Source: Vitrella brassicaformis CCMP3155
Taxonomy: Eukaryota; Protista; Chromerida
Reading direction: 5' to 3'
NCBI GenBank assembly: GCA_001179505.1
Contig: CDMY01000441.1
Coordinates: 1-64,000 of the forward strand
DNA length: 64,000 nt
Part shown: positions 1 to 64,000 of the stretch, piece after piece
How the letters are laid out: the number at the start of each line of letters is the position of its first letter
Numbering within the stretch: position 1 is the first letter of the stretch
Notes under the pieces: generated by a model
Told to the model about the DNA's origin: nothing
The model's database searches: none
What the model saw: the letters and a program-made list of their open reading frames with translations, nothing else
Made by a program: the position numbers and the translations under genes

Positions 1-309
1 GATGAGGGCAGGTGGAGGGGGTTGGGTGTAGTCCGATACACGCTCGCTCATCCGAAAAGGAGGAGAAACAGCCGAGAAATCACCAACTCAATCATGGGGG
101 GTATATATACTTATGCTTGGATAACAAGAGACCTGTGTCGATATATATTATAAAGTCTGCATACATAAGATACTTACGACTAAATCCAAAAGAACAGGGA
201 GCTGTCGCACCGGCGAAGGCAGGCCAGGGGGCAGGGGGGCCCAAGTGAAAAGCACGCAGTCTCGCCAGTCGTCGTTCTCCCTCTTCCTCCCCGGTCCTTT
301 GCTGCTCCC

Positions 310-982
310 ATGGAGGTCCTTATCGCATTTGCTCTTCTTCTCGGCTTCTTTCAGCTCTCATCGATATCGTCCCCCCTCGTCCAACCTCCACTCAATCAAG
401 CATCTTCACCAATACCATCGCCCCACCGGCCGAGAGCCTTCCTCCACCAGAGCGGCAGGAGGGCCCTGGTGTCCCTTCAGTCGCTGCTGACCAGGACAGG
501 CAGCGCACTGCAATCAGAAAGGAGAGCAGCTGCGCAGCCCACAACAGCTGACTCACAAGACACTGCAGACAATGCTCTGCAGGCTCAAGACGTCACGGCT
601 TACGGCCCCATTCGTCGCAGCTACACGAAACCGGCTCACGACCGCAAGTGCATCTGCTCTCTCCCGTTCGGGGCGCGGTTTCATTGTCTGGGCGCTGAGG
701 CGTGCTTCCTCATAGCTTTTGGACTCGCTCTGTGCACCATCTTTGTGTAAGTTAGGATGGGAGAAGCACGATGGATGACTCACTCGAGTGACCGATCGGT
801 ATCTATCGGGTGTCTCTCCCTGCGTTCGTCGTGCGTGTCTCTCGTGTGTGTCTGTGGTATATGGCTGCAGGCTTCTTTTGGGTGCGGTATGCATCCACAA
901 TTACCACGAGAAGACTGTGAACGCACTGCTGGTGCCGCAGCAGGACAGCCCTCGGGACTATGTCTATGGGGCGGGGCGGTGA
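310..982 (+). CDS. Small type-I membrane protein with signal peptide (2 exons), function unknown
   Basis: Exon 310-746 joins in frame through a gtaagt...ctgcag intron to 871-982. Hydrophobic N-terminus MEVLIAFALLLGFFQ. The TM segment CFLIAFGLALCTIFV|LLLGAVCI spans the junction. Confidence 0.65.
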
Positions 983-1241
983 GTGGTTGATCAATTGGCT
1001 GGCTGTTGGCCTGGCTTCCTTGCTCTAGCTAGGCCGCGATCAAGGAGGACATGAGCGCATGAGCGCCCTGCATCGCATGGATGCATCCGTACTTGCATAA
1101 ATAGGACATACAGCATAGCATTGATCGACTGACTGACTCATTCATTGTCAGTCAATGGCCTGCAGTGCCTGTCTGTCTGTCTATCTGTCTCGGTCTGTCT
1201 ATGCACAGTCAGTCACCGCTCCCCGTCTGTCTGCGTATCAT

Positions 1242-4200
1242 CTATCTGGCATCTGACTCCAGCTGGAATGCTCCCGTCTCTTGCTCCTGCTCAGCCGGCA
1301 GCCACTGTGAGGGGTCTCCCTCCGTCTCGCTCACGATCTTCTCCAGCTCACGCCGCCGCCTGTTGCGGGTCTGACGGATCCTATACTCCTTTATCCTCGA
1401 CCGCTGCCGCATCGTCAGCCTCACGGCACGACCACCAACACTCGCACTCGCCTCGCCGTCTGTCTCCTCGCCGTCCTCATCCCATGTGCTCGCGTCATCG
1501 TCTTCTTGGGTGCTGTCGCTCTCTCCCTCTCTGTGCCGCCTCTCCTCGATATTGCGTGACTCTTTCCTTGTCCAGATGGGCGGCAGCTGCTCGGCCATCG
1601 TGACACGGGCCTCATCCAGCGGTGTCTCGGGGTAGAGGCCCTCGGTCGGAGGGGTGGGGGTGGGGGTCACATCCGCAGTCGCTGCTGTTGTGTGGTCGGG
1701 CATGAACAGGTGGAAGGCCTGGCTCTCCTCAGAGGGTCGCCTCCCTGCCCTCCTGCCGCCCCTCCTCCGGCCACCAGCGACCATGACGGTGCTCCCCGCA
1801 GCCTGCGTGTCGCCACCTGTGGGGGCAGTGTTGGCGTTGTCCGCCTCATTCGCATAGCGAACCGTCACCAGCTGCGGGAAGAACCCCTCGATCGGCGGCG
1901 GCTGTCCCAATGCTGGCTGAGCATCGTGTGTGACAGCGGATGGTGACTGGCCTCGGCTTCTCTCAGTCTCGGTGTGTCTGGGGACGTCTTCGTGTGTGGC
2001 CTTGGGGTGCTGATGTTGCTGCGAGGAGGGCTGTTCGGGTGAGGGGTGAGGGCGGGGCTGTTTATGCAGCAGTAGCTCCAGTGTGGCCTCATTGATGCCA
2101 ACGGAGTGCAGCCGCTCGCTGAGGAACGTTGCCCGCTCCTCAATCGTCGGCAGAGTCTTCCACGCATCCCACCACAAGTTGACGGCCTTGACGCCTGCAC
2201 CCACACGCGGATACGCAGCCCATTTCAATGTGGCCTGATTGTCCGTTGGCCCGCGGCTGCTTACCTTTTTTGCTGAGGTATCGATGTCTCATGATGCTGT
2301 TCCCGAGCGGCTGCTGCGTGCCGTGGTGCACCGACATGGCCGTGTGGCACAGGATGGCCACTGTGTGTGTAGATGAGTGGCCCAGGGGGATGGTCAGAGC
2401 CACGTCCAGCAGATAGCCGTCGTAGTCGTGACAACACCGCACATAGCTGCCCAGACCCAGCAACTCAAGAGCTGACCACGGGGAGAGGAGCATCGTCCGC
2501 CACTCTTCGTGTGGTTCTCTCTCTCTCTCTCTCTCTGTCTGTGTGTGTGTGTGTGTGTGTCTTTGTACCTTGTGCGACGTCTTCGGCGAATCGTTGTGGA
2601 AACTCGATCATCTGCAGATCCCAAAAATCGCCGCGGACGTAGTTCTTCCACCGCTCAAGGGCCGTAGAGTTGAGTGACGTCACAGCTGACAAAAGCACAC
2701 ACGACCGACACACAGACACACCTGTGACCTGTGTGTCGTGTGTGCGTGAGTGAGAGCCCGCCCACATACCTACCGAGGGATAGGTCACTGAGTGCGGGGA
2801 AGAGCAGGGCGCACCGGGGGTCGCCGGCCAGCTGTGACGGCTGGATGAGGGACAGCAGAGTCTCCCAGAACTGACGGTCGTAGTAGCGGGCAACCGCATA
2901 GGCCCAGCAGATGTCACACACACCGTGCGCAGTGTGCTGCTTGAGCCGCTCAAGGATGTCCACTTGAAAGACGGAGAAGATCTTGTCACCCGCACGGACC
3001 GTCGCTGCATACAAACATACGATAGATACACCCAGCAAGCAAACACACGTCACACATGTGTTCGTGCGCCACATCGGTGTGCGCACATTTCTGACCGAAT
3101 GCGAGCAGCAGTCTGGCGATCTGGTCAGCCGAGAAGTCGTTGGCCAGGTTGAGTGCCGCCTGCTGCAGCACGCCGTAAAGCTGAGGGGACCCGCTGCGCA
3201 CCGTCGAATACGCCGTCGCCTGCAATGAGTTCGTCGAAGGGCCATTGGTGCCATATATTCTTCGCCCTCGACATCATTCTGACCGTGGAGGTGATGTCGA
3301 GGGCTTCGAATCTGTTGATTGTCTTGACAATCGTCCCTGATAGATGCACATAGATACCCGATAGGAGGTGCCCACACCTCACCTTCGACACTCTCACCTT
3401 CCACAACATCGAAGAAGGACGTATCAACTCGCCACTGATCGTCCTGAAAGGGAAGAACACATTTCACTGCTGCCCCCCTGCCAGCATGTCTGCTGCCCGA
3501 GGGTACCAGTGTCCTTCCCAGCGTGTTTGCGAACGCCAGCAGTGTGTTGGAGAGCCCCTGTGGGGTCATCTTCGGATGCAGTTTGAGCGCCCGCTCCCTC
3601 AGGGCGTACCACAAAGGCGCGCTGCCAATGTCCACACGGCTGAAGCACGGCCGGCACAGCACACGTGTTCCATTACCGGAGAAAAGCGTGTTTCCGTGAT
3701 GTGTTGTTACCTGTATGCCCACACGAGCAGCGCGACTTCTTGCGCGTTGCAGAAGTGGATGTCCTTCAGCACCTTGGCTGCACGGTGGGAGGGCACATTC
3801 CATTCACAACAAACACATCGATATGGAGATGAAAGAAGAGCTGTCTGCCGACTAACCCTCGGCCTTTTCGAAGAGCTCCACGTTGCTGCCGGGCTGAACG
3901 ACAGCGAAAAGAGGCCAGCCATGCCATACGTATGGGGGCTTGCTCAGCTCAGGCGCTCACTCCACTCACCTGCCTCTTTGCCACGGCCCACAGGATGCGC
4001 ACCACCCCTACAAACACACCCTCCGTATGCAGTGAGTGCATGTGTACATGTGTGTGCTCATATGTGTGCTGCACGTGCGCACGTGTACATGTGATTTGCG
4101 CCTCGTCCATGACGCCCGGCTCCAGGTACCTCCTGGCCACCTCGTCATAGAAACTGTCCGGCGCCGCGTTCTCCAGCCGACAGTAGGACGACACTACCAG

Positions 4201-5363
4201 TGAGAGCTGTTCTGCATGAGAAGACATAGACACACGTGGACATTCGTATCTCCACCCATCCATCCATCCATCTGTGGAGCTAGGTAGCTTGGCTAACTTG
4301 GTGTGAAGGTGCTGAGCTGCTCCATGACATAAGGGACGGCATCTGCACGCACACAATGCAATGCAATGCAATCCAGCACCTACCCACAATCGGCAGCCAC
4401 CCACTCGCTCCTATCCACCCGCCCCACCTTGCAGGAACTGTCTGGGCATGAACTTGCTCTTGGAGAAGCTCTCACACAGCGACGCCATGCTGCGGCAGTC
4501 CAGCGCGCCCATCTTCTGCTGCAAAATGTGAAACGCCTCCCGACACAAAGCGGCCGAGGCCACATGTCGCTTCAGCCGCCGATAGGGGCCCTTCTCCTCC
4601 TGCCACGGCGGCGTGTTGCCTCTCGGCGAGGCGTGGGTCATGTAGGCGTGCAGGGTCGAGGCCACTTCGGGAGGCGTCATGCGCGGGAGCTCGCGAAGCA
4701 CGAAGGGCTCGCAGGACGTGAGGAAGCCACGGTCAACCTGAAGGACGGCAGAAAGGGGCGTCTCTGTGCTTCGGCTGGTGGACATGAAGTCACCTCGAGG
4801 TAGCCGATGTCATTGAGTCCCGCCAGGAGGCCCGCGAGATCGGGTGCGGCGAATCTGTCCAGCCGCCTGACGGTGTCCTGCAGCAGCTTCAGAAACGCGG
4901 CCTGGTTGAACAGCTTCTTCCTCAACCGGTGCCACGCCCTCGTCTGATGCCGATGCGGGCACTGCTCGTTGACCCGTTTCGCCATCTGCACCACCAGGTA
5001 GTGGTAGTCGACAGGCTTCAGCTGCTCGCGCCTCTCCGTGAAGAACAGCAGGATCTCCTCGAGCGAGCCCAGCCGCTCAATCAGGGGCAGCAGCTTGGAC
5101 ATCGCGTTGAAGTGGTTGACCCTCTGGATGCGGTCCGCCAGCCTTGGCGCACGGCCCTCCTTTGGATCTGTTGGCGTCGAGTGCTCGTCAACCAGCCGCG
5201 GACCGATCTTGCGGCCTTCTTGCACCGACTCGATGGGCGGCAGCAGGGCTGGCCGCACGTTGAGGTAGCTTCGGCAGTGCTGATGATGAACCATCGATGG
5301 GGAGGGGACGAGGGAGCAGGCAGGGCGATGCAGGCGACGAAAAGCACGCTCCGGCAGCATCAT
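1242..5363 (-). CDS. RAP-domain protein with helical (HPR/OPR-like) repeats, probably organelle-targeted RNA-processing factor (multi-exon)
   Basis: Spliced exons give helical repeats (MTPPEVASTLHAY, MTPQGLSNTLLAFAN, FSADQIARLLLAFGQ). The C-terminal RAP signature is YDGYLLDVAL...VAILCHTAMSVH...LGNSIMRHRYLSKKG|VKAVNLWWDAW. The Arg-rich leader starts at ATG 5363; an alternative ATG lies at 5507. Confidence 0.8.
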
Positions 5364-5479
5364 GGAGAGGCGGATCTGACTCACTGACTCATGATTTGTT
5401 TCCTCCAGCACCTCGCCATCATCTTCAGCTTCAGAGCCATCCCCAAGGCGTCCTTTGTCGAGGAAGGTCGCTGCGAGCC

Positions 5480-5488
5480 AAGCTCGCA
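5480..5488 (+). promoter_or_regulatory. Candidate promoter motif AAGCTCGCA (RAP / trigger factor divergent spacer)
   Basis: Exact 9-mer that recurs in divergent intergenic spacers. It is intergenic here only if the RAP gene starts at 5363. Confidence 0.45.
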
Positions 5489-5646
5489 AACGATGCCGAT
5501 CTCGCATCAGAATTCACAAAGGACGCATCCAACGTGTAGGCTGAAGCACCTTTGAGGCTCTCGGAGTGAAGATCGACTTCTCTGCGAGCGTCATCTTGAC
5601 TGTCGGATTGATCCATTCCGCCGCGCCTGCTGCTGTAGCTGCCGCA

Positions 5647-8345
5647 ATGGCGTTCCAATCACTAACAAGATCAGCAGCCTATCGACAGAGGTGGTCCCTC
5701 TCAGCTTTCGTCTATCTCCTTGTGCCGCTGATCTCTGCAGAGGCGCTGCGGCGGCGGCCGGCATCCCTCCCTGCAGCCTTTCTACGACCAATTCGTCGCT
5801 TGCACATGCCTGCAGCGCAACATGATGCTGCCAGCCCGCTCTCGAGGTCTCGTGTTGATGGTGCACGTTTGAGGTTACTGAGGCGGGACGTGCGTGCCTT
5901 TGGTAAGGGGTTTGGCGCGGAGGAGCCTGCGAAGAGGGAGAAGGTGAAGCGGGACAAAGCCGCATCAAGTGGATCCATTCCACGGGTACGATGACACGAC
6001 GACAAGAGGGAGGTGAGTGTACGCGATGCCTGTGTGTGTGTGTGTGTGTGTGTGTGTAGGTGGATGTGACAGTCGCGGATGGCGGCAACTCGTCTGTCGT
6101 CATGAAGTTCAATGTGCCGTCATTCCTCGTCTCAGAGGTCAGACACCCTCTCGTTTCAAGGCGAGCCCAATGGACAATGAATGCCTCATGTATGTGTCTG
6201 TCTGTCTACGTCTGTGTGTCCAGTATTACGAGCGGTCGATCAGCACGTTCCAGCAGGCCATCAACCACTTCAAGAAGACCGAGGCGCCGAGGCAGCTCGT
6301 GCTCGACAAAGTGCCCAGGGAGAGCATCATCAGGAAAATGCTCGATGTGGGCACAATCACAATCACACACACACACAGATGTACACATGGCCACATCGCC
6401 ATATTGATCCGATCGAGTGCCTGGATGGATGCGACTGCAGCTGCTTTGTGTGCAACTGGTCAAGACGGCCATCAAACAGAAAGACATCCAGGCAATCGGA
6501 GAGCCGCGACTCCTCAACGTAACCCATACCCCACCCTACCCACCAACGAGCACACACAGCCCCACCCGCCTCATTCATTGTGCATGTGTGTCATCACTCA
6601 GCCGCTGGAGGAGGTGTATTCAACCTTCGCGCCAAATGAGGGTCTCACGCTGGACATCAAGATGGATGTCTTCCCGACAGTCAAGTTTTCCAAGTCATGG
6701 CGCGACATCAAGGTGCGGGTCGCCAAGCCCCCCGTACCGCCCGACGCCGCGTGGAATGAAACCGTCAAACAGCTCAAGTGAGCACATTCCCACACGCAAA
6801 CACACCCGTGTGCACACAGGAGTCAATGTGTGTTAGGTCCATTCACGCGGTTCCTTTCGATTACGAGGACGGCAATCTGTTGCGCCGGGCCCAGTGGGGT
6901 GACATGGTGGAGGTGGAGCTGCAGGAGTGCTATGCGCGGAATGAGACAGGTGAGGTTCTGAACGAGACCATTGAAATGGGGCAGGACTACCAGAAGGTCG
7001 TGTCTGTCATCCTCGAGAAGGGATGGAACCCCATGGGCCTGTGCGAAGGTGACTCTATGACACGGAGAGAGGAGAGCCCGTTTTTGCCTTCAATGCGCTC
7101 TTTTCCTTCCCTTCATTGTCAGGTCTGATTGGCATTAAGGTCGGTGACACTCGTCCGGTCAATGTCGAGCTGCCCGCCCTGAAGCCTAGGGAAGGCTTTG
7201 TGGAGGACGAGCAGCAGCAACAGGAAGAGGGCAAGGGTGAGGGCGACGTCAAGATCAACCACGACTTCAAGGACCGCTATGAGTGGATTGAGGAGATGGG
7301 CTTGCGAGCCACCATCCCGGTGCAGATGATACTCAGATGTGTGAAGATACGCGGAAGGAAACAGCCAGAAGTAGACGGTGCGCACCGACATACACAAGCA
7401 CACACCCCCAAATCGTCCCCCCCTCTCTATGTCACACAGATGCCTTCATGCGCGAGCGAACCAACACGACGCTAGCCGAGTTCCGGTCGATGATCGATGG
7501 CCAGGTCGACGAGGAGCTTGAGAAGCGAGCAGTCAAGGCCAGGCGGGGCGCCATCCAGAATGAACTCTCCAACATAGCTGACTTCGAGATCCCCGAGACC
7601 ATGATCGACCGGCAGCTGGTAGAAATGTTCAATCGACGGCGAGAAGAAGAGAAAAGGCGGGAGGAGGAAAAGCGGAAGGAGATCGCGTTGGAGACTGGCG
7701 AGGAAGAGGAGGAGGGAGAGGAGGATGAGGTGAGTGAGGACGACGATCCCGACGCCCTGATGAACAAGTTCGCCAAGTTCAAGGAGGAGATGAGGCCGGT
7801 GGTCGTCAGGCAGGTGGCGTCGTCACTCATACTGCAGGTGGGTGGTGGGTGTGATGGGTGGGTGGGTGGCGTGACATGCTGCTATGTATCCGTTTGGCCT
7901 TTCCTGTATGTATATGTGCAGACGATCCGCGAGTCCGAGAAGATTCCCCTTGACGAAGAAACGATAAGGCGGCAGGCCAGAGAAGCGAAGGAACGGGTGA
8001 GTGAGCCCCATCCACCCATCCACACACACACAACACACACAACACACACAACACACATACACTCCATCCACCCATCCCTGTCTATGCGCGTGTGTCCGTC
8101 AGGCACCTGAGTTGGATGAGAAGATCCTGAGAGAGCGTCTGACGGCCATGCAGCTTCACGACCGAGTGCTGGACTTCATCGCGTCAACGTGCAAAGTCGA
8201 GTATTATGTCGACGAGCGGCCCACACGACTGAGGGTGCAGAGCGGCGACTACTCGATGGAGTCGGTCATCGACACCGTGCCCGGTGTGGTGCCGGGGCCG
8301 GGGAGGCTGCGGGGTGACATTGAGAAGCAGATCGTCAAGGGATGA
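5647..8345 (+). CDS. tig: Trigger factor-like chaperone with bipartite plastid-targeting leader (multi-exon)
   Basis: Signal peptide plus Arg/Ser-rich transit peptide (…PAAFLRPIRRLH). Exons read VDVTVADGGNSSVVMKFNVP, FPTVKF, FKBP-like LIGIKVGDTRPVNV and C-domain IADFEIPETMIDRQ / LHDRVLDFI. Introns are GT-AG and phases fit where checked. Confidence 0.8.
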
Positions 8346-8493
8346 GATGACCGGGTGCGGTGTGCTGTGTGGGGTGTGGCTGCTGCGTGTGAGAGATGCG
8401 ATGCGATTTTCTTGCCGCATTATCTTATCGAGGCAGGCATGTGGCTGGGTGGATGAGAGAGAGATAGGCTTTTTGCGTGTCTAGGCAGCTGAG

Positions 8494-9751
8494 CTACGGC
8501 AGGTAGGGATTGGTGGACCATTCACACAACGATGCGATGATTGAAAGCCATGGCTGGTGTATGCATGTCTCATGCCTTAGCCACACACTGCTCATCAACG
8601 TCGGAATGTCACTCCTGAAGGAAGAAAGGATAGCAGGCAGACCAGGCAATTGAATGAAAGCCCTTGTGCTGTCTCTTCGGCCACTCGCCTTAAGCACGTT
8701 GGGGCTGCAGTCTCTGTTGGCCACAACGGCTCTATACCTTCCCTCTTCCCCCTCGGTCTCGGTCGGGAAGAAGGCCTTGCACACTGTCGCCTCTTGGAAG
8801 GCGCCTTTCTCCTTCTCCACCTCCATGGTCACCAATTTGCCGGACCTTCCACCCCTCTCCTTCTGTATATATGGCAGGCACATCAGTTGTCCGTGTCTGT
8901 GTTGTGTGTCCGACTTTCTCACCATTGCAGCGCACAAGGCTTTGTGTTCGTCGGTCTCGCCCACTTGGCACATCTTGCACTGGTGGATGACGCAAGCATT
9001 CGCATCCCCCGACGTGCCCGGCTCCTTCGAGACACAGAAGTGGGCGGCGTCGGGGTCGGAAAAGTAGAACCAAGACGAGACTCCAGGCACCAGCGCCAGG
9101 AGGTGACCGCACGTGTGGACCTACAGAGAGCGGGGGGAGTTGAGGGAAGTCGGGAGACAGACGCCATCTGCATGTCTGTCTCTCCTGTTCATACCCCTGC
9201 ACACACGCACGGCTCCTGGCCTTCCTGACACAGCCCGCGGAATCCCTCCAGGACGGCGTCAGGCCCCGCCTTGTCGAAGCCTTCTGGAGGCAGGATGCAC
9301 TGAGCCCCGGATCCCCTGGGCAGCCGCCTGGTGGCTCGATGACCTTACTCTTGCGCACAGTCCCCTCTCCGTCGACAGCTACCTTGCACGCTGTTGCAAC
9401 AGACAGAGATTTGCACCTTCTCTGCAATGGAATCACCTCGAATCGCTCACGTTGAAGCCTTGTTGTCGCCCCGAGCCTCGATGAATGTGGTGACTGTCCT
9501 GGAGGGCGTCTCGCTCGCATTGCCCTAGGTGTGTGGCCATAAGTGTGTGTGATTCTGAAGGCCGCCATGACGTGGTGGGGAGAGAGGGCGATGAGCTCAT
9601 GATACGGCCCGCTTGAATGAGTGGTGTTGATGGACATGACGGGGAAGGCGGCGCCCGGTAGGAGTGCACCGGGAAGCGATGCCACTTCAGTGCAGAAGAT
9701 TGCGATGATGACAGCTGCCACCACATTCGCAGCAGCAGCGCTGAGTCGCAT
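8494..9751 (-). CDS. Secreted cysteine-rich protein, unknown function (exon model partly uncertain)
   Basis: Signal peptide MRLSAAAANVVAAVIIAIFCTEVAS. High-GC3 exons give QCILPPEGF...LCQEGQEPCVCAG|VHTCGHLL...HFCVSK...ACVIHQCKMCQ. The 3' end and internal junctions are not certain. Confidence 0.5.
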
Positions 9752-9846
9752 TTTGCCGATATTTGCCGAACCGAGACGCAGCCGCCCCCATCATGGCCGC
9801 GCCTCCGATCCTCGCCGATCGAAGGATCGGCGCTTGTTATTGCACC

Positions 9847-10642
9847 ATGGCGTCCGTGTATTTTGCTTTTGTAGTGCTCCCTCTCATCGTTCCCTTTATC
9901 CACATCAGCGAAGCCCACATCGACAGGGCCCACTTCGCGCCCATCATCGACGGCCTCACGAAACACAGCGGTGAAAGATCCCTCCATGGCACGACCCGCA
10001 CGGCCATCGTCTGCTCTCCTCCCCATCTGTGTATTCTCCGTCAGGTGGAGAGGCCTCATTTCTGGACAGGCAGCTTCAGGCCGAATTTGAGGATGACGAG
10101 CTTAACCAGCCCCTCATTGACGAGCTTACGGACTACTCTCAGCTTTGTTAGCCTTCTATCGAGCTTTTGTCCACAGATGCAGATGCAAATTCATCCCATC
10201 TGTGTGTGCAGACTGCTACGTGCGCAATCAGGCCGGCACTTTCGTCAACGAGGTGTGCGCTGGCAGAATCACCTTTCACAAGTGTGAGCCCCTACGGTAT
10301 GAGCTACGACGAGGACACCCAGTGCTGCGTCTACTACGCCAGAGAGTGCCCTGGGAGCGTCGTGATGGTGCCCAGATTGGTATATATCGACAGTGTCACA
10401 TTACAGCACGCGCCCATTGTATGTATCGTTGGTGTTGTTACTCGCCCAGCTGCCACCTTACAAGGGGACACTCAAGCAAGGACGCTGCACCGTGCAGGGA
10501 TTGATGGGCCCGTGGTGAGGGGTGTCTTAGAGTTGACACCACACGCACCGCATGCATCAGTTCACTCATGGATTGATCTGCTGGTTCTTGTGTCAGGTAC
10601 ACAGAGATGAGCTGCCAAGACCCCCGATTCCCCCCCTTCTGA
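9847..10642 (+). CDS. Secreted cysteine-rich protein with possible chitin-binding (CBM14/peritrophin-A)-like module
   Basis: Signal peptide MASVYFAFVVLPLIVPFIHISEA. Exon 1 9847-9970 and exon 2 from 10045 are in phase. The later module reads PYGMSYDEDTQCCVYYARECP...GRC...MSCQDPRFPPF*. The frame of exon 3 is ambiguous. Confidence 0.55.
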
Positions 10643-11077
10643 AACACACACTGGGTATTTATTGAACTTTTTTGAACTCGCATACACGCACAGCACACTT
10701 GTAAGTTACCTAAGGGCAAACCTGTGGCTGCCTGGCCAGGCTGATCCGGCAAGAAGGAAAGGATCCGATCGATGATGTGCTGTTTTCGGTTTTGCCGGCC
10801 TTCTGGTGGGTGGGCGGGAGAGACAGGTATGTATGTATGTAGTTATACGTTTCTATGTATCTGGATGGGAGAGACAGACCTGCAGCGCAGTAAATGAAAG
10901 GAATCTCATTGATTGCACTCAGTCTGTCTATACATCTCACACACGTCAGTCACATGCACGGTGGTATGTCAGGGTGTTTACAATCAATACCTACGACTCT
11001 CACTCTCACCTAAATGGCTGACCCCCACCCCATACACCACACAAGTTCCATGCATGCATTGCGTCGAAAAAACGCAT

Positions 11078-13216
11078 CTACCCATCTGCATGTCTCTCTC
11101 GCCTTATTCCTTCCACTACTGTCACCACCTCCCCCACGCCCTCACTCAAGTGCAGTGTCCTTGATCGCTTAGACCGCCGCGAAAAGCCCCTCCCACCTCC
11201 CTCCGTTGGAGTGGCGGCCCTTTGCACCTCATCATCGCCGACAGACACCGATCGATGCATTGTTGGCCTGTCGGAAATGGACGCGTCGGCTGTGCTCGGC
11301 TCGTCTGTGGACGCCGGCTGTTGCTTGGGTCGGATGACCGTGTTGATCCGCGCCCAATTGCAGACAAACTGGGTGGGCTTCTGCTTGTTGGGCTCGTCTG
11401 CATGATAAATGCGCAGACACACACCAGATAACGCATTCGTGTGGGTCTGTCTCTGCCCTGTCGGTGTGCGTCTGTGTGTGTGGCTGTGGTGCGTGAGTGG
11501 GTGCGTGGGGTGGGGTGGGTTGCGGCATTTCATACTTGGGTCGACATAAAAGTAGTCGTCAAAGACGGCCTCCCACATGATCTTCTCACCTTCCCACGAC
11601 TCTAGTGCCGTCACCATACGACCATTAACGTCCTGAACACACACGGCAGCATCCATCCATCCATCCGACCATCCACCCATCACTCGTGTGGATGGTCAGT
11701 CTCTCTAGCCGCTTACATCGAAGCCCGACACCCAGACACTGACAGAATCGAGCCGCTCTTTGATCTGCTCCATGTTCATGCCGGCGAAAGGATTGTCTGC
11801 AGGAACACGGGAACCAAAGTGTCAATGGATTCACGTCTGCGTGTGTCGCTTTGCAGGCCTACGCTCGCTCACTTGGCGCGTTGAGGTGTACCCGGACATT
11901 GGTGATCATCATGACGACCGTTGGGGAGAAATCAAGGCTGACCTCCTTGAACTGACATTCCCACTCGCCCGTAGACGTCCGTTCAGTCATCTCGACTGAG
12001 ACTTTGAAGGCAACACTGCCCAACAACTACACACACACACCACACCACACGAAGCAGGCAATCGGAGGGGATGCGGGTGGCCGATCTGGCTGCTTGCGCA
12101 GGTGAGTGACCTGATCGGCGGACGGGGCGACCCTGAATTTCGCCCATATCTGGCCTTTCTCCCTGTGGTGTTCGTAGACGGTCATGCGGTCGCTGAAACA
12201 GATGTGCGACCGAGGCCGAGAGAACTTCATCAACACCAGGCCAGTCCCCAAGACGACCAACAGCTTCGAAAAAAACGACTGAGTGACAGGACATAAAGCC
12301 AACATAACATGGACGTGGATGCATTGCAACATATACGCTCCCCAGCCGCCCAGCCCAGCCCAGCCCAGCCCAGCGCACCGCACCGCACCTGTATGGCCAG
12401 AATGATGGTGCCGGTGGGATCACGAGGACCTACATAGGTACCCATTAATTACATTCCACACACTCACTGCTCATGTGATGTGCCTATCGGCATGCTGTGT
12501 GCATCCGCCATCTGGCCCACCTACCTCCAGGATAGTTGATGCCCATGAAATTGGCCAGCGATATGGCGAATGCCCGGAGGAAGGGGTCGTGCTGCACATC
12601 AATCAAGTCGTCGTCAAAGCCATAAAACGACTGACCAACAGACAGAGAGGTAGCTGTCTTGGCTACCTGGCCGTCCGTGGCCTTTTCTCAAGCGTACGCA
12701 CTTCTGATCTGGCCATGATGACGAGAGCGAATGTGATCGAGAATGCCGCTGCTATGGCGATGACAAGGGTGAGCAGCAGCCACCACGACGACTGAACCAC
12801 AAACACAACACACGCAGGACAGAATTTGCAGAACTCATAAGCAAATACGGGATTGAAACAAGCGATCTTCTGTCACTCACTGCAGACAGACCTTGGCCAG
12901 CCATCTGGTCGGTGACACGTCCCACAGCTTGTTGATGATCTTCACCTGGAAATCCGGATCACGAAACGCCTGCTTCAACCTGCACACATCACCACGCGCA
13001 CACAGGAACGAATCATTACACCCACAGTGCAAAACGGGCTGCCCCGCTGATCTCTGACCTCGTCGCGCCGTCTACGGCCCTCCTGACCCTGGGATTGTTG
13101 TACAGAATGTTATACTCACTGGGCTTCAGATGCGCGAAGTGATCTTCCCTCTGCGAACGAGTGCTGATGGTCTGCGAGAGGTTGAACCACCTCAGCGCCC
13201 TCTTGATGGGCGACAT
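11078..13216 (-). CDS. Inward-rectifier (Kir/KirBac-fold) channel with non-canonical selectivity filter (about 9 exons)
   Basis: TM1 SSWWLLLTLVIAIAAAFSITFALV and pore helix FLRAFAISLANFMGINYPG. TM2 and C-linker read LGTGLVLMKFSRPRSHICFSDR...FRVA. Cytoplasmic domain reads VHLNAPNNPFAG and VWVSGFDDVNGRMVTALESWEGEKIMWEAVFDD. The 3' end is approximate. Confidence 0.8.
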
Positions 13217-13372
13217 TGCGAAGGAATTCGGCAGCCTCAGATGGCCTCAGGAGCGCTGCAGTACGTTGACAAAATGACACAGAGATCATTCCATTCAATA
13301 TATTGATTCCATTCATCGAAGAAAGTGACAGAAAGGCTCACATTACCTATCCAAGATCGGCATCCGCACTCT

Positions 13373-13381
13373 AAGCTCGCA
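13373..13381 (+). promoter_or_regulatory. Candidate promoter motif AAGCTCGCA (Kir / TTC4 spacer)
   Basis: Part of a 14-bp match, ACTCTAAGCTCGCA, shared with 62084-62097. Confidence 0.5.
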
Positions 13382-13420
13382 GTGCAGGCCTAGGGTGCCT
13401 CCTGAAACCGCTGCCGGACA

Positions 13421-15254
13421 ATGGCAGAAACCAACAACGCCGACGCGCCTGTGACCGTCGAGGCAACTCTCGAGGTATGCGGATGAAGGCATGAATGAAA
13501 ACGCATCGCCGATCTGTCTGCCGCCTTGTGCGTGAGTGTTGTGTGTGTCAGGATCTGCAGGCAGATCTGAGCCACCTGGATGACGACGACTGGGAGGTCA
13601 CCCCGGAGCAGCTGGAGCAGCTCAAGGCCAAGTATGGCAGTGCGGAACATCCCCTGTTCATGCCCGAGGCGCCGCGAGACCTCACTGACTATCCGCAGCT
13701 GCAGGCCATCCAGCAGCTCATCTACGAGAATGAAACGCCAGAGTCACTCGCCGTCCACTTCAAGGTCAGAACAATCGGAAGAATGCGACAACGAGTGCAT
13801 GTGCGTGTTCTCTCCCTCCCCGCGTGCAGAAGATGGGCAATGAGTGTCACCAGGACGGCAAGGCCCACTGGCGCGACGCCATCGCCCACTATACTAAGGG
13901 CATCGAGGCAGGCAGCTCCGACAACACGGTCAATTCGCAGCTGTACTCCAACAGGGCCATGATACGACTCAAGCTTGGTAGAGAGCAGCCGCCTTGATTG
14001 TGGAGTGTCATCGTGTCTGTAATGATGTTTGCGTGTGTGATCAGATGAGCATGTGGAGTGTGTTGACGATGCGCGGAAGGCCATCGAGCTGGACCCCACA
14101 AACGTCAAGGCGTAAGACACACACACACACACATCCCACTCACATCCCACTCACTCATCGCGACATACATTGATGGATGAGATGAGCTATCCTATCCACT
14201 CTCACTCCTTCCTTCCCTTTCCCGTTTCCATGCAGCTACTTCCGAGCCGCCAAGGCTTCATACTATCTGCATCTCTTCGAGCAGGCCATCCAGTTCTGCA
14301 CACAGGGCTTCAACGCCAACTCATCCTCCGACCCGGACAAGACGGCTGACCTGGCCAAGCTGCGACAAGACATCGAGCAGAAGTGGTCGGCACTGCGGCA
14401 GAAGCGAGAAGAGGAAAGGCGAAAGGAGAGAGAGGACGCGGCGCAGAGGGAGGTGCACAGTGGGCTGGTGGATGAGGCCATCAAGGCCAGGGGCATCCGT
14501 GTGGGACCGCTCCTCTATGACATGGCGTACCCTGCAGAGGTCAACGCGTGGCTGGCAGGCAATGGATGGCGGTCTGCATCTCATCTGTCATGCATGTGTG
14601 TGGCATTCATCCATCAGATGAAGGTGCGGCTTGATGATGAGGGACGACTCCACTGGCCGGCACTATTCCTGTGTGTACGCCCACGCACACAGAGAGAGAG
14701 GACATGACACTCCCCTCAGCTCTCTCGTGTAAGTCTTCATTCAGCTATGACGAGTATGGTCAGAGTGACTTCGTCATTGATATCAGAGAGGACCAAACAC
14801 TGAGAGAGCATCTCGAGGTACACACACCGACACAGAAACAGAGATGCAGACCACACCACACCGCGACGGCAAACCTCTCCCCCTGTTACCCATCTGTCAA
14901 TGTCAGGTGATGTTTCCCGGCGACCGGTTCACACAGTGGGACGAGCAGCATAGGTACGCCGTCGACGCTCTCTCCGTCTTCTACGAGCCGGGCTCAGATG
15001 ACGGGGGCAGTCGTGATGTCCTGCTGGAGGTGTCGCCATCCCTCACTTTGTTCAACGTCCTCACCAAGGCCGGCAGAGTCCCCAAAATGCCCGTGTTCCA
15101 TATACTGGTGAGCAAATGCATCGGGGTCATCGACGTGTGTGCATGTTTGGCCGACTGTGGGCGGCTGGTTTGTCAGGCGGAGGGCTCTGCTGCGTTGGCG
15201 ACGTTCAGGGAGACGCACGAGATCAGGCCCTTGTCGTCAACGAAGAAGAGATGA
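13421..15254 (+). CDS. TTC4: TPR-containing Hsp70/Hsp90 co-chaperone, TTC4/Cns1 orthologue (multi-exon)
   Basis: HPLFMPEAP...LQAIQQLIYENETPESLAVHFK|KMGNEC...YTKGI...LYSNRA, then TPR repeats (ARKAIELDPTNVKA|YFRAAKA) and the Cns1/TTC4 C-domain LHWPALFL|YDEYGQSDFV. Confidence 0.9.
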
Positions 15255-15921
15255 CCTGCTGATTGCTTCTCTGGTTGGTGTTTTGGACCGAGTCCTCCTT
15301 TGCTGCGTGGCGTGATTACGACTCGCGCGTGTGTGGTTGATGTGCCCATTTCACCCGCACTGATTGAGTGTCTCGCATCCGAGTAATATATATGTACACA
15401 CACGTAGCTAGCTACGACAGACAGACCGCCCAGTGGACTGGGCGGACACCAAAGCGTCGCATAAGACTTGCCGGCACGGCATAGACATGGCCATGCCATG
15501 GCATGGCATCATGGCATGGACACCACGACATTGTTTGTTTAGATACACTCACGCAGACACCACACACGCAATTTGCAATTTGCGATAGATAGCATCAATC
15601 AACACATCCAAGGCAGGGAGGCCCATCAAAACCCTGCTGGAAGGCCTTCCTTTTCTTCCACCCACCCACCCACCCACTAGAACAGTGTCGCATGCGATGT
15701 CTCTCACACCTGCGATTGATACATACATACTGAGTGTGCATCAGCACATGAAACGGCTTGAAAAAGACGCTGAGCCACTTAGCAAAGACTTTCCCCGCCT
15801 CGCTGCCTGGCCCCCGCCACGCCAGCCCACATAATCACGTGCTTACATGGATGCCCACATCTGCGATTCTCATCTCACCAATCATGCCCATCTGTCTGTG
15901 TGCCTGCCTTCCTCCTGTCTG

Positions 15922-17167
15922 TCAATGAGCTGCGTGTGAGGCCTCCCTGTTGGCCAAAAATCGCAATTCCAAAGGATCAATCACATATCTGCAGCAATAG
16001 TTGGGGATACACCCCACTCGATCTGGGCACGAGGGCTCATCCACGATGGTGTAGTTAGTGGCGGCGCCCTCCACCATGTCGCAGCTGCCCCCAGGCGGCA
16101 GCAAGCACGAGTCAGTCAGTACCACATCCTTAGTGTCACTTTCGTCCTCCTCTGCCCAAAGGCGCCGCCGCCTCCGATCCCGCCCATCAAAGGGAGAGGT
16201 CCTGCCAACGATGTTCCTTCCACCACGCCCTCGCCAACCTCCTCCGAAGATGATGTCTCTGCCTGATCTGGGGGGTCGGATGCGACCCCCGCCGCCAATG
16301 GGTATGCGTGAGTCGTCGTCCCTGCCGCCGATGAGCGGCGGGCCGAAAACGGGACTGTCGTCACCGGGGAGGGGATTCCGACCCACTGCACGCATCACAT
16401 CACCACAGCACACACACACCTGGTGTCTGTGAGTGTGCTGTGTTGTTCACGTACCGCATATGAAAGTGCCGGTGATTCTCCACTTGCACTCCCTGTTGCA
16501 GCAGTCGCTGAGATATCTGCATGTGGAGCCAGTCGGCAGACACCGGGGGGGTGGGGGGCGGACCGGCACGATGGGAGGTCGGACAACAGGCGGCGGCACG
16601 ACGGGCGGTCGGATGACGGGCACCACAGGGACAGGCGCAGGTGCGGGAACAATCGGCTTGGGCGGCTCCGGCAGCGTGTCATTGTCGCGCGGCAGGGTGT
16701 CATTGCCAGGGAGTGTGTCATTCCCTGGCAGTGTGTCGTTGCCAGGTGAGGGCAGCGTGTCGTTGCCGGGCTGCACCGGTTCTATGACTGGCTCGGTGTC
16801 GTTGGCTGGTGGCTCTATTACTGTGTCGTTGTCGTCTGGTGGGAGAGGCTTTATTGGCTCTTCCTGCGGCGGGTCCGGGAGGACGGGCTCGGTGCTGTTG
16901 CACAGCTGACACGTGGAGGCGATACACCTGGCAGTAATGGAGCAGTAGGTGCTGACCCCTGACACACAGAGAGAGAGGCCGACGGGCGGACCAGACAAAC
17001 ACGTGTGGTACTGCAAATCCTCTAGAGTATGCTGTCTTTGCCCGCTCACCGCTGCAGAGTATCCCGGATGAGCAGCTGCAGGCCGCAGATGAGAGGCTGC
17101 ACGTCTGGGCTTCGGCATTCGTGGCTGCCAACGCCACCACAGCGAGTGCGGCCAGCAGACCCTGCAT
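15922..17167 (-). CDS. Secreted modular protein: Cys module, N-glycosylated Pro-rich repeats, cystine-knot-like module, RRL motif, second Cys module (3 exons)
   Basis: Signal peptide MQGLLAALAVVALAATNAEA. Phase-1 introns join QTCSLSSAACSC..., PGNDTL repeats, CLPTGSTCRYLSDCCNRECKWRITGTFIC and a last exon with RRRRRLWAEE and ...GCIPNYCC. Confidence 0.75.
16672..16835 (-). repeat. Coding tandem repeat (P/G)NDTL, about 18-bp units, 7 NDT sequons
   Basis: Repeated ggcaatgacac/ggcaacgacac units on the minus strand encode DNDT, ANDT, four GNDT and DNDT. Confidence 0.85.
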
Positions 17168-17933
17168 CGCCTTGCCCCCCTTAAAGTTAACTGGGCCCCG
17201 CCCTCGGCCGTTTGTTCCAACGGCAATGCACGATCGCCTTCGTTTTTCCGTCGCGCTCACATTTCAGTCCGGAGAGGGCCATAGCAAGAAACAGAAGGAG
17301 CAGAAGGCACGGGAAACGGCGGAAAAGACTTCGAGGCGAGATTTCTCGACGGGAGACGGGAGACGACCAGCCCCTTTTCTTCAGCAGTTCTTGCAGCGGT
17401 TCGAGGCAGTGCGCGGGCATTTTCAGCTCTGCTGCCTTTCCTTCGCCACATCTTCTTTATCTCACCATCTTTTGGCGGCTCGCCTCAGCCCCTCTCAACC
17501 TCCCCAGCGCACCTGCTCCCGCGGCACGGTGTCATTGCCCGAGGGAGCCGCGGCAAATGAATGAGTTCCTCTGTGGAGGAACGAGAAAGGTAGGTATGAT
17601 ATGGTGGTGTCTGCCCTCTTTTTGCGGTATAGAAGAGACGGTAAGCTTTTGTCGTTACATGAAACGGGCGACAAAGTTCGTCTAAGCATCAGTTCGTATC
17701 AGCTTTTGTCTGTCTGATGTGGTCTTGTGTAGGCCAAGGACGAGAAACCCCCAGACAAAAGGTCGGCAGCCGCTCTTTTATCGCCGAGCACCCAGCAGGC
17801 GCATCTCAGACCTCCATTCCCGCCCGCCGGGGAGCCAGAGGTAAAAAAGATATCAAAGTAAGCCGTCTTCACGCAACATGCATTCAAACACACGCACATA
17901 GCGTAGCACGCCATCGACATCGCATCGCATCGC

Positions 17934-19442
17934 TTAGCGGCGATCGTATCGGTCATCAGTGCGGCCACGGCTGCACATCAGTGAAGTCACACACAACAAA
18001 TCATTCAATCAAGCACCGCACCCTGGCGATCTACACGCCATCTGTGTGCGTGTGTGCGTTGTGCTCACTCTCGGTCTCGGTCGTCATAGCCTCGATCTCT
18101 GTCCTCATACCCTCCTCGGCCCCTGTCGAAATCATCGCGATCTCGCTCATGCGAACGGGAGCTACAAATGAAGCCACACCAAGACAAGAATGGCCGACCA
18201 GGAATGCCCACCTATGCCGCATCTGGCTGCCTGTTTGCCCGCTCACCGGTCTCTGCGCTTGCGTCTGTCGTACTCAGACTCATCCTCTTCGTTGTCGTTG
18301 CGTCGCCTCCCCCGCCTGTTGTAGGGGCTGTAGGAGGGGCTGCGGCGCTCGTTGCGGTACGAGGGGCTGCGGCGCTCACGGCCGCCACCACCACCACCAC
18401 GGTCGTTCCTGTCATGGTCGCGATCACGCCTGAGCCAGAGGGAGCAAAAGGGCAGTTCATGAGCGGTCTGCTTTGGCTTCGTGCGTGTTTATACCTTCCC
18501 CCCCTCTCATAGTCTCTCGGCGCTCCTCCCCCTCGGTCCTCGTTCGCCCCTCTGCGAGGCCCGCGAGCCAGCTCTACACGGATGCTGAGAAGCATACATG
18601 CACGCCATCCAATGCATTGCTGCCCATGTGAAGGGATGGATCGTGGCGTTGGTTCCCTCACCTTTTGCCCATGTATGAGGTGCCGTCGAACTGCTTGACC
18701 GAGTCAGCCGCATCCCGCTTGTCTTCAAACGTCTGAACACAACACACGCACACAACAGACAGACAGAGCAAAGAGAGAAATGATTAAGCGCAGAAAGGGC
18801 CGATCTTCCATCGTGCAAGCGGTAGCAGCCACTTCACAGTCACGACACGCATCGAACGGCAAGCTGCTACTTGCCACATCCCCCCTGTCTGTCTGTCTGT
18901 CTGCCTCTTGTTGAGTACACTGAGTGCGCTGCGGAGCGGCGAGGCTTTTCATTCACAGCCGATGAAGATGCCAAGATGTGCAGAGAAGAATCGACAGAAT
19001 GACGTGAAGTGAAGCGAAGTGAAGAACGAAGAAGTGACGTGACGCACTCATCATCAGCCAAAAATGGGACGGGAACGGAGAGCTTCACTCAGCACGATGA
19101 TCTGTCGCTGCACCATGGAAGAGGTGCATCGCCTGTGACCTTACCACAAAGGCGAAGCCAGGAGGATTCCGAGCCACCCACGTCGAGCGGATTTGACCTG
19201 AATCAAGACATGCCATGCCGAGCAGCATCCATCATTCATTAAGTCTTGTCCCCAGGTGTCGCATCTCTCACCGCATCCGGCGAACATCTCCTCAATGTCT
19301 CGAGCAGTGGCCTTCTCCGACAGATTGCCTGATGGACACCAGAGCATTCGTGAACGTTACGGTAGCTGCTCGGCTCCTTGTGAGTGGGTGACTCACCGAT
19401 ATAGACCTTCTTGCCCTGATCTGCGGGGTCCCAGTGCGCCAT
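17934..19442 (-). CDS. SR splicing factor, SRSF3/SRSF7-like single RRM plus RS/RD tail (8 exons)
   Basis: MAHWDPADQGKKVYIG|NLSEKATARDIEEMFAGC|GQIRSTWVARNPPGFAFV|TFEDKRDAADSVKQFDG...|SIRVELARG, followed by RERRSPSY and RD-rich exons ending DRYDRR*. All junctions are in phase. Confidence 0.9.
19048..19107 (-). other. Candidate poison cassette exon inside the RRM intron of the SR gene
   Basis: 60-nt segment bounded by tgcag| and |gtgcgt inside an unusually long 412-nt intron (18733-19144). It carries an in-frame TGA at 19054-19056. Confidence 0.4.
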
Positions 19443-19532
19443 GGCGTTACCGCAACACAAACAGAAGGAAAACCTATTTCAAACAGGCTTCGGGTCGCTT
19501 AGGACATCTCGTGAAACCGCTCTCTCTTTACC

Positions 19533-19541
19533 AAGCTCGCA
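19533..19541 (+). promoter_or_regulatory. Candidate promoter motif AAGCTCGCA (SR / giant solenoid spacer)
   Basis: Exact 9-mer, with GAAACCGC nearby at 19513. Confidence 0.5.
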
Positions 19542-19968
19542 AATTTTGCAAGAATCGGAGCCTTTCCTCCATGCTTCCTGTTCCCTCCCGAACAGCAATC
19601 ATTTCGGACGAATGATATCGTGATTCACCTTTCGCTTGACTTGCTTCAGTTGCTTCACTACCAGCTGACTCGGTTGTCGACGGAGTGGAGTCAACAGGAA
19701 GGGACGGATACCGGATGCTGAGCGCGTGGACGCGTGCTCCGTCTGACGCTGTTTCATTCGCTTGATTTGCCTATTGGTTCAAGTGAAGCTCTACGGAGGT
19801 TTTCCCTTTACTCTGCGAGGGCTTTGCCCGACGGTGGCATGGCATGTGTCGGTGAGCAGGGAGGGACCAGGGGTTGCATGCAACAGCAGAGCATACACAC
19901 GCGGACATGTGTATTGTTTCTGCTTGAGTGTTGCAGGTGGCGGTTTTGGTTCGGTTGACTGACTAATC

Positions 19969-22900
19969 ATGTCTCAAGCTGACCGTCGGCCCCGTTTCCC
20001 GTCTGTCGACGCCGACCTTCGCTCACGTCTCTCTCGCCCGCCCCGCCCAGCACCCCCGGCCGGGCCCAGGCCACGTGGCGGCAGACGAGGCAAGCGTGGA
20101 CGCCGCCCGAGACCTCCACCCATCGGCATTCCGCCCATGAATGGTCACCAGGAGGACTGCTTGAATGCGGACGACCCGGCGTTATCCGACCTCGACAGGC
20201 GTCGGCTGGAGGTCGACGCGATGAACGATGCGCGGCTAAGAGAGATGATGAACGGCGATGCGCATGAGCCGCCGCTGTATGACGGAGATGGGCGGGTGCC
20301 TGGGGCCGGGCCGAGGAGGAGAATGGTTTTCCTCGAAAGTAAGGAGCGATAGAAGAGTAGAGCATCTCTTCAGGTGCGTTTTTTCTGAGTCACCCTTCCT
20401 TGTGTTGTTTGTGTGCAGATGACGCGTCTCCTGGTTGTCCACCAGTCTCTCTCCGTCCCCGGATGAGCCCCTCCCCCACTCTGCCCCCCGACCATAGCCG
20501 TCTGACCCTGCTTCCCAACCCAAACCGACACAATCAGCCCAACGGCGTGGCAGCCTATCCTCACCCGCAGTATTACTCGCGGCGAGAGGAGGACATACCC
20601 CGACGGATGGAGCTCGACTGTGTCATTCGAAGAACGCCCCCATCCCTTGTCCCCGCCAGGGCTGTGAGAGACGACAGCAACTCGTCGGCGAGATACCCCT
20701 CCCCCAATGACAGCGATCGTCTCCCGAACGGTGTCAATGACCGGAGGCGCTCGCCCAGCAGCCGCAGCCCCCTCAGGCGCAGATCCCGTCCATCCCGCAG
20801 CCCTCTGAGGCGCAGACCAGCGTCCCCGAGACGCGAGAGGCATTTGAGACCGGCCAGCAATGACCAACGTGGCAGCTCTGAGGAGCGGCGGGCACGCTAC
20901 CGGAGAGGAGACAGAGATTGCCGGCCGAGCCGGGAGAGAGGGGACCTTCGAAGGGCAAGACGAGACGACGTAAGGCAGCTGACACAGCCATGAGGATGCG
21001 CGTATGTGCGGAGGCTCACATTGTCTCTCTTGTGGATGGATGTGTAGATGCATATTGAAGACGGGTTTGGTTCCCAGTTCCCTTCGCCCCCTCCCGCGCG
21101 AGCACCTCGCCGCCCCGCCAACCCCACTGCCGCCGCTGCTGGTGCCCGTGCAGCACCGGCGGGCAATGCCGGCGGGCAGCCGGCACCTAGAGCAGCTGAG
21201 CCGATAGCCGCTGCACCACCAGCCCCCTCGGCTGCCGCAGCAGCCAGCAGGACGAAACGGCCACGAGATCAGCAACCTGTGCAGAATGGGCTGACATCAG
21301 CTGCACAAGGCGGGGAAGCAGTTTCGGTGAGTCATAATGGGTCGGCCATTGACGTGGATGCCTTGGACAGCGTGGAGCCGGAGAGGAAGGCCCAGCGGAA
21401 GGGTGATGGCGGTGTGGGTGACGCTCGTTCAGCTGGTTCTGGCGTGGGGAGCGCCGGCGCCGCTGGGAGCAGGCGGCCAGGGCCACATCGGGAGAATAAT
21501 ACTGTGAGTCCTGAGCATATTGCGGCACTCATCGAGACTCAGCGGAAAAAGAAGTACGAAAACAGTGCCGCAAAGGGCATTCTCGACACAGTCGGGAGTT
21601 ACGTCCAGAACGCCGCCTTCACCTGCCGCCACGCCCTGCTTGCCTGGGGCGCTTTGGCTGATGTTGTTCGGCGCTTGGGCGACAAGGATGGGAGGGCTGG
21701 CGACGAGCTCACAGCAGCTCTGAAACGAGACGACGCTTACAAGGTGGATCTGCGACGCTTCACGATCAAACTCCTCCAGCACATTCCGATCCCTGCGAGC
21801 GGCCGCCCTCCCCCTGACCACTTCAGCACGCCCCCTGAGAGCGTGGCCGCTGACGCCATGCAGGCGGAGCCCTCCAGCGTGACAGCAGCTGAGTTGCTCC
21901 AGCTGGCTGTTGCTGCACAGAACCTCGGCGAGGATGAGGTCATCGGCCTGTGTGTCGAGCAGCTCGAAGGAAGCGCCTTGATCGATCAGCTGAGTGACTC
22001 CGACGTCGCCCTGCTGGATGACGTCGTATCGAGTTCGGGTGTCGACAGAGCCGTGGCGGCCAAGTGGACGTCAGCCATCGACAGGAGGGTCGAGAGCAGG
22101 CTGCAGGCTTTCGAGAGATGGAAGGAGGAGAGCCCGTCAGATGTTCACATGCAGCCATCGGACAAGACGGGGGACAATGCGGCTGCGGCTGATTCCGGCA
22201 CACAACACCAACCGGACGGAGAAGGAGGGACTGCACCTGCAGCGGCAGCTGCTGCTGCACTCAAGTACGAGGAGCAGCCTGCAGCGTCGCGCGGCCGTCC
22301 CGACCCCGACCAGCTGTTGGACGCGCTTGCAACGATCGGCAGGAGGAGTAGTGCGGCCACGATGGCCTCGGCCCTCCAGTCCATTGCATCTACCTGCCGC
22401 AGCAGAGGTCTCAGGCGCAGCCGCTCTCAGCCACGCTCTCGGGCTCTATCAGGATCAACCACGCCATCGCAGCGGCCTCGCGACCCAGCAGCTGCACCAC
22501 TGCCTCAAGATAGTCGTTATCTCTCGATGCTGGAAGCCGCTGTTGATCGTGTCAAGCCCCTTGTGAGGGATTCATTGTCGTCGATCGGTGTCGTGACCAA
22601 AATGGTGTACGCAGCAGCTGTGGTGGACCCCCTCATGGCCTCTGCCAGCACTGTCGGCCTCTTGACGGAGGCGTCCAAAGTCGTCATAAATGCCCTCAAG
22701 AGCAGTGAGACAGCCAATGCCGCACTGGATGTGACCGATGTGGAGCACCTCGCCACGGCCTACACCCTTGCTGTCGGTCGCTCTGACAGACACATCTTCT
22801 TGTCGTGTCTCTCACGCCTCTCTGACGTCAGCCAAGAGGCAGCGACGCGAGGGGTCATTGCTGGCATATCCCTGCTGAGCCACGACGCCATCATCGAAGA

Positions 22901-25900
22901 GAAGAAGAACAGCGTCACGCAGCCGGACGAGGGAGCGCTCCTTCCGGAGCTTGTGGACCGCTTGCTCGACCTCTCGCAGCGCCTCAGGGCCGCCTGCACT
23001 ACCGTACCAGTGCTGTGTGCGGCGATCAAGTGCTGTGTCCGGGTTGTCAAGGGCACTCAGGAAGCGGTGAAGAGGTACACGCCACCTGTCGTCAAAGTTT
23101 CCCCGCTTGATTCCTCGAGGGCCCCCCGTGACAACGTGGCCCAGCTGCTCGCCGATCGACGCTTCCAGTGGCTAGTCGCAGACGTCAACGCACGCGTCAG
23201 TCAGGGAGAGGCCCTCCAGCCCTTCGATCTGGTCTCAGCCATGTGGGCTGCTGCGTCACTGCCGAGGCTGCGAGACAGCGGTGCTGTGAAGGCAAAGGCG
23301 GTGGACACGAATGAGCTGGCCTCGCTTTTCACTGTGTGTCTGCAAGCGCTCAAGAGAGGGGGGGTGGGCGACTTTGCGGCAAAGGATCTCTACCATTTGA
23401 CCTGGTGCATCGACGTGGCGCTTGACGATTTGCTCAAGCAGGATGCCGAGCATAAAGAAGCCAATTCGGTCGTGGAGCTTGTTGTGGCGAGAATGGATGT
23501 GGTGATACAGCTGAGAGACACACAGCTGCTGAAGATGGCTGACGCACTTGCCGGCGTCTTCGAGAAGTCCCAGTGGACGGCCTTGCATGAAGCCACGGCG
23601 GGTGCCTTGGGCAGGGAGTTCCGTGCTCGCGGTCTCAAGGCCCTGGACACCGAGGGGGCGAGGCAGCTTCTGTCGACGTTTCTGCGCCTGCTTAATCCCT
23701 TCATTGATGACATCGAAGACCACACCTCTTTGGATGGGATAGTGGAGCTGCTGCGTGACCTCGTACTCGTGCAGCCGCAGCCCGTCAGCGACGAACATGT
23801 CAAGATTCTCGTCAAGTTGGCTGCGAGACGGCGCGCTCTTCCTGGCGGTGACAAGACAGCACTGTCAGCGCATCGGTCATTGCTTCGTGCCCTTTGTGAG
23901 CGTGTGACTGTCCTGGCCGGCTCCACGGCCGCTCGGGCGTCCATTGCTCGTGCATGCTTCGAGGCTGGCGAGCCAGCGGCAGCGCCTCTGGTCGAGTGCG
24001 CGTTCAAGGAGCTCAACAATCCGCAGGCAGCGCTGGACGACACCATCGCCTTGTTGCAGCTGCTGACGCTGTCTGAAAAGCCCCTGGGTCATGAACAGCT
24101 CGTGGCAGCCTGTCAGCATGCCCAGAGAGATGCCAACGTCTCCTCCCAGATGATCGTCGACCTGTACGCCGTCCTTCTGTGCCACGTCGTGGACCCCGAT
24201 TCCCTGGACGCCAAGGCTGTGCTTCTCCCCTTCCTGGAGCAGTGGGCCGATGGGGTGCGTGAGCACATCGAAGGCTTCATTGAGCGCGAGAGGAGTGATG
24301 AGGGGGTGTCGGCGATGCTAGCAAGAGCGAAGATGGCCTTCGACAGGCTCACGGCGACGCGCTCGGAGCCAGTGATCACGCTGGTGAAGTATCAGCACCA
24401 GGGAGAGGGTGATTCCACGAAAGTGATTCCAGTAGCTGTGGTCGAGATTGCGGCGAGTCGTGATGACTGTTCTCTGCCGATCGGCTTGGCGGTGGACAGA
24501 GAGGAGCATCTGGTGACATCGTGTGACGGTGACCAAGTCACCCGTACGGGAGCGAGGCAGCTGGACGTGCTGCTCCTGCAGAGGGCGCACATGGACGTCA
24601 AGACGATTGCAGCCAGTCAACTCGATCAGCTGCAGCAGAGGATCGCGTCATGGATTCCGACTTCGGAGCACACCCCAGTGCGACAGACCACTGCCGCACT
24701 GGCTCAGCAGCAGCCACAGGCCACTACTACACCACCAGCACAGCAGGCAGCCGCGCCGACCGCAGCACAGCAGCCATCCGTGAGCGACCTCATCCAGCAG
24801 TCTGCAGTGGGGGTGGATGGCAGTGCGTTGGTCGACCGCCTCTGGCTTATTGTCTCTCACCCAACCTTCGTCTCTCAGTGCAATGCACTCAGCGGCGAGG
24901 CGCGGGCTGCCCTGAGGGTGATGCAGGACACAGCGATGACGCACCTGATGCAGGGCACAGCAGGCGATGTGCAGCGTCGCTTCCGGTGCCTCATCGCGCT
25001 GCTGATGACAGCGCCCTGTAGACTATCGGGCAGCCCTGACCAGTCTGAGTATCTCTCGCGTGTGGGTGAAGCGTGCAAGACGCTGCTGGAGGGCATGGAT
25101 GATGAAGAGTGGCTGACTTGCTTGCGGGAGGGGCTATTCGTTCGTTTCCTGCGGACCAGGTACTGCAAAAACGATTTCTTCGCATCTTCGCTCAGCCGGC
25201 AGTTCAGCAGCAGCCTGGCCAAGTGGTTGTCAGAACTCGTCAGGTCGGCAGACCATACCCAACTGATGTCCGCACGCCAGCTACTGTACGAGCTCTATGC
25301 GAGGAAGCTGTTGCCACGGCTGGGACTGGAGGCGCTCATTATGGCTCTGGAGTTCGTGTCCAAGTATCAGGAGAAGCTGCTCGTGAATGCCGAGCTTCGA
25401 TTCAAGGACCTGGTCGAGAACAAGCATAGCATGCTCACGCAGATGATCGGGGAGCGAATGGCTGGCTCTGACACAGAGACCGTCTCCATCTCTGGTCTGC
25501 ACTGCCTTCTGAGAAGGCTGCACCGCCTCTCCCTCTACCGGGATCGACTGACCGATGCCTGTGTAAGCCGCTTGCTGAAGATGCCTGGCGATAGCTTCAC
25601 TGGGCCTGAGGTCTCCCAGCTGGCTACGGTCATCCTGCACCTCAAGCACGCGGACCCCAGGGCCCTTTTCGGCTGCACCGGGCTCATGAAGAAGCTGAGC
25701 GCCGAGCGAAGTCAGCCTTACATTGTCGGCGTGTCCAAGTTCTTCAGTGAGGTCGGGGAACTGCCCAGCGGCGCTGCTCTGAGGAAGATTCTGGACGAAG
25801 CATTCAGTCCTGCGGCCGGCGAGCTCTCGCCAATGGCAATTGTGACAGCCTGGTCGGCTGTGGGCAATTGCCTGCTTGGCATCTGCAAGAAGGGGGGAGG

Positions 25901-26591
25901 AGGCGGCGGAGAGCCCCTCAAGGCTGAGGACTTCCGAGAGGAGCTGTCATCTGACCCCAAATTCACCTCTTTGGCGAGCAAGGTCATCGAAGTCCTCAGC
26001 CGCCCCGATTCACCGCCGCCGAATGGAGACCTCCTGCAGATTGCGGAGGCCTGTGTGAAGATCCGCGACGCCCAGTGCTGCCGTGACGTGATGCGTGAGG
26101 TGTGCCGTCGGTTGTGGGGCAAGATTGAGTCGTTCAGCGAAGCAGAGACGAGCCGTCTCATCGCAGCCATCCTCATGATGACGATTCGGGGACAGCACCC
26201 CGAGGCCGTCGAGCTGCTCTCGTCTATGCTCGACCTCATGCCGTCGACGCTTGGGGTGGCCCTTAAGTGGCTTTATGACGACCTACTCCGCCCTCAGGTT
26301 GCTCTGCAGGACGGCATGGACCTGCTGCCCTCTTTCATGGGCCGCAAGGAGCTAGATGCTTACAGCCTGAGCGTCGTCCTGTCGGCTCTAGCGGCCATAG
26401 CGGATGGGCGGAGGAAACAAGGGGGCATCAACCACCTTGACACGCAGATGCTGCGTGACTGGAGATTCCGTCAGCTGAGGGACGAGCTGCGGCGGAGACA
26501 ACACGAGTGGCGAGGCAAGAACTCAACCACAAAGCGCATTCAAGACGCCGAGGGGATCTTGAAGCCTGCTTTGAGTGACCGCCTCCTCTGA
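19969..26591 (+). CDS. Very large (~2,100 aa) protein: Arg/Ser-rich N-terminus, alpha-solenoid repeats, internal RAP-like domain (3 exons)
   Basis: Exons 19969-~20338, ~20419-~20968 and 21048-26591 (a 1,847-codon uninterrupted ORF) join in phase via gtaagg...ag introns. Helical repeats include LQPFDLVSAMWAAA, FAAKDLYHLTW, FTGPEVSQLAT and LDAYSLSVVLSAL. Confidence 0.75.
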
Positions 26592-26888
26592 GTGACCACC
26601 CACCAGACACGCATCGTGCGCTGGCTCGTTTGTCTGATGGTGGGCGGCTCTCTGATGCGTGGCGCGGTGTGTTTGGGTGGAAGCTCTGAGTTAGCATGCT
26701 TTTTGGGAGAGGGATGCCTAAATTGACTAGATCTGAAACTTCTGTGACTAGCAGACCGCTTCATTTACGGACCGTGCCGATCAAGCAGCATTCATGCCGC
26801 TACGCTGTTGTGTGGCGTGCCAGCTGACGCCTGACGTATATTGGCGCTCTCGCTGCCAGCGTATGGACAATATTCACGAGCTGTACAC

Positions 26889-26928
26889 ACACCGGCCGGT
26901 GTCTACACACCGGCCGGTGTCTAGACAC
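26889..26928. repeat. Tandem duplicated perfect palindromes in convergent intergenic spacer
   Basis: ACACCGGCCGGTGT at 26889-26902 and 26907-26920, overlapping GTGTCTAGACAC at 26917-26928. Confidence 0.8.
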
Positions 26929-27045
26929 ATCAAGACATACATACAGAGATGGATAGCGGCCCCCCATCCGTCTGCACATCCATACATCCATCCATCTACC
27001 CGTCCACACGCTACCTGTCTGCCTGCCTCAGACCCCTTCGCCGTC

Positions 27046-30000
27046 TCAGCCACTGACTGTGTCGGCCTCCATCCCTCGTGGCTTCCACGTGAAGCTCTTG
27101 AGCAGCGTCATCATGCTCTCGTCTTCGCCTCCAGCCGGCAGGGGCAACAAAGGCACACACAACTCCACGCCTGCATACACACGACACACACGGGTGTCTG
27201 TCCATCCCTCCACATCGCTTTCCGGGTGCGGTGCGGTGCGTCGACGTACCCACCTGTGTCGTCGTTGACGGGGTTCTGTTGCTGCTCGAGGGTCTGAAGT
27301 CGGTGGTGCTGGGCGACATACTCACTGATGGGGCAAACCTTGCCTGCATGTGCAATGGGAGAGATGAGCCCCTCTGCGGTCGTTGTTTCCCGACTGACCT
27401 GTCGTGGCAGGGCGGCGCTGTGTCTGCGATAGGTACTTGGTAATGGGCGGCTGCCCCTTCGACCGCCCTGTCTCCGCACAGTAGACAAACACTTCATCTT
27501 AAGCGAAAGGACAGACACACATAAATATCAGCCGACTAGGTGTAATTGCCATGTGCCCCGTCCGTGTGTACCTGTATCTTCCACCCATTTTGCTTCTGAG
27601 TCCGTACCGCTCGAGTCGTCCGTGGCGAGGCGGGGGAGCCGGCCGATGCGGCTGAGAGAGTGCGTCATCTTGAAGTAGGCGGTGATCGATGGCTGCCTGC
27701 ACGCAAGACGCAACGCATCGATTCCCTCGCGCCCCTCACCTCCCCCCCCCATGTGCCCACGATGTTTCCTCACTCACTTGGTGCGTCTCTTGGCCAGTTT
27801 CGGTGTCTTGCTCTTGGTGAATGTCAGGCTAGGCGTGTGAGGATCGCTCAAATCCACACTCGTGGTGTAGCCGTCGGGGCGAGGGAACGACCACTTTCGC
27901 CACTCCGATGCTGCTGGTGGCGGCTCGCCCTCGCGCCACAGCCACTTCTCGCGCGACTCCTCCTCATCCCCATCCCCCTCGCCAAAGTCATCCTCCTCAA
28001 CCATACAGCCGTCAAGATACCTCTCGTTGACCAGGAGGTCCAGCATCGTCGGCGGGCACTGATTTGATAAAGCACACTCGGCGTCAAACACAAAGGCGCA
28101 CTGTCGAATGCATGCAAGGCCTTTCGACACGTACCGAGAAGCGATACTCGTCCATAATGTCCCCGTCGTCGCACCACGACAGCGACGGAGCGACGGCCTT
28201 GTCGGGCCCCAACTCTGCTACCAGCCACGCGACCTCGTCCAGGTCCGGGCAGCAGTCCGCGTCGATCGTCAGCTTCTCGATGCGGGGGTAGCGGTTGCGA
28301 CGCTCTGCCTGGGGGGGCAGGAGACCGTGGGCCGAGCTGAGCTCCGTCACAGCCGAGAGGCTTTTATTGTTCAATCCACAACCGGCCGCCGCCACCTCGC
28401 TTGCCACCCTGCGATCGTCGCCGCCTCCCTGGTAGTAGGCCACACACTCGAGCATCATGCCGCCGATATCCGGACTGAGGTCGATCTTGAGGCCCGATGG
28501 AAGGGACTGCAGGAGCCGACACAGATGGTTGTCGAAGGGAGGGGGGGAGCTGTCCGAGACGCCGTCCACGAAGCCGTTCATGATGCCATCCAAATCCATG
28601 CTCTCAAACACAACCTCTGCAGACCAGAGTGCATCCATCTGCCTCATACATAAACGGTGTCTTGTTCGCTCGTCGCACCTTCGATGTTCTCAAACACATT
28701 GGGCTCGCAGATGCACGACGGGATGGACTGCAGCGCCACATAGTCCGTCTCACGATACACCTTCACCCTCAGCACCTTGGCGCCAGGGAAATGCACGCAG
28801 CGCAGCGACGGGTGCTCACTCAGCAGGGACCTGCCGCTTGTCCTGGGTGTGAGGAGCATGGCCTCGTCGCCGCCTGGGAGATGGCGCAGAAGGGCCGGGG
28901 GTATCTTGTTCATCGCCTCGAACCGCTCCTTCCTCTCCATGTGGGGAATGGCTGAGTGGGGGCTGTTGGGATGCTCTGTGCAGTCGATGACGTCACAACC
29001 ACCCTTGCGCACGACCGTCCAACCCCACTCCTCGGCCTCGCTCATGAGCCGCAGCGGCACCGGCTCCGACGCGTTGGCGACCGTCATCTTGGAGGGCAGG
29101 GAGAGGTCCAGCACGATCGGGATGTGTAGGACGAGGGTGCGGGAACCGCCCGTCGTCTCGCTCTCACTGTCGGCATCGGCCATGCCGTCCTTGTCTTTCT
29201 TGGCCTGCCGTCTGGAGTCATCGTCGTGCCACTTCTGCTGCTCGATGCTGCTCAGCAGGCTCATGATCTTGCGGCACTCGGGCCACGTCTTTTGGTAGTG
29301 GTGCATCGTGCCGTAGGTGCTGCAGTTGGTAAGCGGCACCAGGAAGTGGCCGAGATGGGTCAGCCGGGTCAGCCGCCGCATTGCAGTGAGGGTTGCCGTG
29401 AGATGGTTTGGGATGAGGGGGAAGATGTCGATGTGGGTCAGCTGGGTGTGCCGGCGGCAGAACGACGCCAAGCTGTCGTCCAGACGGATGCATCCCTCAT
29501 TGTTGAGGTACGTCGAGCGCCGCTCCTCACTCCTCTTCTTGCGATATGTGTCGGGGTCGGCGAGCCGTCCCGTCAGCCGACGCATGGCCGGGCAGTTGAG
29601 CTGCAGAAGCTCGAATACCGCCAGACCGCCCGCACTCTCGATGTGCAGGGACGCTAGGCGGTCCATCACCAGCCCATGCCAGGGCTCCCTCGGAAGCAGG
29701 GGAAGCGCAATCGGAACAGCCGGACCGCCGCTCCCCTTTTTCTGGCGCTTGACGGGGTCCACGATGACCACGGCCGTCAGCTGGCTCGCGTAGAGACCCA
29801 GTCGGCGCACGCAGAAGGCCATGAATTGCGCCTTGATGGTCTGAATCTCGCGCGGCACCACGATGACGGCCGTGTGGACGAAGGTCTGGTTGATCTTGAT
29901 GAGCTTGCCCTGGTTGGGGTGCGTGAAGCTGACAACCGTGAAGACGCCATAAACGGCCTCGTACATGGTGCGGCAGACGCGGGCAAGTCAAAGAGGGCCG

Positions 30001-32226
30001 GCTGGGGGCATCATGCCGATGAGCTCGTCCCACAGGCCGGGTGCCCCAACCATGCGAAGGACGCCAGGTGCGTGCATGGGGAGGGAGCCGACGGACGACC
30101 GGCAAGATGAGGGGGCGAGGGAGGGGCGAAGGCGATGTAACGAATGGACGGCGGGGGCTGTGAGGCGACACGCGAGACCCTTCGCAGTGGATGGGCTGTT
30201 GTCGTCGAGGCTCCTGATCTGCCCGCCCAGGCCATCCGAGTCGATGCGCAGCGATATACAATCCTGCAGAGATGACAGGTGTGGCCTCGTCTCTTCACTA
30301 CACGCCTCCTTTGTTCGCATGGCAACCTACCTCTGCATTGTTATTGTCCATCATCACATCGTCGTCTCCGCCGCCCCCGGCGGACCCACACTGACGGATC
30401 TTGTCTGCGAGCTGGTGTGCAGGGGACACGACCATCTCCATGGCCGGCAGATCGAAGCTGCTGTCGGTGGCGGGCAGCTCTGCTGGGCCAGCCATGCGGT
30501 CGAGACGACGGGCAACGCGGGCGAGATCGGGCGCATCGTGGTGGGCGTAGAGGCCACTGGAGTGCGGCCTGTCGCCGTGGTAGAAGGCCAGCAGGCCACT
30601 CAGACCCGCCAGGTAGGACGACACTGACAATGAATCAAACACAGCGGCAATCGTGTGGCGATGGTTGACGCGATGAGTCCTGTGTGTCTTTACGTGCACA
30701 CGTGTACCTTTCTGCTCTGACAGGGTATTGTTGTCTGCGACACGGGGCTGCTGAAACGAAGGCTGTCGGTCGGGCGGCACCTCTGTTCTGATGGTGTTGA
30801 CGAAATCGGCGACGTTCTTCGGACTCGCACGGCCGTTGCGATCGAACAGATAGGGCGACCCACTCACACACTGAACACCAAGGCGACACACCGATAGATA
30901 TCCGTGCCTCATGAACAAGGCGCTCCCTTGCCTGTTGCTCACCTTGTCGTGCAGATATTGGAAGTAGACATGTGTGATGGTGTCGAGCTCCCGACGCGTC
31001 TCGACCGTTCGACCAGAGTGCAGCAGGGACGGGAAGGATGGGTACTCGGGCTGCGATGCCGACCAGGCCCAGATGATGCGAAGGTCCTCGGCACACCGGC
31101 CGATGTCAAACTCATGAACCGACCCACCTTGCAACGACTGCAGCTGGAGGGAAGCACGACACACCAGGGCGGCATTCATGTCAGGGCCCCTTTCGACCGC
31201 ACATGCGCGCATACCTGTACTCTGACGTAGCTACGAATGGCCTCTCTCAGTCTGTCGACCGACACCACCTCCAGCTCGTCGCACCACACCGCCGACGGGG
31301 CTCCACCACCCAGTGCCGGTGAGCCTCCGTCTTCCATACTCGCCTGACCACACACACCAGGCGAACAAGGGCTCCTTCCCTTCCCCTCTTTCTCTGTGCG
31401 TCTTATTCGGACCGTGTCACGTGTCGACTTGGCGTCGATCGCTTGCGTCATGTAGAGGTGCAGCGACGGGATGTTGAGTGCCGGCGAGAGGCTGAGGAGG
31501 ATGCCCTCCTTGTCGATGCCACCATACACACAATACGATCGGCTCGGGGCAGCCACATCCAAACAGTGGGGGAAACTACAAACAAGACAGAAACAACACA
31601 CATTTCAACGCGAGGGATGGTCGTGTTGGCTCGATGCAGGCAGAGTCCTTCTATTGGCTGCTTACCCTCTGTGGTTGTCAATTTGGGATTGGATGAGTTT
31701 GATCATCGCTGTCCGCGAGCTCCCGGACGGGAGGTACGGCAGCAGCAGCACTGACACACTAGAGTTGCGATCAGCGAGGGCGTCAGCATATCGCCTGTGC
31801 ACACATGTGCACAGTGCGGTGACCGGTATGCACATGGAATAGTGCACCCACCCCCTCACGGACCTTATGGCATTTCTGATGGTTGACGTCAGTTGGGGCA
31901 GCAGGTCGTCGGCAGCAGCAGCAGACTCGGCCGCTGGCGGTGATGGGTCAGACTCTGCAGGACCCCACCCCATACACACATGGACATACAGATGCACATA
32001 CAATGAGAACATGTGTGCATCATCTGCCCACCGACTACGAGTGCGATGAAGGTCTTTGGGTTGACGGAATGGACCAGTGTGTCGAGTCGGTGCGCAACTG
32101 CCGTGAACACGATGTTCGGATGGGACCCAACTTCATACCTCCATGTGTGTGTGGTTCGTGTGCGTGACGGTAGCGCTTGATAAACTCGAAATCCTGAGAT
32201 CGACTCCCTATCTTCACCACACGCAT
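27046..32226 (-). CDS. Large multi-exon hypothetical protein with F-box-like and LRR-like segments; interrupted by one in-frame TGA (possible pseudogene)
   Basis: Phase-consistent exons run from ~32226 to the stop at 27046. The F-box-like segment is GLWDELIGMMPPAGPL*LARVCRTMYEAV with TGA at 29988-29990. LRR-like segments include LASLHIES, LTHIDIF, LTRLTHLGHF and IEKLTID. The start is uncertain. Confidence 0.55.
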
Positions 32227-32358
32227 CTCACGCAGTAACGCTGTCAGTCGTACACACAACCCTGCCAAGCGTCCATCGACACACACCTAGCCAACCCACT
32301 AGCCACCCCCAGCATTAATTAAACGCAGCCATGAAACCCCTCCCTCTATCTCGAGCCA

Positions 32359-35084
32359 TCACGCCTCCTCTCCCTCCCCCTCGGCCCCCATCACGAGGTC
32401 GTCTTCGTCATGTAAAGGCTCATCCCGCGATGACTGCTCTGGCATGGCCTCCTCCAGATCTCGCCCCTCGGCGCTACGTGATGAGTCCTCGTTCGATGGG
32501 TCCTCCTCGTCGTCATCCTCGTTGGCTGAGTCTTCGTCATCTTCAACGTCCTCCTGGTCTTCGTTGGAGCCCTCGGGCACACTGAACACACACACACACA
32601 GGCAAATCGGACACAGGCGAGGCTGCTGTCCGTTGGTGGAAGGATGCGTTCGGTGGATGGGTGCTCGCTCACCGCGACTCGGCCATCATGGCGTCGCTGT
32701 CGTCAGCAGTCATCTGCCGGCCGACTTGCGCCTCGCCCTCCGCCTCTTCCTCATCTATGTCGTTGTCATCTTCCGTGCCATTCATCAGCTGCACCTGGTC
32801 AGTAGCGGCGGCAGCAGCAGCAGCAGCACTAGCCGCTGGGCGGCCGCCCTCTCCCTCTGTCTCCTCTCTCTCCTCTCCCTCCTGCTTTATGGGTAGCATC
32901 TGATCATCGGCCACCGATGCCGCGACCTCCTCTCCCCCTCTGCCGTCTGTTGCTGCTGCTGCCCCGTCCAGCGGCTCTGTCTTGACGGCGCCAGAGGGGC
33001 TGCCCCTGCCGCCCCCCTCTCCCAGCTGTGCGGTTCGGTCCTTGTTGGCCCATGTGATTGGAGCGAGGCTGGCGCCGCTCTTCTTGACAAGCTGCACTAT
33101 CGCTTGTGCGCTGGCGTCTGCGGGGTGACGCTGCTGGAGCGGGACGGATGAGGCCGAGGAGAGCTTGTAGAGCCACTGCTCTAGGGACGTGATGGCCGTC
33201 GTGGCGTCGATGTAACTCACTGACGACAGCAGAAAACGGGCGCCTGCGTGGATGGCACACGGACACATCGTACACACACTGTCAGAGGTGCACAGGCCGT
33301 GCCGCGTCGTCACCTGCGTCAAGGGTGATGCACCAGCTCTCGCAGAGGCCGTCAATCTTCTTGAGGATCATATCTCGGTCCATGGCGCTGCCAGCCGCCC
33401 GAGTGAGCGGGGCCAGCCCATCGTACCAGTGCGCCTTCTTCAGGAGCAGCCGCACCATCAGCTCGCCAGGCGACTCCTCAGGCCTCCCTGCGGCCCTGTC
33501 CTGCTGTCCGCCAGGCATCCGAAGGATGTGGTCGAACTCGAAAAACGACACCATGGCCGCCTCGAATGGAAAGGCCTTGACGAGCGTCTCAGTGCCGATG
33601 TCCAGCCGCGTCCGGCTGTCGGCGGCGTAGCGCTCGATCCGCTGCTTGACCAGGTGGCGCGGCTCGGTGCGGAACTGCTCCTTGAGGTAGTCCTCGATCA
33701 GGTGCACCGTTACAGGCGCCCCCCGCCGGCCGGTCGCATCGCCGACGCGCCTCGCCTTGCCCACAGGCTGGTTCTCCTCCTCTGCAGTAGCAGCAGCAGC
33801 TGGGCGCTTCCTGCCGACGTTGGCCGGTGAGGGTGTCACGGCGGCCTTCTTGGCTTGGCGCTCCTTCTGCTCGTCGATCTGCCGTTCCTTCTGCCGCAGG
33901 TGGTTGCGGTCCTCCACTGCCTGGTGGTTGAGGTAGCCGTCCTGCGCGTAGCGGTCCAGGTAGTCGCGGAACTGACGCTCCACCTGGTTGTGGTGCAGCA
34001 CCTGACACACACACGGACAGACAGGAAACAGGGATGGATGGGCCTCTATGGCATGATCGAGCGAGTGGGGTCAGTCAGGTCAGTGGCCGACGTGTTTGAT
34101 AGTGGCGCTGGCGAAGACGAGGAGAGGGCTCCTGGCATTTTCGTGGTCTTTGTGGTAGGGGTCGACAGACATCTTCTTGGAGGCCACGAAGGACTTCCAC
34201 TTGTCCATGAGCACCTTGCCCTCCGCTGACGGCCGGTGGATGGCGTAGTCCACCACCCACGCCAGCAGCCGAGCCGGGGCATGCGTCAGGAAACTGCACT
34301 CACACACACACACACACACACAAATAGATAGATCGCCACCGCTCACTCAATGGTCGCTTCTTTCTCCTTCCTTGCTTGTCACCTACCTTTTGTATCGCTC
34401 GACTTTCATGATGTATTTGGGATTGTCGAGGTCCCCCGTGACCTCCTTCTTGTCGTTCTTGCCGTCACCGGTCACCGTCCCCCACTTGGTCTTGACCTCG
34501 ATCCGCTCGTCACTCTCCTCGGGCGCAGTCGCCGTCACAGCACTCTTCTTAATTGACTCCTCGCCCGCACGAGGACCCCTCACCGACGCATCACCCACAC
34601 GAGCAGGCCGAGTGGCCACGCCCGGCGGCACTCTGCTGGGCACCGATGGCCGGCTCCTCTCCCTCTCCCTTTCTCGCTCCCGCTCCCTCTCCCGTTCTCT
34701 CTCCCTTTCCCTCTCCCTCTCCCTGTCCCTCTCCCTGTCCCTGTCGTCTATGGGTCTTGCCGGCGGCAGGGGGCGACGCATGCCGGTGCCAGGGGGTGCT
34801 CGTGGGTTGATGGCCGGCACAATGGGTCGGCCGCGTCCCGGCGACGAGTGTGACGGCATGGGCCTCTCACGCTGCCGATCCCTCGGAGGATCCCTCTCCC
34901 TCCCCCGCGGCGGATCGGCAGAGTTGTACCGGTCCCTCTCCGGCACACGTCCTCCCCCTCCTCGGTCGCCAAGCGGCCGTCTTGATGCATCGGGAGAGTG
35001 AATGGCGCCTCTCGATGGCTCTCGGGGAGGCATGCGAGGGCGGGAAGGCGGACGCCGGTCTGGCGGGTGAGGAGGAAGAACCAT
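32359..35084 (-). CDS. Hypothetical nuclear protein with Pro/Arg-rich N-terminus, (RD/RE)n repeat and acidic C-terminus (multi-exon)
   Basis: ORFs 34383-35084, 34080-34346, 33282-34010, 32669-33355 and 32359-32595 have coding-like cores flanked by GT-AG signals. I recognise no family motif. Confidence 0.65.
34657..34745 (-). repeat. Coding (RD/RE)n dipeptide repeat
   Basis: (ctccct/ctcccg)n on the plus strand encodes [30 protein letters not shown]. Confidence 0.9.
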
Positions 35085-35267
35085 GGTGCTTGGTCAAAAA
35101 CTGGCCGTAGATCAGGTCACCAGATGGACGCTGATGCACGCGCAGAGCCCCTAAGCATCCGCCGCCTCCGAAACCGCCACAAGTAGGCGGGCGTCAGACT
35201 TATCTTCGGATGTGCTGGCAGGAGGTCGCTGAGTCATCACGCATTCCCGAAACGTCCCATTGCACCA

Positions 35268-35290
35268 AAGCTCGCAGGTTTGAGCTCGCA
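35268..35290 (+). promoter_or_regulatory. Two candidate promoter motifs AAGCTCGCA / GAGCTCGCA (hypothetical / SET-AP2 spacer)
   Basis: Direct pair 14 bp apart, at 35268 and 35282. Confidence 0.5.
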
Positions 35291-35648
35291 CTGCAGATCT
35301 AATCTCCCTCCCCCATCTGATTCGACGCAATTGGAAGCAGCGACCGAAAGATCTGGATCGTGAAATCGCCGATTCCGCAGGTGTCCAGTCGATCAACATA
35401 GAGGTCTGCAGCCGTCGGCGGTTACCCAGGAGGTTGCAGGCCGCCAGATCCCATTTGTCATCGCCCCGACGACCTGCCGAAGTTGCTTGTGGAAGCGGCA
35501 GTCTGCTTCTTGCGAGACGATCACTCTCTTCCCGACGCCACGTGTGATTCGCCCGCGTGGTTCTGATGGCCTTGCAGCACCGCTGATTATCGCCGTGGCA
35601 GCAGCAACACGAGACATCGCTTAGGCGAACGGCTGCCGGTCGCACCTG

Positions 35649-38600
35649 ATGGACGGGCCGTCGAATGAGAGGCAATTCTCTTGTTCACTGCCGGCGTCGG
35701 AGGCACTTAGGGCCACCCACCGCCACCGCATAATCCAGCAGCATCTCGACGCGGATGCAGCCAACACGCGAGCAGACCTCAGGACGATATGTGCACGCCG
35801 TCGGCCGCCCTCCCTGCTGCTGACTTGCCCATATATCTATGCGCCATCTCTTGGTCTGCGAGATGAGGGGCAGCAGCAGCAGCAGCAGGGCAGTGCCAGT
35901 CCTGTTGCGAGGTGGGATGTGGCGCAGAGGGTGCTGCATGGCGCTGTGCACCAAGGGCTGGAGGTGGTCGAGATCGGGGACCACTGCCATCCCGTCAGGG
36001 CGGGTCTGCCCATGGAGAGGCGGTGCTTTGCGCTGAGGTTGAGCAAAGGGGCTGACTCCATCGACACGAGGGTAAGGGTAAGGGTCAGTCAGGGTGAGAG
36101 AAACAATGAGCATACACACACGTCCACACTCGCTCATTGGTTGTGCTTCCTTTCGTGCTTCATTGTCACATCAATCAGCGTGTGGTGGTCTTGGGCGCCC
36201 TCACTGGGCGAGTGCGTCGTCCCTTCCCCGCTGCTCCCGTCCCAGCCCATCACCAGTCGTCGAGCCCTCCACTCGAGTACCAGATGATTGCAGCGGGGCT
36301 GCCCGAGTATTACACACGTCCCGACGGCATGCTTGGGGCCGCGGCGGTGTTCGCCATGAAGTTCGATGCCGATGCGCTGCCGCCGAGCACTGCTGAGGAG
36401 GGCGAGAAAGGTGAGGTGCCGGCAGGCCAGGCCTTGGTCAATCAATCTCCTTCCTGATGTCTTTGTGAAGGGTCGGTTCCCGGTGACGAGGACTGGCTGC
36501 TGGACTGCAGCCAGATGAGCAGCGAGCTGGTATTCGTCGCGCACCACCAGCCTGTGGAGGTCATCAGGGGGAAACCTCTCAGACGCAACGCCGCATGGCA
36601 TTGGGTGAGTAGAGTCGCGAATGCACGTCACATGTATGGACGCATACGCTTCCGCTCCCCTCTCTGTGTGTGTGTGTGCGTGTCAGGTGTATGTCGACGG
36701 CTGGCCCCATTTGGTGCTCACAAACATCCTTGGGACACCGATACACCCACAGGTTGGTCAGTATGTGAGTGAGTCGCAGAGGGAGGCGCGACACGACGCA
36801 AGCCATGCAAGCACACATAGGAGTGTCTGCCTGCCCTGTTCGTTCGTCAGGACGAGATCGTTGCTGACTTCGGTCCAACGTGGTTCGCCCGCTATCGCAG
36901 CGCAATCCTGCAGGCGATGCGGATCGAGCACACCGAGTACCGCCTCCTTCGCGCATGCCGATACGATGGGATCTCGCCCATCCGAAAGCCTACCACAGGT
37001 GGGCGCGACGAGAGAAGGGACGGCCGAGTGACTGGCATTGCAACTTCGTCTGTCTGTGTTCGTGTCAGGGGATTGTGCGGACGGCCTGTTGGGCTCTCCG
37101 CAGATGAAGGTGCTCAACGAGAAGGCCCGAAAGATCGTCGCACACCCTCCCCAAGCGTAAGCAAAGCATGGGGGGCAACCAAACTCTCACGAATTCCATT
37201 GTGTTCCTCTTCCCCTCCCCTCCAGGTCCCCTCGGCCAAAGAGGCGGGCTGCCGCTGCCGCCAACAGCCACAGAAACCCAACGGACATGCAGGAAGACGA
37301 CGAGCCCGACTCGCCACTCCGGCTGCCCATCCGGAGGGTGGTGCGGGCGACCGACTGCACCACCACCGCTGGTGGCGTCACGTGTGCACCTGGGTGGTGT
37401 GAGTCGATCCCACACCCATTGCGAGGGCAGATGGAGACGGGCGTCGACATCGCCATGCGCTCCCCGGGGGGCAGCGACCCGCCAGCACCGACGGCGGTGC
37501 GGAAGGGGCAGGACGACACTCGAGTCAATGAATGTGAGCAAGGAGGGCAAGCTGGGGCAGAAGCAGCACACGGGAACGTCCCTGATGTATGTGTGTAATG
37601 GTTTGGTCAGTGAGCCGCCAGCTCGCCGAGAAGAACAAGCAGATAGCGGAGCTGCACCAGCGTCTGGGCCCCCCTCACCCCGTCGCCCGTCGAGACACCG
37701 CCACAGGCGCGTCACCCCCTCGCCCGTCGTCAAAGCCCTCCCTGCTGAATGGCACGAGAGAAGACCAGCAGGCCGCGAGCCACGAAGCGGCAGCAGCTGG
37801 CGGTGGACACAAGAGAGGAGTCAAGCGGCCAGGGGCACCTCACGCTGCTTCTACTGCCACTGGTAAGTCAAACTCTGAGAGGTGACACGTCGGAAAATCT
37901 GTATGTGTCCCCTTGTTCCATCCGTCCATCAGATGGCCACGAGGCGCGCTCGCCGGTCCCGAAGAAGGCCCGCGACGCCCGCCACCACAGCAAGGAGAGC
38001 AGGAAGGCGTCATCCGACCAGCACGGGTCTCCCTCCCCTCCATCCGCCACCCTCTCCCCTGCCAGACAGAGGAGCGATGCCGTTGACAAGGGAAGCAAGG
38101 GCAAGGCCGGCGGTGATGCCAAGCCGCCCTTCGGCGCGCTGAGGACACACGGGGGTGTTCAGCTGGTTAATGACGGTGGCGACAAACACCACCCGAACCA
38201 CAAGGAGAAGAAGAAGCACGACAGCAAGGAGGGCGACAAGGACCGAGCAGCACATCGGCAGAAGGGAGACATGGACCGGTCCAAGGACCACCTCCATCCA
38301 CCCCAGCAACAACAGCATCAGCACCATCAGCACAAGGGTGGCGGCCACGCCGTCAAGGCCCCGCATCCCCCCGAGAAGCCGCACAAGGCAGAGAAATCCC
38401 GACTCAAGAAGCAGCACCAGGGCGGCGGAGGCGGAGTAGAGGGGGAGCACCATCCTCAGCATCATCACCACAAGGACCATCCCACCAAAGCCCGCAGCCA
38501 GAGCCCCTCTCTACCTTCGCCAAGACCAGCCGCACCGAACACCGCCAAGCCAGCAAGGCCACCCCCACCAACACCAGCTCCCGACCACAACCACAGCAGC

Positions 38601-40680
38601 AAGGACCCGCTGCCCCGACCCCCACCACCCCAGCCACAGCCAAACGGCTCTGACGATGCAGGGGCGGGCCAGCTTCACCCGCCAGATCGCAACACCAGCA
38701 GCATCAGCAACAGCGACGAGATCGCAGCGGGGCTGGCGCGCGAGCATGCGGAGGTCCTGCACGCGGGGAGGGGTCGCGTGACGTGGATCCGTGAGAAGCA
38801 GCGGTGGGAGATGCAGTACGAGAGCATCAAGAACACCTCCAAGCCGAGCGAGAGCGTCGAGAAGGGCTTCAAGCGGCTGCTCGACAGCCTCCAGCGGCAC
38901 CGCAACAAGGGCAAGACGCGTATGGCGACGGGCCCACCTGGCAGCCAGGGTGGACCCAAGAGGAAAGGCGACAGGGATGGCAGTGGAGGCGGCGCGCCCC
39001 CAGGTCCCGGTGGAGCTGGGCCAAGTGTTCCTTCTCCATCTGGTGGATCGAGCCATCCTCCTGCCAACAACGCGGAAACGAGTGCCGGGCCGTCTGCCGG
39101 CAGCCATGCGCCACTGGAGGGAACCACAGGAGCAGCAGCAGCAGCGGCAGGGGGGGAAGAGCAGCCACAGGGGTCAGGGCTCTTCCGGCTCGCGAGCCAG
39201 ACCAACGACCACCCGCGAGCAGCTGCCAATGAGCCCCCTCACTGTGACGAGACCATCAGTCCGCTGTCCAACCAGACGGTGCGGATCGAGCGTGAAGCTG
39301 GCAGGGCTGCAGTGGAGCCACCAGAGGGAGGGATGGCAGCCAAGATTCACCCCCCGCCCATCGCCATCCCGCCACCACGCACACCACATGCGTCGGGACC
39401 GGCCACGCCCTCTCCCAATGACCATCCCCAACCAGCCCACCGGTTTCCCGCCCCCATCCCACGCAAGCCTGTCGCCGCCTCCAAGCGCCGTCCCGTGCCC
39501 CCGCCTCACACCGCAGACAAACACAGACCATCGCCCCCACGGGGAGGGGCGCAGTCTGATCGTCACCCGTCGCCGCCCGGCAGCAGCCGGCAGTCCCATG
39601 ATCCGTCGGTCGGCAGCCCCCGTCATGACAGCCATACCAAGAAGGACAAGGACAAGGACGAGCAAGAGCATGAGCATGCCCCGCCCAGCAAGCCGCGGAA
39701 GCAGCGGATTGAGAGCGACAGTGATGACGACGGAGGCCATCGAGGGAAGGGCAAGGGACATCGCCAGGGGGCGGCCAAGAGACGAGGTACGCACCGCCAG
39801 GAGCAATTGGTCGCATCCACTCCACATGTACACAAACCAACTGGAATGCGTGTGTTGGTGTTGGTTGGTATCAGGTCGAGGCGGTCGTCAGCGAGCTCTG
39901 TCAAGCCTGGACGGAGAGGAGATGGACGATGCGACGGCCGAGGCGGTGCGGATCAAGAAGCACAAGGGTGTGTGCTGGAACAGGAAGTGTCAGCGGTGGG
40001 CCGTGTCCTACAAGGTCAACAGGGACGGCGCCGGCAAGAAGACGCAGGTCAAGTACTTCGGGCTCAAGCAGTGGGGCACCGTCCAGAACGCATACAACGA
40101 AGGTCAGCACTACAGCCACAACACAGCCACCAGACACAACAGAGACCAAAGGGAAGGAGGTGTTTCTGAGCACACGTGTCGTCCCTCCTCCCCTCCACAC
40201 ACTGTGTGTGTCTGATTGATACATACAGCCGTGAGGTTCAAGCTATCGCTCCCCTACGGAGGCGGCAGCACCTCCAAGAAGGGGGGCGGATCCACCAACC
40301 CCGCCAACACCAGCAAGAAGCCCGCCACCAAGAAGAGCCGGAAACTCACCAAAAACCGCGACTATGATGAGCAGCCCTCCCCCAGCAGCAAGCGCGACAA
40401 GCACCAGCAAGGCGAAGAGGACGATGAGGAGAGCGAGTGGGAGTCGTCAAGCTCATCCTCATCCGAGGAGGAGGAGGAGGAGGAGGAGGAAGGAGAAGGT
40501 GATGAAGATGACGAGGAAGGGTCCGATGAGGCCGAGGGATCGGGCGAGGGGGATGGTGAGGGAGAGGGTGACACTTCGTTGGAGGACAGCTCGGAAAAGG
40601 GCCCACAGAAGAAGAAGACCAAGACGGGAGGCAAGGAGGAAAGAACAACGGGAGGGCAAGACGCCGATATGGCTACCTGA
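35649..40680 (+). CDS. ApiAP2-type transcription factor with N-terminal degenerate SET domain (about 10 exons)
   Basis: SET-like blocks: VVEIGDHCHPVR...CFALRL...VLGALTGRV, WLLDCSQMSSELVFVAHH, NAAWHW|VYVDGWPHLVL...IHPQ|DEIVADFGPTWF. AP2 domain: HKGVCWNRKCQRWAVSY...KYFGLKQWGTVQNAYNE|AVRFK. All junctions are phase-consistent. Confidence 0.75.
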
Positions 40681-41267
40681 CTGACGGACGGACGGGCAGG
40701 CAAGCAGGCAGGCAAGCAGGCAGGCAATTCGGGAGAGGTATTGTGGGCGGCTGACGGCTATGACGTGCTGCGGTAGGTAGGAGCTTTTGGTGTCAATCGT
40801 CCCTACCTGCCAATCCTATCTAACCTAAGCGCCTTTTGGTCACTTTGTATGTGTCGATCGCACGATGGTCTGTCTGGTGGGGAGGTGAGGTGGTTGACGT
40901 GGTGAGTGAGTGAGCAGGTGACGTGACAGCTCTTGTATACTGAGGAGAGAGAGAGAGGGGTCCGGTCCGCCGGGTGGCTCAGCTGGCTATGCTGCGTCAT
41001 GTCTTGTTGTAGTATGTGTGGTGTCCGTGCCATTTGTGGGTGCATTTAGATGAGGCGGATGGATGGATGGATGGATGGACACTATTCCGTGTTTTTGCCA
41101 GATATGCTGCGTGAGCGAGTCGTTGTGAACCAATGGATGGATGGATGGATGTGGTACCTACCTACCGACACGCGCAAGACGTTGCGGTGTGTGCGTGTGT
41201 GGTCTCTCTAACTTAACCATGGTCCGTGAGTGCGTGGACCGGATCCAGCTCCAGTGAGTGAAGACAT

Positions 41268-44200
41268 TCACGAAATGTGCTGCTCATAGTAACTATCACC
41301 ATCTGTCCGCACAGACACCGTCAAATAACCCGCATCCCTCAACCCCCCCAACAGACCATCCATATAGACCCACCCGCACCTCACAAACACGGCTGGCTGC
41401 CCTATTGGCGCAGGAATGTCTGCCTGCCACCCACCGGCACTGTACACCCGTCCGCTCCACAGATGCACCCATCCGTCGGGCTGACTCTTGCAGCCCCGTG
41501 TGTCTGGGTGGAATGAGGACGCTTCTTCTTGTCGACGTCGCAGGGATGGGGTGGAGGTTGGCTGACCGGTGGCGGGTTGTTGCAGGGGGATGGGCGAAGG
41601 CCATGGAGGGGGAAAATACGCCTGAACATGAACCCAGATGGACAGAACCTCTGTGTGTGTGGGGGGGCTCACCGTGACGGTCTTGGCTCCCTGCGTCAGC
41701 ACAGGCACCACGAGCAGGTCCTCGCCGACCAGGCATTGACCCAGCAGCTCACTCCACCCGGGCAATGACAAGGTCTCCTCATTCAGCGGCATATGGAACA
41801 GTGTGTGTCGGACGAGGGGCAGGCCATATGCGTGTGCCTGCCGCATGAGGGCCTGCTTGTACGGCGCCAGCAGGCGGTGTACGGTGGCGAACTTCTTGAG
41901 GTGCTCCAACGACTCGCCGTCGGTCCACACCTGCCAGGCGTCCTCGGGACGATTCCCCTGTCCTCCACCCATCCATCCATTCGCACCGACCGCACAGACA
42001 GAGAGAGAGAGAGGTGCCGCTGCGCTGACCGACCTGTGTGTCTGCTCTGCGTGTGTCCCTCCACCCACCCCACCTGATGTGTACGCAGTACGGCGTCGGT
42101 GAAGGCGTTCATCTCCATCCAGCGCAGCAGCAGCTCCTTGGACCGCACATACACATCCCCGCCACCGCCACCATTGGGACTGGGTGCGTCGAGCATGGTG
42201 TAGCCGCCCACATCGCTGTGCGTGAGGCTCCACCCACTCAGCCCCGCCGTCAGATGGCCGATCAGCGCGCTCCGAATGCCGTCGTGCTCATCCCAGCTCG
42301 TCAGCTGGTCGCCCAGCCAAAACAGAGGCGTGTACCTCGGCCCCTGCACGCCCCCCGCCCGCATGAAGAATATCACCTCCTCCCCGGTCTCTCTCCCATC
42401 ATCCGACAAAGCATAAGGCGTCTCCTGCAGAGCCTCGTGGTTGACGGACGCCCATAGCTGCGGGAAGGCGTTGTGGATGTCTCTGCCTCTGCCGCTTGCG
42501 AGGGCAGCGTCGAAGGGCAGGTACTCCGAGAAGTCGGCCATCCATCCCGCAACGGGGACGGGCCGGCCGGTCTCGGAGCGGCATGTGCTGTTGACTGTGT
42601 CATCGGAGGGGCAGAACTCGGGCAGATGCAGCATGTGGCAGCGGATCAGCTGCATTGCAGGACATCCATCGCGACATACGCATACCATAGCGATCGGCAC
42701 ACATGATTGAGTTTATTGAGGCAGACAGACATGTTTCGCTGGCTTTGCTTGCTTACATCAACGAAGAAGTGCCGTCCTGTCTGGTTGGTCAGATCGACAG
42801 TCCCAAATCTGAAGGCAGGGTCCACCGAGTACTGCACATACGGCAGCCCCGACTCGTTCATCACCAGCACACCCGCACCAGCCGCCTCGGCAAACAGGTC
42901 CCGCCGGCCCTTCATTCTCGGATCGTCCCCCACCCCTGTCGACAGATAGGGGTTGCTGTAGGTCCACACCCGCACCTTCTTGTCCATGAGGCGCTTCAGC
43001 ATGCACTCCCAACCGGGGTAGTGGTGCCGGTCGACGTCCCACGACCACCACAGTCGGATGCCGAAGTCAGTCTCGCGGACGCCCGTCCAGTCCTGCAGCC
43101 ACAGGCCGACAAGCGGCACGCCCCGCTCCAGCAGGAAGTCGGCCATCTCCTCTGCTCGTTGGGTGCCGCCCCAGTAGCCCACGATCACGCCGGCAGAGAT
43201 CCAGGAGGGCAATACCCGCTGGCGGCCTGTGAAGTGCGTGGCCGTGTGCACCAGAGAGGCCAGAGTGGCCGTATGCGAATCGCCATCGTCGCGGAGGGGC
43301 GTGTGGGTGAATGTGAAGAGCTCCAGCGACAGGAGCGTGCACGGACCCCCGTCTGCCGCCGTACACTCGAAAGTCTCCTCAAGAGTCTCCGATACCTCTA
43401 TTGTCGTCTCATTCGGCTCGGTGAAGTCCAGCACACAATAAGCAGAAGAGTTGAGAAAGAGTCCATTGGCCGCCGAGGTGAGGAAAAGGGGCGTGGCCGT
43501 GTAGGTGGTGAATGACGTGCCGGCGGCATGAGGGCTGGTGCGTTCCAGCAGCGTCGTCAGCGGCTGCATCCCACGACCCACCCCCTGCTCCGACGAGAGA
43601 ATGGGCACCCGATGGCCCTTGAGGTCGAAATGGGTGAACTGTGTCCCGGCGCCGAAGACGTGCTCGTCTGCGTCACTCGCCAAGTTGAGGGTCAGCTTGG
43701 CTGCCGTCGGTTTACCTCGTATCGCTATCCACGAAAGACCGCTTTGGTTCCACCGCAGATGGTCGCTGGCGTTTGTCGGAGAGAGCTGAATCTGCCACCG
43801 CACGATGGGCCACTTGTTGTGGTCCTTCTCGCTGCTGCCTCTCACTGCCGCATCAGATATGGACGATAACACCACCCGGAAGCTGACGCACTCCCAGCCA
43901 CGGAGCCGCTGACATGATGACGACCTCTCCTCGCTAACACACAGATCACCCGCGAGAACAGCCGAATCATCCCGACCTCCTCGGTCCAAAGTGACGTTGC
44001 GCGGGATCTCAAAGGGGCAGAACGGGTCGGCATGGCCCTCATCGAAGCGCTCGTAGAAGTTGCCAGATGACTCCTCCATCACAGACGGATCTGCTGACAC
44101 GTCAAACAGGAACCGATCTGGCGGCGTCCTGACCACCACGTGAGGCGCCGCATCTTCTGTGGCGGTGGCAGTGGTGATGTTGAAGCCGCCTGTGGGCGTC

Positions 44201-44280
44201 CACTGCACGTCGAAGCCGAGGATAGAGACGGAGAGGGCTGAAGTGGCGGTAGCAACCAGGACAAAGAAGATCTTACCCAT
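41268..44280 (-). CDS. yihQ: GH31 sulfoquinovosidase (YihQ-like) with signal peptide (4 exons)
   Basis: WLQDWTGVRETDFGIRLWW, GWMADF (nucleophile), WLGDQ (acid/base), HSDVGGYT and RSKELLLRW...FT...RTHQ match the YihQ family. N-terminus is MGKIFFVLVATATSALS, and there are many N-glycosylation sequons. Confidence 0.88.
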
Positions 44281-44353
44281 GAGAGAGATTCTCGTCTTCT
44301 TGTGGCGATGTTGCTCTTGTTCTTTCCGGTCCTTTGCTGGGGGTCTCTTCCTC

Positions 44354-44362
44354 CGCGAGCTT
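44354..44362 (-). promoter_or_regulatory. Candidate promoter motif AAGCTCGC(G) (SQase / urease spacer)
   Basis: cgcgagctt on the plus strand, inside the 123-bp divergent spacer. Confidence 0.45.
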
Positions 44363-44403
44363 GTGTGTGCAATTCGCGATCCGCGGGAAGGGAAGATCTG
44401 GCA

Positions 44404-47400
44404 ATGAAGCTCTCTCCGAAGGAGATCGACAACCTCCTTGTGCACAATGTGGGCTTCCTGGCGCAGAAACGGTATAGATCTCTCTCTTAAAGAATCTGCT
44501 CACTCATGGCATGGTGCGTGTCGTTGGTATGAGTCATTCACGGTTCAGGCTTGCCCGCGGCATTCGGCTCAACAGCACTGAGGCGACGGCCCTCATCGCC
44601 GCACAAGTGCTGGAGTTCGTTCGCGAAGGTGAGTGCGCCAAGGGGAGGGCTACGGTGTGGTGGGCCGACACAGTGTCACGCTGCACTGCCCTGTCTGGAT
44701 GTCTGTGTAAGCAGGTTACAGGGTGTCCGAGCTGATGCAGAAGGGCCGTGAGCTGCTGGGCTTCAACCAGGTGCTGCCCGGCGTGGCGGCACTGCTCCAC
44801 GACGTGCAGGTGGAGGGCACCTTCCCTGACGGCACCAAACTCGTCACGGTACGCTCGCTGACCGGGACAGACAGACAGACAGACAGACTGACTGATCTAT
44901 CTATCTATTGTGTCTGTCATGCTGTGTGATGGGGGGGGCAGGTGCATGACCCGATATGCCGCGAGGATGGCGACCTCAGCTTGGCGCTTCACGGGTCGTT
45001 CCTGCCTGTGCCGGACGTGGCCATCTTTGTGGCTGCTAAGTATCCTGGTGCGTGGGCCTTGGCAGGGGCACACACACGCACATAAATAAAGACTGAAAAT
45101 ACGACGGAGAGTGCCCGTGTCTGTGTCTGTGTCTGTGTGCGTCGATGCCTGCCTGCAGGGGACAAGTATCACACCGCCGAAAGCTCTCCGACACCAGGTA
45201 GGTCGCCAGGTTGGCTGGTGGAGCCGGTCATCCATCGTGTGGATTCTCGTTATGTCTGTGGTTGCTCCCTCCCATCCCACCACCACTAGGCGAGTTGGTG
45301 CCTGCGTCAGGGGAGCTGGTGCTGAATGAGGGCCGCAAGACCGTCACTCTCACTGTCACATCGACCTGCGACAGGCCCATCCAGGTAAGGCATGCACAGA
45401 AGGATAGATCTTCGTTCCCAAAGGTCGTCTGTTGCTTGCTTGCTTCACTCAGGTCGGCAGCCACTATCACTTCATTGAGACGAACCCGTACCTCCGATTC
45501 GACCGGGCCAAGGTCAGGTGCCTTACTCTTGCCAAAGAGACTGCATGCGATGCGTGTGCTTCTTCGTGATTTGCAGGCGCTGGGGATGCGGCTGAACATC
45601 GCCGCGGGCACAGCTGTGCGCTTCGAACCAGGTGGATACCACACCAAGCTATGTGAAATGGTCGGTAGACGCCACGCAGGGTGTCATTCATTCGCACAGG
45701 CCAGACGCGTCAGGTGCATCTGGTGGAGATCGCCGGCAACAAGAAGGTCTACGGAGGTGCCTCCCTCACTCACCGACCGCCACCCAGACTAACACACCCT
45801 CACCGTCTGTCTGCATGGGGCCGTCCGTCCGTCTGCAGGGAACGGTCTGGTGGACGGCGTGGCCGACCCATCCAAGATCCCGGCAGTCCTCGCCAAGCTG
45901 CAGCAGCAGGGCTTCCTGCACCAGGAGGAGCCTGGCGCGCAGCCTGCCCCCGTGGCGACCATCCCAAGATCCATCTACGCACACACATACGGGTGGGTAC
46001 CCTACCCTGGCAGCTCTTTTCTCTTGTCGCGTCGCGTCATCCATGTGTGAGCGTGAGTGACATTGCAGGCCGACAGTGGGCGACAGGTTGCGTCTCGGCG
46101 ACACGGCTCTCGTGGTTCAGGTGGAGAAGGACTTCACCGTCTATGGCGACGAGTGCAAGTTCGGCGGTGGGAAGGTGCTCCGTGAGGGTATGGGTCAGAT
46201 GGCCAACTGCTCACCCGCCAAGGCCCTCGACTGCGTCATCACCAACGCACTCATTATCGACGCCAAACTCGGTATCGTCAAGGTATGCTATGCTGGCCGC
46301 CAGCGGTGCACGCAGTGATTGATGCCTCCATCGTGTCTGTTGTGTATGTGTATGTTATGTGTGCAGGCTGACGTTGGTCTCAAGGGCGGCATGATCGTTG
46401 GCATTGGGAAGGCCGGCAATCCCGACGTCATGCAGGCGAGCCGAGCCACACGCTCACGACGGACAGACAGACATCTGGTGGATGGATGCAGTGCAGGGTC
46501 CGTAATATATCTGTCTGTGTGTGTGTGTGCGTGTGTGTGTGTGTGTGTGTGTCTGTGCAGGGTGTGGACGGTTCCATGTGGGTGGGTGCGACGACCGAGG
46601 CCATAGCCGGTGAGGGCTTGATCCTCACCGCCGGCGCCCTCGACGTCCACGTCCACTTCATATGCCCACAGCTCTACCAAGAGGCCATCGCATCAGGCAA
46701 GGCACGCACCCGTCAAGCAGAACACACCACACCACCGCAATCAATCCCATATTTGCAAGCTTCTGAGTGCTGTGCAGGCATCACGACGCTGCTTGGTGGC
46801 GGCACCGGGCCTGCCACTGGCACCAACGCGACGACCTGCACGGCTGGGCCCAAAAACATCAAAGACATGATTCTCGCCACAGGCATGGCATGCCTGTGGC
46901 GCACAAGAGAACGAACGGCCCATGGAAAGGGCACAGCACACGTGAGGCGTGTGTATGTGTGCAGATGAGTTCCCAATGAACTTCGCCTTCACTGGCAAGG
47001 GCAACACATCGCTGGTGAGTGACAGGAAGGAAGTAAGGGGCAGACCTCTGCTGTTGTGGTGTGTGGGACGATCAGTCTGGCGACGAGATCGCCATCGACC
47101 TGAAGGAGCAGATCGTTGGCGGCGCCGTGGGCCTCAAGCTTCACGAAGACTGGGGAACCACACCTGCTGCGATCGACACGTAACCAGCCACCCATCCCCG
47201 CCATTGACACACACCTCTCTCTCTCCCTCTCTCCCCATCTCTCCCTCCCTCCCTCTCTCTCTCTCTTTCTCTCCATCTCTCTCTGTGCAGGTGTCTGCGT
47301 GCCGCCGAGGCGTATGACGTGCAGGTGACGATCCACACCGACACCCTCAACGAGTCTGGCTGCGTGGAGCACTCGATCGCCGCCTTCAAGGGCAGGAGCA

Positions 47401-48964
47401 TCCACACCTACCACTCTGAGGGAGCGGGGGGCGGCCACGCGCCCGACATCATGCGGGTGTGCGGGGAGCCCAACGTGCTGCCGTCTTCGACCAACCCCAC
47501 GCGGCCCTACACCGTCAACACCATCGACGAGCATGTCGACATGCTGTGTGTGTGCCACCATCTGGACAAGGCAAGCCAAGGAAAGGCATTAGATAGAGGC
47601 GATAGATATTGTGGGCGATATCGTGTGTGTGTGTGTGTGTGTGTGCAGAATCTTAAGGAGGATCTGGCCTTTGCTGAGTCGCGCATTCGGGCTGAGACCA
47701 TCCAGGTACACACCCAGAGAGAGAGAGACGTGCAGTATCCCTGCATGAGTGTTTGTGCGCACTCACGTCAGGCTGAGGACATCCTCCACGACCTCGGCGC
47801 CATCTCCACCATGTCGTCAGACTCACAGGCCATGGTCAGCCGCCCAGACACCCACTGGCTAAGTCATGGTGTGACCTCGCCGCTGCCTGCACACAGGGTC
47901 GCATCGGCGAGGTCATCTGCCGCACGTGGCAGACGGCCGACAAGATGAAGAAGCAGAGGGGCCACCTGCCCGAAGACAAAGACACTGGCGCTGACAACTA
48001 CAGGGTGGGCGGGCTGGACACGCCACACAGGCACATCACATCCATCGATGGCACTTGTCAGTCTCTGTGTGTGTGTGTTGTCAGGTGCGTCGTTATATCG
48101 CCAAGTACACGGTCAACCCCGCCATCACACACGGCATGAGCCACGTCATCGGATCTGTCGAGGTGGGTGGGCGGGAGCAGAGAGACAGACAGACAGACAG
48201 GCAGACAGACGCACAGAGACCATATCAATGGCCGCTGCTGCAATGACTTGCCTTTGTGTGTGGTGTGTCAGGTTGGTAAGCTGGCTGATTTGTGTCTGTG
48301 GAAGCCGGGCTACTTCGGCACCAAGCCCGAGATCATCATCAAGGGCGGACAAATCGCATGGGCACAAATGGGTGAGCGGTGGACCGATGGTGGACGGGAT
48401 CCTCTGTGTGTGTGTGTGCGTGTGTGTGTGTGTTGTGTGCAGGCATGCCCAACGCGTCGATCCCCACCCCGCAGCCCGTCATGCAGCGCGAAATGTTCGG
48501 CTCCTTCGGAAAGGTCAGCACATAGAGACACACATACACACGTGACCGGCCAGGCCACATTCAGCACCACCACGGCACGGCCGTGTCTGCGTGTCCATCA
48601 TTCAGGCGGTTGGCTCCAATTCGCTGGTGTTCGTGTCCAAGGCGTGTGTTGACTCGGGCGTGACCAAGACATGGGGGATTTCAAAGCGTGTGGAGGCGGT
48701 CAAGGACATCCGCCGTGTGAAGAAGGCCGACATGGTGCTCAACGCCCACTGCCCCAAGATACACATCGACCCGGAACGGTTCCACGTCACAGTCACCGAC
48801 GACAAGGTGTGTCAGCCACCGACACACACAAAGAGGGGGCGGTCGAGGGATAAAGTAAGTGTGTGTGTTTGTGTGTGTGTGTGTGCTGACAGGGTGGCTC
48901 TGAGCTGCTGCAGTGTGAGCCAGCGTCCGTCCTCCCGCTGGCGCAGAGGTACTTCCTCTTCTGA
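44404..48964 (+). CDS. URE: Urease, eukaryotic single-chain gamma-beta-alpha fusion (25 exons)
   Basis: [11 protein letters not shown]..., [13 protein letters not shown] and DRPIQ|VGSHYHF. Ni-site motifs are present: [43 protein letters not shown] and SSDSQAM|GR. Ends [10 protein letters not shown]. Confidence 0.97.
46516..46552 (+). repeat. (GT)n microsatellite immediately upstream of a 3' splice site (representative of many introns)
   Basis: A gtgtgt run ends a few nt before the ctgtgcag acceptor at 46560. The same arrangement occurs at 6025-6059, 47625-47648 and 48400-48441. Confidence 0.9.
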
Positions 48965-49384
48965 TCTGTGGAAAGGTTGGTGCGTGGTGCGTGGTGCGTG
49001 CTGTGTGCAACTGTGTGCATGGCAGACATGGAGGAGCATATGTGCGCTCTCTGCGTTCTTCGACACCTCTCTCTATGTTTGGGCAGTTTTTTCCCCCAAA
49101 CAAACAGGCAGACTGCTTTATCCACGAACCAGCCGCAAACGGCATCTTTCACATAGGGTCCATGGCGTGTCTTTCAAATGATAGGTCCATCCATGCAGCT
49201 GCACACATCAGAGTGCTCACAAACGTACACATGTTAGTGGGTGTGGGTGTGGGTGTGGGGACGGGGCTGCACATGGTGCGGACAGCATCACACACCCATG
49301 GTCAGTCATCCCTTGCGTCACTCGAACTCTCCCTCCCCTAATTCTGCACGTAAGTCTGTCTACTCGGCGTATCAATGGCGCTGT

Positions 49385-50217
49385 CTAGTAGCCCTCGGCC
49401 TCCTTCTGAGCATACACACCGGCACAACACAGCACAGCACATGCAGCAGAACAGAACCAACACATGAACGAGCCCACTGCGGGTGCCGTACCTGCGCGTA
49501 GCTGCCGCGGAGGCATCTGCCCTTCCCATCGCAAAAGCACCCCATCCCCGCGGCTTTCGCTCCCTTGACGTCGTAGTCGGGGGACTGGTCAGTCTCGTAC
49601 ACACACGGGGTCCACCGCTCCTTGTTCTTGCATCTCTGGTTAAAATCCCCGCAGCCAGTCGTCTCGGACCCACTGCCAATCCCTGCACGACCACATACAA
49701 CATTTGTGTGTGGCCCACTGCCATGGGGCTCTCTCGCCGACCTTCCTGTGTGTGTGTGATGTCCTTGATGAGTCGTTCGGCCGTGTGGATGGCGTCGCGG
49801 GCAGTCTTGGTCATCTCCGCCGCGGCGGCCATCATGGCCCTGGCGCCCTTGAGCTGCTGCTGCGCCACCAGCAACTTCTGCAGCTGCTGAATGGCAGCTG
49901 CAGCGCCGTACGTCAACGTGTCTGCACATTGCATTTCATTCAGCCAGAGGGAAAGCGAGATCTCGGTAGGTACGTCGCATGGTGGCAGATCTGCGCTTGC
50001 AGATGGATGGTGGCACAAATGAATCTACTGTACCCACCTCGAACACCCTCCTTGCGACGCGCCGTCGTGGCGAACGCTGCATATATCAACGCACAAAGAG
50101 GGAATGCACGGGTGGGTGCAGGGGCGGTCTGGTGTGGTGGGTGCTCATCCTCGTGTGTGTACCGTTGGCCGCCGCAACAGCAGCAAACAAGACGAGAAGA
50201 GCCGTAATGCCCCTCAT
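49385..50217 (-). CDS. Small secreted protein with helical core and Cys-rich C-terminal module
   Basis: Signal peptide MRGITALLVLFAAVAAAN. Exons give AAAAIQQLQKLLVAQQQLKG... and GCGDFNQRCKNKERWTPCVY...GCFCDGKGRCLRGSYAQ|KEAEGY*. Confidence 0.6.
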
Positions 50218-50395
50218 TTCTCTCCTCTGGTTCGGTTCGGATTCAGCGAGTTTACGAATCGCTGTTGGGGGCGAGACTGTGCGTCTCACGGCAACGGCCC
50301 AGTCGCCGCGGCCTTGTCGGCGTTTCATCGTGCAGGCATCCAAATTCTTTGCATGCAGCGCCACCAGCGCTGTATATGGATGTGAGCCAGTTGGA

Positions 50396-51898
50396 TCAAG
50401 TGGCTGCAGGCATCATGCCAGTGCACTCAGGTGCCCCGCAGTGACACCTCACTCTCCCTCCGACGTCATCCCGCATGGGTGGCCCGTAGGCATAACTCAG
50501 CTCAGTGCCTGCAGGAATGGCCTCCCTCGCAAAGAGCACCGCACGGGGGATCAGGGAACCCGCTCGCACCACGTCAAGCTGCATGGCATCTACCCATCAC
50601 TCCGTCAAGTCGATTGGTCCATCCAAGCCTGTACCTGCAGATTTGGCCTGCACGAGTGGTTGATGAACCGGGCGATGCTGCCGCACTCTGCGGCGTCGAT
50701 GCGGGTCGTCATTAAACGCTCACCCCTGCACACCCACACACAGCCAGACAGATGGAGGTTTGATTCCAACCATTGGCAGCCCGCCAACCCACCGAGCGAG
50801 TGACTGACTGACTGACCGACCGACCGACCAATGCTCTCTTGTCGTGAGTAGGAAGTTGGGTCGCAGCGGGCGGGATGAGCGCATGCGGCTCTCGTTCTCG
50901 GCGTCAAGACGCTGCATGGCATTGCGAGGACAGACAGACAAGTGTAGAGAGAGACATGCTGGCGGGTGGAATGCAATGCACGCCGACCGACCTTGAGGCG
51001 TGTAGTGGCTTCGTCTTCTGTGAGGTACTCTCCCGCGTACTCAGCCACAAAGGCGCCTGCCCACGGTAAACAAATGGGTAAAGACAGACAAACCCCATAA
51101 TAGTATTACCCTGCATCTGGACACTCTCACCCACCTCTGGGAATGCCCTCGAGTGTCCTCACGCTCCAGCCGACAGTGTCCTGCCAATACACCTGCAAGA
51201 CATCAACCCATCCATCCATCCATCATGTGACGCACACACACGCCACCACTGTCTGTTTGCGCCTAAACCTCAAGTTTCCACCGCACGCCGCCCTGCGCCA
51301 CCCGATTGCGGCACCCGCCCCCTTTGGCACACCCACAGGTAGAATGGCACTCGATGATGGGCCTTTGCTGGCTGTTCCTTCTCCCAGGAGGAAGGGAGAG
51401 AAGGCCGTCGGGCGTGTAGGATGGCCCGCCGCTGGCAGACACGCTGAGACACACGCAATATATAAGGATTGTTTGCGTGCTGCATGATTGATGTCTGGAG
51501 GAGGTATGCCTCAGTTTACCAAGGGCAGTGGTTGTCGACGCAGCTCACAGAAAGGCCGGAGCATGAGCAGGCCAGGAAGTCGCCTTCACTGTCTGTCTTC
51601 TGCTGCGCGGCGAACGATGCCGATGGCCGGCTGGTGCCAACGTACTGCGTGAATGCACTCACCCACACACGACAGAGCGCATTGAATGTGTGTATGTTGA
51701 ATGTGTGTCTACTGCATCACAGCTGACCTGGAAATGGGTCGGCTGCCTCATTTCGACTGCAGTGTGTGGAGGGATCAGTGGTGGGAGATGACAGACGATA
51801 GGTGTCGGCTCGACACCGCCAGAAAGGTCGCAAAGGACAGGCACGCTGCAACAAGTGCGACACAGCGAACAGCGACAGCAAAAGTTCGTTGAGCTCAT
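50396..51898 (-). CDS. Histone-lysine N-methyltransferase, SETMAR/SUV39-type with pre-SET, SET and post-SET (7 exons)
   Basis: DLSGGVEPTPI, CSCSG...CPC, IIECHSTCGC...CRNRV, GWSVRT, FVAEYAGEY, IDAAECGSIARFINHSCRPNL, ELSYAYG and post-SET CHCGAPECTG. The start is approximate. Confidence 0.85.
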
Positions 51899-52039
51899 GC
51901 AGGTCTACGGAAACGATCCATTGACATGCAACCATCACGCGTGCACGATAGGCAAAAGCGCAAAAAAAAACAAAAAACTAATAGCTCGAACGAAGCGCCA
52001 CTGACCTAGTCCCCTCCTCGCTGTCTCAGCCCTCGTCCC

Positions 52040-53790
52040 TTACTCGGGCTGCTCGAGTCTCTCCACCTCTGCTCGGATGTTCCGTCGCGCATCCGCCTCG
52101 GCCGTCCCACCCAGATGGGAAAACAGCTGAGGCCGATCCAGCAGCGACCGCAGGAACTTGGCCCGCTCACTGCGGTACACCGATGGCGCCAAATGGGTGT
52201 ACTCGAGACGAATCTGAAGAGAAGACAGGCAGGCACAGAAAGGTGCTTGTGGGGACACAGGCATCTGTCGCTGCTCACCTGATCTGCATATGCATCGTAT
52301 TTCTCTTTCTCCGACGCCAGCACACTCAGGTCGAAGTCCAGGAACCACTGCATGGCCTGAACCCACTCCTCTCCCCACCCCTCAGCCCTCAGCCGCTCCG
52401 CACCCGACGCACCAGCCCACTCGAAATGGCTCGCCGTCGCCCGCACAAACAGCACGGCCGCATCGGCCACCTGCCGATGCATCACGCGCAGGCTGACCTC
52501 TTGGATGAAGGCCTCGAGCAGCTCTGCCGACCGCTCTTCGTTGTCTTTGCGGTGGGGGACATAGATGGCGTCGTGGAACCAGACGGCGAGGGAGATGGCA
52601 CACGCACAGGGGGGCGGGACGGGGGGGCTGTGGGTGGTTTGCAGGGAGATGAGGTCGGATATGTGTCGGAGGGTGTGATAGTGCCGCCATGGCTCCAGGT
52701 GCATGTCCACCAGCCGCATGAACCACACGTCGGCTACCTCCTCATCCACCTTTAGCTGCTGCACCGTCAGCTGCCGAAACATATCCCGCATGGCCGGCAC
52801 CACCACCCCAAGCGCCTGTGCACGGTCGGCCTGGTGTTTTCTCAGGTCCGTCGAGCTCAGCTTGCCGCTGTTGCTGTCATTCCCCTGACCCTTGCCCTCC
52901 TCCTCCTCCCCGCCCACCACTTGCAGCTCCAGCAGCTCCACTGGCGGCTTGCCGTTCTCCTCTCGCACCTTGTTGACATGCTCCCCGCCCCTCCGTGTCT
53001 CGCTCGTGACGACCAGCGCGTCGAAATCGATCGTCCCGGCGGGCCCGACCGGGTCATTGAGAACATCGATGTCAACGTCGTCGCCACTCTCGACCCTCAC
53101 TCTCGACACGAAGGTTCGCACCGCCTCCTTTCGCGTCCTGTAGGGATCGAGGAAGTCGCCGTGCCGCTTCTTGGTCAGCATCGACGGGCCCGTGATGCGG
53201 AGAATCATGGTTTGCTTGGTGAGCAGCCTCGTGAAGGTCAGCAGCAACTTGTGGCCGGCGTGGAGGCGGTCGAAGGTGCCGGCAAAGACGGACCGATTCA
53301 CGCGCCGATAGCTGCCTTGGCGCACTGGTGGGAGGGGCGGGAGGGGCGGCATGTCTGGCGGCTGTGCTGTTGGCACGCCGAGCGACGGAAGAGGCGAGCC
53401 ATCACTCATCAGAGGCAGAGTGATGGCCGGTTCCTCAGTCATGGCCGTGCCGTCAGTGAATCCAATAGGCTCCTCATGCTCACCCAGACACAGCGCCAAG
53501 TCCCTTGCAGAGGCCAGGGGCAGCAGGCAGACATCCAGCAGTGGGTTGGTGTGCTTCAGGCCGACACGCGCCAGATACCCATAGATGACAGATAAAACAT
53601 CGAATAGGTACTGCCGGGGTGCCGTGTGGTCGTCTGGCGCCAGCCAGTAGATCAGAAGCTGCCTGCGGACGAGGCGGACACACGATGCAGCCCACAGCAA
53701 GAAGCGGTGGAAGTCGGGCTGTGAGAGGCGCGTTGGATCTTGGACCACGACCACACCGACGCCATAGCGAAACGAAGGCACATCAGCCAT
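52040..53790 (-). CDS. PPAT: Phosphopantetheine adenylyltransferase fused to C-terminal HD-family phosphohydrolase (2 exons)
   Basis: PPAT motifs FAGTFDRLHAGHKLLL and ALVVTSETRRGGEHVNKVREENG. HD-type motifs WRHYHTLRHI, AVWFHDAIY, DNEERSA, FLDFDLSVL and IRLEY...ARRNI. Confidence 0.85.
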
Positions 53791-53798
53791 CTTCCCAC

Positions 53799-53807
53799 TG
53801 CGAGCTA
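53799..53807 (-). promoter_or_regulatory. Candidate promoter motif TAGCTCGCA (PPAT / GRL spacer)
   Basis: tgcgagcta on the plus strand, inside a spacer only 48 bp long. Confidence 0.45.
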
Positions 53808-53838
53808 AGCCGAAAGGGGGAGTCCGCTTTGAAGAGCG

Positions 53839-55520
53839 ATGGACGGTTCCTCATCAACGTCCACCAACGAGGAGAGCGACAAAAATCAGCGAGAGGATGC
53901 CAAGGCAGATCTTGCGACTGCAGATACTGATGCACGGCAGAAGCAAGGCACAGAGGCCACCAGCAGCATCAGACGGCTGGAGCATGTGACGACGGATCTT
54001 ATCGAGGACGAGGCTCTGAAATGGATGGTTCTGCTTCTCCGCATCACCTTCCTCGTCCCACACACACGAGCGGAGCGGGTCGTTGCCGCTGTGGCCATGC
54101 TGGTCCCCTGGCTGTCGGCCGTGCAGCAGCTGCTCTTTCTGGTGGACCTTGATGCTGTCGAGGCCAACGACGACCGGGCCGTGCTGCTGACCAACAGCGC
54201 CCTCTGGCACGTGCTCACGGGCTGCGTCCGGCTGTGGCTGCTGCTGTGCGTGCCCAAGCAGAAGCTGTGCAAGCTGTTCAAATGCCTGCTGAGGTCATCC
54301 TACTGGCACATGAAGCCCCCACCAGCAGTGGCTTTCTCCACCGAGCGGCTCAACAGGACCGCCAAGATCTGGTCGATTGTGTGCTTCTGCACCGGCGTCC
54401 TCAACTGGGCTCTTCTCTTCTTCGGCTACTTTATCGGGGCTGAGATACGACTGGTCATCAACTACCCCTACGCTCAGCCCGACGGGCAGGGGTGGACCAT
54501 TCAGGAAGAGGAACCGGGCATCTACTGGTGGGCGGTGCTGCAGCTGGTGCTTCAGGGGTTGTGCTCTTTCGCGTGGATCGTGCCCTTGCTGCCCTACTCC
54601 CTGGCCGTTGGGCTGCTGCACGAGCGATTCAGGCACTTTGGTATGGCCCTTGACCACCTGATTCCGGCCCTCGGCAACTCGAACGAGTTGCTGGGAGTGC
54701 ATCGAGACACTGACAGTGACGGGCAGCCGACGGGCAAGGTGCCGTCGCTGGCGCAGCTGACCGTGGCGCATCGGCAGCTGTGCCAGGCGGTGCTGGTGGT
54801 CGACAGGATCTTCCGTCCCTTCGTGGCTACCTGGTTCAGTGTTAACTCGGCCCTGACCATCTTCCTGATCTATAGGATTGTTTTCTTCCGGGAGGGGGCG
54901 TCCTCCACCCTCATGGGGTCCTTCTTCTTCTGGCTCCTCACCGGCCTCTTGCTGCAGGCAAGCTGAAAGACACATACGCGCATCGCATCCACCCACCACA
55001 CATTTGACATCGGTACCTACCTTGCCTTGCGTTGCTGCGTCCGGTCCGCGTGTGTGCGCAGGGCATTGTGGGGTACAAGGCTGCGAAGATCTACGCCTGG
55101 CACGACCACCTGCTGTCCAAGTGTCTGCAGATACAGCTGCCCCCTGACCAGCACACTAACGCCCCGCCACCCACCCCACCGCCCCTTGCCGCCCCTCTCA
55201 CATCGAGACAGTCATCGCGCAAGCCGCTGCTGCTCCTGCGGAGTCACTCGCTGGACACATCCATCGCACCGATGTGTGAAGAGGCGCTAGCACAGAGCAC
55301 ACACATCGTGACGCGTCGTGAAGAGACATCAGAGTCTGGGGTGCAGCGGGAGCTGGAGCTGCTGAGGTTCGCTCACCAAGTGAGCAACCTACGCCCTGGT
55401 CTGACGGTGGGAGGTGCGGTGCTGCTCAACTGGCAGCTGATTGGGACTGCGGCGAGTGTGGTTGCGTCTGTGTTTGTGTTCCTCTACGAGACGAGGAAGG
55501 GCAACACAGAGACAGAATGA
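53839..55520 (+). CDS. Gustatory-receptor-like (7TM ion channel superfamily) protein (2 exons, GC-AG intron)
   Basis: Multiple hydrophobic TM segments with AHRQLCQAVLVVDRIF before TM5. The C-terminal GLTVGGAVLLNWQLIGTAASVVASVFVFLYE resembles the GR TM7 region. Intron 54958-55061 begins gcaagc. Confidence 0.72.
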
Positions 55521-56233
55521 GGGAGGGAGGGGGTGAGGGATTGTACGTAAGCTACCTGCGGGCTGTTTCGATGCGTTTATGGACATATATGGGCAGGGGT
55601 AAGTGTAGTGTAGGAGACTCGTACGGTAGCTAATATCGTGCCCTCACTGCTGCAGAGTTGCAGATAGATAGAGGTTTTGCATTGACTGACGTCGCTTTTG
55701 CCTTCGTTCGTTGGTGTGTGTGTTTGTCACACGACATGTAGTGAGTGTGTATGATGGACGTTGATTCATTATATATTGTCAAGTGGCCCACAAAATGTTG
55801 GAATGGTACACACACGCAGACAGGGAACGGTTCCACCGACGCATCCGTGACCGGCAAAGCAAATACCACACGTGCGCGGCGGTCCAAAACCGATCTGTCT
55901 GCACAGGAGCGGTCGCATCGATCGCATCAGTGGCTGGGCTGGCTACACGGCACGGCAAAACAAGCACGACACTACCGAAGGAACCAGACAATCAATGGGC
56001 CCACCAATCATTCACATGGACAATCTCACTCTCCGTGGCTGCACGCTGCCCGCATGGCCGCCTAGCCGAAGCTGATGAAGAGCAAACACCAGTACCAGCC
56101 ATGTGTGTGCCGGCACCCATGTCTGCCCCCTCGACACCTCCGGCGAGAAGACAACCTCGGTCAGCTCATGGCCAGCCACTTCATAGATATCACCCTCCCA
56201 TCCATCCATCCATCCATCCATCGGCCGATCACC

Positions 56234-59066
56234 TCACTTCCTCCGGCGCCGCCTGGCGGAGCCGCCCTCTCCGTCCCCCTGCCCCTGCTGCCCACCCGCC
56301 CCCATGGACTCGCCCACCATCACGACGTCATCGTCGTCCTTGGCCTTGGCCTTGTCGTCGTTGGCGTTGGCGTCGGCGTTTTCAAGGTCGATCACCACTT
56401 TCTTGCCGTCCGGCTGTGGCTGCTGAATGTCCTTGTCGCGCTGCCGCCTCAGCTGCCGCTGGGTGCGCTCAGACGCCGCAGGCTGAGCCTTCTTGTCGCC
56501 CTGCTTGTCCTTCCTCGGCTTGTCGAGCGGCTGCTCCTCATCGGAGCCGGAATCGACCATCTCGGCGTGCTGCGGGCCTCCACCACCACCACCAACAGCA
56601 GCCGCACTTGAAGCAGCAGCAGCCCCCTTCCTGCCGTTGTGTGCCGCCGGCAGTGGGGGCGCCTCGTCCCCCACGCCGTGCATCTTGGCGTTGCGCTCGG
56701 CCTGCTCGTCTTTGGGGCTCTTCCTGGGCTTCTTGGCGGCATTGCCCCCGTCCAGCCCCTCGCTGATGGAGTCCATCAGACTGGCCGGGGGATTGCCTCG
56801 CGCGCCCTGCCGCATGTGTGGGGGCGCCTTGTCCATGTCCGGCCGCGCCTGTCGCTTCGGCCGGTCGGCAAGCTGAAAGCCCTTGAACTGGTGGAATATG
56901 CTCCGGCCCCGGATGCCTGCCTTGGCCTTCGCGGCGCCTGGCTGCTGCTGGTTCGGCTGCCCGGGCTGGTCGTTGCTGCGGCTGTTGGCCTCGTTGTCGT
57001 CATTGTCGAGGTCGATGGGGTCTTTGTGATTGCCACTGGGCTGCAGGAGGTCGTTCTGCTCGAGACCGATGCGGTTGCGGCGACGGGGTGGAGGCGGTAA
57101 GGGTGGCGGTGGTGGGCCGTAAGGCTGCAGCTCTGGCTGGGGGGGGCCAAAGGGGTTGCTACCCTCCTTGGTCTTCTCCCTGGTGATTGCAAAAGAAACA
57201 ACGAGACGGACATACACCTCTGAGACTGTGCGATGAGAGACTGTTTGTGTATGTGTGGTTCTACTTACTTCCAGTCATTGAGTCCATGACGGTTTTGTGA
57301 GGGCAGCGGCGCCTCCACCTCCTCGACCTCCTCCACCTCACCATGGGCTGCGCCACCCGACGATGCGGCAGCAGCCGCCGCCGCGGCAGCAGGACTGGAC
57401 GACAGCTTCTTGGCCCGGCTCTTCTTTCTCTCGTACTGTCTCAGCAGCCGCTGCTGCTCCTCCTTCTCACGCTGAGTCATCCCCTTCAGAGGGTCGACCT
57501 CGGCCTCGTCGTCCCTCTCGTCACGCCTCTCGTCAAGCCGGTCCCTCTTGCCCTTGCCGTTGTTGCCCCACCTGTTGGCCTGCTTTTCCTTCTGCTTCAT
57601 CTCGTACTCGTCCTCCTCCTGGTTGGACTGCTCCATCTGCTGCCTCATGAAGCCCTCCCAGCCGGCATCGTCCATCTGGCTGGGGATGGGGGCAGGGGAC
57701 GGCCGCCGGCCATGGACGACCCCATGGATGGCATCGTCTAGCGCCTCACGAATGCTGGGAATGTCGCGTCGCCGTTTGTCCTTTTTGCCGCCCTGCTTGG
57801 CCCAGGGGGGTGCGGGCTTGGGCTCCTTGCCCTTGGCCTTAGGGCGGCCGAGGGGGATGAGTGGGTTGTCGAAGGGCTTCTTCTTGGGCACCATGACGTG
57901 CTTCTGGGTGACGTGGTCGCGCGAAAAGGGTGTTGGCATGGACGGGCCGGCGGGGCTCGCGATGGGCTCGGCGGGGTCGAACACCGGCGGTGGAGATGGG
58001 GGGCGCTCGGGCAACGTCTGCGAAGTAAATGACACAGAGAGGGCAGAGAAGTGAGTGTCGGTGTCTGTCTGTCTGTGTATTGGGNNNNNNNNNNNNNNNN
58101 NNNNNNNNNNNNNNNNNNNNNNNNNNNNNNNNNNNNNNNNNNNNNNNNNNNNNNNNNNNNNNNNNNNNNNNNNNNNNNNNNNNNNNNNNNNNNNNNNNNN
58201 NNNNNNNNNNNNNNNNNNNNNNNNNNNNNNNNNNNNNNNNNNNNNNNNNNNNNNNNNNNNNNNNNNNNNNNNNNNNNNNNNNNNNNNNNNNNNNNNNNNN
58301 NNNNNNNNNNNNNNNNNNNNNNNNNNNNNNNNNNNNNNNNNNNNNNNNNNNNNNNNNNNNNNNNNNNNNNNNNNNNNNNNNNNNGGGTGGTTTGGGTGTC
58401 ACTTACCGAGCCTTGGTGCCCCGAGATGAAGAGTTCCTTGAGCTGGCCCAGCTGCTCTTCGTTCTTCTCCCACTGCTGGTTCTTGAACATGAAGCTCAGC
58501 ATGCGACGCCACTGACGGCGCCTGACGCATCCACACACACGCACACACACATATGGACACGGAGACCCGGAGAGGCTGCTATGTGTGTGTGTGGGTGGGT
58601 GGGTGGGTACCGCGTGCTGATGTGGTTTTGGTCGATCATGTCACTGTCCTCCTCGGCAGCGGCCTTGCCGCTCTTGCCCCCGCCACCCTTGCCCCGCCGC
58701 GGCAACCGACTCAACAACCGACGCATCCTGACCACCACACAAGACACCCACAGACACAGAAACAACGCCACATCAGCCGATAGAAGGAAGGATGGATGGA
58801 ACAGCCTTCGCCAAGCTCACCCACCCCTTTTGCTCGAAGTCATCCGCGACGAGGTTGGTGACCCATTCGACGACAAAGACGCCGCAGTCGAAGGAGTTCT
58901 CCTGCTGCGGCACCGTCAAAGAAGTCATGACCCACCGCTTGGGCGAGTCCTTGTTGTACACGCCTCTGCGATTCGTCGGCTGGGGGAGCTCGAACTCCCA
59001 CCGCTCCCGCTCCTCAGGAGCCAGCTGCTGCTGAAACTTGCACTGGAACTCCTGTCAAGTCAACCA

Positions 59067-59102
<36 letters not shown>

Positions 59103-61855
59103 GGGCGTCTGTGGGAGGCTGAGTATAGTGGGTGGGTGTTGTGTGTGGGTGTTATCACGTACCCGCTCGATGTATAGGGGCATTTTCTGTTTGAAGTCGT
59201 GTTTGGATCCGCCCCAGTAGGCGTCCATGCTGTCGAGCTGAAGCAGCAGGGCGCGCTTGGACACCGGCAGGGGGGCCGGCGGCTCGGAAGGCTTCCCATC
59301 AACAACAAGGCTACTCTGCATGCGATTAACACACCAGACAGGCAGACAGTCAGCTCAACATGCGGGTGGGTCGAAGACTTACGCGTCTTATGCATACCTT
59401 GGCTCCGTGGTGCGTCTGGTTGTCTGGTTCGTCGCTCGATGCGCATGCCGCAGCAGCAGCCGCCGCTGCTGCTGGTGGCGGCTCCACACCCTGCTGTCCG
59501 CCCTCTGCCGCCCCGGCAGTCGGGTGCAGCAACTTGCGGCGCTTGCTGCGCCGCCCGTTGCCTTTGCCGACGCCACGACCAACACCATCCCCCTCGCCAT
59601 TGGCCGCTGCAGCAGCCGCCTCCGGCGCTACTTGCCCTGAACCATCCCGCACCTCTCCCTCCTCCATCTCGTCATGTTTCTCTGCGGCCGCCATGGTCAC
59701 ATCATCGCCCTCCGCCTCTCCCTGTTGCGGCTGCCCGCCCTCAGCACCACTCTCACCCTCACCCTCGCCCGGCGCCATGACGGCATCGCCCTGTGTGTCG
59801 GTTGCCTCGGCCTCGTCATTGTCCATCTTCTCATCGCCATCACCGCCATTGCCACCGTCGCCGCCGTCCGCCTCTCGGCCCCGCATCACTAGGTCCTCGT
59901 CGAAGCTCTCGGCTGGCACGGGCGGCTGGGGAGACGGCTGGTCGGTGACGGGGGGCGCGGGAGGCGCGCCCAGGACGGGGGCAGCCGGGGGGTGGGATGC
60001 TTGCAGCCACTGTGGATGGAGGAGCTCGTCGAACGATGGGTCTTGGGGCTCGGCCGCATCGTCGGCCGTGTAGGCGGGCGGGGGGGTCATGGGGTGGGCC
60101 GGCGCGTCCGCATCGCCACTGCTGCCACCTCCAGCAGCAGCAGCAGCACCAGCAGCTGCTGCTGGTGCTGGGCCGGTGTCCTGATCTTGCACCTGTAGCT
60201 GTGACTCCTTCTCTGGTGCCTTCTTGCGGTGGGTGGAGTCTTCGACGACGATGGGCTCCTGGGGTGGGAGAGGGGGTGGGGGCAGCGGACCGCGCTTGAG
60301 GGGCGAGTCATAGTCATAGTCGTCCAGGTCGATGTGGTCACCGCCCCCCGTGGCGAACCGGTCCTGCAGCATCCGCAATTCCTGTTCCTGGATGGACTCC
60401 TGCTTGGCACGCTCCAAATCCTCCGCCTCCTTATCATCACCAGGTGGCCTGCACACAACACAACGCAATACAACACAAGACACGGACGACATACCCATCC
60501 ACTGTAAGTCACGCACGCTCTGCGAGGTCGTGTCGCTGTGCAAACACACTTACGGCTCGTTGACGTCTATGTCTAGGTTGTCGAGGTCGTCATCGAAGTC
60601 GGCCTCCTCCCCTCCGTCGTCGCCGGCTGCCCGCCCCTCGCCGGCAGGGGGGCCGCCGGGGCTCTGGGAGAAGTCGAACTCCTCGGGGTGCACGTCGCTG
60701 TAGCCCTCGTGTGTGTGGCGGTCATGGATGGCCCGGTGCGGCTTGTAGAGGATCGCCAGCCACCAGTGGAGGTTGTTGGCGTTGATTGGCAGAATGATGA
60801 AGTCGCGCTTGAGCAGGGTGGGGCCTACGTGAAGGGCAAGGAGGAGGTCAAGGGGTTAAAGTTTCATATGTGTGTGGGTGGTTTGCGGTGGTTTGTGTGT
60901 CTTACGGAGTTTGTCGGTCCATCGCTCTACGAGTTTGTACGGGTCTTTCTCCTTGGACGACACGTACTTCTTCCAGAAGAAGCTGCTGAAGATGTGCCAC
61001 CGCTTCTTCTGCGACTCGTCCAACAACTGCAAGGCACACACATCCATGTGTGCCTCCTCCCCTCTCCCTCCCTCCCTCTCTCTCTCCATCCCTCCATCCC
61101 TCCCTCTCTCTCTCTCTCTCTGTCTCTCTCTCCCTTTGGCGTACATGTTTGGACAGAAATCGGAGGAAGAAGTCGATGAGGCTGTCGTTGAGGTACTCCT
61201 CGTCCGCTAGGCGGTAGTAGTCCTGCTTCGTCAGCTGGATCCCGTCGATGCCCCAGCCCTCCACATTGGCCGTCTTCTCGAGCGAGCCCCACAACCCACG
61301 CTGGAGTTCCAGCTCGTCCTTGCCAATGTCCTCAAAAGGACCGATCTGCGGCGAGAAGGTGTGGTGCTCCAGCCGAGCGGCCGACCGGGTGCGGCCTGCC
61401 ACTCCTTCGGGGCGGGGGCGGCCGGGGGCCATCAGACCTGTGTGTGTCAGGGAGGTAGAGAGAAACCGAACAGTGAGAGAGAGGGAGAGAGAGAGAGAGA
61501 AAGTGCATGGCGTGGATCGTTGGTTCCTTGCTTGGTGGCTCACCGGCCGCCCGCGCGGCCCCGCAGAACAACTGGCCGGCGCGGCCCAGGAGGGAGCCAC
61601 CTCTCCCCTGAGGCGCTCGTGAAGGGGCTGCAGCCGCGGCTGCTGCTGCAGGCTCTTCCTGATGCCATGACAAAGCAACCACAACACACAACATGCGATT
61701 GAGAAGCTGCCATCTCCCTCCCTCCCAGCTCTTTTGATTGCGTGAATTGCTCCCACCTCGATTTCGTCTTTGTCTTCGTCGCTCTCATCTGCCAGGTTGA
61801 TGACCTCCTCCTTCAGGGCGCTCTCGCCGCCGACGTGGCGGCCTCGCCTGGACAT
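56234..61855 (-). CDS. Ulp/SENP-family SUMO protease (C48), Ulp2/SENP6-7-like split catalytic domain (multi-exon, spans assembly gap)
   Basis: YYRLADEEYLNDSLIDFFL, HIFSSFFW, DFIILPINANNLHWWLAI (His 60766), LLLQLDSMD (Asp 59232) and VPQQENSFDCGVFV (Cys 58884). The start may lie further upstream. Confidence 0.85.
58085..58384. other. Assembly gap (300 N) within an intron of the SUMO protease gene
   Basis: A run of N. The flanking exons join in phase 0 (GGC TCG|...|ACG TTG), so no exon is required inside the gap, but one cannot be excluded. Confidence 0.95.
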
Positions 61856-62088
61856 CGATGCGGCCGGCAAGTCACGGGAGCCGCTGGAGGGCACTCGACG
61901 GCTCTACTGACGGCTCGGAAGGGCCGTCTGTGATGCTCACAGGCATCAGCGGATGGGAAAGCGGCGCGAGAGGGTCGTGCTTGGATGATTTGGAAGGCTG
62001 CAATGGGCTGATCTGCAGCTGGTGGTCCTTCCTCCGTGATCGGAACAGCCCTCTCTCTCTATATTTCAATGACCTCAAGGATGACTCT

Positions 62089-62097
62089 AAGCTCGCA
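62089..62097 (+). promoter_or_regulatory. Candidate promoter motif AAGCTCGCA (SUMO protease / HTH protein spacer)
   Basis: Exact 9-mer, with 14-bp identity to 13368-13381. Confidence 0.5.
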
Positions 62098-62321
62098 CCA
62101 GAAAGAGGAACAAAGTGACCGAGCAAAGGTGGCAAAGCAGCTTGGCGAGAGGTGCTTGTGGCTGTTTGACCCCTCAGCGGACAAACCAAGGAGTGATGTC
62201 AACAATTCTGAAGCTACGTTGACATCACAGCAGCATTATCAGGAGGCTCCACAGAAGCAGCGCATGATACACCGCCTTCTTGACGACCTGATTCATCCCC
62301 AGATCGTCGAGTCGTCCTGTA

Positions 62322-64000
62322 ATGGCCAGCCATGCGCCCCCTCCCTTCCCCTCTCTCACCGGCGCCCAGCCGCCAGAGCTGCCGCCCATCCAGGTGCCCC
62401 TGCCGCCTCACATCCGCCCCGCTGCCGGCCCGCCACAGGTCGCCCAGACGATGCTCGTCGAGTACCAGATGCGCAGGCCTCAGCTGACGCCTGGGGAGTT
62501 CGCCAACGAGAAGGGCATCCCTGTGGAGCTGATGGTCGAGTGGCTGCGCGCGGCGGGGATCCAGTTGTTTCTGCCGGTGGAGAAGCGGCTGCAATTGATT
62601 GAGGAGTTTCGAAGCAGGGCGCCTCTGTCGCAGAGTGTGTTCTGTGCGGAGAAGGGCCTGGACGAGGTGTTCTTTGCGTCGTGGGTTGAGGATTTCAGCA
62701 AGGCGGGAGCCGTGCAGGGCGGCCCTGAGTGGATGCGGACGCTGCAGCAGGTGGTGGCCTTGGATCAGGCGGGGCTTGATGGCTTCCCCCATCCCCACGC
62801 TCACCATCACCACCCTCACCACCCTCACCCTGCCGCCTATCATGACATGCCGCCGTTCGGCTATCCCCCGCCCCCACCACTCCCCCCGCCGCAGTCGCAG
62901 CATCATCCCGCAACGATGCATCCGGGGATGGGCATGGGCGCCATGGTGAGAGTGAGGTACCCCATGCAGCCGCCGCCAAGGGCATACGCAGGGCCACACG
63001 CACCCCAGGTGAAGGACCAAATGGACAGAGGGGGGTGTCATCGATCGCAGCAGCATACATCATGTGCTTACCCATGTGTCCACAGGCCCCCGATTTCGGC
63101 CCTTCATATGGCTACGAGCCTTACCCATCCCCTTACCCCCTTCGCCCGCCCCACCCAGCGGCGGCCATCCCGCCGTTCCCACCGATGAGGGTGCGGCTGC
63201 CTCAGGCGGCTCCCCGACCGATGCCGCCCGACGGCGCTAGCGCCGCTGCTGATGCTGGTGAAGATGTGACGGACCGTTATGACATTATCTGGGGCGATCT
63301 CCGTGTGGAGGGGTGCGAGGGGTTGGAGTTTGCTGTGATGGCCGGGGAGGGGGCGCAGCTGCTGTTGGAGGCCACTAAGGGTGTGAGGACAGGTGAGAGA
63401 GTGATTAAGCGGAAAGGAACGCACGAACACCGAGCTAGAACGAACCCTGGAGCTCTCTTTCCCTGTCTGTCTGTCTGTCTGTCTCTCCATCTGTCTGTCA
63501 GATCTGCCTCTGTTGCAAGAGTATGCCCAGAAGCTCCTCTCCGCCCGGCACGACGAGATCCACAGTGACAGGCCATCCATCCCCCCCATCGCACAAGCCC
63601 ACCCGTTTCCCGCTCCCTCACCAGTTACAACCGAGACCAGCGTCGAACTTGACACGAGCAGCGGCGTCAACAGGGAGCTTCCGGGGGGCCTGGAGTTCAC
63701 CGTCACTGTGCGCGTGGTCAAGCGGGGCGAGGGGGAGGGGGCTGGGGCTTCGGCTGTGGAGCGGTTTCCCTTTCTGGTTGGGAGCGAGAGGGGCGTGTGC
63801 ATCGCCTGGAAGGCGGCCAAGGACTTCGCCCAACGGTGTCGAATGGCCGCGACGGGTGCATCCTTCCCCCTCACCTCTCCCTTTATGAACCCGCCATGGT
63901 CGGCCAGCCACAACCCGGGCGTCACTGTGGAGGAGCTCATCACCGCCGGGCTGGGCGAGAGGGGCATCGCATACGCCGTGACGGACGAGGCCGTCACTGC
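62322..64000 (+). CDS. Hypothetical Pro-rich protein with two transposase-type HTH-like motifs; 3' end outside window
   Basis: LTPGEFANEKGIPVELMVEW and KRLQLIEEFRSRAPLSQSVFCAEKGLDEVFFASW. Exons join in phase, and the last exon is open to the window edge. Confidence 0.65.

Follow-up and report, generated by a model that had tools for sequence, protein, structure and literature searches.

In the chromerid alga Vitrella brassicaformis CCMP3155, a 64,000-nucleotide window (contig CDMY01000441.1, assembly GCA_001179505.1) carries on its minus strand (44280..41268) a gene of four exons whose sequence supports its assignment as a eukaryotic GH31 sulfoquinovosidase (SQase)-like enzyme of the YihQ/SmoI type in which the sulfonate triad is complete. 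Its 912-aa protein is already public (CEM13014.1 / A0A0G4FIS8) and is annotated there as a GH31 protein and nothing narrower. In our best explanation, to which we give a probability of about 65%, this is a nuclear sulfoquinovosidase gene of the YihQ/SmoI type, and its protein would be routed through the ER and would free sulfoquinovose from sulfolipid. The predicted enzyme would be a retaining alpha-glycosidase in which Asp547 attacks sulfoquinovosyl glycerol or sulfoquinovosyl diacylglycerol at the anomeric carbon, with Asp622 as the acid/base, while the 6-sulfonate would be held by Arg409, Trp412, and Tyr658, and the sugar hydroxyls by Gln396 and His699. A suitable lipid is present in these algae, given that chromerids produce SQDG (PMC4501334).

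Gene structure, family, and fold

The features of the gene are collected in Table 1. All three introns are of the GT..AG type, the same number that the initial annotation had counted, and all the coordinates given there were found correct when rechecked against the sequence. Introns 1 and 2 both shift the frame, and homology is restored only when the two are removed, while splicing out the 51-nt intron 3 of the public model yields the family-conserved "...V-x-x-Y-[LF]-P". A longer intron 3 of 192 nt, giving an 865-aa product, was discarded as it loses the family-conserved "AYFP" that the public intron keeps. Residues 799-842, modeled with low confidence, may be a disordered loop of the protein or part of an intron that was not recognised as such.

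Table 1. Position of the gene features in the window, with the YihQ equivalents of the pocket residues.
Feature	Position	Strand	Description
Signal peptide or signal anchor	44215..44280	-	residues 1-22: MGK + 18 hydrophobic residues
Exon 1	42757..44280	-	residues 1-508: signal leader, N-terminal beta-sandwich, first half of (beta/alpha)8 barrel with sulfonate motif
Trp370 codon	43171..43173	-	at YihQ Q262 position; chromerid-specific WQRW variant
Sulfonate/4-OH recognition motif QDWTGVRETDFGIRLWW	43045..43095	-	Q396 (CAG, 43095-43093), R409 (+13 from Q396, 43056-43054), W412 (+16, 43047-43045) = YihQ Q288, R301, W304
Intron 1	42650..42756	-	107 nt, GTAAGC..CAG, frame-shifting
Exon 2	42074..42649	-	residues 509-700: Cys-rich insert, predicted nucleophile, acid/base, Tyr, His
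Asp547 codon	42533..42535	-	predicted catalytic nucleophile, GWMADF, = YihQ D405
Asp622 codon	42308..42310	-	predicted general acid/base, WLGDQ, = YihQ D472
Tyr658 codon	42200..42202	-	HSDVGGY, = YihQ Y508, predicted sulfonate contact
His699 codon	42077..42079	-	RTHQGN, = YihQ H537
Intron 2	41958..42073	-	116 nt, GTGGGG..CAG, frame-shifting
Exon 3	41673..41957	-	residues 701-795: barrel end and beginning of C-terminal beta domain
Intron 3 (public model)	41622..41672	-	51 nt, GTGAGC..TTCAG, in frame, without stop
Exon 4	41268..41621	-	residues 796-912 and TGA stop (41270-41268): C-terminal beta domain
Pro-rich stretch	41481..41612	-	44 residues (799-842), absent from relatives; pLDDT 52-70

Sequence searches were made with single exons or with the public protein, and the joined exons served for the coordinate checks and the YihQ alignment. 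The Pfam domains PF13802, PF01055, and PF21365 were found on the exons, and these GH31 domains together with the NCBIfam YihQ model PRK10426 match all four of them. Exon 1 is matched by PF13802, PF01055, and PRK10426 and has YihQ/SmoI as its best PDB matches; exon 2 matches PF01055 (E 2.3e-16) and PRK10426 (E 2.1e-53), and by itself finds the SQases of the PDB at E 1e-28 to 1e-30 versus 1e-4 or weaker for other GH31 enzymes. Taken as a whole, the PDB sequence search gave the characterised SQases of E. coli, A. tumefaciens, and E. rectale, and BmSQase, at E 1e-28 to 1e-38, with other GH31 enzymes again at 1e-4 or weaker. The fold points the same way: the AF2 model of the protein (pLDDT 82.9, pTM 0.88) had only SQases among its top 23 Foldseek matches in the PDB (TM by target 0.88-0.93), followed by YicI at a TM of 0.64, and every one of the 50 matches listed was of the GH31 type. 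In trees rooted on YicI, the Vitrella protein falls within the group containing YihQ. By PDB sequence search, Foldseek, and trees alike, it is therefore nearer to characterised SQases than to other GH31 subfamilies, which bears out the YihQ-type assignment first made from the sequence.

With YihQ, A. tumefaciens SmoI/AtSQase, E. rectale SQase, and BmSQase the protein shares the four-domain GH31 fold, the nucleophile, the acid/base, the R/W/Y triad, and the Q288 and H537 equivalents. Unlike these solved enzymes, it has an N-terminal export leader (YihQ being cytoplasmic), nine sequons, 13 Cys, and inserts at residues 118-155, 307-338, 512-540, and 799-842, and its gene lies outside any operon and without recognisable sulfoglycolysis partners.

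The sulfonate pocket and its chromerid variant

Residues were mapped by pairwise alignment with E. coli YihQ (from NC_000913; 36.6% identity over 664 aligned positions). Seven of the eight functional positions of YihQ are identical in Vitrella (Q288, R301, W304, D405, D472, Y508, and H537), and so the Q/R/W/Y set and the two Asp residues proposed in the initial annotation align where they were expected. The sulfonate triad R301/W304/Y508 corresponds to R409, W412, and Y658 in a gap-free local alignment; hydroxyl recognition, which takes Q288, or E270 paired with K245, in addition to H537, is represented by Q396 and H699; and the D547 and D622 positions are invariant across a 51-sequence alignment.

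The eighth position, overlooked in the initial annotation, is the partner residue, Q262 in QQRW or K245 in KERW enzymes, which in Vitrella is replaced by Trp370. Among 150 aligned sequences the Vitrella protein alone has Trp there, and the Chromera velia orthologue, added later, has it likewise, so that this residue sets the chromerids apart from the other eukaryotic GH31 homologues. We count it against our best explanation that Trp370 stands in place of Q262, which pairs with Q288 in YihQ. Nevertheless, given that position 262 differs widely (E, Q, T, S, Y, M, H) among relatives keeping the triad, we treat Trp370 as a pocket variant that does not disqualify the protein from the YihQ/SmoI-type sulfoquinovosidases, classed in CAZy as GH31_13.

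It might also be that a neutral alpha-glucoside, or a sugar with a different 6-modification, has become the substrate of this YihQ-lineage enzyme, its pocket having been reshaped by Trp370. The restriction of this Trp to two chromerids would fit such a change, as would the drift of the pocket elsewhere, since large parts of the family, including the land-plant "sulfoquinovosidase-like" proteins, are without R301 (QQQW). We nonetheless judge a substrate shift unlikely, in view of the variability of position 262 just described and because the equivalents of R409, W412, Y658, and Q396 are kept in both chromerids at only 41% overall identity. This same retention despite so much divergence indicates purifying selection on the sulfonate triad in chromerids.

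Relatives, origin, and previous reports

The Chromera orthologue, which shares the WQRW signature and likewise begins with a signal-like leader, is the sister of the Vitrella protein in the tree (99 SH-aLRT). In maximum-likelihood trees, the two chromerids belong to a clade in which every member of named source is eukaryotic, where they stand with Mesostigma, Cymbomonas, Monosiga, Anaeramoeba, Amorphochlora, Aureococcus, and MMETSP sequences (97 SH-aLRT, mixture model); the MMETSP taxon id 87120, which resolves to a fungus, was ignored as unreliable. Bacterial nearest kin, as given by a word search with exon 1 that missed proteins of more than 889 aa, were rejected after exhaustive and full-length searches gave Chromera and Mesostigma.

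An acquisition from bacteria had been suggested at the outset on account of the few introns, and a gene only recently received by Vitrella from bacteria, or a contaminated assembly, would agree with just three introns beside a many-intron urease gene and with a GH31 SQase group that is mainly bacterial as a whole. Two of these introns, however, are spliceosomal and frame-shifting, the GC content of the gene resembles that of its surroundings, and the multi-exon urease gene lies head-to-head with it only 123 bp away. The existence of the Chromera velia orthologue refutes a recent transfer, its 41% identity placing the gene in the chromerid ancestor, and the trees put both chromerids among eukaryotes as described above. 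We thus regard recent transfer or contamination as extremely improbable. When the chromerids were forced together with the Anaerolineales/Rubrobacter/land-plant clade, the AU test did not reject the grouping (p = 0.149), a result that may also be read in favor of transfer and is compatible with a deeper, ancient bacterial affinity of the chromerid gene; we make no claim on its deep origin.

The land-plant proteins of about 870 aa, called "sulfoquinovosidase-like" or "alpha-glucosidase yihQ", belong to the same GH31 lineage (35-37% identity) and also come from eukaryotic phototrophs. In contrast to the chromerid proteins, they nest within the bacterial Anaerolineales/Rubrobacter clade (99 SH-aLRT) and have Gln for R301, where Vitrella keeps Arg, and for these two reasons they appear to have been acquired independently, their pocket having changed.

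The novelty initially attributed to this gene was overstated. Eukaryotic GH31 SQase homologues were reported by Speciale (2016), according to passages in PMC13436972 and bioRxiv 10.64898/2026.02.11.705467, and algal YihQ homologues by Scholz (2021), according to a passage in PMC12780224, which also cites earlier work as finding YihQ homologues in few algal species only. Animal SQases with signal peptides predicted by SignalP were published in 2026, and the Anaeramoeba flamelloides homologue is already named "sulfoquinovosidase" by NCBI. The Vitrella protein shares with the reported eukaryotic homologues the same clade and the same xQRW, D/D, and Y signature, and with algal, animal, and protist members thus published or annotated, and the protein itself public under a generic name, the discovery of the gene adds little. 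Marine algae also have validated GH188 NAD+-dependent SQases (SqgA; PMC12780224, PMC10755693), with the same proposed job of converting SQGro/SQDG to sulfoquinovose, but with an unrelated fold and an oxidoreductive mechanism; the GH188 study describes a separate GH31 SqgH clade without conserved-residue homologues in marine algae (PMC12780224). In the literature searched, we found neither a description of a chromerid GH31 SQase member nor an enzyme assay of any eukaryotic one, and a 2022 review still called the eukaryotic enzymes degrading sulfolipid unknown (PMC9594981). With its full sulfonate triad, export leader, and conserved lineage-specific pocket variant, the Vitrella enzyme is therefore well suited as the first eukaryotic GH31 sulfoquinovosidase candidate to be tested biochemically.

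Leader, compartment, and proposed role

The signal peptide, the roughly nine sequons, and the lack of a clear transit peptide described in the initial annotation all held up. The N-terminal leader is hydrophobic (Kyte-Doolittle maximum 2.12 at residue 4), with a likely predicted cleavage between SILG and FDVQW, and it could also be an uncleaved anchor instead of a cleaved signal peptide. There are exactly nine N-x-S/T sequons, compared with 2.9 +/- 1.5 expected (5000 shuffles; P about 0.001), and they hold 9 of the 20 Asn residues, so the protein is probably N-glycosylated. Since the AF2 fold starts at about residue 23, directly after the leader, there is no space for a transit peptide, and the 40 residues that follow the leader are net acidic (5 D/E, 2 K/R), which does not correspond to a bipartite complex-plastid signal. 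The protein is most likely one of the secretory pathway, not one targeted by a plastid transit peptide. Most full-length members of the eukaryotic clade also have an N-terminal hydrophobic leader.

The leader could instead be the first half of a bipartite signal for the complex plastid, where the enzyme would act on thylakoid sulfolipid. The Vitrella plastid has four membranes and is supplied via the ER, the substrate is in the plastid, and the predicted cleavage puts at +1 a Phe, the residue that right after signal cleavage forms the chromerid plastid-import motif, less conserved in Vitrella (PMC6668581); this Phe is another point that we count against our best explanation. On the other hand, F23 is the family-wide Phe of the first strand "GxFxV", found in bacterial relatives too, and the corresponding residue after the Chromera leader is Ser. 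Together with the lack of room before a fold modeled from residue 23 at pLDDT 73-87, the acidic residues, and the sequons, this makes a plastid location quite improbable.

Under our preferred explanation, the protein would enter the ER by its signal peptide or anchor, and given its probable N-glycosylation and the absence of a KDEL-type C-terminal ending, its site of action would be a lytic vacuole, the cell surface, or the extracellular space. Sulfoquinovose would be released either from the alga's own sulfolipid through membrane turnover or from external sulfolipid; it is from the features above that we infer the substrate, the compartment, and a physiological role in vacuolar turnover or scavenging. 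Such an enzyme could reveal where within the algal cell sulfolipid is dismantled.

A search of the Vitrella genome for downstream sulfoglycolysis genes, as proposed with the initial annotation, covered the sulfo-EMP and sulfo-SMO types, and neither an SQ isomerase nor an SFP aldolase nor a SmoC-type monooxygenase turned up: queries with YihS and YihT of E. coli gave no match, the PF07221 matches were nearest to cellobiose 2-epimerase / AGE and not to YihS, and PF00296 (SmoC-type monooxygenase), which had matches in 9 of the 14 control genomes, had none in Vitrella. The absence of downstream genes of these types is also counted against our best explanation. A more tentative possibility is that the WQRW enzyme is one of an ancient secretory clade of true SQases spread across eukaryotes. 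Inside a lytic compartment it would break down sulfolipid from the alga's own thylakoids, for instance when sulfur is scarce or plastids are being turned over, and the sulfoquinovose would be exported to associated bacteria and not catabolised in the alga. If true, this would be the long-sought eukaryotic step of sulfolipid breakdown.

Gene model and family assignment

The gene occupies four exons on the minus strand of the window, from 44280 to 41268, and the public protein CEM13014.1 (UniProt A0A0G4FIS8, 912 aa, Vitrella brassicaformis CCMP3155; here P0034), found by an exhaustive protein search at 100% identity to exon 1, is the exact translation of these four exons, its sole labels being "unnamed protein product" and "GH31 N-terminal domain-containing protein". 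The gene is single-copy in the Vitrella assembly (72.7 Mb, 1064 contigs), and it is truly eukaryotic, given that introns 1 and 2 shift the reading frame and are needed for homology. An alternative 192-nt intron 3 was ruled out because it omits a family-conserved motif that the public model keeps. The 51-nt intron 3 is unusually short next to introns 1 and 2. A Pro-rich, in-frame stretch of 44 residues without a counterpart in any relative, modelled with low confidence by AlphaFold2, could represent either a loop or intron sequence that went unrecognised, and mis-splicing is possible towards the 3' end of the public model.

Features of the predicted sulfoquinovosidase gene, its neighbour and its aligned residues (window coordinates; Vitrella residue numbers)
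Feature	Window position	Strand	Detail
Exon 1	44280-42757	minus	residues 1-508
Exon 2	42649-42074	minus	
Exon 3	41957-41673	minus	
Exon 4	41621-41268	minus	
Intron 1			107 nt, GT..AG; frame-changing, homology restored by its removal
Intron 2			116 nt, GT..AG; frame-changing, homology restored by its removal
Intron 3 (public model)			51 nt, in frame; removal yields V-x-x-Y-[LF]-P
Pro-rich stretch	41481-41612	minus	residues 799-842
Fused urease	44404-49200	plus	multi-exon
W370			YihQ Q262
Q396			YihQ Q288
R409			YihQ R301
W412			YihQ W304
D547			YihQ D405, nucleophile
D622			YihQ D472, acid/base
Y658			YihQ Y508
H699			YihQ H537

Searched exon by exon or as P0034, the spliced gene matched the NCBIfam model of YihQ, PRK10426, with every exon (E 9e-72, 2e-53, 2e-19 and 5e-7), besides the Pfam GH31 domains. 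The strong sequence matches in the PDB were exclusively characterised sulfoquinovosidases (SQases), namely E. coli YihQ, A. tumefaciens SmoI, the E. rectale enzyme and BmSQase, with the remaining GH31 enzymes at E 1e-4 or weaker. An AlphaFold2 model of P0034, built from a 51-sequence alignment (mean pLDDT 82.9, pTM 0.88), gave the same picture in Foldseek, where all of the best 23 PDB matches were SQases (TM by target 0.88-0.93), followed by the YicI xylosidase/glucosidase type at 0.64. Together with the residues discussed below, the family model, the PDB matches and the predicted fold make the YihQ-type assignment proposed in the initial annotation well supported in silico, and we regard the product as a predicted GH31 SQase.

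Substrate-binding residues and the chromerid WQRW variant

Alignment to the E. coli reference (NC_000913), gap-free in the motif region against the solved structures in HMMER alignments, places the catalytic and sulfonate-binding residues as tabulated, and the codon positions in the initial annotation all proved correct on the window, while the Trp in place of Q262 had been overlooked. In YihQ, Q262 is paired with Q288, and K245/E270 are the Agrobacterium equivalent, according to a preprint (bioRxiv 10.64898/2026.02.11.705467). This position is highly variable (E, Q, T, S, Y, M, H) in the other relatives that retain the R/W/Y triad, and Trp was found in Vitrella only in a 150-sequence alignment lacking the Chromera velia orthologue, which was found later and likewise carries Trp. 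Given that the Vitrella and Chromera proteins share just 41% overall identity, WQRW (the residues at YihQ positions 262, 288, 301 and 304) is a trait conserved in chromerids rather than noise.

This variant is the one small new point, since the protein otherwise belongs to an already known kind that so far had no specific annotation here. Eukaryotic SQ-degrading enzymes were still called unknown in a 2022 review (PMC9594981); GH31 and GH188 SQase orthologues are described in reviews for diverse eukaryotic algae, with the suggestion of possible recycling of endogenous SQDG by phototrophs (PMC13436972), and algal GH188 SqgA enzymes have been validated experimentally (PMC12780224). Animal SQase homologues with signal peptides appear in the 2026 preprint (bioRxiv 10.64898/2026.02.11.705467), which relies on exactly the residue set applied here, and no assay of a GH31 member from any eukaryote has come to our notice.

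Destination and metabolic context

Residues 1-22 consist of MGK and then 18 mostly hydrophobic residues, and the first confident strands of the model begin at residue 23 (pLDDT 73-87 over residues 11-80). Nine of the 20 Asn lie in N-x-S/T sequons, where shuffles give 2.9 +/- 1.5 (P about 0.001), and the C-terminus has neither KDEL/HDEL nor a hydrophobic tail. The Phe directly after the leader recalls the chromerid plastid-import motif, whose conservation is weaker in Vitrella (PMC6668581), and makes the plastid a minor rival destination; however, the fold begins at residue 23, too early for a transit peptide to fit in before it, a net acidic charge marks the following 40 residues (5 D/E vs 2 K/R), and F23 is part of the "GxFxV" first strand common to the family, bacterial relatives included. 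The secretory pathway, to a lytic vacuole, the surface or the medium, is therefore the likely destination as judged from sequence and model, in agreement with the earlier reading of a leader without a clear transit peptide. The leader, which may be either a cleaved signal peptide or an uncleaved anchor, is not special to Vitrella: an N-terminal hydrophobic segment occurs in 19 of the 31 proteins of its clade and in about 21 of 33 relatives of about 750 aa, mostly bacterial.

An endogenous substrate is available, as chromerids reportedly produce SQDG (PMC4501334). The search for sulfoglycolysis genes suggested earlier, limited to YihS, YihT, PF07221 and the SmoC-type family, yielded no partner for such a pathway: the Vitrella genome had no match to YihS or YihT of E. 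coli, PF07221 occurs in three places nearer to cellobiose 2-epimerase or N-acylglucosamine 2-epimerase than to SQ isomerase, and the luciferase-like monooxygenase family of SmoC, positive in 9 of 14 control genomes, had no match. At least two AGE-superfamily genes are present (G000:C347:173391-174279 and G000:C336:142201-143128, contigs of the assembly), whose best matches are cellobiose 2-epimerase or N-acylglucosamine 2-epimerase and not SQ isomerase. That released sulfoquinovose is exported to associated bacteria is only a reasonable guess.

The upstream neighbour is a fused urease in the order gamma-beta-alpha (Pfam Urease_gamma, Urease_beta, Urease_alpha, Amidohydro_1), whose ATG at 44404 stands head-to-head with that of the SQase-like gene at 44280, 123 bp apart; these two nutrient-scavenging genes may have a common bidirectional promoter or overlapping 5' ends.

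Relatives and origin of the gene

A word search with exon 1, within reach of proteins of at most 889 aa, returned only bacterial-looking matches (35-40% identity); the top matches of the exhaustive search include Mesostigma viride, Cymbomonas tetramitiformis and Monosiga brevicollis (43-46%), and further relatives come from Anaeramoeba flamelloides (annotated "sulfoquinovosidase"), Amorphochlora amoebiformis, Aureococcus anophagefferens, a second Cymbomonas copy and several MMETSP and EukProt transcripts. The best non-self match in the full-length search is the Chromera orthologue P0240 (1326 aa; 521 bits vs 458 for the next). Its 414 residues beyond the Vitrella length come from large insertions, one of them hydrophobic and directly after HSDIGGYTM, which may be unspliced introns in the public Chromera model.

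The GH31 phylogeny called for by the initial annotation was built three times. Vitrella falls in a 24-row clade (support 96) with FastTree on 150 rows, in a 31-row clade (97) with IQ-TREE LG+C20 PMSF on 68 rows, and, with IQ-TREE LG+G4 on 47 rows, as sister to Chromera (99) within a 17-row clade (90). In all three trees the source-named members of its clade are without exception eukaryotes, and xQRW is present in every member aligned at the motif column but one (EQLW). Forcing the chromerids together with the Anaerolineales/Rubrobacter/land-plant clade lowered lnL by 46.8 and was not rejected (AU p = 0.149). The gene is older than the Vitrella/Chromera split. It was not recently imported from bacteria, the low intron count is no sign of such an import, and the suggested acquisition from bacteria finds no support as a recent event.

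The clade member P0194 (JGI sample 3300045300) is eukaryotic, since its intron-poor contig carries poly(A) polymerase and eIF1, besides a P450. It adjoins a Gfo/Idh/MocA-family oxidoreductase gene, which could be a candidate sulfoquinovose-processing partner.

Four land-plant proteins (P0325, P0333, P0342 and P0345), annotated "sulfoquinovosidase-like" or "alpha-glucosidase yihQ", have Gln at the R301 position (QQQW, not QQRW), as does a large bacterial clade (P0006, P0241 and P0267, from Rubrobacter, Promineifilaceae and Anaerolineales). The land-plant proteins nest within that clade (99 SH-aLRT); their SQase annotation may be doubtful, and they appear to have arisen separately from the algal and protist clade.
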